Source: Gammaproteobacteria bacterium (GTDB lineage Bacteria; Pseudomonadota; Gammaproteobacteria; UBA4575). From it: 64,000 nucleotides of DNA. Of this stretch, positions 1 to 64,000 are shown piece by piece (the stretch's first letter is position 1; the number at the start of each line of letters is the position of its first letter). Location: assembly GCA_965243395.1 (NCBI GenBank), contig CBDEUS010000002.1:224001-288000 (forward strand), written 5' to 3'. Below the pieces are notes generated by a model. It was not told where the DNA came from and did not search any database. It saw only the letters and a list, made by a program, of their open reading frames with translations. The position numbers and the translations under genes were made by a program.

Positions 1-63
1 ATAAAACTTACTTTGAATACCAACTATTAAAAATATCCATCGTAAGTATTTTAGGAGGAGTAT

Positions 64-1296
64 CTACTTAGTCACAAATTCTGGATAGGCTTCCATACCA
101 CACTCAGAAAGATCTACACCGTCATATTCATCTTCATCACTTACACGAATGCCTATGATCATCTTAATGATCAACCATGTAATGAAACTAGCTACGAATA
201 CCCAAATAAAGATGGTAGCTGCACCAATCAATTGGCCAGAGAATGAAGACCCGTCATTGGTTATTGGTACGAGTAATAAACCTAATAGACCTACTACGCC
301 GTGAACCGATATTGCACCAACAGGATCATCAATTTTCATTTTATCTAGTGTGATAATACTAAATACAACGAGTATTCCACCCAGACCGCCAAATATTGTG
401 GCCATTAATGGCGTTGGTGTTGAAGGTTCAGCCGTGATTGCAACCAAACCCGCTAACGCGCCATTCAATGCCATGGTTAAATCTGCTTTTCCAAACATTA
501 TGCGTGCAAGTACTAATGCGGCTATGAGACCACCCGCAGCTGCAGCATTGGTATTCATGAATACAACGGCAACTGAATTTGCACTTTCAACACTGGCTGT
601 TGCTAACACTGAACCTCCGTTAAACCCAAACCAACCCAACCAGAGGACAAATGTACCTAGAGTAGCCAGCGGTAAATTCGCACCCGGCATGGCAACGACT
701 TTACCCTCACTGTCATATTTACCTTTACGTGCCCCGAGTAATATGACACCTGCTAACGCTGCGGAAGCACCCGCCATATGAACAATGCCGGAACCAGCAA
801 AGTCTGAGAACCCTAAATCACCCAATGTGTACATACCAAAGACAGATACACCGCCCCAAGTCCAACTACCTTCCATTGGATAAATAAAGCCTGTCATTAC
901 AACCGCAAATATTAAAAATGCCCATAACTTCATACGTTCCGCTACGGCACCTGAAACGATTGACATTGCAGTTGCTACGAATACCACTTGGAAAAAGAAA
1001 TCTGCAGAAGGAGCATAGGTTGCAGGTTCTTCTGCACCAGCAACACCATCACCCATAATGCCGCTTAAGAAAGTTCCACCATCATACATAATCATGTATC
1101 CACAAATCATGTACATGGTGCAAGCCACTGCATAAAGAGCAATATTTTTTGTAAGAATTTCTGTTGTGTTCTTTGCGCGAACTAAACCAGCTTCCAACAT
1201 TGCGAAGCCAGCTGCCATCCACATAACTAATGCGCCACACACCAAAAAGTAAAAGGTGTCTAGTGCATATTGCAATTCAAATATACTGTTTTCCAC
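64..1296 (-). CDS. amtB: Ammonium transporter (Amt family)
   Basis: DFAGSGIVH, WFGFNGGS and DDPVGAISVHG motifs with both conserved His; directly downstream of glnK; GTG start with AGGAGG RBS. Confidence 0.97.
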   Translation of the reverse strand: MENSIFELQYALDTFYFLVCGALVMWMAAGFAMLEAGLVRAKNTTEILTKNIALYAVACTMYMICGYMIMYDGGTFLSGIMGDGVAGAEEPATYAPSADFFFQVVFVATAMSIVSGAVAERMKLWAFLIFAVVMTGFIYPMEGSWTWGGVSVFGMYTLGDLGFSDFAGSGIVHMAGASAALAGVILLGARKGKYDSEGKVVAMPGANLPLATLGTFVLWLGWFGFNGGSVLATASVESANSVAVVFMNTNAAAAGGLIAALVLARIMFGKADLTMALNGALAGLVAITAEPSTPTPLMATIFGGLGGILVVFSIITLDKMKIDDPVGAISVHGVVGLLGLLLVPITNDGSSFSGQLIGAATIFIWVFVASFITWLIIKMIIGIRVSDEDEYDGVDLSECGMEAYPEFVTK

Positions 1297-1346
1297 AATT
1301 CCCTCCTAATTTAGGAATTTAATTATTTATTTATATCCAAAATTTT

Positions 1347-1752
<406 letters not shown>

Positions 1753-1764
1753 AGATTCTTTTGA

Positions 1765-2454
1765 TTAACTACCCCAGCTCATGATGTCGAAGCTACGGTG
1801 AATACCTACATAGGCTTCCGTCTCGTCATCGTCATCTGTTCCTAGGATTTCAGCATCTTCGGTATGAACAATTGCTGCGGTCATATCAAAGCCAGCAACT
1901 TCAAATCCATAACCAAACTCAAAGTAGTTGCCTAAATCATCGTCAGCATCATCATCAAATTTGCCGTATGTTAAATAAACACCGTTCCATCCAACTGTTG
2001 CTGCAAAAAAATCATATTCGTCACCATCAGAAAATTCTCCGTTGTATTCTCCAGTGGTGTATTCAAGATCTAGTGACCACATTTCGCCTGAGGTACCCGC
2101 ATAGAAATTAATTTCGTTGTATTCGCTATCGAAATCATCAGAGTATTGATATGACGTACCACCCGCACCAAGATAAAAACCACTCTCAAACTCGTGGACA
2201 TATCCTGCATACAGGTCATATTCAATTCCGTCCTCTACATCAGCAACCCATGTCCCAAGATAAAATCCACCAATCTCTAAATCTAATCCACCATTACCAG
2301 TGCCCGAAGATTGTGGAATTCCGCGGAAGATGTAATCGGATAAAATTCCTGCATTGCCCGAAAGTGTCGCTTCGGCAGATGCAGTAGTAGTAAGCATGGT
2401 TGTGCTTGTTGCTAAAACAGCCGCCAATGACAGATGTTGTAGTTTCTTATTCAT
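1765..2454 (-). CDS. TorF-family putative porin (TIGR02001-like outer membrane protein)
   Basis: Signal peptide, SDYIFRGIPQS motif, EYDLYAGY, aromatic-rich beta strands; typical position upstream of glnK-amtB. Confidence 0.85.
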   Translation of the reverse strand: MNKKLQHLSLAAVLATSTTMLTTTASAEATLSGNAGILSDYIFRGIPQSSGTGNGGLDLEIGGFYLGTWVADVEDGIEYDLYAGYVHEFESGFYLGAGGTSYQYSDDFDSEYNEINFYAGTSGEMWSLDLEYTTGEYNGEFSDGDEYDFFAATVGWNGVYLTYGKFDDDADDDLGNYFEFGYGFEVAGFDMTAAIVHTEDAEILGTDDDDETEAYVGIHRSFDIMSWGS

Positions 2455-2504
2455 TTAATTTTCCTCCCTTGAAAAAGGCATAGTTTGTATTTCAGTGTTG
2501 TTAT

Positions 2505-2521
2505 TGCAGAACACATGCCAA
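2505..2521 (-). promoter_or_regulatory. Sigma54 (-24/-12) promoter of the porin-glnK-amtB operon
   Basis: Minus strand TTGGCATGTGTTCTGCA: GG-N10-GC spacing, about 50 nt upstream of the porin start. Confidence 0.88.
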
Positions 2522-2568
2522 CTTTTTATCCCAATCAAAACAGTGGGTTATAATTTTTTTTAGCAACG

Positions 2569-2619
2569 TGCACCAAAATAATGCTCTGCTATATTGCGTA
2601 TATGCACCTAAATGGTGCG
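2569..2619. promoter_or_regulatory. Tandem NtrC binding sites
   Basis: TGCACCAAAATAATGCT (2569-2585) and TGCACCTAAATGGTGCG (2603-2619) match TGCACC-N5-GGTGCA and lie upstream of the sigma54 promoter. Confidence 0.85.
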
Positions 2620-2674
2620 CGGAATTTAATAGTGATTCCGTTACACTATTAAGCTGCTTTTAAGGAGAAATGTG

Positions 2675-2944
2675 ATGAAATTAGATACCGAAGCTTTGGA
2701 TCAGACAGTGAATGAAATTGTGCGTAAAATCAGTGCTGCAATTCCTGAAGATTTGAAAAGTGCAAAGCAGGGACTTGAAAAAAATGCACGTGCAACGGTT
2801 GAGGGGGCATTCCAACGATTAGATCTTGTGACTCGCGAAGAATTTGATGTGCAAGTGATGTTGCTATCAAAAAGTCAACAACGAGTTAAAGAATTAGAAC
2901 AACGTCTCAGCCAACTTGAAGAAAAACTAAAAAACACCTCATAA
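2675..2944 (+). CDS. ubiK: Ubiquinone biosynthesis accessory factor UbiK (BMFP family)
   Basis: LDLVTREEFDVQ signature, coiled-coil C-terminus; divergent from the glnK operon and upstream of comM (alternative GTG start at 2672). Confidence 0.9.
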   Translation: MKLDTEALDQTVNEIVRKISAAIPEDLKSAKQGLEKNARATVEGAFQRLDLVTREEFDVQVMLLSKSQQRVKELEQRLSQLEEKLKNTS

Positions 2945-2956
2945 GACAACACAACA

Positions 2957-4471
2957 ATGAGTCTTGCTACGGTCTATTCCCGAGCGCAAACGGGAATGGA
3001 AGCGCTACTAGTTACCGTGGAGGTAGACCTTTCCAACGGTTTGCCTGGCTTATCGATTGTGGGTTTACCTGAAGCCGCAGTTAAAGAAAGTAAAGATCGC
3101 GTACGCGCCGCTTTACTGAATTCCGGTTTCGAATTTCCCAGCAGGCGTATTACTGTAAATCTGGCACCGGCAGACTTACCAAAAGAAGGTGGCCGATTTG
3201 ATTTGCCAATAGCACTCGGCATTCTTGCAGCATCAAAGCAGCTCCAAAATGGCTCTTTAGCATCCAATGAATATATAGGTGAACTAAGTTTAAGTGGTGA
3301 CTTACGTCCAGTGCACGGCGTGTTACCTGCAGCAGTTGCCAGCCATAAACAACAACGTTCTATTGTTGTGCCATTTGAAAATGCTAATGAAGCGCACCTA
3401 GCAAAACAAACCACTGTCTACGCTACAAAAAGTTTATTAGAACTGTGTGCACATCTTTCCGCACAAGAATTCATTTTGCCCTTTAAAGAAAATTTTCAAA
3501 CCAATACTCAAAGAGAAACATTAGACCTTCGTGATGTGCGAGGGCAGCATCATGCCAAACGTGCTTTAGAAGTGGCCGCTGCAGGGTTTCATAATATGTT
3601 GATGGTAGGCTCACCAGGAAGTGGTAAAACCATGCTTGCGAGTCGACTACCTGGCATTTTGCCTGCACTCACGGAGGAAGAGGCTGTTGAATCTGCAACG
3701 ATCTATTCAATAAGCCATGGTGGTTTTTCACATGAACAGTGGGGTTTACGTCCGTTTCGCACCCCTCACCATACTGCATCCGCTGTCGCACTTGTTGGAG
3801 GTGGCTCATACCCCAAGCCGGGTGAAATATCTTTAGCACACCATGGGGTATTGTTTTTAGATGAATTAACAGAGTTTGATCGACATGTATTAGAAGTGTT
3901 ACGTGAACCACTCGAAACTGGCAACATTGCAATCTCACGTGCTGCGAGACAAGTGCAATTCCCGGCACGTTTTCAATTAGTTGCAGCAATGAATCCGTGC
4001 CCGCAAGGATGCGACATCGATATCAACGGCAACTGTGCATGCACCCCTGAACAAATTCGTCGTTATCGTGGGCGTATTTCAGCACCCTTGCTTGATCGAA
4101 TCGATATTCATGTAGATGTACCACGTGTTGCTAAAGAACAACTGTTACAAAAAACAGCAAATGAAAGTGAATCGAGTGCAGAGGTACAACAGCGAGTAAG
4201 TGCTACACGTGAAGTTCAGTTACAAAGACAACAAAAACCCAACGCTTATATGAGCAATAAGGAAATCGAAAAATATTGTGCACTTGAAAAAGAAAGCGAA
4301 AAACTTATCTATACCGCGTTTGAAAAATTAGGTTTATCTGCGCGCGGCTATCACCGCACACTGAAACTGGCACGCACCATTGCCGATTTAGAAAATTCTG
4401 AACAGATAGAAGCCACTCACTTAAGTGAAGCTATTGGCTATAGACAATATGATCGCTTATTGAATAAATAG
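2957..4471 (+). CDS. comM: YifB/ComM Mg-chelatase-like AAA+ ATPase
   Basis: NLAPADLPKEGGRFDLPIA, Walker A GSPGSGKT, PGEISLAHHGVLFLDE. Confidence 0.93.
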   Translation: MSLATVYSRAQTGMEALLVTVEVDLSNGLPGLSIVGLPEAAVKESKDRVRAALLNSGFEFPSRRITVNLAPADLPKEGGRFDLPIALGILAASKQLQNGSLASNEYIGELSLSGDLRPVHGVLPAAVASHKQQRSIVVPFENANEAHLAKQTTVYATKSLLELCAHLSAQEFILPFKENFQTNTQRETLDLRDVRGQHHAKRALEVAAAGFHNMLMVGSPGSGKTMLASRLPGILPALTEEEAVESATIYSISHGGFSHEQWGLRPFRTPHHTASAVALVGGGSYPKPGEISLAHHGVLFLDELTEFDRHVLEVLREPLETGNIAISRAARQVQFPARFQLVAAMNPCPQGCDIDINGNCACTPEQIRRYRGRISAPLLDRIDIHVDVPRVAKEQLLQKTANESESSAEVQQRVSATREVQLQRQQKPNAYMSNKEIEKYCALEKESEKLIYTAFEKLGLSARGYHRTLKLARTIADLENSEQIEATHLSEAIGYRQYDRLLNK

Positions 4472-4486
4472 GCGCCCACTAATCGA

Positions 4487-4972
4487 TTACTGAACAGACT
4501 CCAGCATAAAGTCAACCGCTAACTTAATATCGTCATCTGATAAATCTACACGACCGCCTTTCGGTGGCATGCCACCAATGCCATTAATCGCATTAGCGTA
4601 CAAAGTATCTTTACCTTTCCCTAGTCGATCACCCCAACCTGCCTTGTCACCTAATTTAGGTGCATTGAGTACCCCCGCATCATGACAAGCCGCACATGCG
4701 GTATAGAGCTCTTCACCAGTTTTGGCTGCACCTGCATCATTTGAAGCGACTACAGTCTCTTCTCCTTCACTGGCATTCGCTGGGCTAACCCCATTAATTG
4801 CCAACATACCGACAGGCTTGATTCTTTGCTGTAGATTGCCTTGTATTAAGTCATCTTCCGAATAATTGGTATCAGGAAGTAGCACGTTAGCAATAATCAT
4901 GATTACTACCGTTGAAGCCACTAAGACGCCAATTATTATCATCAATGTCGTTGCAAACTGATCGTCGTTCAC
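4487..4972 (-). CDS. Cytochrome c5 family protein
   Basis: N-terminal TM anchor, RIKPVG, CAACH heme motif, GAPK/MPPKGG. Confidence 0.9.
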   Translation of the reverse strand: MNDDQFATTLMIIIGVLVASTVVIMIIANVLLPDTNYSEDDLIQGNLQQRIKPVGMLAINGVSPANASEGEETVVASNDAGAAKTGEELYTACAACHDAGVLNAPKLGDKAGWGDRLGKGKDTLYANAINGIGGMPPKGGRVDLSDDDIKLAVDFMLESVQ

Positions 4973-5136
4973 ACAAACTCCTAGTTTCTTGTTGATTCGA
5001 TTATTGAACGTGGCGGATTATAGTGAATGAGCGTTACGAAACCAATTACCTATAACAGTAGTCTGTGGGTAAATAATTAGGTAGAGACGCTATTTAGATT
5101 GAAATAAGTCTATAAACCACATAATTTTCATACCTC

Positions 5137-6966
5137 ATGCCGTTTCCTGCAGCCCCCGATCCACACGCGATAGGAATTTTGATACTTACGGTAATTGCTT
5201 TAATTTTATTCACACGCGAGAACATCCCACTAGAGACTTCTAGCCTGCTTGTAATTGCGATTTTAGCCGTTGGTTTTGAAGTTTTCCCCTACCAACTAGA
5301 TGGGAATAAATTTCATTCAATCGGCCTATTTTCTGGCTTTGGGCATGAGGCCCTGATTGCTGTATGTGCACTGATGATCGCCGGGCAAGCATTAGTGCGT
5401 ACCGGTGCGCTCGAACCTATAGGCCGTTCTTTGGCAAAACTTTGGCGTATCAGTCCATTGATTTCATTATTACTGACATTGGTTATTGGGGCAGTGTTGA
5501 GTGCCTTCATCAACAACACTCCTGTAGTGGTGTTATTGCTACCGATATTAATCAGTGTTTCATTACGCACCAATCGTTCACCTTCCAGTGTCTTAATGCC
5601 CATGGGCTTTGCAACATTAGTGGGTGGAATGTGTACCACAATTGGCACTTCTACTAACTTACTTGTGGTCTCCGTCGCTTCCGACATGGGTGTAGAAAAA
5701 TTTTCCATGTTTGATTTTCTTTTACCCGCCAGTATTGCTTCTATACTTGGGGTTGCATATCTATGGTTGATTGCACCATTACTAGTATCAGAACGTGAAA
5801 CACCTTTAACTGATGCTTCACCACGTGTTTTTCTTGCGCAGCTTCATATTCCTGAAGACAGCCGCTCCGTTGGCAATACTCTTGCACAACTCATTAAGAA
5901 AACCAGCAATGCGATGAAAGTAGAAAAGATTCAACGCGGCGAAAATACTTTTCTTTCATTATTACCTGACGTAGAAATTAAAGCGGGTGATCGATTGTTC
6001 GTGCGCGATACTCCAAAAGAACTAAAAGAGTATGAAGAAGTACTTGGTGCTACCTTGTACTCTGACAACGAACCTATTAAAGGTGATGACTTTGCCTCAA
6101 CTTCTCAGCAACAACTAGCGGAAATCGTAGTTTCTCAAGGCTCGCCGCTTGATAACACAACATTGTCTCGCTTACGATTTAATGATCGATACCAACTCTT
6201 GCCGCTAGCCTTACACCATGCGGGTAAAAAGATAGAAAATCTTTATTCAGGTGTGCACGAAGTCTGGTTGCGCACTGGAGATATCATCTTAGTTCAAGGT
6301 AAAGCTGATACTTTAAAAAAACTGAAGCAAAGTGGTGAATTGTTAGTTTTAGATTCCACAGAGGATCTTCCACACTCTGAGAAAGCAACATTAGCTTTGA
6401 CCATAATGATTGGTATCGTGCTTTTAGCGGCTTTAGGAATATTACCTATTGCAATCAGTGCAGTATGTGGAGTGTTATTGCTTGTTGTCACTGGGTGTTT
6501 AAATTGGCGTGAAGCGACACAAGCTTTAAGTACACCAATAGTACTTATTGTCGTTGCAAGTTTAGCCATGGGTTCTGCACTACTTATCACTGGGGGCACA
6601 GAATATATGGCCAGTGTTTTTTTATACTTAACTGCAGGAGCAAGTGCGCCGATTGTGTTAAGTGGTTTAATGTTACTGATGGCTTTGCTTACAAATATTG
6701 TGTCAAATAATGCGGCTGCTGTAATCGGCACACCCGTTGCCGTAAGTATTGCACAACAAATTGATCAACCTGCAGCACCTTTTATTTTAGCGGTACTATT
6801 TGGTGCGAACATGAGCTACATCACCCCCATGGCATACAAAACAAACTTGTTAGTAATGAATGCGGGCGGTTATAAGTTTATGGATTTTGTAAAAGTAGGC
6901 ACTCCTCTTACCATTATCATGTGGTTGAGTTATTCCTTACTATTACCTTGGCTTTATAAATTGTAA
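5137..6966 (+). CDS. SLC13/DASS family permease with two TrkA-C (RCK_C) domains
   Basis: SAFINNTPVV, GGMCTTIGTSTNL, VSNNAAA, TNLLVMNAGGYKF; central soluble domains. Confidence 0.9.
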   Translation: MPFPAAPDPHAIGILILTVIALILFTRENIPLETSSLLVIAILAVGFEVFPYQLDGNKFHSIGLFSGFGHEALIAVCALMIAGQALVRTGALEPIGRSLAKLWRISPLISLLLTLVIGAVLSAFINNTPVVVLLLPILISVSLRTNRSPSSVLMPMGFATLVGGMCTTIGTSTNLLVVSVASDMGVEKFSMFDFLLPASIASILGVAYLWLIAPLLVSERETPLTDASPRVFLAQLHIPEDSRSVGNTLAQLIKKTSNAMKVEKIQRGENTFLSLLPDVEIKAGDRLFVRDTPKELKEYEEVLGATLYSDNEPIKGDDFASTSQQQLAEIVVSQGSPLDNTTLSRLRFNDRYQLLPLALHHAGKKIENLYSGVHEVWLRTGDIILVQGKADTLKKLKQSGELLVLDSTEDLPHSEKATLALTIMIGIVLLAALGILPIAISAVCGVLLLVVTGCLNWREATQALSTPIVLIVVASLAMGSALLITGGTEYMASVFLYLTAGASAPIVLSGLMLLMALLTNIVSNNAAAVIGTPVAVSIAQQIDQPAAPFILAVLFGANMSYITPMAYKTNLLVMNAGGYKFMDFVKVGTPLTIIMWLSYSLLLPWLYKL

Positions 6967-7102
6967 CAAGATCACGCACAAGTTAAGTTGTTAATGGTCA
7001 TTCATCCTGTTAAATATTTCTTTTATACAAGCCATTTTTTAGGACATGATTTATTACCGTACAATGACGCAGTAATTAGTATGGTATAAGGATTTACCCA
7101 TA

Positions 7103-7585
7103 ATGATTCAGACTCTACGAATTCTTTTTATTTCTGTTTTATGTTCCAGCATACTTTTTGGTTGCGGGCATACACCTGAACCTAAGACACCAACAAAACA
7201 AATCGTCAACCACACAAATGATGGACAGAAAATTGCGAACTTAGCCAAGTCTTTATTAGGTACGCCTTATAAATATGGAGGTGCATCTCCTAAAGGGTTT
7301 GATTGCAGTGGTTTGGTATATTACACACATGGACAATTTGGAATCCGTACTCCTCGCACTTCATCGCAACAATATAAATATGCAAAAAATATCGAGCTAA
7401 ACGAATTAAACTCTGGCGATTTAGTATTCTTCACACTCAACAATAAAAACGTTTCTCATGTCGGAATTTATATTGGTAAAGGAAAGTTTGTACATGCGCC
7501 TAAGAGCGGCAAACATGTAGCGGTCAACCATTTAAATGATGGCTATTGGCGACCGCGTATTGTAGCGGGCGGAAGACTTTACTAA
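7103..7585 (+). CDS. NlpC/P60 (C40) peptidoglycan endopeptidase lipoprotein
   Basis: Lipobox LFGC; PYKYGG, FDCSGL, HVGIY, FVHA catalytic motifs. Confidence 0.93.
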   Translation: MIQTLRILFISVLCSSILFGCGHTPEPKTPTKQIVNHTNDGQKIANLAKSLLGTPYKYGGASPKGFDCSGLVYYTHGQFGIRTPRTSSQQYKYAKNIELNELNSGDLVFFTLNNKNVSHVGIYIGKGKFVHAPKSGKHVAVNHLNDGYWRPRIVAGGRLY

Positions 7586-7737
7586 GCTACAAACGATTAA
7601 ATAATATTCTTGAATAGCTGTTATTGATCCATCCATCCAACCTGCGATTCCTCTTATCTTGAGTCAGATAAATTTTCGGCTAAATTGCCGTTATAGTTTT
7701 ATGAACCTTTTTCATGGATGTAACAAGGTAGCTTACA

Positions 7738-7887
7738 TTGGATACGGAAGTTAGACATACAGTTCGTAGAATATTTGAACATCTTAGAAAGCAACAGCCT
7801 AAGATGCGTCCACGTAAAAATGATCGCATTAACGTTGATCAAATGCTTAAAGATCATCGCAAAAGCGACAATCATTCAGAATCATAA
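7738..7887 (+). CDS. Putative 49-aa basic small protein (MDTEVRHTVRRIFEHLRKQQPKMRPRKNDRINVDQMLKDHRKSDNHSES)
   Basis: Open frame from TTG 7738 to TAA 7887, AAGG about 9 nt upstream, fills the gap and ends 4 nt from the dsbA stop; not in the ORF track. Confidence 0.45.
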   Translation: MDTEVRHTVRRIFEHLRKQQPKMRPRKNDRINVDQMLKDHRKSDNHSES

Positions 7888-7891
7888 GTCT

Positions 7892-8590
7892 CTAGTTAAC
7901 ATCAGATGAAGCATTCATTGCGTTTGCTTCTTGCTCAGCTAGCATATTTACCAAGTGTAATAAATTTTCGTAACCACCTGCATCACTCGCTGAAGTTCGA
8001 TATTTACCATTGATCACTACCTGTGGCACTGAGCTTACGCCATATTGACGTACTATTTGCTCCGAGCGCTTAATCTTTGTTTCTACATACATGGAGTCAT
8101 AAGCGCTTTTGAATTTTTCTTCATCAATACCCTGCTGTAATAAAAATCTTGCCATAGATTCTTTATCTCTTAAGCGCCTTCCTTGTGAATGAATAGCTTC
8201 AAAAAAAAGTGGGTGTATTCTCTCTAATTCGCCCATTGTTTCTAATGCATAAAAAGCTCTTGCATGCGAAATCCAACCACGGTTTAACACAGCTGGCACA
8301 CGTTTAAAACTGATATGTTCAGGAATGTTTTCTTTCCAGCTTTCAATATGTGGTTCAAAGTCAAAACAATGCGGGCAACCGTACCAAAACAATTCCACCA
8401 CCTCGACTTTACCTTCTTCAACATCTGTTGGTACTTCTGGAGTGATTCTATGGTAATGCCGTCCCTCTTGAGGATTAGTCAGAGTAGCATGCTCATGGCC
8501 ATCTTCTGCATGAACAGAAAACATTAAAAATGTTGCTAGTAATAAAGTAATTAGAATTGAAAAAATAGTACGAGATGCAAGCATATTCAT
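7892..8590 (-). CDS. dsbA: Thiol:disulfide oxidoreductase DsbA
   Basis: EVVELFWYGCPHC active site, cis-Pro loop SVP, VINGKY; downstream of cytochrome c4. Confidence 0.93.
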   Translation of the reverse strand: MNMLASRTIFSILITLLLATFLMFSVHAEDGHEHATLTNPQEGRHYHRITPEVPTDVEEGKVEVVELFWYGCPHCFDFEPHIESWKENIPEHISFKRVPAVLNRGWISHARAFYALETMGELERIHPLFFEAIHSQGRRLRDKESMARFLLQQGIDEEKFKSAYDSMYVETKIKRSEQIVRQYGVSSVPQVVINGKYRTSASDAGGYENLLHLVNMLAEQEANAMNASSDVN

Positions 8591-8620
8591 ATTTTAATTG
8601 TGCAAAGTTTGATTACTTGT

Positions 8621-8647
8621 TTTGACACACCCAACAGCTACTAGTTC
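8621..8647 (-). promoter_or_regulatory. SigmaE (RpoE/AlgU)-type promoter of dsbA
   Basis: Minus strand GAACTA-N16-TCAAA, 30 nt upstream of the dsbA start. Confidence 0.65.
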
Positions 8648-8693
8648 TAAAGCTTATTAGCTTTTTTTACCGCTTATCCTATAAACAAACTAT

Positions 8694-9335
8694 TTAATGT
8701 AAGCCAGAAATATATTCCGAAACCGCATCAATCTCGGTATCACTTAGATAAATTGCTATCTCTTTCATCATGTTCAGATTGTCGTCAGGCTGATAGCGAG
8801 CGCCACTTCGATATGCCCTTAATTGAGCCGCAGTATATACCGCGTGTTGCCCTGCAAGATGCGGGAATTTTGCCGGTCCGTTCCCCACACCGTCGGGGGC
8901 ATGGCAAGACATACAGGCAGGCACACCTGTTTCGGGGTTACCTCCGCGATAAATTCTTTCACCGATGACATATAATTTTTCACCCTGAAATTCTTTATCA
9001 GGATCTGCGCTGCCCCGGCCCGCTTCCAGGCCAGAATAATATGCTGCAATATCTTCAATATCTTGCTCAGATAAATTTTCTGCTTGCGGATTCATCAAAG
9101 TATTTACACGGATCTTTTCTTTGAACAAATTCAGTTGGTCAATCATGTATTTTTCACCTTGCCCTGCAAGGTTGGGCCATGCGGGATTAACACTCACCCC
9201 TTCAACACCATGACATGCCACACAAGGTGCAGATTTTTGTTTGCCGGCTTCTGAGTCACCTGCTGCACATACCACGGTTGCATGTAGTGAAACAAAATAA
9301 AACGCTAAGATAAGCAAACAATATATTCTCTTCAT
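8694..9335 (-). CDS. Di-heme cytochrome c4
   Basis: Signal peptide, CVACH and CMSCH, PNLAGQ/PHLAGQ; divergent from engB. Confidence 0.93.
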   Translation of the reverse strand: MKRIYCLLILAFYFVSLHATVVCAAGDSEAGKQKSAPCVACHGVEGVSVNPAWPNLAGQGEKYMIDQLNLFKEKIRVNTLMNPQAENLSEQDIEDIAAYYSGLEAGRGSADPDKEFQGEKLYVIGERIYRGGNPETGVPACMSCHAPDGVGNGPAKFPHLAGQHAVYTAAQLRAYRSGARYQPDDNLNMMKEIAIYLSDTEIDAVSEYISGLH

Positions 9336-9545
9336 GTATAGAACCCTTAATGCAAATTTTCCAGGTTAATAGTCGGTATCAAACAGATCTTGTCTGTTTG
9401 AAGCGCGCCATGATATAGCAAAAGTACTAATAGCCGCAAAATAGTTAGTCATTATATAGTGGCCCTAATTGTTCAGCTCAATGGCGTTAAAATCTATCTT
9501 ACTTACTGAGTAGCTATTCAAAAAATCTTTATAAAGCAAGCCAAT

Positions 9546-10154
9546 ATGAGTTCTCAACTGTCAAAAGCACGCTTTTTGCAAAGTGCTTCAGCCAAGCAAG
9601 ATTTCCCTAATGATATCAAGGCTGAAATCGCTTTTTGCGGCCGCTCCAATGCAGGTAAATCCAGTGCAATTAACACCCTATGCCGACAAAAAAATCTTGC
9701 TCGCACCAGCAAAACACCTGGCCGTACCCAATTAATCAATTTTTTCAAACTAGATGGCGATACTTGCCTGGTAGATCTACCAGGCTACGGCTATGCCAAA
9801 GCACCCGCAAAAGTACAGCAAAAATGGCATCGGTTAATGGAAGACTACCTGACGATGCGAGAACCCCTATGTGGTTTAGTGCTGCTTATGGATATTCGCC
9901 ATCCATTGACGGAAATTGACTGGACGATGATTCACTGGACAAACCATTACCAACTACCGCTTTATATCCTGCTTACCAAAGCGGATAAAGTGAATCGAAA
10001 CCATACTACGAAGACCATGACTTTAGTCACTTCAAAATTAGAACAAGAAGGGTTCGATTGTGGGGTCCAAACCTTCTCAGCCACTAAGCAAATTGGACTC
10101 CATCAGGCACAAAACAAGATTGTAGACTGGTTAAATTCAGCTATGACAAGATAA
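9546..10154 (+). CDS. engB: Ribosome biogenesis GTPase YihA/EngB
   Basis: GRSNAGKSS, SKTPGRTQ, DLPGYG, TKADK. Confidence 0.96.
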   Translation: MSSQLSKARFLQSASAKQDFPNDIKAEIAFCGRSNAGKSSAINTLCRQKNLARTSKTPGRTQLINFFKLDGDTCLVDLPGYGYAKAPAKVQQKWHRLMEDYLTMREPLCGLVLLMDIRHPLTEIDWTMIHWTNHYQLPLYILLTKADKVNRNHTTKTMTLVTSKLEQEGFDCGVQTFSATKQIGLHQAQNKIVDWLNSAMTR

Positions 10155-10264
10155 AAAAAGCGCCCCGGTTAGCAAAAACCGGGGCCAAGAATGACTCGGT
10201 TGGGGAGCCCGAGCCTTATTTTAGCCCGCTAAGGGAGGGAAGCGGGTGACGCGAAAAGCGTCAC
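10153..10264 (-). ncRNA. Candidate sRNA (four hairpins, C-rich loops, intrinsic terminator) at the Spot42/ErsA/sX13 locus
   Basis: Minus-strand stems GTGACGC-TTTTC-GCGTCAC, CCCGCT-TCCCTCCCTT-AGCGGG, CTCGG-GCTCCCCAA-CCGAG, GCCCCGGTT..AACCGGGGC followed by T7; GC-rich island in AT-rich spacer; own promoter. Confidence 0.75.
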
Positions 10265-10267
10265 TAG

Positions 10268-10294
10268 TTAGAGGATATTGAGCAGTAAAAGTTC
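10268..10294 (-). promoter_or_regulatory. SigmaE (RpoE/AlgU) promoter of the sRNA
   Basis: Minus strand GAACTT-N16-TCTAA ending a few nt before the first hairpin. Confidence 0.8.
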
Positions 10295-10348
10295 GCAAAA
10301 AACGCTTAAAATATAAACAGTTCTTTGTGTGCGTTAAAATAATGTCGT

Positions 10349-10744
10349 TTAAAAACGCTGCTTTACAGACACGCCATACGCACTCTCATCTTCATCCGGA
10401 AGAGTAAGACCACCTTGATTAGGCTTGCTACGTAAATCATCTAAGCCATCGCCTTGATAGATTTCGAATGAAAATAGGCGATACTCGGGTGTTATGGAGC
10501 CTGAAAAACTACTGCCTTGATTGTTATTTGGCAGTATTAAACGTTGATATAAATTAATAATCCTTTGTTGCTGTGCCATGTCAGGCGTCCAAGCAAAGGG
10601 ATGATCAAATGTATCTGAGTTATCTTCTAATGACGGAAACTCTAGATTTAAATTGGGTTCTAGTGCACTTGCTATTTGTGCGATTGAAGCCATGGAAATA
10701 AACGCGGCAAGTAGAATTGCTGCAGTAATGATATTCCTTATCAT
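10349..10744 (-). CDS. Hypothetical exported protein
   Basis: AGGA RBS, signal peptide, C-terminal YGVSVKQRF. Confidence 0.7.
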   Translation of the reverse strand: MIRNIITAAILLAAFISMASIAQIASALEPNLNLEFPSLEDNSDTFDHPFAWTPDMAQQQRIINLYQRLILPNNNQGSSFSGSITPEYRLFSFEIYQGDGLDDLRSKPNQGGLTLPDEDESAYGVSVKQRF

Positions 10745-10963
10745 TATCTGTCCTATAACAAGAAAAAAGGTTATTCACTTTGAAAGGTGTTCCAACTCCA
10801 AGTGAATTAAAAAGATTATATTTCTATAAAACAATGCTGCTCATGCAGCAAGATAAGAGGCGAGTGTGAAATGATAAATGGATTATGCAAACTGCAGGTT
10901 GTAACTAAAAGGATTGTAACTAACTGATATTAAATATAGTGCTGGGAATCACTAGAAAAATAT

Positions 10964-13705
10964 TTAATGGGCTTCATCCCAATTCGCACCAACTGCAGCA
11001 TCCACTACGAGTGGAACTGATAGCTTGCCCGCGACTTCCATCTGTTCAACAACATTCTTTTTAATTGAATCTATTGAATCTTCTTTAACTTCAAACACTA
11101 GCTCATCATGTACTTGCATTATCATTTTGCATTCTGTTTGCTTATCTTGCAGGTATTCGTCAATTATGATCATCGCGCGTTTAATAATATCGGCGGCCGT
11201 GCCTTGCATAGGTGCATTGATCGCTGTGCGTTCAGCATATTGTCGTCGCTGAACATTTTTATTATTAATGTCAGGCAAATAGAGTCTTCTGCCAAATAAA
11301 GTTTCTACATAGCCCTGTTCACGTGCTTGTTCCCGAATGTTATCCATATATTTTTTCACTCCTGGATAACGTTCAAAGTACAGACTGACATATTGTTGTG
11401 CATCAGTACGTGTAATACCAAGTTGTTTAGCTAAACCAAATGCCGACATACCATAAATGAGCCCAAAATTAATTGCTTTAGCTGCACGTCTTTGTTCGGC
11501 TTCAACTTCATCTAAATTCAAACCAAACACTTCTGCAGCCGTAGCGCGGTGAATGTCTTCGCCTTGTGCAAATGCTTCACACAATCTTTCATCATTTGAA
11601 AGATGCGCCATAATGCGCAATTCAATTTGTGAATAGTCTGCAGCCAATATTTGATTTCCTTTTTCAGCTACAAATGCCTGGCGCACACGCCTACCCTCTT
11701 CTGTACGTATAGGAATATTTTGTAAATTAGGATCAGAAGATGACAACCGACCGGTAATGGCTACCGCTTGATGGTAAGAAGTATGCACCCGATTTGTTTT
11801 AGAATTTATCAGGCTGGGCAATTTATCTACGTAAGTAGATTTAAGTTTACTCAGCATACGGTGTTCAAGGAGTAGCTTTGGTAAAGGATAGTTTTCTGCA
11901 AGCTCTTGTAACACATCCTCAGCTGTCGATGGCTGTCCTTTAGGTGTTTTGCGTATAACTGGGATGCCTTGTTTTTCAAATAAAATTTCTTGAATTTGCT
12001 TGGGGGAACTCAAGTTAAATTTTTGACCTGCTAATTCAAAAGCTTCTTCCTCGACTTCAATAATGCGTTTACTAAGTTGTTTGCCTTGTTTGTCCAGTTG
12101 CTTAGCATCTAAAAACACTCCGTTTCGCTCAACGTTTGAAAGCACCTTCAACATCGGTAATTCGATGGTTTCGTAAAGCTTCTTTTGTTTCGTTTTTTGT
12201 TGTAATTCTCTCCAAAACTCCTGGTGTAAACGTAACACCATGTCAGCATCTTCAGCTGCATAGTCCAAAGCAACATCAAGGCCAACTCGATCAAACGTAA
12301 TTTGTTTTGCCCCCTTGCCGGCAACATCTTCAAAATGAATATTGGTATGGTCTAAATACTTTTCACACAAAGTATCCAGGTCATGTCGACTGGCTACAGA
12401 ATTACAAACATAAGACTCCAGCATGGTGTCATGTTGTATGCCGTTTAATTCAATCCCATGATTGAGTAAAACGCTGCGATCATATTTCAAATTGTGGCCA
12501 ATTATTTTTGCCTGCTTGTCATTTAATACGGGTTCTAATTGCTTGAGTACTTCGTCACGATCCAACTGCTTAGGGGCACCGGTATAATTATGTGCAAAAG
12601 GCACATAAGCCGCTTCTCCTGGTTTCACTGCAAACGATATGCCGACTACATTGGCTTGCATGTAATCCAAGCTGTCTGTCTCCGTATCAAAAGCGATCAA
12701 ATCTGCTGCATTTAGCTTTTTCAACCAAGCATTGAAGTCTTTCTTTGTCAGAACTAATTGGTATTTCTTTTTAACTGATTTCGTCGTTTCTTCTATTTTT
12801 TCTTCTACAACACTTTCGGATGATTCGATTGATTCATCTTCTTCGCCCATCGCTTTTAACCAAGTTTTAAACTCAAATTCTTTATAGAGTTTTCTTAACG
12901 TAGTGGTTTCTTCAGGCTTTACGGTTAAATCATCAATGCTTGTATCAATTTTCAAATCACAACGAATGGTAGTAAGTTCTTTTGATAAGGGGATTTGATC
13001 TAGATGTGCGCGAAATTTCTCGCCTACTTTGCCTTTTATGGCTTCGGCATTCTCAATCAGTGCATCAAGTGTTTCATATTCATTAAGCCATTTGGCGGCT
13101 GTCTTCGGTCCAACACTTGGCACACCTGGTATATTGTCTGATTTGTCCCCCGTTAGCGCGAGATACTCAATGATTTGGTGCGGTGCTACACCAAATTTTT
13201 CCACGACACCCTCGGCATCCATTTTTACATTAGTCATAGTGTTAACAAGAGTTACATGATCGTTTACAAGCTGCGCCATATCTTTATCACCGGTTGAAAC
13301 TAATACTTCATGTCCTTGTTTAACTGCCTGATCTGCCAAGGTACCAATCACGTCATCGGCTTCAACACCTGCCTCAGAAATAAGAGGGAGTCCTAGCGCG
13401 CGCACCATGTTATGCAATGGTTCAATTTGTACTTGCAAATCATCCGGCATGGGTGGTCGATTTGCTTTGTATTCTTTATATAAATCGTGGCGGAATGTTT
13501 TGCCTTTAGCATCAAAAACAACCCCTATGTACTCTGGTTCTACACTTTTCATTAATCGCTTCAACATATTTACCACTCCATAGATCGCTCCAGTTGGCAT
13601 TCCATTAGAAGTAGAAAGATGCTGTAAATTTGGTACATGAAAAGCTCGATACAAATAAGAAGAGCCATCGACTAAAACCAGAGGCGGTGCAGTTTTTTTA
13701 GGCAT
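10964..13705 (-). CDS. polA: DNA polymerase I
   Basis: LVDGSSYLYRA 5'-3' exonuclease, AFDTET 3'-5' exonuclease, ADYSQIELR, KAINFGLIYG, QVHDE. Confidence 0.99.
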   Translation of the reverse strand: MPKKTAPPLVLVDGSSYLYRAFHVPNLQHLSTSNGMPTGAIYGVVNMLKRLMKSVEPEYIGVVFDAKGKTFRHDLYKEYKANRPPMPDDLQVQIEPLHNMVRALGLPLISEAGVEADDVIGTLADQAVKQGHEVLVSTGDKDMAQLVNDHVTLVNTMTNVKMDAEGVVEKFGVAPHQIIEYLALTGDKSDNIPGVPSVGPKTAAKWLNEYETLDALIENAEAIKGKVGEKFRAHLDQIPLSKELTTIRCDLKIDTSIDDLTVKPEETTTLRKLYKEFEFKTWLKAMGEEDESIESSESVVEEKIEETTKSVKKKYQLVLTKKDFNAWLKKLNAADLIAFDTETDSLDYMQANVVGISFAVKPGEAAYVPFAHNYTGAPKQLDRDEVLKQLEPVLNDKQAKIIGHNLKYDRSVLLNHGIELNGIQHDTMLESYVCNSVASRHDLDTLCEKYLDHTNIHFEDVAGKGAKQITFDRVGLDVALDYAAEDADMVLRLHQEFWRELQQKTKQKKLYETIELPMLKVLSNVERNGVFLDAKQLDKQGKQLSKRIIEVEEEAFELAGQKFNLSSPKQIQEILFEKQGIPVIRKTPKGQPSTAEDVLQELAENYPLPKLLLEHRMLSKLKSTYVDKLPSLINSKTNRVHTSYHQAVAITGRLSSSDPNLQNIPIRTEEGRRVRQAFVAEKGNQILAADYSQIELRIMAHLSNDERLCEAFAQGEDIHRATAAEVFGLNLDEVEAEQRRAAKAINFGLIYGMSAFGLAKQLGITRTDAQQYVSLYFERYPGVKKYMDNIREQAREQGYVETLFGRRLYLPDINNKNVQRRQYAERTAINAPMQGTAADIIKRAMIIIDEYLQDKQTECKMIMQVHDELVFEVKEDSIDSIKKNVVEQMEVAGKLSVPLVVDAAVGANWDEAH

Positions 13706-13922
13706 GTATAGAAGTTATCGCTAGTGATCAATCAAGTTGAACGTTATCATGTCGCAAAAATTGAAGCATGAAAGTGACTAAATATATTCCACAACTTAAG
13801 TCTGGTCTATTAAGTGTTGTGATCCACGTGATTGTTTAAATCTTGAACGAATTGATTAGGTTCGTTAACCAATAAACTTTTTAGTTAAACCTCAGCAATA
13901 ATAATTAAAAATCCACTTCAAT

Positions 13923-14861
13923 ATGTCGGTCTATACTCACATCAAACAACCCGAACTCGAAGTTTTTCTTGAAAATTATTCTCTAGGTTCACTCATAAAC
14001 TATGAAGGCATCAACGCGGGAATTGAGAATACAAATTATTTTGTAACTACTGAAAATGGAGAATTTGTTCTAACTATTTTTGAAGAAATTGGCTTTGATA
14101 TTTTGCCCTACTATTTAAATTTGATGGCACATTTATCCGACCATGGTATGCCTACTGCACACCCTATCGCGGATCTAGATAATAATTACCTGCGTACATT
14201 GAAAGAGAAACCAGCAGCTATCGTGCGCCGCTTAGAAGGTAAAAATGAACTCCGACCTAGCCATTCACATTGCGCAGCAGTGGGTCATGCACTTGCACAA
14301 ATGCATACGGTTGGACAGTCCTTTGAAGGCGTGCTTGAAAACCCGCGAGGGATTGCGTGGACAGAAAAAACTGCCGAGCGTGTTTTTAGTCATCTTCCCA
14401 GCGATGACCAATTCATCCTTGAACAAGAGATCAAGTTTCGCAAGCAAAGCTTGCCAGATGATTTACCGAGAGGTGTTATTCATGCGGATTTATTTCGTGA
14501 CAATGTCATGTTTAAGGACCATGCCCTTACAGGCATTATCGATTTTTACTACGCCTGTAATGATGTACTTCTGTATGACTTAGCGGTCACAATAAATGAC
14601 TGGTGTAGCGTTGAGAGCGGTGAACTAAACATGGAGTGCTATCAGGCTTTAATAAATGCCTATCAAGCAGAACGCGAATTCCATCCAACTGAAACCGATG
14701 TTTGGCAATATATGTTACGCGCAGCGGCATTACGTTTCTGGTTATCTCGTTTGCAAGATAAAATTTTTCCTAAGGACGGTGAAATAACTCATATCAAAGA
14801 TCCCGATGTATTTAAAAATATTTTATTAGCTCGTATCGGTGATGTCCCCAACCTAGCGTAA
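13923..14861 (+). CDS. thrB: Homoserine kinase type II
   Basis: MSVYT, GIENTNY, IHADLFRDN, RFWLSRL, KDP; divergent from polA as in Pseudomonas. Confidence 0.93.
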   Translation: MSVYTHIKQPELEVFLENYSLGSLINYEGINAGIENTNYFVTTENGEFVLTIFEEIGFDILPYYLNLMAHLSDHGMPTAHPIADLDNNYLRTLKEKPAAIVRRLEGKNELRPSHSHCAAVGHALAQMHTVGQSFEGVLENPRGIAWTEKTAERVFSHLPSDDQFILEQEIKFRKQSLPDDLPRGVIHADLFRDNVMFKDHALTGIIDFYYACNDVLLYDLAVTINDWCSVESGELNMECYQALINAYQAEREFHPTETDVWQYMLRAAALRFWLSRLQDKIFPKDGEITHIKDPDVFKNILLARIGDVPNLA

Positions 14862-14873
14862 CTTTCTAAGTTG

Positions 14874-15371
14874 ATGGAAAACCTATGCAATAAAATTGAT
14901 GCACTAAATGAACGCATAGGTAAAGTCATTGCATGGTTTATCCTGGCAATGGTTTGTGTAACTTTTTTGGTGGTAGTAATGCGTTATGGCTTCAACTTTG
15001 GTCGCATTGCCATGCAAGAATCCATTACCTATATGCATGCCTTAGTATTTATGTTGGCGGGTGCATACACTCTCAAACACAACGAGCATGTTCGCGTTGA
15101 TATTTTTTACCAGGGCATGTCTTCACGCAATAAAGCTAAAGTCGATTTATTTGGAACTTTATTTTTATTACTACCTTTTGCAATTTTCATTGTTTGGGTA
15201 AGTTTTAATTATGTAAGCAATTCTTGGAAATTGCTTGAGGGATCGCGCGAAGCAGGTGGTCTGCCTTTAGTTTATCTTTTAAAAACTTTGATTCCATCAA
15301 TGGCTATTTTGCTATTTCTGCAAGCCATATCATTAGCCGGACGTGCTTGGTTACAGCTAAGCAAGCCATAA
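14874..15371 (+). CDS. TRAP transporter small permease (DctQ family)
   Basis: 4 TM segments, HVRVDIFY, EGSREAGGLP. Confidence 0.92.
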   Translation: MENLCNKIDALNERIGKVIAWFILAMVCVTFLVVVMRYGFNFGRIAMQESITYMHALVFMLAGAYTLKHNEHVRVDIFYQGMSSRNKAKVDLFGTLFLLLPFAIFIVWVSFNYVSNSWKLLEGSREAGGLPLVYLLKTLIPSMAILLFLQAISLAGRAWLQLSKP

Positions 15372-15382
15372 CGAACTAGCAA

Positions 15383-16756
15383 ATGGAAATTATTGCTTTT
15401 ATATTATTTTTAGCCGTTATCTGTGTACTGCTCTTTGGATTTCCTGTGGCGTTCACGCTCGCAGGAGTTTCATTACTGTTTGCGTTCGCAGGTGTTCTCA
15501 CTGGCCATTTTGATTCTGCGTTATTGCACGCATTCCCAAGTCGTTTATTCGGCATCATGACAAATGAAACCTTAATTGCGGTGCCTTTATTTGTGTTTAT
15601 GGGTGTGATGCTAGAACGCTCAAACATTGCCGAAGAACTTCTGGATTCCATGGCTTCATTATTTGGCAGTTTGCGAGGAGGCTTGGGGATATCTGTTGTT
15701 TTAGTCGGCATGTTGTTAGCAGCGAGTACTGGGATCGTCGGAGCAACTGTTGTCACTCTCGGGCTACTTTCGTTGCCGACGATGTTGAATCGCGGTTATC
15801 GAAGCGATATTTCAACCGGTTTAATTTGTGCATCAGGCACATTAGGACAAATCATCCCACCTTCTATAATTTTAGTACTGCTGGGAGATATTCTTTCTTC
15901 GGCTTATCAACAAGCACAACTCAAGCTTGGGATATTTTCTCCTGAAACAGTTTCTGTAGGTGATCTGTTTTTAGGAGCCGTATTTCCTGGCTTATTACTG
16001 GTTGGCTTATATTTGTTGTACTTAATTTTTATTGCCTGCACTAAACCTGATGCAATGCCTGCCGTAGCTCAGCAGCATGATATTGATTTTGCAGCATGGT
16101 TAAAACGCATCACGCGAGCACTTTTACCTCCAATAATTTTAATTGTTGCGGTACTCGGTTCCATTTTTAAAGGTATAGCCACACCTACTGAGGCAGCATC
16201 CGTTGGTGCAGTGGGTGCAATTTTATTAGCACTATTCAACCATCGCTTAGACATGCAGTGTTTAAAAGATGTCATGCAACGTTCTGTACGTGTTACATGT
16301 ATGGTGTTTATGATCTTTATTGGCGCTTCAATATTCTCGTTAGTATTTCGTGGCTATGGTGGTGACACTGCTGTACATGAGTTACTTACGCAATTACCTG
16401 GGGGTGTAATTTCAGCAGTCTTCATTGTTATGCTGTTAATGTTCTTACTTGGATTTATTCTTGACTTTATTGAAATAACTTTTGTAGTTGTTCCTATAGT
16501 AGGCCCTGTGTTATTAACTTTAGGTGTAGACCCAGTATGGTTAGGAGTGATGATTGCCATTAATTTGCAAACATCATTTTTAACTCCACCTTTTGGTTTT
16601 GCTTTATTTTACTTACGCGGTGTGGCACCAAAAGAAATTCAAACTAAACAAATATATAAAGGCGTTGCACCTTTTATTGCTATACAAGTAGTAGCATTGA
16701 TGCTAATTGCATACTTTCCTGAACTAGCAACTTGGTTGCCTCAAAAAATTTACTAA
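15383..16756 (+). CDS. TRAP transporter large permease (DctM family)
   Basis: GTLGQIIPPS, ATPTEAA, NLQTSFLTPPFGFAL. Confidence 0.95.
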   Translation: MEIIAFILFLAVICVLLFGFPVAFTLAGVSLLFAFAGVLTGHFDSALLHAFPSRLFGIMTNETLIAVPLFVFMGVMLERSNIAEELLDSMASLFGSLRGGLGISVVLVGMLLAASTGIVGATVVTLGLLSLPTMLNRGYRSDISTGLICASGTLGQIIPPSIILVLLGDILSSAYQQAQLKLGIFSPETVSVGDLFLGAVFPGLLLVGLYLLYLIFIACTKPDAMPAVAQQHDIDFAAWLKRITRALLPPIILIVAVLGSIFKGIATPTEAASVGAVGAILLALFNHRLDMQCLKDVMQRSVRVTCMVFMIFIGASIFSLVFRGYGGDTAVHELLTQLPGGVISAVFIVMLLMFLLGFILDFIEITFVVVPIVGPVLLTLGVDPVWLGVMIAINLQTSFLTPPFGFALFYLRGVAPKEIQTKQIYKGVAPFIAIQVVALMLIAYFPELATWLPQKIY

Positions 16757-16776
16757 TTTAAAAATTCGTCAGACAT

Positions 16777-16816
16777 AAAAAAACGGTGCACAAGATATTA
16801 CTTATGCACCGTTTTT
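16777..16816. terminator. Bidirectional intrinsic terminator
   Basis: AAAAACGGTGCA...TGCACCGTTTTT between convergent genes. Confidence 0.8.
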
Positions 16817-16833
16817 ATAAACTATGTATTAAT

Positions 16834-17073
16834 CTAACCGTAAGGCGAGAACGTTGGTACCAATTGAAAATATGCAAATACAATTAAAATTGCATAACCA
16901 ATTCCGAAAACAAGCATAATCGCTTTGTTGGTAGTAGTTACGTCTTTCCCTGTAGATCGCATGGGTATGGATGCAATCCACATCGCTATTAATAAGTTAA
17001 CCAAAAAAAATGCTTGTGTGGTGTATTCCTTGGCATCCCACATTGTTTGCCATTTGGTCATTAAATCTTCCAC
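16834..17073 (-). CDS. Hypothetical 79-aa protein with two TM segments
   Basis: Strong AAAGGAG RBS before GTG, two hydrophobic segments, followed by a terminator. Confidence 0.7.
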   Translation of the reverse strand: MEDLMTKWQTMWDAKEYTTQAFFLVNLLIAMWIASIPMRSTGKDVTTTNKAIMLVFGIGYAILIVFAYFQLVPTFSPYG

Positions 17074-17144
17074 GGGCAGTACTCCTTTCCTGTATTTTTA
17101 TTATGGTTATTATGTGGTAATTAAAATCTATGGTGTGTTGTAGT

Positions 17145-18260
17145 CTATCCGGTGCGTAAGTTCAAGTAGGCACGTTCTGAAATATCTAGCCATGCACGTG
17201 ATTTATTGAAGAAATTGCTATAAGAATCATAGATCTTGCGAGCTAATGGATCAGAATAACCCAATTCTGCTGTCACTTCTTTGGACAGCGTAGCGAGCTT
17301 AGAAATTACATCGTCCGGTAATCTCCTTACATCAACATTATGTTCATTTATCAATGTATCCAATGCATCATTATTACGGGCGATATATTCCAGCGCCATA
17401 TCTTGATTTGCCACTCTACAGGCTGTCATCACAATTTCTTGCAGATCCTTCGGTAACGCGTTAAATGCTTCTTCATTAATGAAACACTCAAGCGTAGTGC
17501 CAGGTTCATGCCAACCAGGATAGTAGTAATACTTGGCGATTTTATGAAACCCGAATGCAAGATCATTGTAAGGACCTACCCACTCTGTGGCGTCAATATT
17601 TCCAGATTGGAGTGAAGTAAATAATTCTCCTCCGGGTATATTTCTTGGTGTACCACCAGCACGTTTTAACACCTCGCCACCAAGTCCAGGAATGCGCATT
17701 ACTAAACCTTTCAAATCTTCTATTGAATTTATTTCTTTATTAAACCAACCGGCCATTTGTACATTCGTGTTGCCAGCCGCTGCGGGTACTAAACCAAATT
17801 GTTTATAGGCTTCTTGCCAAAGCTCCATGCCGCCACCATGATACAGCCATGCGTTCATCTCTATAGCCGTCATACCAAAAGGTGTGGTTGAAAAAAATTG
17901 CAGCGCTGGATTCTTACCTTTCCAATAGTATGCAGAACCATGACCCATTTGTGCCGAACCATTTGATACAGCATCGAAAATTTCAAATGCAGGCACAAGT
18001 TCACCTGCCCCATAAACCGTTACATGAATACGTCCATTAGACATTTCATTAATCTGCTTAGCTAAAAACTCCGCACCCGTGCCTAACCCTGGAAAATTTT
18101 TTGGCCAAGTCGTAACCATTTTCCATTCCAAAGTTTTATTTGCTTGGGTATTCGTTAGTTGAGAATTTGAATCTGTTTTCTCATCGCCTTTACAACTAGC
18201 TAAGCCAGCACCTGTAAACGCACTAATACCTGCGTACTGTAAAAATTTTCTTCTTTGCAT
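17145..18260 (-). CDS. TRAP substrate-binding protein (DctP/TakP-like) with Tat signal and lipobox
   Basis: MQRRKFL...LASC; WKMVTTWP, MRIPGLGG, DATEWVGPYND, YYYPGWHEP. Confidence 0.93.
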   Translation of the reverse strand: MQRRKFLQYAGISAFTGAGLASCKGDEKTDSNSQLTNTQANKTLEWKMVTTWPKNFPGLGTGAEFLAKQINEMSNGRIHVTVYGAGELVPAFEIFDAVSNGSAQMGHGSAYYWKGKNPALQFFSTTPFGMTAIEMNAWLYHGGGMELWQEAYKQFGLVPAAAGNTNVQMAGWFNKEINSIEDLKGLVMRIPGLGGEVLKRAGGTPRNIPGGELFTSLQSGNIDATEWVGPYNDLAFGFHKIAKYYYYPGWHEPGTTLECFINEEAFNALPKDLQEIVMTACRVANQDMALEYIARNNDALDTLINEHNVDVRRLPDDVISKLATLSKEVTAELGYSDPLARKIYDSYSNFFNKSRAWLDISERAYLNLRTG

Positions 18261-18292
18261 AATGATTTCTCTGAATTAATTTTAAATATGCG

Positions 18293-20482
18293 TTAAGCAA
18301 TGATGTTTAAATTAGCATAGGCCAACACTAGCCATTTACTTCCTGCATCTTCAAAATGAACTTGTACCCGAGCACTACTACCTTTTCCTTCACAATCCAA
18401 TACTACACCTTCACCAAACTTAGCATGCGATACTCGTCCACCAATTTTAATTCCGGTATCTGCAAGCGCATCAGCTTTAGCACTCGTGCCATTAACCATA
18501 GTTGCTGATTGACGCATAGGTTGCGTTACCATAGCTCGAGGACGCACTTCTGCAATCAAATCCGCTGGTATTTCTCCAATAAATCTTGATGGTGGATTGT
18601 AATTATCTGATCCATACTGACGTCTAGATTCGGCATAAGTCATTACTAATTGTTTTCGTGCACGCGTGATTCCCACATAACAGAGTCTTCGTTCTTCTTC
18701 TAATTTGCCAGACTCTTCCATCGACATATTGGATGGAAATAAACCATCTTCCATACCAACAATAAATACCAATGGAAATTCTAAACCTTTAGCCGCGTGT
18801 AAAGTCATTAGCTGCACACAATCATCCCACTGTGCGCCTTGCCCTTCACCCGCTTCAAGCGCGGCATGGGTAAGAAAAGCATCTAACGGTGTCATGTCTT
18901 CATATAATTCGTTATCCATATGAAAACCACGTGCAGCTACAACAAGCTCTTCTAGATTTTCAATGCGCGATTTGGCTTTTTCGCTTCCATCTTTACCGTG
19001 ATGCGTCATCAAACCAGATACTTGTACGACATGATCAACTTGCTCTTTAAGTTCTAGTTCAGCAATGTCTTCTGAGAGTTTTGTCATCAAGTTCATAAAC
19101 TGTGCCACAGCATTAGCAGCTCGTGCTGCCAATAAACTTGATTGCATTACTTTTTGAGCTGCTTGCCAAAGTGTAATTTGGTGTTGCTTAGCAAAGTCAC
19201 GAATTAGAGCAACTGTACGCTGACCTATACCGCGCGTGGGCACATTGATAATGCGCTCAAAGGACGGATCATCATCTGTATTTTTAGCCAAACGCAAATA
19301 AGCGAGTGCATCTTTTATTTCTGCACGTTCAAAGAAACGTAAACCGCCATATACACGATATGGAATACTTTGCGATATAAAAACTTCTTCAAAAATACGC
19401 GATTGCGCATTGGAGCGATACAAAATAGCTACTTCTTCACGTTTACCATGGCAGGTATCTGTCCAATGTTTAATTTTATCCGCAACAAAACGCGCTTCAT
19501 CTTGCTCATTAAATGATGCATATAAATAAATGGGGTCCCCATCGTCACCATCGGTCCATAATTTTTTCCCCATGCGGCCTTGATTGTTATCAATTAAAGA
19601 ATTCGCCGCAGATAAAATAGTATTCGTAGAGCGATAGTTTTGTTCTAAGCGAAAAATTTGCGAGTTCTTAAAATCTTTTTCAAAGCTCTGAATATTTTCA
19701 ATACGTGCACCTCGCCAACCATAGATGGACTGATCATCATCGCCTACTGCAAAAATTGGGTTCTGCTCCCCCGCTAATAGTTTTAACCACAAGTACTGAA
19801 TAGAATTTGTATCTTGAAATTCATCTACCAATATATGACGGAACTTGGTTTGATAATGTGCGAGCAATTCCGGATGTTGTTTTAATAACTCTAAACTGCG
19901 CAGGAGTAGCTCTGCAAAATCCACTAAACCGGTTTGTTCACAAGCTTCCTGGTAAGCAGTATAAATACGAATTAACTGGCGTTGGGTAATGTCTCCATTG
20001 TCTTGCAAGTCTTTTGGACGGTGGCCTTCTTCTTTTTGGGAGTTTATAAACCAGCATGCATGTTTATGTGGCCATTTATCTTCATCTAACCCCAAACCTT
20101 GGATAACACGTTTCACTAAACGCAGCTGATCGCCACTGTCTAAAATTTGAAAACTTTGTTTGAGCTTTGCTTCCTGCCAATGTGCACGCAACATTCGATG
20201 TGAAATTCCATGAAAGGTGCCCATCCACATGCCGGCTAAGTGATTATTAAGTAGCTCTTCCACTCTTGCGCGCATTTCAGCCGCCGCTTTATTAGTGAAC
20301 GTGACAGCGAGAATACTAAACGGTGATACACCTTCTACTTCACATAGCCATGCAATACGATGCACCAATACGCGTGTTTTGCCACTGCCTGCACCCGCAA
20401 TTACTAATGAAGGAACTGTTGCCGCACTCACTGCATCTCTTTGCGCCTCATTTAGAGGTTCTAATATCGGAGTAACGTCCAT
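18293..20482 (-). CDS. uvrD: DNA helicase II
   Basis: AGAGSGKT, TFTNKAA, VDEFQDTN, LEQNYRS, TLHAAKGLEF, EERRLCYVGITRA, C-terminal HAKFGEG. Confidence 0.97.
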   Translation of the reverse strand: MDVTPILEPLNEAQRDAVSAATVPSLVIAGAGSGKTRVLVHRIAWLCEVEGVSPFSILAVTFTNKAAAEMRARVEELLNNHLAGMWMGTFHGISHRMLRAHWQEAKLKQSFQILDSGDQLRLVKRVIQGLGLDEDKWPHKHACWFINSQKEEGHRPKDLQDNGDITQRQLIRIYTAYQEACEQTGLVDFAELLLRSLELLKQHPELLAHYQTKFRHILVDEFQDTNSIQYLWLKLLAGEQNPIFAVGDDDQSIYGWRGARIENIQSFEKDFKNSQIFRLEQNYRSTNTILSAANSLIDNNQGRMGKKLWTDGDDGDPIYLYASFNEQDEARFVADKIKHWTDTCHGKREEVAILYRSNAQSRIFEEVFISQSIPYRVYGGLRFFERAEIKDALAYLRLAKNTDDDPSFERIINVPTRGIGQRTVALIRDFAKQHQITLWQAAQKVMQSSLLAARAANAVAQFMNLMTKLSEDIAELELKEQVDHVVQVSGLMTHHGKDGSEKAKSRIENLEELVVAARGFHMDNELYEDMTPLDAFLTHAALEAGEGQGAQWDDCVQLMTLHAAKGLEFPLVFIVGMEDGLFPSNMSMEESGKLEEERRLCYVGITRARKQLVMTYAESRRQYGSDNYNPPSRFIGEIPADLIAEVRPRAMVTQPMRQSATMVNGTSAKADALADTGIKIGGRVSHAKFGEGVVLDCEGKGSSARVQVHFEDAGSKWLVLAYANLNIIA

Positions 20483-20484
20483 CC

Positions 20485-22047
20485 CTAAAAAAACCACAGT
20501 GCCGCTAATACACCCACAAAACCAAGCACCAATACATACAATAAATTTTGGTTGGATTTTTTAATTTCTTTGCGTATCTCAATTAGTTCTTGACTATGCA
20601 TTTCCAGTTTAGTTTGTCCTTGCTCAAAAGTTTTCATAGTGGAATACACTAAATCTGGAATTTCCGGTAAACGTTCTGCTAACCGAGGCAACTGTTTGCG
20701 TATTCCAGCAGCCAATGCACGCACGCCTACTTGTTCGCTCATCCAACGATCTAAAAATGGCTTGGCGGTTTTCCAAAGATCTAAATCGGGATCAAGCGTT
20801 CGCCCTAAACCTTCAATGTTTAACAAGGTTTTTTGCAACAACACAAGTTGTGGTTGCACCTCCATATCAAAACGTCTTGCAGTTTGAAATAAACGCAGCA
20901 ATAAACTTCCAAATGAAATTTCACTTAACGGTCGTTGAAAAATAGGTTCACAAACAGTTCGAATCGCGGATTCAAATTGGTCCACACGTGTATAAGATGG
21001 CACCCAACCGGATTCTAAGTGCAATTCTGCTACACGCCGATAATCACGATTAAGGAACGCAAGAAGATTTTCAGCAAGATAGCGTTGATCAGATGGTGAC
21101 AAAGTTCCCATGATGCCAAAGTCGACACCTACATATTTTGGATCTTCTGGGTTTTCATAAGAAACAAAAATATTCCCTGGATGCATGTCTGCATGAAAAA
21201 AATTATGGCTAAACACTTGTGTAAAAAAGATATGGCTGCCTCGGTCAGACAATTTCTTTAAGTTCACACCATGTTTGCGTAGTGCTTCAATATCATTTAC
21301 CGGTATACCGTGAATACGCTCTTGTACCATTACATTGCGCGTGCACAAATCAAAATACACTTCTGGTACATAAAGATCCGTTGAGTTTTCAAAATTTCTA
21401 CGCAACTGACTGGCATTGGATGCTTCGCGCATCAAATCCAATTCATCCATAATGATTTGTTCATATTCATCCACTACTTCTTTGGGGCGTAACCGTCGAC
21501 CGTCTTCCCAATAACGATGTGCGATGGATGCCAACGCATGCATGAGCTCTAAATCTTTACGCACTTGCTTATGCACATCCGGACGTAAAACTTTTACCAC
21601 CACATCTGTTCCATCATGTAATTTTGCGGTATGGACTTGAGCAATTGAGGCCGAAGCCAGCGGTTCTACACTGAACTCTGCGAAGGTTTTACTTACGGGT
21701 TCTTTAAAGGCTTTTTCGATGATCTCTTGCGCAACTTCACCTGAGAATGGTGGTACGCGGTCTTGTAATAACGCCAATTCATTAGCGATATCTTCGGGCA
21801 AAAGATCACGTCGTGTAGATAGGGCTTGTCCAAACTTTACAAAGATAGGGCCTAAATCTTCTAGTGCACGGCGAATGCGTGCCCCATGACTGGTTTCTAG
21901 TTTACGAAACCAGTGCCAAGGTAATAAATACAATAAAAAACGTATAGGGCGGAAAAAAGGCACTGCAAGCAGTACTTCTTCTAAGCCATGTCGAAACAAC
22001 ACTACGTTAATGTGCAGGATGCGGAAAAGTAAACGGATATAACGCAT
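20485..22047 (-). CDS. ubiB: Ubiquinone biosynthesis kinase-like protein
   Basis: GPIFVKFGQ, ASASIAQVH, HADMHPGN, DFGIMG. Confidence 0.96.
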   Translation of the reverse strand: MRYIRLLFRILHINVVLFRHGLEEVLLAVPFFRPIRFLLYLLPWHWFRKLETSHGARIRRALEDLGPIFVKFGQALSTRRDLLPEDIANELALLQDRVPPFSGEVAQEIIEKAFKEPVSKTFAEFSVEPLASASIAQVHTAKLHDGTDVVVKVLRPDVHKQVRKDLELMHALASIAHRYWEDGRRLRPKEVVDEYEQIIMDELDLMREASNASQLRRNFENSTDLYVPEVYFDLCTRNVMVQERIHGIPVNDIEALRKHGVNLKKLSDRGSHIFFTQVFSHNFFHADMHPGNIFVSYENPEDPKYVGVDFGIMGTLSPSDQRYLAENLLAFLNRDYRRVAELHLESGWVPSYTRVDQFESAIRTVCEPIFQRPLSEISFGSLLLRLFQTARRFDMEVQPQLVLLQKTLLNIEGLGRTLDPDLDLWKTAKPFLDRWMSEQVGVRALAAGIRKQLPRLAERLPEIPDLVYSTMKTFEQGQTKLEMHSQELIEIRKEIKKSNQNLLYVLVLGFVGVLAALWFF

Positions 22048-22049
22048 AT

Positions 22050-22673
22050 TTAAGAATCTGATAGGTTTTCAATACGCTGAATACGCGCTTCTAAACGTTG
22101 CACATAAGCATCCAAATCATCTACATCACTCATGAAACGATTGATTTCAACTTTAGTGGGCAAAATGCGTGACTCTTCTTGTAAGTATTCACTTACATCC
22201 ATTTGAAAATTATCTATTGAGCGTTTGCCATAGCTCCCAAAGCGTTTTGCAAAGATCCCCAACTGATAGGCAACGGAATCCCCAACATATTTTGAAGCGA
22301 CTTCTTCCCAATCGATATCCACTTCTTTAAAAATTGAATGTAATTGGTTGGCAAACTCCACATCACCTTCAATTTTTAAAGAACCATTATTCAACATGGC
22401 TTGGTACTCTGCACCCAAACCCATTCTAACCAAACTGATAATATTAGAATGTATTGTTGTCGTAAATTCTTGTTGGCTTTCTTCTTGCTCTTCATTCACC
22501 AAATGCTCACTCACTGTAATACCGGATGACTCGGGTGTAGCAATAAAATTCTTGTCAATATCATTTAAGTGAACGAGTAATAGTTTACCTTCATACTGAT
22601 TTAACTTAGCCGCGACCTCAGGATCACTATCTAAATATTTCTGCACCGCATTATTGATAAGCTTGAGTAACAT
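22050..22673 (-). CDS. ubiJ: Ubiquinone biosynthesis accessory factor (SCP2 domain)
   Basis: IEGD, DIDWEE, EYLQEE; between ubiE and ubiB. Confidence 0.9.
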   Translation of the reverse strand: MLLKLINNAVQKYLDSDPEVAAKLNQYEGKLLLVHLNDIDKNFIATPESSGITVSEHLVNEEQEESQQEFTTTIHSNIISLVRMGLGAEYQAMLNNGSLKIEGDVEFANQLHSIFKEVDIDWEEVASKYVGDSVAYQLGIFAKRFGSYGKRSIDNFQMDVSEYLQEESRILPTKVEINRFMSDVDDLDAYVQRLEARIQRIENLSDS

Positions 22674-22678
22674 ATTTT

Positions 22679-23428
22679 TTAAATAGATAGTTTGTAACCG
22701 CGATGAATGCTAACGATTCCGCCGTTTAAATTTAAATAATCGCATTTTTCAAAACCTGCGGTTTCAATCATCGACCTCAGGGTTTCTTGATCAGGGTGTT
22801 TACGAATGGATTCAGCTAGGTACTGATAACTATCTGCATCTTTAGCAATAATCTCACCCATCCTTGGTAAAAACTTAAATGAGTAAGCATCATATATATC
22901 TTGCATCCATTTTTGTGGTTTAGAAAATTCCAACACTAATAATTGACCGCCAGGTTTTAATAATTTAAATATTTCGCGTAATGCTTTGCTCTTGTCAGTA
23001 AAATTACGCAAACCGAATGCAATCATCACACGATCAAAATGATCATCAGGGAAAGGCAAGTTCTCGCCCATCGCTTGCACATAACGAACATTATTTAACA
23101 AACCTTTATCCACCATGCGTCTACGACCCTCTTCTAGCATCGCACCATTGGGATCACATAAAATTACTGAACCCTGCTTGTCTAACTTCGGCACAATTAA
23201 AGTAGAGATATCACCTGTGCCTGCTGCCAAATCCAGAATTTGAAAATGGGGGCGGATATTTGCCAAGTGGATAAATTGTCGCTTCCATAATCGATGCATC
23301 CCGAATGACATCACATCATTCATCACATCATATTTGCCGGCGACCGACTCAAAGACAGCCGTAACTTTTTCAGTTTTCTCCTCAGGACTTACATCCTGAT
23401 AGCCAAAATGTGTGGATTTATCAGACAT
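22679..23428 (-). CDS. ubiE: Ubiquinone/menaquinone C-methyltransferase
   Basis: [39 protein letters not shown]. Confidence 0.97.
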
Positions 23429-23553
23429 ACATGCTTAATTCTTATAGATATTTTCTGGTTTTCTTCTGGGCACAGTTTAAACAAAATCAGCGCCCAATGG
23501 GGATTAGATTTTGCTAGAGTTAGCCTAAGGTTGGCCAGGGTACTGCTAAAGAA

Positions 23554-23730
23554 ATGTTTGACTTGTCAAAAATACCATCACTACTCATGCTGATATGTTT
23601 TATTGGCATCGTAGTATCCATCTGGATTGCACTAGATCCCATCCGACAAAAACAAAGAAAACCGAAATATTTTTTAGTTACATTGGTTTTCTTTGCAGGG
23701 TTTTTACTAGTTGCTTGGTGGGACATGTGA
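23554..23730 (+). CDS. Putative 58-aa membrane hairpin protein (MFDLSKIPSLLMLICFIGIVVSIWIALDPIRQKQRKPKYFLVTLVFFAGFLLVAWWDM)
   Basis: ATG 23554 to TGA 23730; two hydrophobic helices around a basic loop; below the ORF-track cutoff. Confidence 0.65.
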   Translation: MFDLSKIPSLLMLICFIGIVVSIWIALDPIRQKQRKPKYFLVTLVFFAGFLLVAWWDM

Positions 23731-23747
23731 GTGAGCGCAGGGTAGTA

Positions 23748-23793
23748 AGCGCAGGGATGCGCGAATATGATATCCATCAGGGATGATGCAACC
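23748..23793 (+). repeat. Dispersed twin-hairpin REP-like element with GGA loops, copy A
   Basis: AGCGCAGGGATGCGCGAATATGATATCCATCAGGGATGATGCAACC; 40/46 identical to the reverse complement of 51858-51903. Confidence 0.85.
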
Positions 23794-23852
23794 AAATAAA
23801 GTTTGGTAAACTAAAATAATGCACCGGTTGGAAAATTCAAAGTATAAATTCA

Positions 23853-23881
23853 AAATGACTGTTAACGACCCAAAGCTGACA
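23853..23881 (+). repeat. 29-bp direct repeat, left boundary of orphan gene
   Basis: AAATGAC-TGTTAACGACCC-AAAGCTGACA; 22/29 ungapped identity with 24473-24501. Confidence 0.6.
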
Positions 23882-23903
23882 TTCATACTGGATCGGGTTT
23901 TTT

Positions 23904-24470
23904 GTGATTAAGTTGATTTGCAGGTTTATATTCCTAATTGTGATCACAATTCCTTTTGTCTCAACAGGAATTTGTGACTCGTGGAGTTTTCCAAAAAAAG
24001 CTGATGAAACTGTATATAAATACGGTGAAACCAAAATAATTAAAACAATAGATGGAAGAAATAACGATCAATATCCAGATTACATCATAGATATATATAA
24101 CAAAGACAAACTTGTTGCTAAATATAGAGGAATTTCATTTCAGCATATAGCTGCTTCTAAAAATAATGATGTCTTTATTGGTATTTCAAATGATGGGCTT
24201 CCTGGTACGGCTTTTGTTGTGTTTGATTCAAAAGGTAATCTGAGGATTGAAGCTAAGCATTATATGTTTCCACTTCAATACTGTGATGAATCAGTGACAC
24301 GATTTAGAGTGTGGTATGACAATGAAAACCCTAATCTTCATTTCATATATTCAGACTCTGATGAGTTTGAAGATATAGTACTAAATGGTTGTGGCGGTAA
24401 AGAAATAAAGATCATTGAGCATTTGTTCAATAGCAGGACATATGAGAGCCTGCCTGAAAACGCAGATTAA
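23904..24470 (+). CDS. Hypothetical exported protein (orphan, AT-rich)
   Basis: 188-aa ORF with signal-peptide-like N-terminus, opposite in orientation to the flanking core operons. Confidence 0.75.
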   Translation: MIKLICRFIFLIVITIPFVSTGICDSWSFPKKADETVYKYGETKIIKTIDGRNNDQYPDYIIDIYNKDKLVAKYRGISFQHIAASKNNDVFIGISNDGLPGTAFVVFDSKGNLRIEAKHYMFPLQYCDESVTRFRVWYDNENPNLHFIYSDSDEFEDIVLNGCGGKEIKIIEHLFNSRTYESLPENAD

Positions 24471-24472
24471 AT

Positions 24473-24501
24473 AAATGACCGCTATTGGCCTAAAGCAGAC
24501 A
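24473..24501 (+). repeat. 29-bp direct repeat, right boundary of orphan gene
   Basis: AAATGAC-CGCTATTGGCCT-AAAGCAGACA, starting 2 nt after the stop codon. Confidence 0.6.
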
Positions 24502-24551
24502 AATTTAAATAAGAATAATTAACTTTAATAAGAAAGTTAGTTTATTGTCCT

Positions 24552-24917
24552 TTAACCACTGTTTTTCCGCTCATAGCCCGCTTCTTTTAAACGTTCTAAG
24601 TAACGTGACCAATTTGCCTCTTTGTTTGTACCTAAATTATGTAAATGGTCCCAGGAAAAAATACCTGAATCATGGTTATCATCAAACACCAGTTGCACTG
24701 CATAATTGCCAACTGGATTGATCGCAGTAATATTTACATCTTCCTTTCCGACTTGCAGTACTTCTTGACCCGGTCCATGACCCTGCACTTCTGCAGAAGG
24801 CGAGTGTGTGCGCAAATATTCGCAAGTCAGTTTAAAATGCTTACCATCATCAAATTCTATTTCTAAAATTCTGGACTTTTGATGTAACTCAATTTTTGTG
24901 GGAACTGCTATAGCCAT
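24552..24917 (-). CDS. DUF971 / gamma-butyrobetaine hydroxylase N-terminal-like protein
   Basis: EYLRTHSPSAEVQGHG, VGNYA, FDDNHDSGIFSW; usual position after hslU; start set at MAIAVP. Confidence 0.9.
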   Translation of the reverse strand: MAIAVPTKIELHQKSRILEIEFDDGKHFKLTCEYLRTHSPSAEVQGHGPGQEVLQVGKEDVNITAINPVGNYAVQLVFDDNHDSGIFSWDHLHNLGTNKEANWSRYLERLKEAGYERKNSG

Positions 24918-24942
24918 AAATATAAAATCCTGGTGCTCTTGC

Positions 24943-26268
24943 TCATAAGATGTACTTAGATAAATCTTGATCTTTAACAAGCTCTCCAATATTTTCATCT
25001 ACATACCCAGCATCTACGGTAAACGATTTACCGCTTTCATCCGGTGCGCTGTAGGAAATATTTTCTAATAGCCTTTCCATTACGGTATGCAAGCGACGTG
25101 CTCCAATATTTTCGGTAGATTCATTCACATCATGTGCAACTTGAGCAATTTTTCGTACGCCATCTTGTGCAAAATCGAGCTTTACACCTTCAGTATCTAG
25201 CAGTGCGGTATATTGCTCTGTTAAAGATGCATCCGGCTCAGTAAGAATTCGAACAAAATCGTCAGTTGATAGCGCTTTTAGTTCTACACGTATGGGTAAA
25301 CGACCTTGTAGTTCTGGAATAAGATCAGATGGTTTGGAAACATGAAACGCACCTGAGGCTATAAATAAAATATGATCTGTTTTAACGATACCGTATTTCG
25401 TGTTGACAGTGCAGCCTTCTACCAAAGGTAACAAATCGCGCTGCACCCCTTCACGTGATACGTCCGCACCACTAGTTTGGCTATTTTTAGCAACTTTATC
25501 GATTTCATCTAAAAATACGATGCCATTTTGCTCTACATTTTCTAGTGCGTTCGCTTTGAGCTCTTCTTCATTTACCAGTTTATGCGCTTCTTCATCCGTT
25601 AATGCCTTCATCGCATCTTTGATACGCATTTTTCGTGTTTTCTTTTTTCCAGTATTTAAATTTTGAAACATACCGGTTAACTGACTCGCCATTTCCTCCA
25701 TACCCGGCGGTGTCATAATCTCAACGCCTACGGGTGTTGCAGCTAAATCGATTTCGATTTCAGTATCGTCTAAATCACCTTCACGTAATTTTTTGCGAAA
25801 CTTTTGACGTGTTTCTAGATTGTAGTCAGGCCTCTCTTCGGATGGATCTACACGTGAGGGTACGAGAATATCTAAGATACGATCTTCCGCAGCTTCTTCA
25901 GCACGAAAGCGGACTTTTTCCATTTCTGTTTCGCGCATCATTTTGACAGCGGTATCAACCAAATCGCGAATGATGGAATCAACCTCTTTACCCACATAAC
26001 CTACTTCGGTGAATTTTGTTGCTTCAACCTTTATAAAAGGCGCATTGGCTAGTTTTGCCAAACGACGTGCGATTTCAGTCTTACCCACACCGGTAGGGCC
26101 TATCATTAAAATATTTTTAGGTGTGACTTCTACACGCAACTCTTCAGGCAATTGTAGGCGACGCCAACGATTACGTAATGCAATCGCAACGGCACGTTTG
26201 GCTTCATCCTGACCAACAATATGCTTATCAAGTTCTTGTACGATTTCACGTGGTGTCATGTTTGACAT
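24943..26268 (-). CDS. hslU: HslUV protease ATPase subunit
   Basis: [35 protein letters not shown]. Confidence 0.98.
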
Positions 26269-26308
26269 ATAAAAAGGCTTTTCCTAAAAGTTTGTTATAG
26301 CTCTGCTT

Positions 26309-26842
26309 TTATAGTTCTTCGATAGAGATATTAGTATTGGTATAAATACAAATGTTGGCAGCAATATTTAAAGACTTTTCGACAATTTCTTTGGCACTTA
26401 ATTCTGTATTTTCTAACAACGCTCTAGCTGCGGCTTGAGCAAACGGCCCACCTGAGCCAATAGCAACCAGTGCGTCTTCAGGTTCAATCACATCGCCATT
26501 ACCCGAAATAATAAGCGAAGTTTCTTTATCCGCGACTGCAAGTAAGGCCTCTAATCTGCGAAGCATACGATCTGTACGCCAATCTTTTGCGAGTTCAACA
26601 GCAGCACGTGTAAGTTGACCGTTATGTTGCTCGAGCTTTGTTTCAAACCGTTCGAACAATGTGAACGCATCGGCCGTCCCGCCCGCAAAGCCTGCGATGA
26701 CTTTGTCGTTATACAAACGACGAATTTTACGCGCATTACCTTTCATGATGGTGTTACCAAGCGAGACCTGGCCATCGCCACCTAATGCCACGCTGCCATT
26801 GCGACGCAGTGAGACAATCGTTGTGCCTTTGAACTGTTCCAT
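26309..26842 (-). CDS. hslV: HslUV protease peptidase subunit
   Basis: TTI N-terminal nucleophile, [13 protein letters not shown]. Confidence 0.98.
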
Positions 26843-26896
26843 AGAGTGAATGTGTTGTTAAGTAAGAAGTAGAATATGCATTTTCAGTTATTCTAC

Positions 26897-26923
26897 ATTG
26901 GGTTTCTATAACCCATTTTCAAG
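26897..26923 (-). promoter_or_regulatory. Sigma32 heat-shock promoter of hslVU
   Basis: Minus strand CTTGAAA-N14-CCCAAT; hslVU is an established RpoH target. Confidence 0.8.
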
Positions 26924-26960
26924 AGCTCAGATCGAACTATTAACGGGAAAAATGTGGGGT

Positions 26961-27926
26961 TTATTCGTCTTCGGTGAAGTCGTTATTTAAATTTCTTGGA
27001 TGTGTTTTTTTGGCACGAGGGTGGGCCTCGTCATACACCTGGGCAAGATGTTGAAAATCCAGATGTGTATACACTTGCGTAGTACTGATGTCAGCATGTC
27101 CGAGCATTTCTTGTACGGCACGCAAATCTCCGCTGGATTCTAATAAATGACTGGCAAATGAATGTCGCAACATATGTGGATGCACATGTTTATCAATGCC
27201 TTGTTCTCTTCCAAGTTGCGCCATACGTTGTTGCACCGCACGAGGAGATAATCGTTTACCACGATTATTCACGAATACGGCTAATTCATTTTCACTTGCA
27301 ATATTTGGGCGTGCTTCAAGCCAACGCTTTAATGCTTTACAGGCATTTGCGCCAATAGGTAAGTAGCGCATCTTGTTGCCTTTACCCATTACCTGAACTT
27401 GTGCTTGGTGGAGATCGATAGCATCTAAGTTTAGATTTACTAATTCTGCTAAACGTAAACCGGATGAGTACATCAATTCCATCATCGCTACATCACGTAG
27501 CTTAAGAGGATTTTGCGGCCCTTCATTAAGTAATCGATTAATTTCATCAACATCTAATAAATTAGGTAGTTTCTTCTGAATGCTGGGCCCGCTTACATCG
27601 GCTACAGGATTGTTCTCTACTAACTGCTCACGTTGTAAAAAGGTAAAAAAGCCACGGATAGCACTGAGTGAGCGATGCAGGCTCCTTGCGGAAACACCGC
27701 GTCTGCGTCGCGAACCGGCGAAATTGCGCACGTGCAGACTATCTACATCGCAACAATCATAAACATTTACGGCATTGATAAATTCGAAAAACTGTTGAAG
27801 GTCTCTTTGATAGCTATCTAATGTAGCGGGAGAGTAGCGGCGTTCATCCTGTAGATATCGCAGGTAACGCTGAAAAAGTTGTTGGGTAGTTTGTTGTCCT
27901 GTTTCAGGACTGGTTACTACTGCCAT
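26961..27926 (-). CDS. xerC: Tyrosine recombinase XerC
   Basis: YSSGLRLAEL, GKGNKMR, HPHMLRHSFASH, LGHADISTTQVYTH; dapF-DUF484-xerC synteny. Confidence 0.95.
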   Translation of the reverse strand: MAVVTSPETGQQTTQQLFQRYLRYLQDERRYSPATLDSYQRDLQQFFEFINAVNVYDCCDVDSLHVRNFAGSRRRRGVSARSLHRSLSAIRGFFTFLQREQLVENNPVADVSGPSIQKKLPNLLDVDEINRLLNEGPQNPLKLRDVAMMELMYSSGLRLAELVNLNLDAIDLHQAQVQVMGKGNKMRYLPIGANACKALKRWLEARPNIASENELAVFVNNRGKRLSPRAVQQRMAQLGREQGIDKHVHPHMLRHSFASHLLESSGDLRAVQEMLGHADISTTQVYTHLDFQHLAQVYDEAHPRAKKTHPRNLNNDFTEDE

Positions 27927-28079
27927 AGGCAAACCTAAATTTACGAAACTGTCTGCTAACTTAGCATTAATTCAGTGTATTTGTATAACTTTAAACTTTA
28001 TTTAACAGATAAAATTAATGTATTAAAGGTTTATCGGTAATTTTAATCGAAATTATTTGCCGAGCTAATATTTTCTGCT

Positions 28080-28829
28080 TTATTCGTCTATAGAAACAAA
28101 CTGCTGCAGTTTAGCTCCTACAATCTCACCTAAATTTCCTAAAAATAAAGTACCCATTCCACTTTGGAAACGATTAGCGTCTGTGCTGCCTAAAAACAAT
28201 ACACCCAGTTGATGTTTTTTCTTCAATGCTACCGCTGCTGCTGAGCGAATGGGTTTTTTGGCTTTTTCATTATCAAAAACATTATCAATTTGTCGCTTGG
28301 TAAGAAATGCCACACCACGACGCCGACTAGAGAATAAGTCCTGAATAAGTTTTGATTTTTGTAATGTCCGCTCCATTTCAGAGCAGTTTTTAACACTGGT
28401 ATCTGGCAACAATTCGAACAAACGCAACAGCACTTTTGTTCCTGGAAAATCTGTATGTAGTAGTTCGCATATACCCGCAAGCGATTCATCAAAGCCTTTG
28501 ATGGAAACTAGACCTAAAGTTAATGCATGTAGGCGACGACTTACCCGTTCATTTTCTTTAGCTACAGTGATGAGCTGATGAAGCTTGTGGTCAAGCTCTT
28601 TATTCTTATTTCGAAGTAGTTCTACCTGACGCTCAACCAGTGAAACGGCTTCTCCAGTCTCATGTGGAATAGCGAGTGTTTCAATTAACTCGCCATGGTG
28701 CATAAAAAAATCACTATGCGTTCTCAAATAACGTGCAACTTGCTCACGTGTTAATTTTACCTTCGGTCCGCTTGCAGGTTCACTCGTTGCTATCTTGGCG
28801 GATAATTTAGGCTTGCTCTGTGTCGTCAT
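28080..28829 (-). CDS. DUF484 (YigA-like) protein
   Basis: VARYL..H.DFF, AVSLVERQ, RFQSGMGTLFL. Confidence 0.92.
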   Translation of the reverse strand: MTTQSKPKLSAKIATSEPASGPKVKLTREQVARYLRTHSDFFMHHGELIETLAIPHETGEAVSLVERQVELLRNKNKELDHKLHQLITVAKENERVSRRLHALTLGLVSIKGFDESLAGICELLHTDFPGTKVLLRLFELLPDTSVKNCSEMERTLQKSKLIQDLFSSRRRGVAFLTKRQIDNVFDNEKAKKPIRSAAAVALKKKHQLGVLFLGSTDANRFQSGMGTLFLGNLGEIVGAKLQQFVSIDE

Positions 28830-29656
28830 AAGTTAAGACTCCCCTCAAAACTATATTGCGCAGGCCCCGTCATCATCACGGGTGCTGCGTGGTTATCACA
28901 CTCAATCTGCAAACTTCCGCCAAGCAGGTCTACAGTTACACTCTTATCTAACAGGCCGCGGGCCTGTCCGATTGCAACGGCTGCACATGCTCCTGTGCCA
29001 CAAGCACTTGTTTCACCCACGTGTCTTTCAAAAACACGCAATGCGATGTGCTCAGGACTTAACACTTGCATAAACCCTACGTTAGCTTTGTTTGGAAACA
29101 TCGAGTGTTTCTCTAGTTTGGGGCCTAAAATACCTACGGGTGCTTTATTTATATCTTCTACCTGCAATACTGCATGGGGGTTGCCCATTGAAACTGCGCC
29201 TATTTCCACTTGTTCACCCTCAACATCAAGCTGATAACTTAATGCTTGGGCTTCTGCTGAAAACGGAATTTCTCCAGGCTCAAAAATGGGTACTCCCATA
29301 TTTACAGTTACCATATCGCCTTCGTGCAGGTAAATTTGATATACACCACTAATTGTTTTGATGTTTATAGAAGTTTGGTTTGTTAATCCATTTAATGCTA
29401 GAAACTTGCCAATACATCGTGCGCCGTTTCCACATTGTTCAACTTCTTCTCCATTGCTGTTGTAGATTTGATAGTTGAAATCAATTTCCGCATCTGTCGC
29501 AGGACGAATGACTAAAACTTGATCACAACCTACACCTAATTTTCGATCTGCAATCCAACGAATTTTTTCGCTAGTAAGTTGCACATCTTGATTCACAGCA
29601 TCGAAGACGACGAAATCATTACCTAATCCGTGCATTTTTGCAAATCGAACTTGCAT
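28826..29656 (-). CDS. dapF: Diaminopimelate epimerase
   Basis: KMHGLGNDF, CGNGARC, SMGNPH, ACGTGACA. Confidence 0.97.
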   Translation of the reverse strand: MQVRFAKMHGLGNDFVVFDAVNQDVQLTSEKIRWIADRKLGVGCDQVLVIRPATDAEIDFNYQIYNSNGEEVEQCGNGARCIGKFLALNGLTNQTSINIKTISGVYQIYLHEGDMVTVNMGVPIFEPGEIPFSAEAQALSYQLDVEGEQVEIGAVSMGNPHAVLQVEDINKAPVGILGPKLEKHSMFPNKANVGFMQVLSPEHIALRVFERHVGETSACGTGACAAVAIGQARGLLDKSVTVDLLGGSLQIECDNHAAPVMMTGPAQYSFEGSLNL

Positions 29657-29736
29657 AACTAACTAGTATTTTATGGTAGTAAAAAAAATTTAATTAATCC
29701 TATTCATTAAGAATATTCTTTAGAGTATTACAAATA

Positions 29737-30159
29737 CTACTTCATTAAACGAACATACTCTTTGTAAATGCACTTATCCATTACCGTGAAAATGTTTTCT
29801 TGATGGGCACGGTTTGCACTTTCTACATCCACAACACCTTCTTGTAACCATAATGCACTGATTTTTTTGTTTATGCATTGCTCAGTTATTTCCGCTACAT
29901 ACTTTGGAGCACGAAACACATCCACTAAATCTACTGTAAATGGTATTTCTTGCAATGAAGCATATGCTTTGATGCCTAGAACTTCAGTGACTGCTGGTCG
30001 AACCGGGATAACTTCGTATCCAAACTCTAGCAAGTGCTTAGCAACGCGATAACTAGGCCTGTTTTCTTTGGGTGATAATCCAATCACCGCAATTGTTCTA
30101 ACACGTTTAAAAAGGTCAATCAGTGCTTCATCACTTGGCAGTACATAGGTATCTTGCAT
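29737..30159 (-). CDS. CoA-binding protein (YccU-like)
   Basis: IAVIGLS..RPSY, DLVDVFR, LWLQEG. Confidence 0.9.
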   Translation of the reverse strand: MQDTYVLPSDEALIDLFKRVRTIAVIGLSPKENRPSYRVAKHLLEFGYEVIPVRPAVTEVLGIKAYASLQEIPFTVDLVDVFRAPKYVAEITEQCINKKISALWLQEGVVDVESANRAHQENIFTVMDKCIYKEYVRLMK

Positions 30160-30167
30160 ACATTAAC

Positions 30168-30833
30168 TCATTGTAAGTAACCATAAATAAGCACATGTCG
30201 ATCGCTTACTTTGTCTATATGTAAACCATCTAATCCTGCATTAGTAATTTGTAGACGTAATTCATCAGGCGTAAATGCTGCTAATAACGAGTTGTAAAAG
30301 TCTCTGCGTAAAATTTCAGGTTCATCGCTTGCATATTGATCAACTAATTGTTGCGCATCGTGTATAGACTCAGGTCGATATAAATCACAAACATATATTG
30401 CTGTATCGTCTGTAGCGAATTGTTTAATCGTTGACCACATATGCTGTGGATCATGTAAATGATGCAACAAACTATTTGAAATAATAGCCTGATAGGTTTT
30501 ATTTTTAATGGAGCAATTTGGCAATTGTTGCAAATGCAATGTAATTCGATTAGTTAATGAATGGCTAGATATTAATATTTCAGCTTGCGTAAGCATCTCT
30601 TCTGCTCCATCAATTGCATCGATGTGGCATTCCTCATAACGCTGTGCAAAACGTACCGTAACATCTCCCGACCCGCATCCTAGGTCCAGCACTTCATGTA
30701 ATGGTTCAATAGCTGGAAAGATTTGTGAAAAATTATCAATTATCGATTGGTGTGCTTCTTCAAAATCTGCATTGGAATAGGCCAAAACCTGCTCTGGATC
30801 GTTCATAAGTTCCGGTTCAACTATTCTTTCCAT
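30168..30833 (-). CDS. Class I SAM-dependent methyltransferase
   Basis: VLDLGCGSG motif I, SNSLLHH, N-terminal RIVEPELM (alternative start 30848). Confidence 0.88.
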   Translation of the reverse strand: MERIVEPELMNDPEQVLAYSNADFEEAHQSIIDNFSQIFPAIEPLHEVLDLGCGSGDVTVRFAQRYEECHIDAIDGAEEMLTQAEILISSHSLTNRITLHLQQLPNCSIKNKTYQAIISNSLLHHLHDPQHMWSTIKQFATDDTAIYVCDLYRPESIHDAQQLVDQYASDEPEILRRDFYNSLLAAFTPDELRLQITNAGLDGLHIDKVSDRHVLIYGYLQ

Positions 30834-30840
30834 TTTTGGG

Positions 30841-32091
30841 CTAGCCATCCGGAATGATTTCGTTTGCCATCAGCTGGTCAAATGTTTCGCGTAAACGTAT
30901 TAAGTGAACCTGATCTCCATCCACTAGTATTTCTGCAGCACGTAAGCGAGTATTGTAATTACTCGCCATTACCGAGCCATACGCCCCGGCAGCATGCACT
31001 GCAAGTAAAGTGCCTTCTTGTATAGCAAGCGTACGCTGCTTACCAAGGAAATCACCTGTCTCGCACACCGGACCTACTACATCATAGGTTGCAGAAGATT
31101 CCGTTGTTTGCTCGATAGTTGTAATGTCGTGCCAGGCCGAATACAGAGATGGACGCATAAAATCATTCATGGCGGCATCCACTAAAGCAAAATTTTTATC
31201 GCGGGTTTCTTTTATATGCTCTACACGAGTAAGTAATATTCCAGCATCACCTACTATCGAGCGACCAGGTTCAATGAAAATCTCAATGTCTCGTCCCTCC
31301 ATAAAAGGCGCGAGCGTTTCAGCATATTGCGCTGCACTGGGGGGATGATCATCATCTTGATAACGAATGCCTAAACCGCCTCCAACATCTACATGTTGTA
31401 GCACAATGCCAATACCGGCTAATTCATCGACAAGAGCAAAAACTTTTTCAAAACTCATTTGGAATGGACTTAAATCCAGTAATTGTGAACCGATATGACA
31501 ATCCACACCCACGGCTTTTAAATGACTACACTGTTCTATTTGTTGGTAGATATCCAAAGCTAAATTGATATCCACACCAAACTTATTTTCTTTTAAACCT
31601 GTGGCTATATATGGATGCGTGTTCGCATCTACGTCTGGATTTACACGTAATGAAACATTGGTCTGTATATCCATCTCACGTGTAATCGCATCTAGTCGTG
31701 CAAGCTCCGCTATCGATTCTATATTGAAACAATCCACGCCCATGACTAGAGCTCGACGAATTTCATCAGATCGCTTTGCGACACCAGAAAAAACAACTTT
31801 GTTGACATCGCCACCTGCGCGAATAACGCGTTCCAACTCACCTATGGAGACGATATCAAAGCCCGAACCAAGCTTTGCAAGTAAGTTCAAAACAGCAAGG
31901 TTCGAATTAGCCTTCACGGCATAACAAATACGCGAAGGCCATTTACTCAAGGCATTTTCAAAAGCGCGATAATTCTTTTCAATTGTGGCTTTAGAGTACA
32001 CATAGCAGGGCGTGCCATATGCTTCTGCAACTTCATGCAAATTTACATTTTCGGCATGTAATACTTTATTACTATATTCAAATGCGCTCAT
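30841..32091 (-). CDS. lysA: Diaminopimelate decarboxylase
   Basis: YAVKAN PLP lysine, HIGSQ, EPGR, GPVCETGD, GAYG..M.SNYN. Confidence 0.97.
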   Translation of the reverse strand: MSAFEYSNKVLHAENVNLHEVAEAYGTPCYVYSKATIEKNYRAFENALSKWPSRICYAVKANSNLAVLNLLAKLGSGFDIVSIGELERVIRAGGDVNKVVFSGVAKRSDEIRRALVMGVDCFNIESIAELARLDAITREMDIQTNVSLRVNPDVDANTHPYIATGLKENKFGVDINLALDIYQQIEQCSHLKAVGVDCHIGSQLLDLSPFQMSFEKVFALVDELAGIGIVLQHVDVGGGLGIRYQDDDHPPSAAQYAETLAPFMEGRDIEIFIEPGRSIVGDAGILLTRVEHIKETRDKNFALVDAAMNDFMRPSLYSAWHDITTIEQTTESSATYDVVGPVCETGDFLGKQRTLAIQEGTLLAVHAAGAYGSVMASNYNTRLRAAEILVDGDQVHLIRLRETFDQLMANEIIPDG

Positions 32092-32158
32092 GGCTGTGTG
32101 CACCAAAAAAAATTAATCAACTATGGATACGTGTTTGTGAAAAAGGTTTCAAAAAGAA

Positions 32159-32311
32159 TTAATTTTTTGATTTTTTCGCTTCGGATTCTGCTTGTTTTTC
32201 TTTTTGTGGAATTTCGTTTTCTGGCAGATATAGATCCCCTGTTTGCCCACAAGAGACTATATGCAATGAAGCAATGATAAAAAACACAAGTAGATAGGGT
32301 TTGAGTTGCAT
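32159..32311 (-). CDS. lptM: Small lipoprotein LptM/YifL/LppL (50 aa)
   Basis: MQLKPYLLVFFIIASLHIVS-CGQTGDLYLP... matches the CGxKGxLYLP family motif; conserved position upstream of lysA; not in the ORF track. Confidence 0.85.
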   Translation of the reverse strand: MQLKPYLLVFFIIASLHIVSCGQTGDLYLPENEIPQKEKQAESEAKKSKN

Positions 32312-32405
32312 CGTCGCTATACTCTTTCAAAACTGGTCGCTATTGTATAGACCATTCAGGCGACAAGAAACCTTAACGCAATAAAATCACAGGGGAATCA
32401 AAACC

Positions 32406-33068
32406 ATGTCTCTGCAAGCAATTCAAATCGATACTCAAAATAATCCAAATTGTGCAGTTATTTGGTTACATGGGCTGGGTGCAAATGGCCATGATTTTGA
32501 GCCAATAGTCTCCGAATTAAACCTGCCAGATTCGATACGTGCGAGGTTTATATTTCCACATGCCCCGGTACGAGCTGTCAGCTTAAATAGCGGTATCCAA
32601 ATGCCTGCGTGGTATGACATTTACAGTCTGGAAATGGATAGCAAAGAGGACATACAGGGTGTAGAAAAAATCACACATGAAATACATGCCATGATTGATG
32701 ATCAATTTCACCAAGGAATTGCTGTTAATAAAATTGTGTTAGCAGGTTTTTCTCAGGGTGGGGCATTGGCTTTGTATGCAGGTCTTACGTTTTCAAAAAA
32801 ATTATCCGGATTAATGGGGCTGTCCTGTTATCTACCTTTACGTGATCAAATTGAAGAGGCATCCAAATTCGCATCACGTGGACTACGTATTTTTTTAGCG
32901 CATGGAGAATATGATGATGTTGTACCGATGACGTATGCTCAGACTGCTAAAGAAATTTTAGAAGAGCAAAAATTTATTGTGCAATGGCACACCTACCCCT
33001 GTGCACACACGGTATGTGCTGAAGAGATTCAAGATATTCGCAAGTTTTTATTAGACTGTTGGCAGTGA
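32406..33068 (+). CDS. Phospholipase/carboxylesterase (alpha/beta hydrolase)
   Basis: WLHGLGA, MPAWYD, GFSQGG, HGEYDDVV. Confidence 0.93.
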   Translation: MSLQAIQIDTQNNPNCAVIWLHGLGANGHDFEPIVSELNLPDSIRARFIFPHAPVRAVSLNSGIQMPAWYDIYSLEMDSKEDIQGVEKITHEIHAMIDDQFHQGIAVNKIVLAGFSQGGALALYAGLTFSKKLSGLMGLSCYLPLRDQIEEASKFASRGLRIFLAHGEYDDVVPMTYAQTAKEILEEQKFIVQWHTYPCAHTVCAEEIQDIRKFLLDCWQ

Positions 33069-33071
33069 AGT

Positions 33072-34466
33072 TTAAACTAACTCTTTCATTCGCTGTTTAG
33101 CTAACTCGATTTGTTCTTTGACTCTTGCGGGTGCGGTTCCACCATAAGTATTCTTGGAGGCAACCGAACCATCTAGCGAAAGTATCTCGAACACATCTTC
33201 TGAAATAGATGGACTAAATTTTTGTAGTTCATCCAGTCTTAATTCATCCAATCTTTTATTCTGCTGAATAGCATACTTCACTGTTTTACCAACTACTTCA
33301 TGCGCGTCACGAAATGGAACTCTCTTTTGCACAAGATAATCTGCAAGGTCTGTTGCCGTGGCATAACCTTGTTGCACTGCATTCAATAACACTTCGCGGT
33401 TCACAGAAATATGCGGCAGCATATTCGCAAATGCTAGAACACAGTCGTGGACCGTATCTACTGTATCAAATAACGGTTCCTTATCTTCCTGATTATCCTT
33501 GTTATAGGCTAGTGGCTGACTCTTCATCAAAGTCAGTAAAGCAAATAAATTTGCGTACACACGCGATGTTTTACCGCGCACGAGCTCAGGCACATCGGGA
33601 TTTTTTTTCTGCGGCATAATAGATGAACCCGTACAAAAACGATCAGGCAATTCAATAAAATTGAATTGTGTTGAAGTCCACAGCACAAGTTCTTCTGCAA
33701 TACGTGAGAGATGTGCGAACAAGATTGCTCCGAATGCACAAAATTCGATAGCAAAATCACGATCGCTTACGGAATCTAAACTGTTATGACTTATAGACGC
33801 AAAATTAAGTTTTTCTGCAACAAACTCTCTATCCAATGCAAAACCGCTCCCTGCAAGTGCTGCAGAACCTAATGGCATGACATTGGTGCTAACCAGGCAT
33901 TGTTGTAATCGAGTTCGATCACGCTGAATCATTTCAAACCAAGCTAACATGTGATGCCCAAACGTAATTGCTTGTGCAACTTGCAAATGAGTAAAACCGG
34001 GCATGATGGTATCGCTTTCTTGTTCAGCAATTTTCAAAATAGCTTGTTGTAATGATTCAAGACGTGTATCGATCTCCTCGATTGCCTCCCTTAAATAAAG
34101 TCGCACATCTGTGGCCACTTGATCATTGCGAGATCGACCTGTATGAATCCGTTTTCCAGCTTCACCGACTAATTCTGTAAGACGCGCTTCGATATTCATG
34201 TGCACATCTTCAAGACTGGTTTTCCAATCAAATTTGCCTGCCTCTATCTCGGCTTCGATTTTATCAAGCGCTTCGAGCAATAAATCGCAATCTTTATCGT
34301 TGAGTACGCCAATATGCGCGAGCATTTGAGCATGTGCCCGCGAAGCAAGGATGTCTTGTTTAAAAAGTCGTTTATCAAATCCCACAGATGCGTTAAATTG
34401 TTCAACAAATTCATCTGTAGCTTCGGTAAAACGACCTCCCCATAATTTTGAATCCTTGTTACTCAT
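33072..34466 (-). CDS. argH: Argininosuccinate lyase
   Basis: [27 protein letters not shown]. Confidence 0.98.
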
Positions 34467-34569
34467 CTTTCTGGTTCATACATTCCGCTAACATAATTAG
34501 GGGCGAAGTATAGCACTAGCTTACCTAGCCACATCGAAGCTTGATTCTCACAGTTGTTATAGAATAGTT

Positions 34570-35688
34570 ATGGTGAATAAATCCCAAGCAGACACTAAAA
34601 AAACTTCCAATAGCGAAAGAGAAGCTGGTGAACGCACTTTTCTTCCCGACTTTTGCAATGCCCGAATCATCTTTTTAGCAATATTAATCGCTCAGCTACT
34701 ATCATTAATCCTAACCTTAGCAGGAGGGCTTTCAAGACCTGATTTTTGGGTATACCTATCTCTGGTGTCATTGTTTGTCACCTTTATCGCTATCGGTAAT
34801 ATTCTGGTGTTGTGTGTCAGTCGCAGGTTCTTACAAAATTTACACCCTGCAGTCGCAGCTATTAGTTACTACGTACTGAGCTTAAGTATCACCTTGGTAG
34901 TGTCCATTGTTGGAATAATCGTCACGCCATCGGAAGCACTATGGGCTGCTTCCCCTGAAAATGTACAAAGAATTGGTCTGCTGCATATCCTCACCAGTGA
35001 TATTTTGATTCGTAATATGGCAATCAGCGCGATCGTGTCGGCTGTGGCATTGCGTTATTTTTATGTGCTGCATCAATGGAAAGCCAATATACAGGTAGAA
35101 GCACGCTCACGAATTCAGGCATTACAAGCTCGAATCCGGCCTCATTTTTTGTTTAATAGTATGAACACAATTGCAAGCTTGACGCATTCCCATCCTGATT
35201 TGGCAGAGAAGGCTGTAGAAGATTTAGCCGATTTATTTCGAGCCTCATTAGGCCACCAGGACAAAGTCACGCTACAGGAAGAGCTCAATTTCACGAAACG
35301 CTACATAAATATGGAGAAACTGCGCTTAGGGGATCGCCTAACTGTTGAATTAAAAATACAACAAGGTATAAGCTTAAACACCAAGGTTCCAGCCTTAATT
35401 CTTCAACCAATAGTAGAAAACGCAATTTACCATGGAGTTGAACCCCTCACTAAAGGTGGCACAGTTAATATAGACATTACTTCCACTCAGCACGATTTAC
35501 ACTTTACAATTAGCAACCCAGTTGGAGACATAAATATTGACCAAAAACGCCCTGGCAATAAAATGGCGCAAGAAAACATCAGACAGAGGCTACAATTAGC
35601 ATATGGTGATTTCAGCAGAATGGACATTCGCCATGAGCAAGGCTTTTATAAGGTTTCATTTAACATTCCTATCGAGGCAGATGTATGA
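34570..35688 (+). CDS. algZ: LytS-type sensor kinase AlgZ/FimS
   Basis: FLPDFC, TM region, LQARIRPHFLFN, QPIVENAIYHG; argH-algZ-algR-hemC synteny. Confidence 0.88.
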   Translation: MVNKSQADTKKTSNSEREAGERTFLPDFCNARIIFLAILIAQLLSLILTLAGGLSRPDFWVYLSLVSLFVTFIAIGNILVLCVSRRFLQNLHPAVAAISYYVLSLSITLVVSIVGIIVTPSEALWAASPENVQRIGLLHILTSDILIRNMAISAIVSAVALRYFYVLHQWKANIQVEARSRIQALQARIRPHFLFNSMNTIASLTHSHPDLAEKAVEDLADLFRASLGHQDKVTLQEELNFTKRYINMEKLRLGDRLTVELKIQQGISLNTKVPALILQPIVENAIYHGVEPLTKGGTVNIDITSTQHDLHFTISNPVGDINIDQKRPGNKMAQENIRQRLQLAYGDFSRMDIRHEQGFYKVSFNIPIEADV

Positions 35689-36416
35689 AAATTTTGATCG
35701 TAGATGACGAAGCTCCCGCACGTGATCGCCTAGCACATATGCTAGGCAGCATAGATGATGTACAAACCGCTGGGGAAGCTAGCAACGGCATTGAAGCTGT
35801 AGAGATGGTGCAATCTACGCGCCCAGATGTGGTGCTCATGGATATTCGTATGCCTGGTATGGATGGCCTGGAAGCGGCACGGCATCTAACCGAAATGGAC
35901 GAACCCCCAGCCATTATCTTCACTACCGCTTACAGCGAGCATGCACTGGAGGCATTTGATACATCGGCTGTTGGTTACCTTGTAAAACCGGTGAGACAAG
36001 AAAAACTGGAAACTTCCATTGCACGCGCCAAAAAACTCACAAAAGCGCAAATCGCGACATTAAATACTGAAACTGACAGCCAAGGCCGAAGCCATATTTG
36101 CGCACGTATTCGTGGCAACCTTGAGTTGATTCCTGTCGATGAAATTCTTTACTTTCAAGCCGACCAAAAATACATCACTGTACGCCATTTGGGCGGTGAA
36201 GTACTGATAGAGGACGCACTAAAGAATTTAGAAAGTGAATTTGAAGGTAAATTAATTCGCATTCACCGCAATGCCTTAGTTAGTACACACTACATCAGTG
36301 GCATGGAAAAAAATCAGGATGGTCGCTTTGTGGTTACTTTCCGCGAGATTGAAGACCGACTTGAGATTAGTCGTAGACATGTCGCAGAAGTGCGTAAATT
36401 CTTGAAGTCTAGATAA
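35685..36416 (+). CDS. algR: LytTR response regulator AlgR
   Basis: VDDE, DIRMPGMDG, ADQKY, RIHRN, SRRH. Confidence 0.9.
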   Translation: MKILIVDDEAPARDRLAHMLGSIDDVQTAGEASNGIEAVEMVQSTRPDVVLMDIRMPGMDGLEAARHLTEMDEPPAIIFTTAYSEHALEAFDTSAVGYLVKPVRQEKLETSIARAKKLTKAQIATLNTETDSQGRSHICARIRGNLELIPVDEILYFQADQKYITVRHLGGEVLIEDALKNLESEFEGKLIRIHRNALVSTHYISGMEKNQDGRFVVTFREIEDRLEISRRHVAEVRKFLKSR

Positions 36417-36477
36417 TTCGCCATTGTTCTAACAATTTGCACGTCTTGTTTATTAAGGCGTGCTATTTCTCCCGACA

Positions 36478-37395
36478 ATGGAATTAAGAATTGCAACCCG
36501 TAAGAGTGCGCTAGCACTTTGGCAGGCAGAAGAAGTTTCACGCTTGTTGCGTGAAGCACATGGCGATAGCCTTACCGTCAAACTCATCAAAATGACGACA
36601 ACGGGTGATCAATTATTACAAGAGTCACTCGCTACCCAAGGAGGGAAAGGTCTTTTTGTAAAAGAACTTGAGCGCGGATTATTAGAGCATGATGCTGATA
36701 TTGCAGTTCATTCCATGAAGGATGTGCCAATTGAGCTGCCTGATTCACTACATTTACCTGTTATTCTTAAACGTGCGAATCCATGTGATGCGTTCGTATC
36801 TAACACGTATGATGAGTTAGATACCTTACCTAAAAATGCAATTGTGGGCACATCAAGTTCACGACGTGCATGTCAAATTATGGCCTCGTATCCGCAATTA
36901 GAAATAAAATTACTGCGTGGCAATGTAAATACTCGTCTCACCAAATTAGACGAAGGGCAATATGATGCAATCATACTTGCCGTAGCAGGCTTACAACGTC
37001 TTGGATTTGATAAAAGAATACGCACACATCTCTCTATCGACATATCCCTACCTGCAATAGGTCAAGGTGCTATTGGTATTGAATGCCGTAAGGACGATAA
37101 AGAAATAGAAAAATTAATCGCACCTTTAAATCATAGTGAAACAAATATTTGTGTCTCTGCAGAACGCGCAATTAGTCAAAGTCTAGAAGGGGGTTGTCAG
37201 CTCCCTATAGCTGCATATGCACAACTTGATAGTGATGTGATCCATTTACGTTCTCTCGTAGGTATGCCTGATGGCAGTAAAATTTGTCGCAGCGAATCCA
37301 GCGGCCCAAAAACAAACCCAATAGAATTGGGTCGTGAAGTTGCTGCGGAGTTAGTTAGATTAGGAGCTAGCGATATTCTTAAAGCCTGTTCATAG
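36478..37395 (+). CDS. hemC: Porphobilinogen deaminase
   Basis: IATRKSALALWQ, GKGLFVKE, AVHSMKD, GTSS.RR, LEGGC. Confidence 0.97.
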   Translation: MELRIATRKSALALWQAEEVSRLLREAHGDSLTVKLIKMTTTGDQLLQESLATQGGKGLFVKELERGLLEHDADIAVHSMKDVPIELPDSLHLPVILKRANPCDAFVSNTYDELDTLPKNAIVGTSSSRRACQIMASYPQLEIKLLRGNVNTRLTKLDEGQYDAIILAVAGLQRLGFDKRIRTHLSIDISLPAIGQGAIGIECRKDDKEIEKLIAPLNHSETNICVSAERAISQSLEGGCQLPIAAYAQLDSDVIHLRSLVGMPDGSKICRSESSGPKTNPIELGREVAAELVRLGASDILKACS

Positions 37396-37563
37396 ATCTC
37401 AGGGGGATCGATATTGGCGAGACGCAAACAGCACATATTTAATATTTCAGCAGCCTATAGCGAACGAAATCCACGCAGAATGTTCTTATCCTTCCTGTGT
37501 AAAATCAATTTATAAATTATTTCGGTAAAATAAGTTAGCTACTTTTGATCAGCTGAGGGATTC

Positions 37564-38343
37564 ATGTCTGTAAACACTGCACTTGAAGGTAAAACAGTTG
37601 TCGTTACCCGCCCACTAGCACAGGCTCAGCAGCTGTTAGAAACTTTAGAAAGTCATCTAGCAACAACGGTACATTTTCCTGTCATTGAAATTCAACAAAC
37701 TGAAAACATAAATAATGTACAACAACAGTTTAATAACCTAGCAAATTTTCAGATTGTCATTTTTATTAGTGCTAATGCGGTGCATCATGCAATTTCATTG
37801 GCAAAAGAATTAAACATTACGTTTGAAAACTGTAAATTAGCAGCGGTAGGCCCTTCTACCAAGCGTGCATTAGAGAAGCATGGCTACAGGGTTGATATCA
37901 TTCCGCAAGTAAACTTTAATAGTGAAGCTCTATTAGAAGAGCCTTCATTAAAAAACATTGCTGGGAAGAGCATTCTAATAGTACGTGGGCATGGTGGGCG
38001 TGAATATTTGCGTCACGCATTAGAATCTCGTGGAGCAAATGTAGAATACGTCGAAGTGTATCAACGCAAACTCCCTGAAAATCGCAATACGATTAAATTA
38101 GAAAAATTACCCATAAATAACAGCTTTGTACTTTTATATAGCGTAGAGTCAGCACAAAATCTATGGTCACTTTGCACACCAGACGAACACGAATGGCTAA
38201 AGAAGGTCACGTTTATAATTGCAAGTGAACGAATAGCAGAAGCAACTACTAGGGTTGAGTATGTAAATAATTCTATAATAGCTGAAAATCCAAGTGATCA
38301 GGCGATGCTGGCAGCACTAATAGACCGATCCATAACCCAGTAA
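37564..38343 (+). CDS. hemD: Uroporphyrinogen-III synthase
   Basis: VVTRP, FISANAV, AVGPST, SEALL, VYQR. Confidence 0.93.
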   Translation: MSVNTALEGKTVVVTRPLAQAQQLLETLESHLATTVHFPVIEIQQTENINNVQQQFNNLANFQIVIFISANAVHHAISLAKELNITFENCKLAAVGPSTKRALEKHGYRVDIIPQVNFNSEALLEEPSLKNIAGKSILIVRGHGGREYLRHALESRGANVEYVEVYQRKLPENRNTIKLEKLPINNSFVLLYSVESAQNLWSLCTPDEHEWLKKVTFIIASERIAEATTRVEYVNNSIIAENPSDQAMLAALIDRSITQ

Positions 38344-38401
38344 GTGTTTCCAGACAGTGTCATTAAGACACTCTAGAATAAGAATATTGAGAAATTAGAC
38401 C

Positions 38402-39508
38402 ATGTCAGATAAACAACAAAATCCCAAATCTACTGATACAAACCCTTCATCAAATAATAATTCCAAAAAAAGTTCTGGAGGATTTGGTCGTTTTTTTGTT
38501 GCCTTATTAGCGTTACTTGCCTTGTTACTTTCAGGCACTGGTATCGTGATTGGGTATAAGGCTTGGTTGGATATGAATAAACGTTTGGATCAAGCAGCAG
38601 TGGACCGTCAATCAATCGCGCATGAAATCGCTACCATAGATGAAAGTATAAAATTACAAAGTTTCAAAAAACAAGTCGAGAACAACGTTGAACAAGTCAA
38701 TCAACAAGTTGATGATTTAGCAATTGAAATACAAAAACAAGCAGACGCCCAACAAGATATCAGCTTAACCACACAAGAAACCCTCGCGATTGTAAATCGT
38801 AGTCAACTAGGTTGGGGATTAAAAGAAGTTGAACATGTGTTGCGTATGGCAAACCATCGACTTCGCATTGAACGTGATGTTTCTGGCAGCATCACTGCGT
38901 TGAACGCTGCCAGCAACCGTCTTCATGAACTTAAAGATCCGCGCTTACTACCAATCAGAGAAACTATTTCTAAACAAATTGGGAAATTAAAAAACTTTCC
39001 TTATCCCGATTGGGTTGGTATTAGTTTACAGCTAGATAATCTTCTTGCGGGACTAAAACGAAACATTATTAAAAGTGCTAAGCATAAACAAGACAGCATG
39101 ACTGATAAAAATGAAGAACAAAAGAATAAGGAGAACCTCACTGGCTGGGAAAAACTTGTGGATGGTGTGAAAAGCTCAATTAACGATTCAATAAAAGTAA
39201 CCAAAGAAGAGCAAAGAATAAAAATGTTTATCAGCCAGCAAGAAAGTGAACATGCGTATGAGTTTTTACGTGGTAAATTACTTGGCGCAAAATATGCTGT
39301 TGCCAGCCGAGATGACGAAGCCTACCACCGTGAACTTGAAGCTGCACTTGCCTGGTTAGCCTCTGACGATACCTTGACAGGTAAAAGGGAAGTCATTGAG
39401 GAATTGGACGAACTTAATGGTATTAACTTAGAACCTGAATTACCGGACATTACCGAAGCAAATACTTTATTGTCAGAAATTGCTGCAAACATTGATAACA
39501 GTTACTAA
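38402..39508 (+). CDS. hemX: HemX family membrane protein
   Basis: N-terminal TM, coiled coil, W.L.E...LRMAN.RL, LPDI; hemCDXY order. Confidence 0.85.
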   Translation: MSDKQQNPKSTDTNPSSNNNSKKSSGGFGRFFVALLALLALLLSGTGIVIGYKAWLDMNKRLDQAAVDRQSIAHEIATIDESIKLQSFKKQVENNVEQVNQQVDDLAIEIQKQADAQQDISLTTQETLAIVNRSQLGWGLKEVEHVLRMANHRLRIERDVSGSITALNAASNRLHELKDPRLLPIRETISKQIGKLKNFPYPDWVGISLQLDNLLAGLKRNIIKSAKHKQDSMTDKNEEQKNKENLTGWEKLVDGVKSSINDSIKVTKEEQRIKMFISQQESEHAYEFLRGKLLGAKYAVASRDDEAYHRELEAALAWLASDDTLTGKREVIEELDELNGINLEPELPDITEANTLLSEIAANIDNSY

Positions 39509-39518
39509 TACTAATTAA

Positions 39519-40694
39519 ATGATTCGAGCGTTATTGGTCTTTATTTTCTTTCTAGCTGTATTCACAGCTGCTGTTTTTATTGTAATGCAAGCTCCAGGGT
39601 TTGCGAGTTTTACTTATGGTGATACTACTTATGAATTGCCATTAGTAGAATTTGTAATTGGGTTATTTGTTTTATTCACAATATTTTATATTTTAATTCG
39701 TTTATTTAGTTTGATTTTTAGTGCCCCTAAACGAATTCATTCAGCTATGGATCGTCGTCGTCATTACAAAGCACTAGGTGACACTCAACAAGGTTTAACA
39801 AAATATGTGCAGGGTGACTGGGCTCAGGCGGAAAAACTTTTATTGCGCGGTGCTGATAATTCATCAACTTCCGCTATAAACTATATTTGGGCAGCACGTG
39901 CTGCACATAAGCGCGGTGATTTTTCTGATCGTGACGCTCATCTTGCCTCTGCAAAAAAAGCTAGTCCCAATGAAACATCTGCCCTTGAAGTGCTGCAAGC
40001 AGAGCTATTATTAGAGCAACAAATGCCTGAACAAGCTTTGGCAAACTTAAACAAGCACAGTGATGCGATTCGTACAAATCCTAAAATTACGACCATGTTT
40101 GCGAATGCTTACGAACAACTGAAAGATTGGGAGAAATTAGCCGATATTATTCCGCAGCTTAAAAGTAGTAAAAATTTAGATGAAAGTTATTTTCATCAAG
40201 TAGAGAAACAAGCGTTAAAAGGTTTGCTTAGCAATAATCAAAGCGATGCTGAAAAAATCGGCGCAAAGTTCAAAGACTCATTGTTAGCCGATAAAGAACT
40301 CATTGTCGATTACGTTAATGCATTACGAATACAAGATAAACATGAGTTGGCTGAAAGTGTTGCCGCTTCCGCATTAAATAAGAATTGGTGCTCGATGCTG
40401 GTACGAGAATATGGTTTGATAGATTTAACAGATACCACTCAAGCATTAAATAACGTTGAAAAGTGGGCTGAGCAACATACTGATGATGCATATCTATACC
40501 TCACTTCTGGGCGTATCTGTATTAAAGCCCAACTTTGGGGCAAAGCTAAGGCATACTTTGAATCAAGCTTAAGCCGTAAACCGCTCGTAGAAACCTATGC
40601 AGAACTCGCCGCCTTACATGAACAATTAGGCGAAACCGATGAAGCACAACGTTGTACAAAAAAAGGTTTAAAAATAGCTGCCCGAAGTAATTAG
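39519..40694 (+). CDS. hemY: HemY family TPR protein
   Basis: Two N-terminal TM segments, GDWAQAEK, AARAA, LWGKA. Confidence 0.9.
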   Translation: MIRALLVFIFFLAVFTAAVFIVMQAPGFASFTYGDTTYELPLVEFVIGLFVLFTIFYILIRLFSLIFSAPKRIHSAMDRRRHYKALGDTQQGLTKYVQGDWAQAEKLLLRGADNSSTSAINYIWAARAAHKRGDFSDRDAHLASAKKASPNETSALEVLQAELLLEQQMPEQALANLNKHSDAIRTNPKITTMFANAYEQLKDWEKLADIIPQLKSSKNLDESYFHQVEKQALKGLLSNNQSDAEKIGAKFKDSLLADKELIVDYVNALRIQDKHELAESVAASALNKNWCSMLVREYGLIDLTDTTQALNNVEKWAEQHTDDAYLYLTSGRICIKAQLWGKAKAYFESSLSRKPLVETYAELAALHEQLGETDEAQRCTKKGLKIAARSN

Positions 40695-40856
40695 TATTTC
40701 AAAAACATTTTTTCTTAAATCATTAAAGTGACTACTATTTGTCACAGTAAGCTTGTAAATTTTCGGTGAGATTGACTTGAATATTTCGCTTGGCTTAAGT
40801 ATTTTGCGCTTACTAATTCAAACACTTTTCTATCTAGCCAAAATCCTATATTAGCA

Positions 40857-41354
40857 ATGTACCTTCGTCTCCTTATCGCCTTCCTTGTGTTATTCGTATT
40901 ATGGATACTTTTATCAGGATACTTTGGCACACTTTTACTATCACTTGGTGTACTGAGTTGTGCATTTGTTGCCTGGGTGTCAGAAAAATTCGGATTATTT
41001 AGCAGTGATTTTTCAACACTTAAACTCAATCTCAAAATTCCAGCTTTTTTACCTTGGTTCTTTATCGAAGTCGTTAAATCTAATATTGATGTAAGTTGGA
41101 GAATTTTACACCCCAAGCTTCCCATTGAACCTAATGTCATGACAGTTGATGCTTCTCAACATAGTGACCTCGCCACAGCAATCTATGCAAATTGCATAAC
41201 CCTTACACCAGGCACATATAGCCTGGATCTTGATGAAAACAGCATTGAAGTCCATTCGTTAACTCAAGCACTGGCAAAAGATTTGCAAACTGGTGAAATG
41301 AGCAGACGAATTTCTTTATTAGAGCCTAAATCAGCTAATAATAGATCAAGTTAA
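40857..41354 (+). CDS. mrpE: Mrp/Mnh antiporter subunit E
   Basis: LWILLSG, ANCITLTPGT, VHSL. Confidence 0.92.
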   Translation: MYLRLLIAFLVLFVLWILLSGYFGTLLLSLGVLSCAFVAWVSEKFGLFSSDFSTLKLNLKIPAFLPWFFIEVVKSNIDVSWRILHPKLPIEPNVMTVDASQHSDLATAIYANCITLTPGTYSLDLDENSIEVHSLTQALAKDLQTGEMSRRISLLEPKSANNRSS

Positions 41355-41357
41355 TAT

Positions 41358-41627
41358 ATGTTTATCACGGCAACCGTCGCAATAATTATAGTAATGCTAT
41401 TAGTGCTCTTGCGAGCAGCATTAGGACCAACTGTGTTTGATCGAATTTTAGCAATTAATACTTTTGGTACTGTTACCGTGTTATTAATTGCCTTATTTGG
41501 ATTTTTGACGGGTCGCCCAGATTTTATGGATATCGCATTGCTGTATGCGTTGATAAATTTTATTTCAACAATAGCGGTATTAAAGCTCTTTCGTTATGGC
41601 AATTTAGGCGAGAGCTTCGACGAGTAA
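41358..41627 (+). CDS. mrpF: Mrp antiporter subunit F
   Basis: GPTVFDRILA, DIALLYALINF. Confidence 0.92.
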   Translation: MFITATVAIIIVMLLVLLRAALGPTVFDRILAINTFGTVTVLLIALFGFLTGRPDFMDIALLYALINFISTIAVLKLFRYGNLGESFDE

Positions 41628-41631
41628 TCAT

Positions 41632-41934
41632 ATGATATTAAATATTCTAGGCTGGTTCTTCCTCTTATCTGGAAGTTTTTTCTGCCTGGTTGGCTCAATA
41701 GGATTAATTCGCTTACCTGATTTCTATTCCAGGGTTCATGCTGCAGGTGTAGTGGATAGCCTGGGTGCGATTCTGATTTTGATTGGTTTAATCACACAAA
41801 CACAGGACTTCTTAGTTATCGTAAAACTTTTATTTATCCTTTTATTTATGATGTTAACCGGACCTACAGCCGTTCATGCTTTAGCGCGTTCAGCAAACAT
41901 TACCGATAAGGAAATGAAGTTACGTAACAAATAA
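41632..41934 (+). CDS. mrpG: Mrp antiporter subunit G
   Basis: GLIRLPDFYSRVHA, PTAVHALA. Confidence 0.92.
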   Translation: MILNILGWFFLLSGSFFCLVGSIGLIRLPDFYSRVHAAGVVDSLGAILILIGLITQTQDFLVIVKLLFILLFMMLTGPTAVHALARSANITDKEMKLRNK

Positions 41935-41958
41935 TTTCATGCTTATTATTTAGCAATT

Positions 41959-42516
41959 ATGGACATCCAGACCATTGTAGATATTTCTCTGTTAACGCTG
42001 CTTGCCGTCACAGCGTTAATTTTACTGCGCTTAAACAACTTATTAGCCGCTGTACTCTTAAGCGGCATATACAGTCTTCTTTCTGCAGGGTTGTTTGTAA
42101 GCTTAGATGCAGTAGACGTTGCTTTTACAGAGGCCGCAGTGGGCGCAGGTTTAACGACGGTTTTACTACTTGGGGCGTTAGCAATAACAGGCCGGGAACA
42201 ATCCGTTAAGCGGCATAGCAGAATCCTGCCGATTGTGGTGACCACTGTTACAGCCGCTGCACTTATTTATGGCACGCTTGATATGCCTAAATTTGGTGAT
42301 CCTTTGGCACCCATTCATACACATGTTGCTCCACGTTATATTGAATTGAGTGGTGAAGAAATCGGGATTCCTAATATTGTCACTTCTGTGCTTGCAAGCT
42401 ACCGAGGCTATGACACTTTAGGTGAAGTAACAGTCGTTTTTACTGCTGCTATTGGCGTGATGTTATTGCTGGGTGGAGTAATAAAACAAAAATCCAAATC
42501 CAAAAAACATGAATAA
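41959..42516 (+). CDS. Mrp-associated DUF4040/MnhB-N subunit (MrpA C-terminal-like)
   Basis: DVAFTEAAVGAG, PNIVTSVLASYRGYDTLGE. Confidence 0.88.
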   Translation: MDIQTIVDISLLTLLAVTALILLRLNNLLAAVLLSGIYSLLSAGLFVSLDAVDVAFTEAAVGAGLTTVLLLGALAITGREQSVKRHSRILPIVVTTVTAAALIYGTLDMPKFGDPLAPIHTHVAPRYIELSGEEIGIPNIVTSVLASYRGYDTLGEVTVVFTAAIGVMLLLGGVIKQKSKSKKHE

Positions 42517-42937
42517 AAAAAGAAGTTTAATTCTACGCGAGGTTAGCAATGTTGTTATACCTGCAGTGTTGCTGTATGCACTTTATGTACAATTCCATGG
42601 AGAATATGGTCCTGGGGGTGGTTTTCAAGCGGGGGTTATATTTGCTGCTGGGGTAATACTATATGCACTTGTTTATGGCAGAGAAAAAACACAAAAAATA
42701 TTTCCGAAAAATATTATTCGATATTTTGTGTCCATAGGTTTGCTGCTTTATGCAGGTGTTGGAGTTGTATCAATGTTTAAAGGTGGCAACTATCTTGATT
42801 ACAACGTTCTCTCTCACGTCTCTCAACATGGCCAGCATCTTGGTATCTTACTAATTGAACTAGGAGTTGGGATTACAGTTGCAGCTGTGATGATTATGAT
42901 TTTTTACATGCTAGACGAATACGCTGAAAAACAATGA
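42509..42937 (+). CDS. mrpB: Mrp antiporter subunit B
   Basis: HG..GPGGGFQAG, ELGVG. Confidence 0.92.
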   Translation: MNKKRSLILREVSNVVIPAVLLYALYVQFHGEYGPGGGFQAGVIFAAGVILYALVYGREKTQKIFPKNIIRYFVSIGLLLYAGVGVVSMFKGGNYLDYNVLSHVSQHGQHLGILLIELGVGITVAAVMIMIFYMLDEYAEKQ

Positions 42938-43311
42938 TTGCAGATTTTTATAATTACTGGGTTGCAATAGTATTAATGATGATCGGTTTTTATATTGTAA
43001 TTTCCGATGCCAATCTTATTAAAAAAATGATTGGTATTAGTATTTTTCAAACTTCTGTGTTTATTTTCTTTATTTCAATGAGCAAAGTAGAAGGTGGTAC
43101 GGCTCCGATACTTATAGATGGAGTTAAACTTTATTCAAACCCATTGCCTCATGTATTGATATTAACCGCTATTGTTGTAGGAGTAGCAACAACTGCATTG
43201 GGTCTTGCGATCATTGCCCGTATCCATCGAGAATATGGCACAGTCGATGAAGATATTATTCATGCTAAAGATGAAGAGGAATACGAAGATAGTGATGAGG
43301 ATGTATCCTAG
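42934..43311 (+). CDS. mrpC: Mrp antiporter subunit C
   Basis: NLIKK, NPLPHVLILTAIVV. Confidence 0.93.
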   Translation: MIADFYNYWVAIVLMMIGFYIVISDANLIKKMIGISIFQTSVFIFFISMSKVEGGTAPILIDGVKLYSNPLPHVLILTAIVVGVATTALGLAIIARIHREYGTVDEDIIHAKDEEEYEDSDEDVS

Positions 43312-44819
43312 TGCTTTCTCAGCATTTACTAGTATTACAGGTTGTGGTGCCTTTACTCTCTGCACCGCTTTGTGCACTTTTACCCTTAGCAAGCCCTGGA
43401 AAATTTTTTACTAACAGACTTGCTTGGCTAATAGCAACTGCTGCAAGTCTTATTTCCTTTGTAATTTCGATACTTCTTGCAATTGAAGTTTCAAAACACG
43501 GTTATATTAGTTACGAACTGGGTGGATGGGCACCTCCTTGGGGAATTGAGTATCGAATCGATCACTTAAGTGCGTATGTTCTTTTAATAGTTTCAGGCAT
43601 CGCGAGCATTACAATGCTCGCAGCACAAAAAAGTATCGAAAAAGAAATTGCACATGAAAAAATAAGTCTGTTTTATTCCGCATTTTTACTATGTCTAACG
43701 GGTTTACTTGGAATTGTTGCAACTGGTGATGCCTTTAACATTTTTGTTTTCTTAGAAATTAGTTCTCTTTCTTCTTATGTGTTAATTGCACTAGGTAATA
43801 ATCGCAAAGCATTAACGGCCTCTTATCAATATTTGATTATGGGAACGATTGGTGCGACATTCATTTTGATTGGTGTTGGTTTGCTTTATATGCTTACCGG
43901 GACATTAAACATAGTCGATCTACAACAAAAAATTCCGGACTTACTCACTTCTAGAGCACTTCATGCTGCATTTGCATTTTTTACTGTCGGTATTTCTCTA
44001 AAGCTTGCACTTTTACCCTTACATCTGTGGCTACCAAATGCCTATGCATACGCACCTTCAATGATTACTGTATTTTTATCCGCTACTGCGACCAAAGTTT
44101 CACTTTACGTTTTATTCCGGTTTTTCTTTGGTTTATTTTCTAATGAAGTCACTTTTGGAGAATTTCACCTAGATAAAATATTATTACCTTTATCCATTCT
44201 CGCAATTTTAATTGCCTCTTTCGTAGCTATCTTTCAAGACAACATTAAACGTATGTTTGCATATTCAAGTGTTGCTCAAATCGGTTACATGACCTTAGGT
44301 ATTGGCTTAGCATCAAAGAGTGGTAGTGTTGCTGGAATGCTGCATTTATTTAATCATGCAATCATTAAAGGTGGGATTTTTCTTGCTTTGGCTTGTATCG
44401 TGATTCGTACTAACTCGGTACAACTGAGTAATTTCGCAGGTCTTGGAAAACGCATGCCTTGGACGATGGCTGCCTTGTTGCTACTTGGTTTAGGATTAAT
44501 CGGTATTCCTTTCACAGCAGGATTTATTAGTAAATGGTACTTATTAATCGCAGCACTGGATCAAGGTAGCTGGCTCGCGGTTGCTGTAATTGTTGGTGGG
44601 TCTTTATTAGCCATTATTTATGTTTGGAAAGTGATTGAGTATGCGTATCTAAAACCATCAACCACACCAAACAATGAAGATACAATTTCAAGAAATGAAG
44701 CACCTTTGCAGATGCTAATCCCACTTTGGCTATTAGTTGCTGCTAATATTTATTTTGGTCTTGAAACCTCATTTAGTTTTGGTTTTGCCGATAGTGCGAT
44801 TAATGCTTTATTTAAATAA
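43311..44819 (+). CDS. mrpD: Mrp antiporter subunit D family (copy 1)
   Basis: GGWAPPWGIE, GDAFNIFVFLE, HLWLPNAY, KRMFAYSS, GFISKW. Confidence 0.9.
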   Translation: MLSQHLLVLQVVVPLLSAPLCALLPLASPGKFFTNRLAWLIATAASLISFVISILLAIEVSKHGYISYELGGWAPPWGIEYRIDHLSAYVLLIVSGIASITMLAAQKSIEKEIAHEKISLFYSAFLLCLTGLLGIVATGDAFNIFVFLEISSLSSYVLIALGNNRKALTASYQYLIMGTIGATFILIGVGLLYMLTGTLNIVDLQQKIPDLLTSRALHAAFAFFTVGISLKLALLPLHLWLPNAYAYAPSMITVFLSATATKVSLYVLFRFFFGLFSNEVTFGEFHLDKILLPLSILAILIASFVAIFQDNIKRMFAYSSVAQIGYMTLGIGLASKSGSVAGMLHLFNHAIIKGGIFLALACIVIRTNSVQLSNFAGLGKRMPWTMAALLLLGLGLIGIPFTAGFISKWYLLIAALDQGSWLAVAVIVGGSLLAIIYVWKVIEYAYLKPSTTPNNEDTISRNEAPLQMLIPLWLLVAANIYFGLETSFSFGFADSAINALFK

Positions 44820-44837
44820 CACTTAACTCCTTATTAG

Positions 44838-46304
44838 ATGCACCCATTGTTACAACATTTCGAATTGTCCGTTGCAATACCATTGCTAGCTGTGTTGTTA
44901 ATTTTATTATTTCGCAATCAACCCTCATTGCGCGAAGCATCTTCTTTAATAATCGCATTGATCCTGTTCATTTTTACTACTCAATTTATCGGAAGCGAAC
45001 AGTTAGGTATCACACATACCCTATTCACTATCACGCCAGGGCTTTCTTTAGCTTTTCACATTGAACCGCTAGGCTTGATGTTTGCGTTACTCGCATCTGG
45101 TTTATGGATTGTTACGACGATTTATTCGATCGGTTACATGCGTGGCAATAATGAAAAAAACCAGACTCGATTTTATTTATTTTTTGCCTTATCCATTGCT
45201 GCAACCATGGGCATCGCATTTGCAGCAAATTTAGTTACATTATTTGTATTTTATGAAGCACTAACACTTTGCACATTTCCATTGGTTGCCCACAAACAAA
45301 ATGCAGATGCAAAAATAGGTGGGCGTATTTACTTAGGCATTTTACTTAGCACGTCAATTTTATTTTTCTTAACTGCGATCGTAGTGACCTGGCTACAAGC
45401 CGGTAGTTTAGATTTCGTTACAGGTGGAATTTTAGACGGAAATATTGGCAAAACGGGTGCAATAATCTTATTTACGCTATTTATGTTTGGCATCGGCAAG
45501 GCCGCCTTGATGCCATTTCATCGTTGGTTACCTGCGGCTATGGTTGCCCCCACACCGGTTAGTGCATTATTGCATGCTGTTGCGGTGGTGAAAGCGGGTG
45601 TGTTTTCGGTATTAAAAATTAGCGTCTATATCTTTGGCATAGATTTATTGGCTGATCAAAACGCGGCTCAATGGATTTTATGGATTGCGGTTGCCACGAT
45701 GCTGATTGCATCCATCATTGCGCTAAGTAAAGACAACTTTAAAGCACGTCTCGCTTATTCGACTGTAAGCCAATTGTCCTACATTGTAATTGGTGCAGCT
45801 TTAGCTAACCCCATTGCAGCGCTCGGTGGTGCCATGCATATCGTTACACATGCATTTGGCAAGATTACGCTATTCTTTTGTGCAGGTGCTGTCTATACCG
45901 CAACAAAACGAACTCAGATTAGCCAATTAAACGGGCTTGGAAAGCAGATGCCTTTCACTTTTACTGCTTATCTCATTGCCACGATAAGTATTATTGGATT
46001 ACCTCCTTTAGTAGGAAGTTGGAGTAAATGGTTTTTAATCGATGGCAGTTTAAACGTAGATAACTATATTGTGCTGTTAGCATTTGTATTAAGCACATTA
46101 CTTAACTGTGCTTATTTATTACCCGTAGCCTTGCGTGCATTTTTCAAAGCGCCCGATGATGGGGAGGTGAACCAAAACATAAAGATACAAGAAGCGCCTT
46201 TAGCTTGTGTGCTACCTTTATGTTTTACCGCGCTAGCCACATTCTTAATGTTCTTCTACATTCAACCTATTTATGAATTTTTAGCTCCGGCATTTCTACC
46301 GTAA
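44838..46304 (+). CDS. Mrp antiporter subunit D/A family (copy 2)
   Basis: HRWLPAAMVAPTPVSALLHAVAVVKAG, RLAYSTVSQL. Confidence 0.9.
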   Translation: MHPLLQHFELSVAIPLLAVLLILLFRNQPSLREASSLIIALILFIFTTQFIGSEQLGITHTLFTITPGLSLAFHIEPLGLMFALLASGLWIVTTIYSIGYMRGNNEKNQTRFYLFFALSIAATMGIAFAANLVTLFVFYEALTLCTFPLVAHKQNADAKIGGRIYLGILLSTSILFFLTAIVVTWLQAGSLDFVTGGILDGNIGKTGAIILFTLFMFGIGKAALMPFHRWLPAAMVAPTPVSALLHAVAVVKAGVFSVLKISVYIFGIDLLADQNAAQWILWIAVATMLIASIIALSKDNFKARLAYSTVSQLSYIVIGAALANPIAALGGAMHIVTHAFGKITLFFCAGAVYTATKRTQISQLNGLGKQMPFTFTAYLIATISIIGLPPLVGSWSKWFLIDGSLNVDNYIVLLAFVLSTLLNCAYLLPVALRAFFKAPDDGEVNQNIKIQEAPLACVLPLCFTALATFLMFFYIQPIYEFLAPAFLP

Positions 46305-46565
46305 ATGATAGATAACGACAAAAAACACTGGTTAGACCAGCAAAAAAATGTAAACAAAATTGTTTATCTGCTTTATTTTGTATGCGCAGCATTGTTAGTA
46401 ACAGAATTATACATTTTTATTTTTGGGCATAAACATGGACATTTTGATTTTGAGAATTGGTTTGGGTTTTATGCTTGGTTTGGCTTTCTTGCTTACATAA
46501 GTATTGTCATGAGTGCAAAATTCTTGCGCAGGTTTATTAAGCGTAAAGAAGATTATTATGACTAA
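46305..46565 (+). CDS. Small 2-TM Mrp-operon accessory protein
   Basis: Translationally coupled to both neighbours; HGHF, GFYAWFGF, R.EDYY. Confidence 0.8.
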   Translation: MIDNDKKHWLDQQKNVNKIVYLLYFVCAALLVTELYIFIFGHKHGHFDFENWFGFYAWFGFLAYISIVMSAKFLRRFIKRKEDYYD

Positions 46566-48255
46566 TATACTTTTTCATCCTGCAATCATTTTAATTCTGG
46601 GTGGTTTGTTACAAACTATTTTGCCCACACAGTTACGTAGAATTTTTCTGCTTGTGTTACCAGTGTTAGGTGCATTTGTATTATTAAATTTAGATGCTGG
46701 TTTTTATGGTCAATATCATGTTTTTAATTACGAATTAACTTTACTACGTCTTGATAAATTAAGTTTCATCTTTGCGCTTATTTTTCATATTGCCTTATTT
46801 ATTGTTGCTATATATGCATGGCAAGAAAAAGACAAACTACAACTTGCAAGTATGTTTATTTACGCAGGCGCAGCAATCGGTGCAGTATTAGCAGGAGACT
46901 TACTGACTTTATTCATTTTTTGGGAAGTAACTGCCATTTCATCAGCCTTATTAATTTGGGCAAATAAAACCAAAGGCGCAATACGTGCAGGACAACGATA
47001 TTTTATTGTTCATGTAACTTCTGGTTTGTTTTTATTAGTTGGTGCAATCCTTCATTATCACTCAACCGGCTCACTGGCTTTTGATTATATAGGCATAGAA
47101 TCATTGTCTGGATGGTTGATCTTAATCGCCTTTGCTATTAAATGCGCTTTCCCTTTATTACATAACTGGTTACAAGATTCATATCCTGAAGCAAGCGTGG
47201 TAGGTACAGTTGCTTTATCTGTATACACTACAAAACTTGCCGTCTACGCACTTGCACGGGGTTATGCAGGCACTGAAATGTTGATTTGGATTGGCGCTCT
47301 GATGACCGCATTTCCGATCTTTTTTGCAGTAATTGAAAATGATTTACGTCGTGTACTTTCTTACAGTCTAAACAACCAACTGGGATTCATGGTAGTCGGT
47401 ATCGGCGTAGGTACTGAGCTGGCATTAAATGGAACCGTTGCTCATGCATTTGCGCATATTTTATATAAAGCCTTGTTGTTTATGAGCATGGGAGCCGTGC
47501 TTTATCGTGTAGGAACCACTAAGGCCTCGGAACTTGGGGGTCTATATAAATCTATGCCTTGGACAGCGGGTTTTTGCATTATTGGTGCGATGTCCATATC
47601 GGCTTTTCCATTACTAAGTGGTTTTGTTTCCAAAGCCATGATTCTCACTGCCGCTTCAGAGGAAGGTCATTGGCTCATATGGCTGGTGTTGCTATTCGCC
47701 TCCGCCGGTGTGCTTGATCATTCTGGGATTAAAGTTCCTTTCTTTAGCTTTTTCGCACATGACAGTGGCAAACGTTGCGCAGAAGCGCCCGCCAATATGC
47801 TCATTGCCATGGGTATCGCTGCAGGGTTCTGTATTGTAATTGGTGTATATCCAAGCTTGTTATATAACTTACTTCCACACACCGCTGACTTTATTCCCTA
47901 TACGGCCTCGCATGTAATAACCCAATTACAGCTTCTGCTATTTTCAGCATTGGCTTTTGTAGTGCTGTACCGAAGTAATTTATATCCGCCAGAAATACGT
48001 TCTACAAATTTAGATTTCGATTGGTTTTATCGGAAACCTGGAGCTTACTTAGCTAGAGGGTTTGCCGCTTTGATCTCACGCGGCGAAGAAAACATTTTGT
48101 GTGCTTTAAAGAAGCTTACCTATGTGGCAGGAGCCCGCTTACATCGCCATCATGGGCCTCAAGGTATTCTTTCTAGAACCTGGCCAACAGGAAGTATGGT
48201 GATGTGGGTAGCTTTTTTACTGGGTGCCTACTTAATTTTTTATTATATTTATTAA
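46558..48255 (+). CDS. Mrp antiporter subunit D/A family (copy 3)
   Basis: HNWLQDSYPEAS, ENDLRRVLSYS, HILYKALLFM, DFDWFYR; start at ATG 46558. Confidence 0.9.
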   Translation: MTNILFHPAIILILGGLLQTILPTQLRRIFLLVLPVLGAFVLLNLDAGFYGQYHVFNYELTLLRLDKLSFIFALIFHIALFIVAIYAWQEKDKLQLASMFIYAGAAIGAVLAGDLLTLFIFWEVTAISSALLIWANKTKGAIRAGQRYFIVHVTSGLFLLVGAILHYHSTGSLAFDYIGIESLSGWLILIAFAIKCAFPLLHNWLQDSYPEASVVGTVALSVYTTKLAVYALARGYAGTEMLIWIGALMTAFPIFFAVIENDLRRVLSYSLNNQLGFMVVGIGVGTELALNGTVAHAFAHILYKALLFMSMGAVLYRVGTTKASELGGLYKSMPWTAGFCIIGAMSISAFPLLSGFVSKAMILTAASEEGHWLIWLVLLFASAGVLDHSGIKVPFFSFFAHDSGKRCAEAPANMLIAMGIAAGFCIVIGVYPSLLYNLLPHTADFIPYTASHVITQLQLLLFSALAFVVLYRSNLYPPEIRSTNLDFDWFYRKPGAYLARGFAALISRGEENILCALKKLTYVAGARLHRHHGPQGILSRTWPTGSMVMWVAFLLGAYLIFYYIY

Positions 48256-48713
48256 TGGAAGGTCTTCTTTTCGCCATCTTCTGAATCTTCTAATTCGATT
48301 TTTTCTTCATCTTTTGAAATTATTGCCGGTCTAAGCTCGGGTGAAGCATGATGTAAAATCATGTGCCAACTATCATTAGATTTTCGATAAATATTAGTAG
48401 CAATTATTTCAGACTGTAATTGACCTGCTAAATAAATAGATTCAATGACGTGATGAATTGCAATATCTTTATCTAGTAATACTCTTTTTTGGCTGATTTC
48501 AAATTTAATACTATTTTCGTGACTGAATATTTGTTCCCAACTCTCACGAATATTTAATTGCCCTTCTAAACGCGTACCGCCCGGGTGAATGCAGGTTGTA
48601 TCCTGGTCGTTTGCCCAAACTGACATCATCAATTCAAGATCAGATTCCTGAAAAGCAGCGTAAAATGCCTTTTCTGCTTCATCTGACGTTGTGAATATAT
48701 TATTTTCTTGCAT
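48252..48713 (-). CDS. SnoaL/NTF2-like protein
   Basis: AFYAAF..D...M..VW, CIHPG, ATNIY, W.MILHHAS. Confidence 0.88.
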   Translation of the reverse strand: MQENNIFTTSDEAEKAFYAAFQESDLELMMSVWANDQDTTCIHPGGTRLEGQLNIRESWEQIFSHENSIKFEISQKRVLLDKDIAIHHVIESIYLAGQLQSEIIATNIYRKSNDSWHMILHHASPELRPAIISKDEEKIELEDSEDGEKKTFH

Positions 48714-48771
48714 AGTATCTTCGTCACATGATTGTTAAAGTATTTGATAGAAGCAAAGCATATAAATTGGT

Positions 48772-49110
48772 ATGTCTCAAGAAAAAAAAATTGCCTCTGT
48801 CGATGAAATAAACGATCCTGGCAGTAAAGGATTAAGCATTGATCTTAATGATGAAAAACTTGAGATTTTCATCGTTAAGAAAGACTCCCAGATCTCAGTA
48901 TATGAAAATTCATGTCCACATACACTCGGCCCTCTTGATTGGATGCCTGATCAATTTTTAGATTTAGATAACAAATATATTCAATGTGCGAATCATGGTG
49001 CTTTATTTGAAATTAATAATGGATTTTGTATTTATGGACCCTGTAAAAACCAAAGTCTTAAAAGTCTTCCATTTGAAGTAAAAGACAATCATATTTACTT
49101 ACTGGTTTAA
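48772..49110 (+). CDS. Rieske [2Fe-2S] ferredoxin
   Basis: CPH...CANH, G.C..GPC. Confidence 0.92.
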   Translation: MSQEKKIASVDEINDPGSKGLSIDLNDEKLEIFIVKKDSQISVYENSCPHTLGPLDWMPDQFLDLDNKYIQCANHGALFEINNGFCIYGPCKNQSLKSLPFEVKDNHIYLLV

Positions 49111-49127
49111 TTCTTAACACAGCAACC

Positions 49128-50036
49128 ATGCTAGATCGCTTTAATGCTCTCTTTCCACTTTGGGCAATTCTCTTAAGCATGATTGCATATTATTTGCCTG
49201 AATTTTTTGTTCCGTTAAAACCAAGCATTATTTATTTGCTTGCTATTGTAATGTTAACGATGGGGATTACATTGCAATTAAACGATTTTAAAAAATTACT
49301 TTCGCTAAAAGCACTCATTCTGATTGGGCTCATTCTACAGTTCACAATTATGCCTTTAAGTGCATGGTTGATAGGTATATCGATGGGCCTTTCTCTCCCC
49401 TTACTTGCAGGAATGATATTAGTCGGCGCCTCTCCTGGTGGCACCGCATCCAATGTGATCTGCTATTTGGCCAAGGGTAATGTTGCACTCTCCTTAGCAT
49501 TGACCAGTTGTTCGACTTTACTTGCTGTAATCGCGACTCCTTTACTTACTTGGCTTTATTTAGGTCAAAGTATTGATGTACCGGTAAGCCAGATGATGAT
49601 GACTTTACTAAAAGTAATCATCTTGCCCGTGGCTTTGGGTGTACTCATTAACCATTTATTTGGTACAAGCTTAAAGAAGGTATTAAAAATATTCCCCAGT
49701 GTTTCAATACTCAGCATCTGCTTAATCATTGCGATTATTATTGCCAGCAATCAAAGCAAACTCCAAAACCTAGCATTCATCGTAATTTCAGCCGTAATTT
49801 TGCATAATTTTATAGGTTTAGTATCCGGCTATTTTTTCAGCAAGCTATTGGGATTTGATCATAGAAACTCTAAAACACTTGCAATTGAAGTGGGAATGCA
49901 AAATTCAGGCTTGGCCGTTGCCTTAGCCAATCAATATTTCCAAGCCGTTACAGCGCTCCCTGGAGCAGTTTTTTCAATATGGCATAATCTATCCGGCTCA
50001 ATACTTGCTACAATATGGTCGAAAACTAAAAATTAA
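49128..50036 (+). CDS. Bile acid:sodium symporter family (PanS-like)
   Basis: QFTIMP, PGGTASN, IEVGMQNSGL, SIWHN. Confidence 0.92.
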   Translation: MLDRFNALFPLWAILLSMIAYYLPEFFVPLKPSIIYLLAIVMLTMGITLQLNDFKKLLSLKALILIGLILQFTIMPLSAWLIGISMGLSLPLLAGMILVGASPGGTASNVICYLAKGNVALSLALTSCSTLLAVIATPLLTWLYLGQSIDVPVSQMMMTLLKVIILPVALGVLINHLFGTSLKKVLKIFPSVSILSICLIIAIIIASNQSKLQNLAFIVISAVILHNFIGLVSGYFFSKLLGFDHRNSKTLAIEVGMQNSGLAVALANQYFQAVTALPGAVFSIWHNLSGSILATIWSKTKN

Positions 50037-50058
50037 CCAATAAGAAGAGTTTTCAGTC

Positions 50059-50355
50059 ATGGCACTAAATACAACAATTTCTCTCCTCTGTGCTTTAATT
50101 AGTTGGGCACTGGCAATCTTTTTAGGTACGCAGCTACTGTCTGGCACCTTTGATGAGCGCACTTGCCAAACTTTATGTGTCCAAACTTTGTTCTGGATTT
50201 CATTTGCGATTGCAATCATCGGTTTAATTTTTAGCATAGGAGGGGTCTCGGTTGGAAAATCTAATTGGATAAAGATTATTTCTCTGCTTGCCTTAATTGG
50301 ACTTAGTGGGATTTATATCACTACAATTTTGATTGGAAATTTTAATATCCTTTAA
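50059..50355 (+). CDS. Hypothetical 3-TM membrane protein
   Basis: Hydrophobic 98-aa ORF co-oriented behind the symporter; CQTLC loop. Confidence 0.7.
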   Translation: MALNTTISLLCALISWALAIFLGTQLLSGTFDERTCQTLCVQTLFWISFAIAIIGLIFSIGGVSVGKSNWIKIISLLALIGLSGIYITTILIGNFNIL

Positions 50356-50466
50356 ATGTTAAAAATATTTAATAATGCTTATTAAGATTTACCTATAAAA
50401 TTACAACTTTATTCAACCTACAAATATAAACAACTTTGATCCTTTAAAATTAATCAGGAGTTAGAC

Positions 50467-50799
50467 ATGGCAGCTAAGTTTGAACTATATAAAGATAAGA
50501 AAGGCGAATTTAGATTTAGACTAAAGTCTGGAAATGGTGAAAATATTCTTGCAAGCGAGGGTTATAAGGCCAAAACAAGTGCTAAAAATGGTATTGAGTC
50601 AGTCAAAAAGAATGCCAAAGACGCAAAACGCTTTGAAATTAAAAAATCAAAAAGTGGCAAACACATGTTTAACTTAAAGGCAGGTAATTCACAAGTTATC
50701 GGCACTTCGCAAATGTATAAAACAGAAGCTGCATGCAACAACGGTGTTAAGAGTGTTAAAACGAATGCACCAAAAGCTAAAGTAGAAGATTTGTGCTAA
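50467..50799 (+). CDS. YegP/DUF1508 family protein
   Basis: Two repeats F.F.LK.GN...I..S..Y; AGGAG RBS. Confidence 0.93.
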   Translation: MAAKFELYKDKKGEFRFRLKSGNGENILASEGYKAKTSAKNGIESVKKNAKDAKRFEIKKSKSGKHMFNLKAGNSQVIGTSQMYKTEAACNNGVKSVKTNAPKAKVEDLC

Positions 50800-50838
50800 T
50801 CAATATGGGATTACGCGCAAGAATATAGGACTACAAGG

Positions 50839-50856
50839 CGCATCATGGATGATGCG
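50839..50856 (+). repeat. Single GGA-loop hairpin, partial member of the dispersed repeat family
   Basis: CGCATC-ATGGAT-GATGCG, 40 nt downstream of the YegP stop. Confidence 0.55.
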
Positions 50857-50876
50857 AACACTTAATCATTATTAAA

Positions 50877-50906
50877 AATTATTACTAAATTCATTTAGTA
50901 ATAATT
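50877..50906. terminator. AT-rich 14-bp inverted repeat between convergent genes
   Basis: AATTATTACTAAAT-TC-ATTTAGTAATAATT. Confidence 0.5.
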
Positions 50907-50926
50907 ATTATCGCTGAATGTACTAA

Positions 50927-51262
50927 TTACAAAACTTCAACTGGCCCGTGGTCATCGCAATGATCACCATGCACATGATGTAATCGACCATCAACCAAAT
51001 AATCTATATGATCACCATGTGGAACTCTTTCATGTCCACAGTCAGGTCCATGTACATGATCTGTGCATGAGGTAACAGGTAAACATTCATTTGGATTAAC
51101 GTCACTAATCTCTAATGTATGTTCATCATAATGATCTTCATGGGGATGATGCATATGACCATCGTGCAAGTAGTCAATGTGGTCCGCATGACGTATTGCC
51201 GTGTGTCCACAACCCTCTTTATGAACATGCTCAGGATGAGTATGTGATTTAGTGCATTGCAT
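50927..51262 (-). CDS. His/Cys-rich duplicated-domain putative metal-binding protein
   Basis: 24 His and 6 Cys in 111 aa; two 37-aa HxHxxxCGHxxxxHxDHIDYLxDGxxHHxHxDHxDxH repeats; GGAGG RBS. Confidence 0.85.
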   Translation of the reverse strand: MQCTKSHTHPEHVHKEGCGHTAIRHADHIDYLHDGHMHHPHEDHYDEHTLEISDVNPNECLPVTSCTDHVHGPDCGHERVPHGDHIDYLVDGRLHHVHGDHCDDHGPVEVL

Positions 51263-51408
51263 ACCTGGACCTCCGAGATTACTTATTATTCTTATTAAAT
51301 TGTATTACAGCACGCATATTTTATCACTCAGTTGTACTGTATATATATTCAAACTAATTGTTTAAAACTCTGAAATAAATAGATTTAATGCACTAAATTA
51401 GCTCATTT

Positions 51409-51711
51409 CTAATTTGGCCAATCTACATCAAATGGAAACGGTCGATCTTCAGTGTTAAACGTAAGGTAAAGAATTATCTGATTTGTGTATGTGGCTAGCG
51501 ATTTACCAAATTCTTTTAATTTGTGATTCGTTTCACCAGTAAACAATACCCAGAAAAACTGCACGACTACAACCGCGCCTACAACTATTCTGGAAATTGA
51601 GTATAAAAACGTGATCACTAACATGAATAACAGACGCATCCAAATCGATTTAGATTTCAAATTCTTCGCTAAAGGAGATTCTTCCGCAGATGGTGATACA
51701 GTTTCGTTCAT
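51409..51711 (-). CDS. DUF4389 family membrane protein
   Basis: W.RLLFM, VQF...LFTG..N..L..FG.SL, YLTFN.E.RPFPF..WP. Confidence 0.85.
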   Translation of the reverse strand: MNETVSPSAEESPLAKNLKSKSIWMRLLFMLVITFLYSISRIVVGAVVVVQFFWVLFTGETNHKLKEFGKSLATYTNQIILYLTFNTEDRPFPFDVDWPN

Positions 51712-51751
51712 AATTAATCCCGTCAATCAATATAGTATGTATATAGATTTT

Positions 51752-51779
51752 ATATTGGGCTGATTTTTTTAATTTCAAG
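51752..51779 (-). promoter_or_regulatory. Sigma32-like promoter upstream of the DUF4389 gene
   Basis: Minus strand CTTGAAA-N13-CCCAATAT, same -35/-10 as the hslV promoter. Confidence 0.6.
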
Positions 51780-51857
51780 GACAGAATTGAGTAAATAAGA
51801 TGTTTGTGTGGCTGTTTTAATCAATTGCGGTCGTTGCAAGATCAATTAACTTTAATC

Positions 51858-51903
51858 GGTTGCATCATCCCTGATGGACGTCTTATTCGCACTTCCCTGT
51901 GCT
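51858..51903 (-). repeat. Dispersed twin-hairpin REP-like element with GGA loops, copy B
   Basis: Minus strand AGCACAGGGAAGTGCGAATAAGACGTCCATCAGGGATGATGCAACC, abutting the recG stop codon. Confidence 0.85.
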
Positions 51904-53987
51904 CATACCTGCCCGAACTCGATTGATTTTCCTAACCAACGCTGAATAACAGCATCCACATTATGCGGGTATTCTTCTAACAATTGTTTTGCGGTTTCCT
52001 GAACCAGAGGAATTAAATCTTGATCCCGCATGATATTCGCTATGCGTAACTGCAGCATGCCCGTTTGACGGGTTCCCAAGACCTCGCCAGGACCGCGAAT
52101 TTCTAAATCAACTTGCGCAATTTTAAAGCCGTCATTGGTATTGCGCATAGTATCAATACGAGTTTTAGCATTATCTGTAAGCGGAGGATCAAACACTAAA
52201 ACACAACTGCTTTCCTCTGTTCCTCTACCTACACGTCCACGTAGCTGATGCAATTGCGCCAAACCAAGACGTTCAGCATTTTCAATAATCATTAAACTTG
52301 CGTTAGGTACATCTACCCCAACTTCAATGACTGTTGTTGCAACTAACAAATCTATTTTTTTTGCTGAAAAATCTTGCATAACAGAATCTTTTTCTTTGCC
52401 TTTCATGCGTCCATGCACTAATCCGACTCTTACACCTCTTAATAATTGACTCAGCTCTCGAAACACATCTTCCGCAGCTTGGCATTGCAGAGCTTCAGAC
52501 TCTTCCACTAAAGTGCATACCCAATATGCTTGTTGTCCATTGCGACACGCATTGGCGACACGATTAACGACTTCCTGGCGACGCTCCATTGGGATGGCAA
52601 TAGTGCTGATCGGTTTCCTTCCAGGAGGTAATTCATCGATCACCGAATAATCTAAATCAGCATAAGCGGTCATGGCTAACGTCCTTGGAATAGGTGTTGC
52701 CGTCATAATAAGTTGATGCGGATGCATGCCTTCCTGAATTCCCTTTTCACGCAATGCTAATCGTTGGTGCACACCAAAACGGTGTTGCTCATCAATTACA
52801 ACTAAAGCCAAATTTTTAAACTCAACTCCATGTTGAAATAAAGCATGCGTACCCACAATGGCATTCGCTGTGCCTGTTGCAATTAGTTCTTTCATTTCAT
52901 TAGCTTTACTTGCTGTAAGTTTTCCGGACAGCCATGCAAGGCGAACGCCTAAGGGCTCAAGCCATTGTGAAAAATTTCGTAAGTGCTGCTCAGCTAAAAT
53001 TTCCGTAGGTGCCATCACAACGGCCTGATATCCTGCTTCGATAACTTGCAGACATGCTGCAATAGCAATCAAGGTTTTTCCGCTCCCTACATCCCCTTGT
53101 ACTAGTCGCAACATTGGTGAATCATTTTCCAAATCTGAGAATACTGTTTTGATGACTCTCTGTTGCGCCTCGGTGAGATCAAACCTCAGCCCATCCAATA
53201 ATTTTTTATAAAGCTGGCCTTTTGCTTGAATAGGCATGGCCGGTTGTTTTTGCATCTGGAGCCTTAACTTGGACAGACTCAGTTGCTGAGCTAACAGCTC
53301 TTCAAACGATAAACGCCGCTGCATAGCATGCTTGCCAGCGGCTAGTGCCTCCGTATCCGCTTCGGGTGGTGGGCGATGTACAAACTTCAAGGCTTCAACA
53401 ATGCAAACGGTTTGCCCGTCAATGAGTGGCGGTGTTGGGAGTAAATCTAGCTGTGGTGCATTATTTTTACTAATCCACTGCAAAGCTTGTGAGGTTAAGC
53501 GACGCAAACTGAGTTGGTGCAAGCCTTCTGTGGTGGCATATATGGGAGTTAAATGATCTTCAACTTTTGCAGGTTCATCCGGATGTAACAATTCATATTC
53601 AGGGTGCACCATTTCGGGCCCCTTAATTCCTTGGCGAATCTCTCCAAAACACCTTATTTTGCTACCCCGACTTAAATTCTCACGTTGGGTTTTATTGAAG
53701 TAAAAGAACCTTAATAAAACCCTGCCGGTACCGTCATCAACACTTACCAACAGCATACGTCGTTTGCGATATACCACTTCACTATGTTCAATATTACCGA
53801 TCACTACACATTCTTCACCTGCACGAAGTGCTGCAACAGGTCTAATGCGTGTGCGGTCTTGATAGCGAATAGGCAAATGAAACAACAAATCTTGTACGGT
53901 GTAGATTTGTATTTTTTGCAAGCGTTCTGCGACTTTAGGCCCCACACCCTTCAGTGCAGTAACCTCTGGGAAAGATTCTTTACTCAA
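51903..53987 (-). CDS. recG: ATP-dependent DNA helicase RecG
   Basis: QGDVGSGKT, DEQHRFG, MTATPIPRT, QLRGRVGRG. Confidence 0.98.
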   Translation of the reverse strand: MSKESFPEVTALKGVGPKVAERLQKIQIYTVQDLLFHLPIRYQDRTRIRPVAALRAGEECVVIGNIEHSEVVYRKRRMLLVSVDDGTGRVLLRFFYFNKTQRENLSRGSKIRCFGEIRQGIKGPEMVHPEYELLHPDEPAKVEDHLTPIYATTEGLHQLSLRRLTSQALQWISKNNAPQLDLLPTPPLIDGQTVCIVEALKFVHRPPPEADTEALAAGKHAMQRRLSFEELLAQQLSLSKLRLQMQKQPAMPIQAKGQLYKKLLDGLRFDLTEAQQRVIKTVFSDLENDSPMLRLVQGDVGSGKTLIAIAACLQVIEAGYQAVVMAPTEILAEQHLRNFSQWLEPLGVRLAWLSGKLTASKANEMKELIATGTANAIVGTHALFQHGVEFKNLALVVIDEQHRFGVHQRLALREKGIQEGMHPHQLIMTATPIPRTLAMTAYADLDYSVIDELPPGRKPISTIAIPMERRQEVVNRVANACRNGQQAYWVCTLVEESEALQCQAAEDVFRELSQLLRGVRVGLVHGRMKGKEKDSVMQDFSAKKIDLLVATTVIEVGVDVPNASLMIIENAERLGLAQLHQLRGRVGRGTEESSCVLVFDPPLTDNAKTRIDTMRNTNDGFKIAQVDLEIRGPGEVLGTRQTGMLQLRIANIMRDQDLIPLVQETAKQLLEEYPHNVDAVIQRWLGKSIEFGQV

Positions 53988-54026
53988 ATGTCGAATTGGA
54001 ATTATCTAGGAAATTTGTATGTTGAA

Positions 54027-54410
54027 TTAATCCAATTGCATAATGGCATCCATTTCTATATCAACACCTTTCGGCAACGATGCCACACCCACAGCAGCTC
54101 TTGCTGGATACGGTTCTGAGAAATGTTCTGCCATAACTTCGTTTACTAAAGGAAAATGACTAAGGTCTGTCAGGAAAATATTTAATTTTACAAATTTATC
54201 TAATGACCCGCCCGCGGCCTGCGCAACCGATTGTAAGTTTTCAAATACTCGATTTATTTGTACACGCATATCGCCCTCAATAACTTCCATAGAGACAGGA
54301 TCAAGTGGAATTTGACCAGAAAGATAAACCGTTTGATCTATTTTGATAGCTTGTGAATAGGTGCCGATTGCTTGAGGTGCTTTATCTGTTGCGATAATTT
54401 CACGACTCAT
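54027..54410 (-). CDS. RidA (YjgF/UK114) family enamine deaminase
   Basis: [26 protein letters not shown]. Confidence 0.94.
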
Positions 54411-54441
54411 TTTACTCTCCTTAGTGTTTTTTATTTTTTAA

Positions 54442-56622
54442 TTAATTACGTTTTACTTTATAAACCTGTGGAACATTTTTTATTGTGCGCATGATGCGGG
54501 CTAAATGAACACGATCTTTAACTGTAAGTAGTACGGTTAATGTAGTTGTTGAGCCTAACTTTTCATTAAATACAATATTTTCGATATTAGATCCTTCTTC
54601 TGAAATCGTCGTAGCTACCAATGCAAGCGCACCGGGTTCATTAGCAGTACGTACAGAAATTTCAGCAGTAAACTCTTTACTAATATCATTTGCCCAATAA
54701 ACATGAATCCATTTATCACGGCTTGTAGTTTTGCGTTTGGTGTTTTTACATTTGATGTGATGCACAACTAATCCCTTACCAGCGGTCATGATTCCTATAA
54801 TCGGATCACCAGGAATCGGATAGCAGCATTTACCAAACTTTACTACCATACCTTCCGTTCCACGTATGGCTAACGGATGTTTGCTTTCACTCTTGCGTCG
54901 TAACTTAATCCAGCTTCCTCGTAATGATTCAATATGTTTCGCAACAAAAGGTGCCATGCGGTCACCTAAACCAATTTCTGTAAACAATTGTTGCTCCGAG
55001 TCAAGCTGTAAATCTTTGAGTAGATTGCTTTGTTCACGACTGCTGATTTCTTGCCAAGATTTGTCATAACTTCGCAAGGCCTGATTGAGCAAGCGTTTAC
55101 CGAGCTCCGCTGCTTCACTCTTTTGTAGATTCTTAAGAAAACTGCGTATATTGGAACGCGCTTTAGCGGTTACAATAAAATTCAACCAGGCTGGATTAGG
55201 CCGACCACTCGGTGATGTGACAATTTCTACCGTTTGCCCATTTTGTAAGATAGTACTTAATGGTTCTAAACGACGATTTATTTTTGCCGCTACACATTGA
55301 TTACCAATATCCGTATGCACCGCATAGGCAAAATCAATGGTCGTTGAATTGATAGGCAACTCCATAATGTCCCCTGCAGGTGTAAACACATATATCTCAT
55401 CCCGATACAGATCAACTTTTACACTTTCTAGAAACTCTAAAGAACTACCTGAACGGTGCTGCATTTCAGAAACGGTATTTAACCACTCACGAGTACGTTT
55501 CTGTGGCGCATTCTGTTCATTGCTAGCAACTTTATACATCCAATGTGCTGCAATACCTGATTGTGCAACTTGATCCATTTCTTCGGAGCGGACTTGCACT
55601 TCTATAGGCATACCTTTAGGGCCAAATAGAATGGTATGCAAAGACTGATAAGCATTTTTTTTGGGAATTGCAATATAGTCTTTAAATTTACCTGGTACAG
55701 GTTTGTATAAGTTATGGATTACTCCAATTACACGATAACAAGTGTCTACGTCATCGACGATAATCCTAAAAGCAAACACATCAAACACTTCCGAAAACTG
55801 TAGCCGTTTTTCTTGCATTTTTCGATAAATGCTGAAGATGTTTTTTTCACGCCCAATTATTCGACTAACAATATTTGCTTGCTCTAATCGCTCACAAATA
55901 TTCTTTTCAACTTCCTGGATTAATGCATCCCGGTTAATATTATTTCGCCGAATGGCATCCTTGAGAACTCTATAGCGCAGTGGCCACAAGTATTTAAACG
56001 ATAGTGCTTCTAATTCAACGCGTAAATCATGCATACCTAATCGCAATGCAATGGGCGCATAGATATCCAATGTTTCACGTGCGATACGTTTACGTTTTTT
56101 TTCCGGCATCACTTCAATCGTGCGCATATTATGTAAACGATCTGCGAGCTTTATAATGATTACTCGCACATCCTTCACCATGGCGAGCATCATTTTGCGA
56201 AAATTTTCTGCCTGCGCTTCAAGTTTTGACTCAAACTCAAGATGAGTAAGTTTGCTGACACCATCGACCAGTTCAGCCACATCATTACCAAACTCTAGTT
56301 TCACCTGCTCTTTTGCTGTTTCAGTATCTTCGATTACATCGTGCAGAATAGCTGCCTGTATAGTTTGTGCATCCATATGCATTTCTGTTAAGACTTTAGC
56401 TACGGAAAGCGGATGATATATATATGGTTCGCCCGTCAATCGCGTTTGACCTTCATGTGCACTAGCACTGAAAAGATATGCTTTATAAATTTTCTTTACT
56501 TGCTCTGGCGGTAAGTAGTTATCAAGCAACGCACATAAATCGCCAATTAAAAAACGCGAAGACTGCTTACTGGGAATGTTAGCTCCAGTAGTCTGATGAT
56601 TTGACTCAGCGACAGAGGCCAT
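54442..56622 (-). CDS. spoT: Bifunctional (p)ppGpp synthetase/hydrolase
   Basis: Intact HD hydrolase (LHDVIED), KLADRLHN, YQSLHT, TGS and ACT domains; rpoZ-spoT synteny. Confidence 0.96.
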   Translation of the reverse strand: MASVAESNHQTTGANIPSKQSSRFLIGDLCALLDNYLPPEQVKKIYKAYLFSASAHEGQTRLTGEPYIYHPLSVAKVLTEMHMDAQTIQAAILHDVIEDTETAKEQVKLEFGNDVAELVDGVSKLTHLEFESKLEAQAENFRKMMLAMVKDVRVIIIKLADRLHNMRTIEVMPEKKRKRIARETLDIYAPIALRLGMHDLRVELEALSFKYLWPLRYRVLKDAIRRNNINRDALIQEVEKNICERLEQANIVSRIIGREKNIFSIYRKMQEKRLQFSEVFDVFAFRIIVDDVDTCYRVIGVIHNLYKPVPGKFKDYIAIPKKNAYQSLHTILFGPKGMPIEVQVRSEEMDQVAQSGIAAHWMYKVASNEQNAPQKRTREWLNTVSEMQHRSGSSLEFLESVKVDLYRDEIYVFTPAGDIMELPINSTTIDFAYAVHTDIGNQCVAAKINRRLEPLSTILQNGQTVEIVTSPSGRPNPAWLNFIVTAKARSNIRSFLKNLQKSEAAELGKRLLNQALRSYDKSWQEISSREQSNLLKDLQLDSEQQLFTEIGLGDRMAPFVAKHIESLRGSWIKLRRKSESKHPLAIRGTEGMVVKFGKCCYPIPGDPIIGIMTAGKGLVVHHIKCKNTKRKTTSRDKWIHVYWANDISKEFTAEISVRTANEPGALALVATTISEEGSNIENIVFNEKLGSTTTLTVLLTVKDRVHLARIMRTIKNVPQVYKVKRN

Positions 56623-56657
56623 ATTTATTTGCCGCTGTGAGAAGTGCCTACCCTAGT

Positions 56658-57233
56658 TTATAGATCTCCATCCGTAGACGTATCAGAACTTGGAAGTGGA
56701 ATTCCATAGTCACTGGATGGGTCATTAGATGTATCACTAGGTGGTTCATCCGTTGAAGGAATTTCTGGAGTTGCCGGAGGGGTGTCTGAACTCGCGGCAA
56801 GTTCTTTTGCAAGTAAAGATTCCATTGATTCCATCGCTGGAGGTTCTGCTGGTGTTTCGGCAGGAGTGCTACTAAACGGATTACTTATTTGTTCTTGCTG
56901 AGGTGGTTCGCTTGGTTGACTCGCAAGCTGTCCTTCTGGAGCAGGTTGGTTAAGTTCACGACTGATCTCAGCATGGAGTGCAGCAGCAAGATCATCTTCA
57001 TCAAATGGGAGATCTTCCTCTACTGGTTCAGCTAACGCTGCCTGCATCATTTCTTCGTTAACTAGACCAAGCTCAATTTCACGTAATGCAACGACGGTAG
57101 GTTTATCATTTTCCCATTCAACTAATGGCTCAGTGCCCATAGAAAGTTGACGTGCTCGCTTACTTGCTAACAACACTAATTTAAAGCGGTTTTCTACATG
57201 CTCAAGGCAATCTTCTACCGTAACGCGGGCCAT
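56658..57233 (-). CDS. rpoZ: RNA polymerase omega subunit with long acidic, Pro-rich C-terminal tail
   Basis: [32 protein letters not shown]; 191 aa. Confidence 0.96.
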
Positions 57234-57305
57234 AAATAGATACTCCTAAATATTCAAATAATCACAATTTAGCCGAGTGAGTTTAGCGAATTTGCTTGTC
57301 AGCAT

Positions 57306-57977
<672 letters not shown>

Positions 57978-57990
57978 TTAAATCATACAC

Positions 57991-58023
57991 AAAAGAAAAT
58001 GGCTCCGCATAGCGAAGCCATTT
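57991..58023 (-). terminator. Intrinsic terminator of the OmpA-family gene
   Basis: Minus strand AAATGGCTTCGC-TAT-GCGGAGCCATTTTCTTTT. Confidence 0.8.
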
Positions 58024-58042
58024 AAAGTAATCTATTTTTTAA

Positions 58043-58720
58043 TTAACTATTGGTAAGAGGGACTAGAGCAATCTCAACTCTTCGATTTAGACTACGGCCA
58101 TTTGCATCATCATTACTCGCAACTGGATAATCTTCACCATAACCATATGTCGCAAGACGAAGCGGTTGAATTTCTCTACTTTGAAAATATTGAGAAACTG
58201 CATTTGCGCGTTTTTCAGAGAGTCTCTGATTGTATTCATTAGACCCCGTGCTATCAGTATGGCCCATGACTTCAACGAGTGTTTTATCAAATTCATCCAC
58301 AACTATCGTGACAGAATCTAAAACTGCAAAGAAATCACCATTAATATCTGCACTATCTGTAGCAAATGTAACATTGCCTGGCATATTTAAAATAATATTA
58401 TCGCCATCACGTGTAACACTTACGCCTGTGCCAGAAAGTTTTTGTCGCAGCTTCGCTTCCTGCACATCCATATAATAACCCACTGCACCACCTGCTAATG
58501 CACCTACACCTGCACCAATTAATGCATGTTTACGACGTTCACGACTATCATCGCCAGTAATTAAACCAACGACTGCACCTGTTGCCGCTCCTGCTCCAGC
58601 ACCGATAACAGCTTTGCTTGTTTGTTTTTCACCTGTATATGGATTGATAGTAGTACAGGCAGAAAGCCCCACTAAAATCATAATGAGTCCTACAATATTT
58701 GCTTTAGATAATATTTTCAT
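58043..58720 (-). CDS. OmpA-family lipoprotein with glycine zipper (YiaD-like)
   Basis: Lipobox LSAC, NPYTGE, Gly zipper, GHTD..G...N..LS..RA, NRRVEI. Confidence 0.93.
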   Translation of the reverse strand: MKILSKANIVGLIMILVGLSACTTINPYTGEKQTSKAVIGAGAGAATGAVVGLITGDDSRERRKHALIGAGVGALAGGAVGYYMDVQEAKLRQKLSGTGVSVTRDGDNIILNMPGNVTFATDSADINGDFFAVLDSVTIVVDEFDKTLVEVMGHTDSTGSNEYNQRLSEKRANAVSQYFQSREIQPLRLATYGYGEDYPVASNDDANGRSLNRRVEIALVPLTNS

Positions 58721-59102
58721 TATCGCCTCCTTTTGCAAACAACTCTTACGAGCCGATTTACTTTAAATTAGTAAATCTTTCCTCTGGTGTTAAGTTGACC
58801 CTATTTACTAAGACATTAACTCATTTTCTAGGTTCAGAGATTTATAGATTATTATCTCGCAGCTGGTCGTAAATAATTGCCATTCATAGATCCATATATC
58901 GGCCTTTATCTGCCATGTATCTACTGCCTTTTTTGGATGGTTTAACATGTCTGCAAATGACGTCAAAATATTCTAAGGAATTTAATTTAAAGAAGTTTTT
59001 TGTGCTCAGGGCGATATTTCTGTAGCCAGAACGCCTTAATAGATAAGTATCGCTTAGAAAAATAATGATAAGTATTTAGAACATAAATTTAATCGTTTAT
59101 AC

Positions 59103-59696
59103 ATGCAACAAAACCTAATAACTAAAATACGTGAGTATCTACCGGAAATTGATGTTAATGCATTAAGTTTCGATATCGATGAACATCCTTACGAAAATGA
59201 TTTAGACCAGTCTATCGAGAATATTAAGATTTGGTCTCATACCGTTTTGGAAAAAGCTAAGCTTCCAATAGCCGTGTCAGAAGCAAAAGCGTTAACAACC
59301 AAATATGGCCTGGAAACAAATGAAGGATGTGCATTACAAATGGTGGTTGAATTAGATGCAGTAAATAAATCCATTGAAAATAAAGATGCATCGACGGCAG
59401 CACTTGCAAGCATGAAATTATTTGAAGCCGTTTGGCACAGCTCGATTCTTAGAGATGCTAATGACAGCGGTATACACAAAACATCTAAAAAAGAAGCTAA
59501 AGCTTCTGACGCAACACCAAATAAAATTTCAGATAAAAAATCTCCTGATCAAAAGCTAAAGCACTATCAAAAAACTATTAATGATTTAAGAGACAAATAC
59601 CCACACTGTAATGTGAATGCATTGCGATTATTAGCTGCCACGCGTCTAAACGTATCCAAACAAGAATTAGACGATCTTGAAATATCCCCACAATAA
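59103..59696 (+). CDS. Hypothetical protein, paralog A (C-terminal HTH-like domain)
   Basis: 197-aa ORF sharing three sequence blocks with the downstream gene. Confidence 0.8.
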   Translation: MQQNLITKIREYLPEIDVNALSFDIDEHPYENDLDQSIENIKIWSHTVLEKAKLPIAVSEAKALTTKYGLETNEGCALQMVVELDAVNKSIENKDASTAALASMKLFEAVWHSSILRDANDSGIHKTSKKEAKASDATPNKISDKKSPDQKLKHYQKTINDLRDKYPHCNVNALRLLAATRLNVSKQELDDLEISPQ

Positions 59697-59714
59697 TTTT
59701 TAAAGTAACTGATA

Positions 59715-60899
59715 GTGCCAGCACCAAATCATAATGACGACTTATTCAGCGCTTCTTTAGAATCGTTATCAACGAGTAAGCGTGTTGACAAGTTTCAACG
59801 TTTCAAAAATGACTATCTTCGTGAGTGTAATGCAACATTAAATAATGCTCAGGAATGGATAAAAGCTGAGCTTCCTATTGTTACAGACTATATTGACCCT
59901 GCACTTATCAAGGATGAACTAAGACAATCAAAAACCTCTGATCGACGCAAATATTTATTATCCGCTTTGTTGCTCGAAAAAAGTCTAAGAGATTCTATAG
60001 ATAACAATGATGCAAAGAAGGCTGCAGTCATGGCCATGCATATGGTAAATAATATGTGGCTTGCAAAAGTAGAATTACATGGTTTACAACCTATGGATTC
60101 TACTATACAAAAAATTAAACACTCTGGAATAGACACTCATAATGATGCACGTGAAAAAATTCTTACGTCGTTAATTGAAAAAAGTGAAAAACTAAACAAA
60201 GAATCACAAATTCAAGAAAAGAATGCTCCTTCTAAGCAACCGCCAAAGAAAAGTACCAAACCAGCAAAGAAACCTAAGACACCAAATAAGAAGAAGGTAG
60301 ACACTTGGGCTGAGGAAGTAGAACAGGATAAAAAAAGAAAACTGGCTGCACTTGCTAAAAAGAGTGAATTAAAGAATCTATCTAAGAAAAAAGCTGCGAG
60401 CGTATTATCTAAAGTTAAAACTAAATTACCTTTAATTAAAAAAGGTAAAAAAAGCTCAACTAAACTTACTGATAATCAGGTCGACGATAGTAATCAAACA
60501 TTTAATGAAGAATTATTAGATGATCCTAACCGATCATCAATTATGGTAAGTCCGGGGTTTATTGAAAATATTGATGATTCAATTATTAAAGCACGTGAAG
60601 AAGTCTTTAAAGACCCAAATGCATCTGGCGTCAAAGTTCATAAACTTTTAAAAAAGCGTGAACATGAAAAACAAGAGCCGGGCTCAAATACTATCATTAT
60701 GAAATTGTCTTCAAGTTCAGGTAAAAAATCTGGAGCCAAGTTATCCATACCTGAACAATGCCAAGAGGCTATTAATATACTTACTGAGCAATTCCCAGGC
60801 TATGATATGGTTGCGATACGAAATATGGCAGCTGAGAAAGTGGGTGTATCGCCACAATATATTGAAAACTTGAATATTCTTCCTGAGAAAGCGGGTTAA
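59715..60899 (+). CDS. Hypothetical protein, paralog B (Lys-rich linker, C-terminal HTH-like domain)
   Basis: 394-aa ORF with GTG start 18 nt after paralog A; AAEKVGVSPQYI HTH-like motif. Confidence 0.8.
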   Translation: MPAPNHNDDLFSASLESLSTSKRVDKFQRFKNDYLRECNATLNNAQEWIKAELPIVTDYIDPALIKDELRQSKTSDRRKYLLSALLLEKSLRDSIDNNDAKKAAVMAMHMVNNMWLAKVELHGLQPMDSTIQKIKHSGIDTHNDAREKILTSLIEKSEKLNKESQIQEKNAPSKQPPKKSTKPAKKPKTPNKKKVDTWAEEVEQDKKRKLAALAKKSELKNLSKKKAASVLSKVKTKLPLIKKGKKSSTKLTDNQVDDSNQTFNEELLDDPNRSSIMVSPGFIENIDDSIIKAREEVFKDPNASGVKVHKLLKKREHEKQEPGSNTIIMKLSSSSGKKSGAKLSIPEQCQEAINILTEQFPGYDMVAIRNMAAEKVGVSPQYIENLNILPEKAG

Positions 60900-60905
60900 G
60901 CACTT

Positions 60906-62207
60906 TTATTGAGTCACAGGATTAGCGTATTGGAAGGCATGATCCCAAATATAATCTAATATATATTTTGCGGTTTCTATATCACACGCTTGAAAATCCC
61001 CATCTGATAATTTTTCAACTAAAGCTTTTTCCTCACCGTTAGGCATACGCGCGCTAAGATCTTGCAATTGCTGCAATGATCGATGCACATCAATATCTGT
61101 ATTAACTGAAAACTCTCTTTCTACCCAGGCATTAACCATTTTTTGCACTCGTTCTTGATTAAAAGAATGATCCTCGGCCAGCATTAATGCATAAATCAAA
61201 ATGGCTTCTTTACTTTGTTCCTCTTCTGCAGTATCCACAATTGCATTTAAAGTTCCCTGACAAATATCTAAGCTTTTGAAAAATAATACATCGGTTACTT
61301 TCTTTAAAAACTCTAATCGTTTGCTTTTATATTTAACATATTGACGTACAGCAAAGCCGCCTAAAGCCAATGAGGTTGAAAGCACTGCAACTAAAAGCGG
61401 GTATACTGCCTTGGCATCACTAATATCAACGTCAAATTTACCGCCTAGATTCCACCCAAATACAAGCAATGCAATTGCACCAATTAATAATCCTATGCTT
61501 GGTAAAACTTTTATAACCATTGGTATTGCCGCGCCTAAAGCAGGCACACCTAACAAAAGTTTGTCTTTTAAGTTCATACTAATTTTAACATTAGGAAATA
61601 GTAGCTCTAGGTCATAGTGAGGGATATTTTTATATAAATACAAATAGACCTTTCCAGGAATGAAATTTAATTTCTCTTTATTATTTTTTTTCGTATCAAA
61701 ATAATCTTGATCTTTCATATGTAATAAAACGGCTACTCGATCATAATTTTCAAAAGTTATTTTCTTTTTTCTAAAAAAACGCTTTACAGTTACTTCTTTA
61801 GTACTACTACCTCGATAAAACATCTTCACTTGCTTATAATCATTTAGCTCTACTTTTGTATTTACTGGCACAAGTGAAAAAGCAGAAAATGCCTTCTCAA
61901 TATCTTTTTGCTGCAATTGATGAAAATTGGCGTCACGTAATGTACTGCTGAATGTTTCAGCTAATATTTCAGCTTGGAGCTTTTTATCTTCTTCATTTAA
62001 TTTCGGATAAACAGGAATTTCTAAGTTAGGATTGAAATGCGAATAGGCTTGTTTCATTTGCTCCAATTTGCTTTGCGTAACAAAGTGGATATACGCATTT
62101 AGAATTTCAGCAAATGCATAAAATTGCTGTTTTTGATTTGTACTCAAACCTGCATGATCCACGCACTTATTTATCAATACATGTCGACTACAGGGTATAT
62201 GCTGCAT
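60906..62207 (-). CDS. DUF3754/TMEM143 family membrane protein
   Basis: YKNIP..DLELLFPN motif, two TM segments, L.FK, D.AEEE..KEAIL.Y, WD..F. Confidence 0.8.
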   Translation of the reverse strand: MQHIPCSRHVLINKCVDHAGLSTNQKQQFYAFAEILNAYIHFVTQSKLEQMKQAYSHFNPNLEIPVYPKLNEEDKKLQAEILAETFSSTLRDANFHQLQQKDIEKAFSAFSLVPVNTKVELNDYKQVKMFYRGSSTKEVTVKRFFRKKKITFENYDRVAVLLHMKDQDYFDTKKNNKEKLNFIPGKVYLYLYKNIPHYDLELLFPNVKISMNLKDKLLLGVPALGAAIPMVIKVLPSIGLLIGAIALLVFGWNLGGKFDVDISDAKAVYPLLVAVLSTSLALGGFAVRQYVKYKSKRLEFLKKVTDVLFFKSLDICQGTLNAIVDTAEEEQSKEAILIYALMLAEDHSFNQERVQKMVNAWVEREFSVNTDIDVHRSLQQLQDLSARMPNGEEKALVEKLSDGDFQACDIETAKYILDYIWDHAFQYANPVTQ

Positions 62208-62246
62208 GTTATGCTAATTCGTTTAAATAAAAGTAAATTCAGAAAC

Positions 62247-62274
62247 AAAAACGCCTAGAGTGAATCTAGGCGTT
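62247..62274 (-). terminator. Intrinsic terminator
   Basis: Minus strand AACGCCTAGA-TTCAC-TCTAGGCGTTTTT. Confidence 0.8.
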
Positions 62275-62304
62275 ATATTTAAAATATTAGACAATAGATA
62301 TTAG

Positions 62305-62553
62305 TTATTTTTTTATCATTCGATAAAGAAATAGTAATACCAGTGAGCCGGCAACAGCAATTACAAGACTTATTAAGTTGAAACCTGTGACCGTTCCAAA
62401 CCCTAATAAAGTACTAATATAACCGCCCACAAAGGCACCAGCAATTCCAAGCAAAATAGTCACAATGATTCCACCAGGATCCTTGCCTGGCATAATCAAC
62501 TTTGCTATCGCACCCACAACGCCGCCCAAGACGATCCAAGTTAGAATTCCCAT
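62305..62553 (-). CDS. GlsB/YeaQ/YmgE (transglycosylase-associated) membrane protein
   Basis: WIVLG..VG.IAK..MPG, LGIAGAFVGG. Confidence 0.93.
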   Translation of the reverse strand: MGILTWIVLGGVVGAIAKLIMPGKDPGGIIVTILLGIAGAFVGGYISTLLGFGTVTGFNLISLVIAVAGSLVLLFLYRMIKK

Positions 62554-62603
62554 AGCTTCTCCTTACTTATTATTTTTATAGTTAAGCTATTTTTATATCT
62601 TAA

Positions 62604-63002
62604 TTAGCCGTCTGAAGCCGCCTCTGCTGCATCGCCAGCGTGCTCTTTTGCTTTCTCAGCTGCATCACCCGCATGTTCTTTTGCTTTTTCAACAACCTCT
62701 TCAGCTTTTTCCATCATGGTTTCACCATCTTCTGAGGCCATTTCCTCTTCAATAGGAGGAAGAGAATCCCAATCTGGTAGTGGCTCAAGTTTAGGTCCGC
62801 CAGCTGAATCAGCTGCATCGCCCGCATGCTCTTTGGCCTCTTCACCTGCGTGCTCTTTAGCTTCATCACCCGCATGTTCTTTGGCTTCTCCGGCCTCTTC
62901 ACCTGCGTGCTCTTTAGCTTCATCGCCTGCGTGCTCAGCATCATCTTTGCTGCAGCCAAACATTAAGGCAGCGACTAATAATAGTAATATTAATTTATAC
63001 AT
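62604..63002 (-). CDS. Acidic lipoprotein with seven EHAG repeats
   Basis: Lipobox MFGC; unit EAKEHAG(D/E), 24-bp DNA repeats; AGGAG RBS. Confidence 0.85.
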   Translation of the reverse strand: MYKLILLLLVAALMFGCSKDDAEHAGDEAKEHAGEEAGEAKEHAGDEAKEHAGEEAKEHAGDAADSAGGPKLEPLPDWDSLPPIEEEMASEDGETMMEKAEEVVEKAKEHAGDAAEKAKEHAGDAAEAASDG

Positions 63003-63307
63003 CAGAAACTCACTCCTATAAGTATTATATTTTTTGATTTTTTATATTTTTTAGTATGTCACTTTAGCATGCTCTAGCGAGCAGTGACGCTAATGTAGTG
63101 TAGGCACTCTCTTGACAGAATATAAAATGTCTATATTTTTATTGTGGTTATTATTATTATTTTTATACTGAATACTCATCTCAAAATGAGTAAACAATAA
63201 ATAATTATAACAAGCGATGAAGTGTTTGGAATTGTTATTTGTGCATTATTTATACGCAATGCTATACAAGATATTGATTAAGCTGTAATTAAAAGTCAGT
63301 CAGCCTG

Positions 63308-64000
63308 TTATTTATCAATGTCTGCAAGCTCGCCTTTAACCTGCTCGAAACTTGTATGGCGAACATCGGTTCCTGCAACGGTATAGATTATATATTCACA
63401 TATATTTTTTGCGTGATCTCCAATCCTTTCTAGAGAACGTGCGCACCACATTACTCTTAGTGCTCGCTTAATAGCTCTTGGATCTTCCATCATATGCGTA
63501 ATGAGTTGTCGGACTAAAGAATCATATTCGTCATTTATTTCGCGATCACCTTTTGCAATAGCTAAAGCATTTTCTGTATCCATGCGCGCAAATGCGTCCA
63601 AACTATCATGCAACATTTTTCGCACCTGCTCACCTAAATGTTTAATCTCCATATAATAATCAGGCGTGCGCTCTACCGTAGCAAGTTTTACTGCATGTCG
63701 ACCAATTTTTTCTGCTTCATCACCAATTCTTTCTAAATCAGTTATGGTTTTAATCATGGTTACGACTAAACGCAGATCACTTGCTGCGGGCTGTCTTTTT
63801 GCAATAACTTGTGTACATTCTTCATCAATCGCAACTTCCATAGAGTTAATTTTATAATCACTAGTTGCAACATCTTCAGCTAAGCTACTGTCCGATCTCG
63901 TTAAGGCAATTAATGCATTTTCGACTTGTTTTTCTACCAAGCCGCCCATATTCAACACTTTGCTACGTAATGATTCTAAATCTTCATCAAATTGATGAGA
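63308..64000 (-). CDS. phoU: Phosphate signalling protein PhoU (5' end outside the window)
   Basis: Frame open to the window edge (SHQFDEDL...), RQPAASDLR, DLERIGD, LERIGDHAKNICE. Confidence 0.96.
   Translation of the reverse strand, partial: SHQFDEDLESLRSKVLNMGGLVEKQVENALIALTRSDSSLAEDVATSDYKINSMEVAIDEECTQVIAKRQPAASDLRLVVTMIKTITDLERIGDEAEKIGRHAVKLATVERTPDYYMEIKHLGEQVRKMLHDSLDAFARMDTENALAIAKGDREINDEYDSLVRQLITHMMEDPRAIKRALRVMWCARSLERIGDHAKNICEYIIYTVAGTDVRHTSFEQVKGELADIDK

Follow-up and report, generated by a model that had tools for sequence, protein, structure and literature searches.

A discrete, conserved non-coding RNA gene with C-rich apical loops and its own conserved promoter motif of the sigmaE/AlgU type is supported on the minus strand next to engB in the window, that is, in the whole 64,000-nucleotide (64-kb) stretch of DNA analysed here. 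Judged by its sequence, the RNA looks like a distant relative of anti-hemB/ncS04 and is thus not wholly undescribed. With moderate confidence, we lean towards reading this anti-hemB/ncS04 relative as a small RNA, about 110 nt long, that acts in trans under sigmaE-type control and would block G-rich ribosome-binding sites. Structure, conservation, strand, promoter motif, synteny and the sub-threshold family match were computed in this study. The features of the locus are as follows:

9546..10154, plus strand: engB/yihA, GTPase (TIGR03598, 237.8 bits; Pfam MMR_HSR1)
10153..10185, minus strand: hairpin 4, the intrinsic terminator (stem 10185-10162, then GC and U7 at 10159-10153)
10193..10215, minus strand: hairpin 3, stem GGCUCGG/CCGAGUC (RNAfold)
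10208-10200, minus strand: loop of hairpin 3, GCUCCCCAA, the second C-rich loop (RNAfold)
10216..10224, minus strand: A/U-rich single-stranded linker, CUAAAAUAA (RNAfold)
10225..10246, minus strand: hairpin 2, stem CCCGCU/AGCGGG (RNAfold)
10240-10231, minus strand: loop of hairpin 2, UCCCUCCCUU, anti-Shine-Dalgarno-like
10247..10263, minus strand: hairpin 1, UGACGC-UUUUC-GCGUCA, stem read as GUGACGC/GCGUCAC (RNAfold)
10261..10264, minus strand: predicted transcription start at the foot of hairpin 1, placed from promoter spacing
10268..10272, minus strand: -10 element TCTAA, 16 nt 3' of the -35 element
10289..10294, minus strand: -35 element GAACTT, sigmaE/AlgU-type, read from the sequence
10349..10744, minus strand: gene for a hypothetical protein of 131 aa (no Pfam or NCBIfam match)
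10964..13705, minus strand: polA, DNA polymerase I (NF004397, 1240 bits; Pfam domains)

The RNA (minus strand, 10264-10153) folded into exactly four hairpins in RNAfold, with an energy of -49.5 kcal/mol as compared to a shuffle mean of -32.6 (z -5.2); none of 200 shuffles was as stable. Its G+C content is 58%, against about 35-48% in the surrounding 200-base windows. No gap separates hairpins 1 and 2, and no single-stranded stretch exceeds the 9-nt linker. The terminator stem, GCCCCGGUU/AACCGGGGC, was placed at 10185-10162 by a terminator scan and consists of 9 bp, G+C-rich with seven G-C pairs, followed by U7 to position 10153. Apart from the end of engB, no open reading frame of at least 40 aa was found in 10155-10348 on either strand, and AUG is absent from the RNA. 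Our own covariance model detected no second copy in the 64-kb window or in any related locus, the promoter and RNA gave no BLASTN match in the plasmid collection, and a literature search for the hairpin 2 string, in DNA or RNA form, returned nothing.

The preliminary description of this DNA had proposed the four-hairpin minus-strand fold, an intrinsic terminator with a T7 tail, a GAACTT-N16-TCTAA promoter (10294-10289 and 10272-10268), two C-rich loops (UCCCUCCCUU in hairpin 2 and GCUCCCCAA in hairpin 3), the neighbours engB, the 131-aa ORF and polA, and a location in the engB-adjoining slot held by Spot 42 in E. coli and by ErsA in Pseudomonas. All of these were recovered, and stems and promoter alike proved to be conserved in relatives. 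Its further statement that the RNA cannot be a simple polA 3' UTR holds in that the 131-aa gene separates the two, but the RNA also lies within the 3' UTR of that gene, since the terminator scan found no terminator between them (gap 20-93 nt).

Conservation was assessed in related loci anchored on engB (L001-L007), all from genomes of uncultured Gammaproteobacteria, which together with the window gave eight sources. The covariance model built here found one copy each in the window and in L001-L006 (seven of the eight sources), at 92.8-129.9 bits. RNA and promoter thus recur in six of the seven related genomes, every copy tail-to-tail with engB and just 3' of that gene, while EngB identity among the copy-bearing loci falls to 69%. 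L007, a candidate for an eighth copy, was rejected: the promoter motif and a loop-like string are present, stems and terminator are not (z -1.0), and neither a folded RNA (by the covariance model) nor an anti-hemB match was found there.

RNAalifold recovered the same four helices from the alignment, in which 98.9% of 190 cells were paired, as compared to 28-42% when the partners were slid. Compensatory changes on both sides were observed in five of the 28 base pairs, three in hairpin 1 and two in the terminator. The observed covariation was reached by 0-1 of 500 shuffles on four of five measures and by 492 of 500 on the fifth (further pair types), the sample being seven related sequences with an effective number of 1.15. 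The four helices have each varied in their own way. Hairpin 1 carries compensatory double changes in three of its six pairs, whereas all six pairs of hairpin 2 are invariant across the seven copies, with no compensatory change. The core of the hairpin 2 loop, UUCCCUCCCUUA, is kept in six of the seven, L006 differing at the 3' edge only. The linkers and remaining loops drift, unlike hairpin 2; the linker at 10216..10224 differs among relatives in both length and sequence. In hairpin 3, where there is again no compensatory change, four pairs are invariant and three vary on one side, all still paired through G-U. Both compensatory pairs of the terminator are in L004, and in every one of the seven copies the terminator runs out into six or more U. 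A reading on the plus strand was considered and rejected: the fold is poorer there and hairpin 3 is lost, the ten G-U cells become A-C mismatches on the opposite strand, and U-tails are present on the minus strand only.

A scan of the whole 64-kb window against Rfam at the gathering threshold gave no matches. Below that threshold, anti-hemB (RF02837) ranked first among Rfam families for each of the seven copies (E 1.2e-7 to 3.6e-4), scoring 38.6 bits (E 1.2e-7) in the window and 34.1-44.1 bits (E 5.5e-7 to 3.6e-4) in L001-L006. No copy reached the gathering score of 49.5 bits; the match is significant and consistent but sub-threshold. All three helices of the anti-hemB model align in L003 and L005, hairpin 3 falls on the model's middle helix in the L003 alignment, and hairpin 2 is the segment of highest posterior (mostly 9-*). 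Other weak Rfam matches, namely ncS037 (24.5 bits), suhB/mmgR (18.9), the Betaproteobacteria toxic sRNA (17.7) and Spot_42 (16.7), were set aside as reflecting terminator or C-rich motifs only.

anti-hemB is the ncS04 RNA of Burkholderia cenocepacia J2315, also called 'Burkholderia RNA 7'. It was detected by Northern blot at about 105 nt, is reported to co-purify with Hfq (Sass 2015/2017), and is encoded between BCAL0264 (hemB) and BCAL0265 (EngB) in the orientation '<- -> <-'. Its printed sequence shows a 5' hairpin, next a hairpin of stem CCCGC/GCGGG and loop CCUCCCU, then a middle hairpin and finally a terminator with its U7. Our comparison was made through the Rfam model and from that printed sequence. 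The key hairpin is nearly identical in the two RNAs, its stem being CCCGC/GCGGG and its loop containing CCUCCCU; the order of helices is shared, including the extra 5' hairpin and then the C-rich hairpin, the middle hairpin and the terminator with U7; the sizes are similar (about 110 nt here, 105 nt in ncS04); and both are convergent with engB, tail-to-tail. The sub-threshold match, the engB position of ncS04 and the hairpin order together identify anti-hemB/ncS04, not sX13, as the closest relative of the RNA body. The RNA had been put forward as perhaps undescribed and as sX13-like in architecture; the consistent anti-hemB match at 34.1-44.1 bits speaks against the first claim, and the hairpin order and engB position against the second. 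Among the families suggested for it, Spot_42 gave no significant match and none named ErsA or sX13 was matched at E<=10.

The two RNAs also differ. The loop of the middle hairpin is C-rich here (GCUCCCCAA) but U-rich in the anti-hemB model. The host is not a member of the Burkholderiales but belongs to an uncultured, probably marine lineage of Gammaproteobacteria. ncS04 is divergent from hemB and upstream of it, whereas the upstream neighbours here are the 131-aa ORF and polA; hemB is not among the 70 ORFs of the window, and hemC, hemD, hemX and hemY are about 26 kb distant. Members of anti-hemB decoupled from hemB exist according to a 2026 preprint, and the assignment of strand between hemB and anti-hemB is ambiguous in Weinberg 2007. 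No function for anti-hemB/ncS04 is reported in the accessible portions of Weinberg 2007, Sass 2015/2017 or the 2026 preprint.

The promoter motif was also conserved. GAACTT was unchanged in all seven copies; TCTAA was present in six and TCTAT in L004, the TCTA core being invariant; and the spacer measured 16 nt in all seven, with a variable sequence. The spacing usual in sigmaE-type promoters places the start of transcription 4-7 nt past the -10 element, which here is the foot of hairpin 1. The GAACTT-N16-TCTAA string occurred once in the 64 kb, with 0.13 occurrences expected and at least one found in 13 of 100 shuffles. By itself the string is not significant; what lends it weight is where it lies and the fact that relatives keep it. 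The published AlgU consensus, GAACTT-N16/17-TCtgA, and the rpoE/algU consensus both fit the motif, and its -35 element is that of AlgU/RpoE promoters.

One alternative, which we think unlikely, accepts a genuine RNA akin to anti-hemB but denies that any sigmaE/AlgU orthologue recognizes its motif. The RNA would then be expressed constitutively, from another ECF sigma factor, or mainly by processing of the mRNA of the 131-aa gene, and would have no role in envelope stress. The known relative gives this alternative some substance: the -10 element of ncS04, GTATATGAT, is of the sigma70 type (motif score 6.79), as opposed to the sigmaE/AlgU type seen here; GAACTT is absent from the 59 nt printed upstream of the ncS04 start; and ncS04 showed no stress response in the conditions tested. 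Control by sigmaE is therefore not a trait of the family. No rpoE or rseA gene was found within the 64-kb window. The gap of only 20-93 nt, free of terminators, between the 131-aa ORF and the RNA would also allow processing, but L006 and L007 retain the promoter motif despite having another gene upstream. A sigma70-like site (9/12 match) at 10337-10310 could likewise serve such expression, but it lies in sequence that is not conserved. The -35 element and the -10 core remain invariant at a fixed distance of 16 nt, while the spacer and upstream sequence drift, which speaks against this alternative.

The RNA lies between two convergent genes. The stop codon of engB abuts the U-tail, with an overlap of at most 2 nt; the 131-aa gene is directly upstream of the RNA on the same strand, followed further upstream, again on the same strand, by polA. 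The 131-aa protein is full length in five of seven loci, at 44-86% identity, and has 73 homologous clusters, none of them named beyond 'hypothetical'. A structured 3' UTR combined with a bidirectional terminator, conserved only for ending and stabilizing the transcripts of engB and the 131-aa gene, would be expected in exactly this position and with the U-tail exactly there; the complement of hairpin 3 with its T-rich run even scores as terminator-like on the plus strand. That plus-strand T run, however, is lost in L005 and L006, and the RNA itself persists in L006, where the upstream gene has been replaced. Terminators need neither two invariant C-rich loops nor a dedicated conserved promoter, and the homologous ncS04 is a discrete RNA that is reported to co-purify with Hfq. 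We therefore consider a purely terminating, non-regulatory element improbable.

The tail-to-tail arrangement with engB/yihA is also found at E. coli spf, B. cenocepacia ncS04 and the ErsA locus, and a cis-antisense regulator of engB, acting by terminator read-through or by collision of convergent polymerases, would explain why sRNA genes convergent with engB are found in many proteobacteria. We give this explanation very little credence: the terminator is strong (9 bp, seven G-C pairs, U7), the overlap with engB does not exceed 2 nt, and the targets described for Spot 42, ErsA and sX13 lie at other places in the genome.

For the preferred reading, a sigmaE-type-controlled sRNA acting in trans, we infer sigma-factor dependence, induction by envelope stress, use of Hfq, occlusion of ribosome-binding sites, and targets. 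The proposed order of events is as follows: transcription would start from the GAACTT-N16-TCTAA promoter, of the sigmaE/AlgU (ECF, envelope-stress) type, and would end at the Rho-independent terminator, the U7 tail of which is the usual Hfq-binding 3' end. The hairpin 2 loop UUCCCUCCCUUA, the presumed seed of the RNA, and probably also the CUCCCC loop of hairpin 3, would imitate the anti-Shine-Dalgarno tail of 16S rRNA. By pairing with G-rich, GGGAGG-like ribosome-binding sites, these C-rich loops would prevent the initiation of translation on selected mRNAs. The targets would presumably be envelope proteins, the synthesis of which should drop under envelope stress. Blocking of ribosome-binding sites by C-rich loops is the mechanism shown for sX13.

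Pairing of the hairpin 2 loop was predicted over the 70 genes of the window, with a mean energy of -5.1 kcal/mol (sd 3.7). The best predicted pairing was with the start region of a TorF-family porin (AAGGGAGGAA, -15.1 kcal/mol), the next best with that of a marine-type ammonium transporter (AGGAGGGAA, -14.9 kcal/mol). The ranking is non-discriminating, as the same genes stand near the top for a generic anti-Shine-Dalgarno motif, and the porin and transporter sites are leads only.

The same loops could instead sequester, as a decoy for a G-rich RNA (another sRNA, or a tRNA or rRNA fragment) or for a protein with affinity for loops rich in C. An RNA that displays two C-rich loops on stable stems and has hardly any other single-stranded seed would suit such a role, and the loop is conserved far past the needs of a few species-specific targets, being common to Burkholderia as well. 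A candidate partner was not found, however, and sX13 offers a direct precedent for the targeting of mRNA by loops of this kind. Proteins of the CsrA/RsmA type bind GGA, a motif that the loops, as read from the fold, do not contain. We consider sequestration improbable and retain the blocking of ribosome-binding sites as the working interpretation.

A divergent relative of anti-hemB with a conserved sigmaE/AlgU-type promoter leads to a testable hypothesis, namely that the RNA belongs to an envelope-stress regulon and acts by blocking G-rich ribosome-binding sites. It also indicates that the Rfam threshold misses a branch of anti-hemB in uncultured, probably marine Gammaproteobacteria. The 2026 preprint links anti-hemB to low-salinity isolates; this association could in part be a detection bias. 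A more far-reaching interpretation, which we regard as doubtful, is that the RNA is an evolutionary bridge, joining an anti-hemB/ncS04 body to the promoter type and chromosomal slot of ErsA. Were this true, anti-hemB, an orphan motif since its description in 2007, would acquire a physiological role. Were intermediates to exist, a single ancient envelope-stress sRNA would be the ancestor of the engB-convergent sRNAs of Beta- and Gammaproteobacteria, its promoter and seed having later been rewired lineage by lineage, in a group of common descent comprising anti-hemB, ErsA, the RNA described here, and perhaps sX13 and Spot 42.

ErsA, sX13 and Spot 42 share with the RNA only the genomic slot or the logic. 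ErsA, compared here by its published description only, lies in the polA-engB interval of Pseudomonas aeruginosa, the difference being the 131-aa gene inserted before the RNA here, and is described as controlled by the envelope-stress sigma factor sigma22/AlgU. The likeness to ErsA proposed at the outset holds for this slot, and the promoter motif found here fits the AlgU consensus. The likeness does not extend to the seed, which in ErsA is an unstructured U-rich domain of 34 nt (domain II) between SL1 and SL2; this single-stranded region is absent here. At E<=10, no Rfam family by the name of ErsA or sX13 was matched, although Rfam 15 may have no models so named, and a literature search returned no paper naming ErsA together with sX13.

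The same logic as proposed here, an sRNA driven by an envelope-stress sigma factor to reduce envelope-protein synthesis, applies to the sigmaE-dependent MicA, RybB, MicL, VrrA and MicV, but these have their seeds in single-stranded 5' sequence and not in C-rich apical loops. None of the five gave an Rfam match, either in the window at the gathering threshold or around the RNA at E<=10.

Spot 42 (spf) shares slot and orientation (polA -> spf -> <- yihA in E. coli K-12) and has a similar terminator stem, GCCCC(A/G)G...C(U/C)GGGGCG; its promoter is reported to be CRP-controlled. The Spot_42 model (RF00021) scored 16.7 bits (E 0.96) on the window RNA, against a gathering score of 80, and is not significant; as a positive control, it scored 122.8 bits on E. 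coli spf. The reciprocal score, 20.7 bits for our own covariance model on E. coli spf, was driven by the terminator with hairpin 2 unpaired, and was rejected as evidence of homology.

The best functional analogy for the loops is sX13 of Xanthomonas, an RNA of about 115 nt encoded downstream of polA, with stable stem-loops whose C-rich apices work on G-rich 5'-UTR motifs. The RNA described here carries C-rich loops (CCCUCCC, CUCCCC) on two of its four hairpins and has polA upstream on the same strand. The loops themselves differ, being 4C/5C in sX13 and not CCCUCCC. sX13 acts independently of Hfq, has a hypothetical gene as its reported downstream neighbour, and was reported by its authors as restricted to the Xanthomonadaceae. 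Those authors also raised the question of how general the polA/engB sRNA locus may be. The RNA described here becomes the fifth occupant of that locus, with Spot 42, ErsA, sX13 and ncS04, and is the first case at the locus, among those considered here, to show similarity of both sequence and structure between occupants from different classes.

The candidate small RNA of about 110 nt that adjoins engB is a genuine, conserved sRNA gene. On the minus strand (10300-10150), four hairpins follow in succession (H1 to H4, 5' to 3', with H4 the terminator), and the structure begins 4-7 bases past the -10 element. The elements, with the means by which they were recognized, and the neighboring genes are as follows:

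10294-10289, minus strand: -35 element GAACTT (sequence reading)
10272-10268, minus strand: -10 element TCTAA, 16 nt after GAACTT (sequence reading)
10263-10247, minus strand: H1 (sequence reading, RNAfold)
10246-10225, minus strand: H2, with loop UCCCUCCCUU (sequence reading, RNAfold)
10215-10193, minus strand: H3, with loop GCUCCCCAA (sequence reading, RNAfold)
10185-10162, minus strand: H4, then GC and U7 ending at 10153 (sequence reading, RNAfold, terminator scan)
9546-10154, plus strand: engB, next to the RNA and convergent with it
10349-10744, minus strand: 131-aa ORF, directly upstream of the RNA
10964-13705, minus strand: polA, further upstream

RNAfold returned exactly these four hairpins, at -49.5 kcal/mol as compared to a shuffle mean of -32.6 (z -5.2; 0 of 200 shuffles as stable), and H4 was called by the terminator scan; the four-hairpin anatomy claimed in the preliminary description is thus present at 10263-10162. 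The G+C content of the RNA is 58%, as compared to about 35-48% in the surrounding region.

A genome scan anchored on EngB located seven related loci (L001-L007), all from metagenome-assembled genomes that carry the label Gammaproteobacteria or Pseudomonadota; their EngB proteins are 93-69% identical to that of the window. The window encodes an Mrp antiporter and an ammonium transporter of the marine subtype, and the lineage is therefore probably marine. In six of the seven loci (L001-L006), the RNA lay on the strand opposite engB, just past the engB stop codon. These six sequences and that of the window were used to build a covariance model, which found one copy per source (92.8-129.9 bits), no second copy in the window or the loci, and no copy in L007. 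Sequence 5' of the -35 element could not be aligned among relatives. The engB stop codon and the sRNA terminator nearly abut in copies other than L002, where an additional, unrelated stretch of about 155 nt (L002:5604-5757) lies between them. The locus without the folded RNA, L007 (EngB 69% identical), keeps GAACTT-N17-TCTAA at the equivalent place, right behind polA (L007:5560-5682, minus strand), followed by CUUACCUCCUUUAG, which shares 12 of 14 positions with the H2 loop region. No stems around this loop-like string and no clear terminator were found in that interval (z -1.0); the element may represent a single-stranded form of the RNA that has decayed or been remodelled.

The helices were retained across the seven aligned copies. 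Over four helices, 28 pairs and 190 cells, 98.9% of cells were paired, as compared to 28-42% when the 3' partners were slid by 1-3 columns. Sixteen pairs showed no variation, six had changed on one side only and still paired, five had changed on both sides (three in H1, two in the terminator of L004), and one departed solely through an unpaired cell. For four of five measures the observed value was reached by 0 or 1 of 500 column shuffles, and for the fifth (further pair types) by 492 of 500, a control that is weak with only seven related sequences (effective number 1.15). RNAalifold independently predicted the same helices. The minus-strand helices include ten G-U cells that become A-C mismatches when read on the plus strand, the U-tails occur on the minus strand only, and the plus strand folds more poorly, with H3 lost; the RNA strand is therefore the minus strand, and the plus strand is ruled out. 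The H2 stem was unchanged in all seven copies and its loop core in six, the L006 difference being confined to the loop's 3' edge, whereas the linkers, the H1 loop and the H4 loop drifted; this is the pattern expected for a seed presented by a hairpin.

An exact match to GAACTT-N15-17-TCTAA occurred once in 64 kb (0.13 expected), which is not significant alone, so conservation is what counts. The GAACTT-N16-TCTAA promoter called in the preliminary description (10294-10268) was kept in relatives: GAACTT, the TCTA core of the -10 element and a spacer of exactly 16 nt, freely varying in sequence, were found in all seven sRNA-bearing sequences, with the -10 element reading TCTAA in six and TCTAT in L004. 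The motif is compatible with both the published AlgU consensus GAACTT-N16/17-TCtgA (PMC10651043) and the rpoE/algU autoregulatory consensus GAACTT-16/17-TCCAAA (PMC4336711), and from this motif we infer that a sigmaE orthologue would read it. No rpoE gene was found within the 64-kb window.

The 131-aa ORF represents a genuine gene, one limited to the host's lineage. It was full length in five of the seven loci (44-86% identity), and its homologues fell into 73 clusters with names never beyond 'hypothetical', the few organism labels being uncultured Gammaproteobacteria or Pseudomonadota; Pfam and NCBIfam profile searches gave no match. By eye, its N-terminus resembles a signal peptide and a C-terminal GDGLDDLR...LPDEDE motif is conserved. 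The gap between its stop codon and the sRNA -35 element is only 20-93 nt, and the terminator scan found no terminator between them; the sRNA therefore lies within the 3' UTR of this gene, though with its own promoter, and the transcript of the gene must read into the sRNA. Another gene takes the upstream position in L006 and L007, and thus the RNA is independent of the 131-aa gene. On the engB (plus) strand, the H3 complement and the GCCTTATTTT after it are scored as terminator-like (window 10200-10212), so that engB mRNA might end inside the sRNA gene, antisense to the sRNA 3' half. The T-rich run after the H3 complement is lost in L005 and L006. Elsewhere in the window, the rpoZ ORF (56658-57233, minus strand) encodes 191 aa, with the RpoZ profile covering residues 1-59 only; it thus seems to specify an omega subunit extended at its C-terminus by about 130 aa, or to have an unusually late stop codon.

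The most economical reading is an ECF-sigma-driven sRNA that blocks ribosome binding sites. An ECF sigma factor of the RpoE/AlgU group would fire the promoter under envelope stress, and the resulting RNA of about 110 nt would end at the terminator, its U7 tail suiting Hfq. The C/U-rich loop of H2, similar to the 3' tail of 16S rRNA, would pair with G-rich Shine-Dalgarno regions, as would the CUCCCC loop of H3, and this pairing would block initiation. Pairing by the H2 loop was scored over the start regions of 70 window genes (mean -5.1, sd 3.7), and the three best values mark these candidate targets:

1765-2454: TorF-family porin, site AAGGGAGGAA, H2 loop pairing -15.1 kcal/mol
64-1296: ammonium transporter, site AGGAGGGAA, H2 loop pairing -14.9
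28080-28829: ORF, H2 loop pairing -13.3, and the best for the H3 loop (-17.0)

The same start regions also rank high for a generic anti-Shine-Dalgarno motif, and these predicted sites are leads, not evidence.

In the E. coli K-12 annotation, the gene order is polA -> spf -> <- yihA. The Rfam Spot 42 model scored 122.8 bits on E. coli spf (positive control) as compared to 16.7 bits on the RNA. Our covariance model scored 20.7 bits on spf, driven by a similar terminator stem and with H2 unpaired; Spot 42 homology was not accepted on this match. The Spot 42 stem, GCCCCAGU...ACUGGGGCG (L008:3915-4008, the spf locus), is much like the terminator of the RNA (window 10153-10185), and the L004 variant, GCCCCAGCU...AGCUGGGGCG, is especially close; the likeness could be a coincidence between G+C-rich terminators or a remnant of common ancestry. 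ErsA is described as a sigma22-dependent RNA of the polA-engB interval whose pairing domain is single-stranded, U-rich and 34 nt long (PMC8575079, PMC13613067, PMC3349714), a domain absent from the RNA. For sX13, downstream of polA, Hfq-independent action through C-rich apical loops on G-rich 5'-UTR motifs is reported, and its authors raised the question of whether other bacteria carry sRNAs at the polA locus (PMC3771888). Beside yihA in Glaciecola and Pseudoalteromonas, divergent 'spf homologues' are predicted in a 2026 preprint, with genes inserted between polA and the predicted RNA.

At gathering thresholds, Rfam placed no family, tRNA, riboswitch or known sRNA in the 64-kb window, and standard annotation would therefore leave the RNA unmarked. 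At E<=10, the top match around the RNA was anti-hemB (RF02837; 38.6 bits, E 1.2e-7; gathering score 49.5), which was also the sole Rfam match in L001-L006 at E<=1 (34.1-44.1 bits); the three helices of the 81-position model are all aligned in L003 and L005, falling on H2, H3 and the terminator. Weinberg et al. 2007 described this family as the hemB/anti-hemB motif and proposed its anti-hemB strand as a non-coding RNA (PMC1950547); RF02837 is also ncS04 of Burkholderia cenocepacia J2315 (PMC5688073). ncS04 is 105 nt long and was seen on a Northern blot; co-purification with Hfq is cited for it, and its level was unchanged across seven conditions tested (PMC5688073; PMC4603805). It lies between hemB (BCAL0264) and EngB (BCAL0265) in the orientation '<- -> <-' (2017 paper, PMC5688073, Supplementary Table S2), convergent with engB exactly as here. 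Read by eye, its printed sequence in that table has four elements in order: a 5' hairpin (GCACGC/GCGUGC), a CCCGC/GCGGG hairpin with loop CCUCCUCCCU, a middle hairpin whose loop is U5, and a terminator with U7. Since the two RNAs agree in sequence, helix order, size and synteny, ours is regarded as a distant ncS04 homologue below Rfam's formal threshold.

The preliminary description had supposed that the RNA may be undescribed. This holds only in part, since the RNA belongs, as a divergent branch, to the anti-hemB/ncS04 family. Our literature searches found no report of an anti-hemB-type body joined to an ErsA-type promoter and a second C-rich loop in an uncultured, probably marine lineage of Gammaproteobacteria. 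Three differences set the branches apart. First, hemB adjoins ncS04, whereas none was found near the RNA in the window. Second, the H3 loop is C-rich here but U-rich in anti-hemB. Third, ncS04 is assigned a sigma70-type motif, GTATATGAT (score 6.79; profile consensus CGCTATAAT), seven bases 5' of its start, and GAACTT is absent from the 59 nt printed upstream (PMC4603805, supplementary file 8), whereas the RNA carries a motif of the sigmaE/AlgU type.
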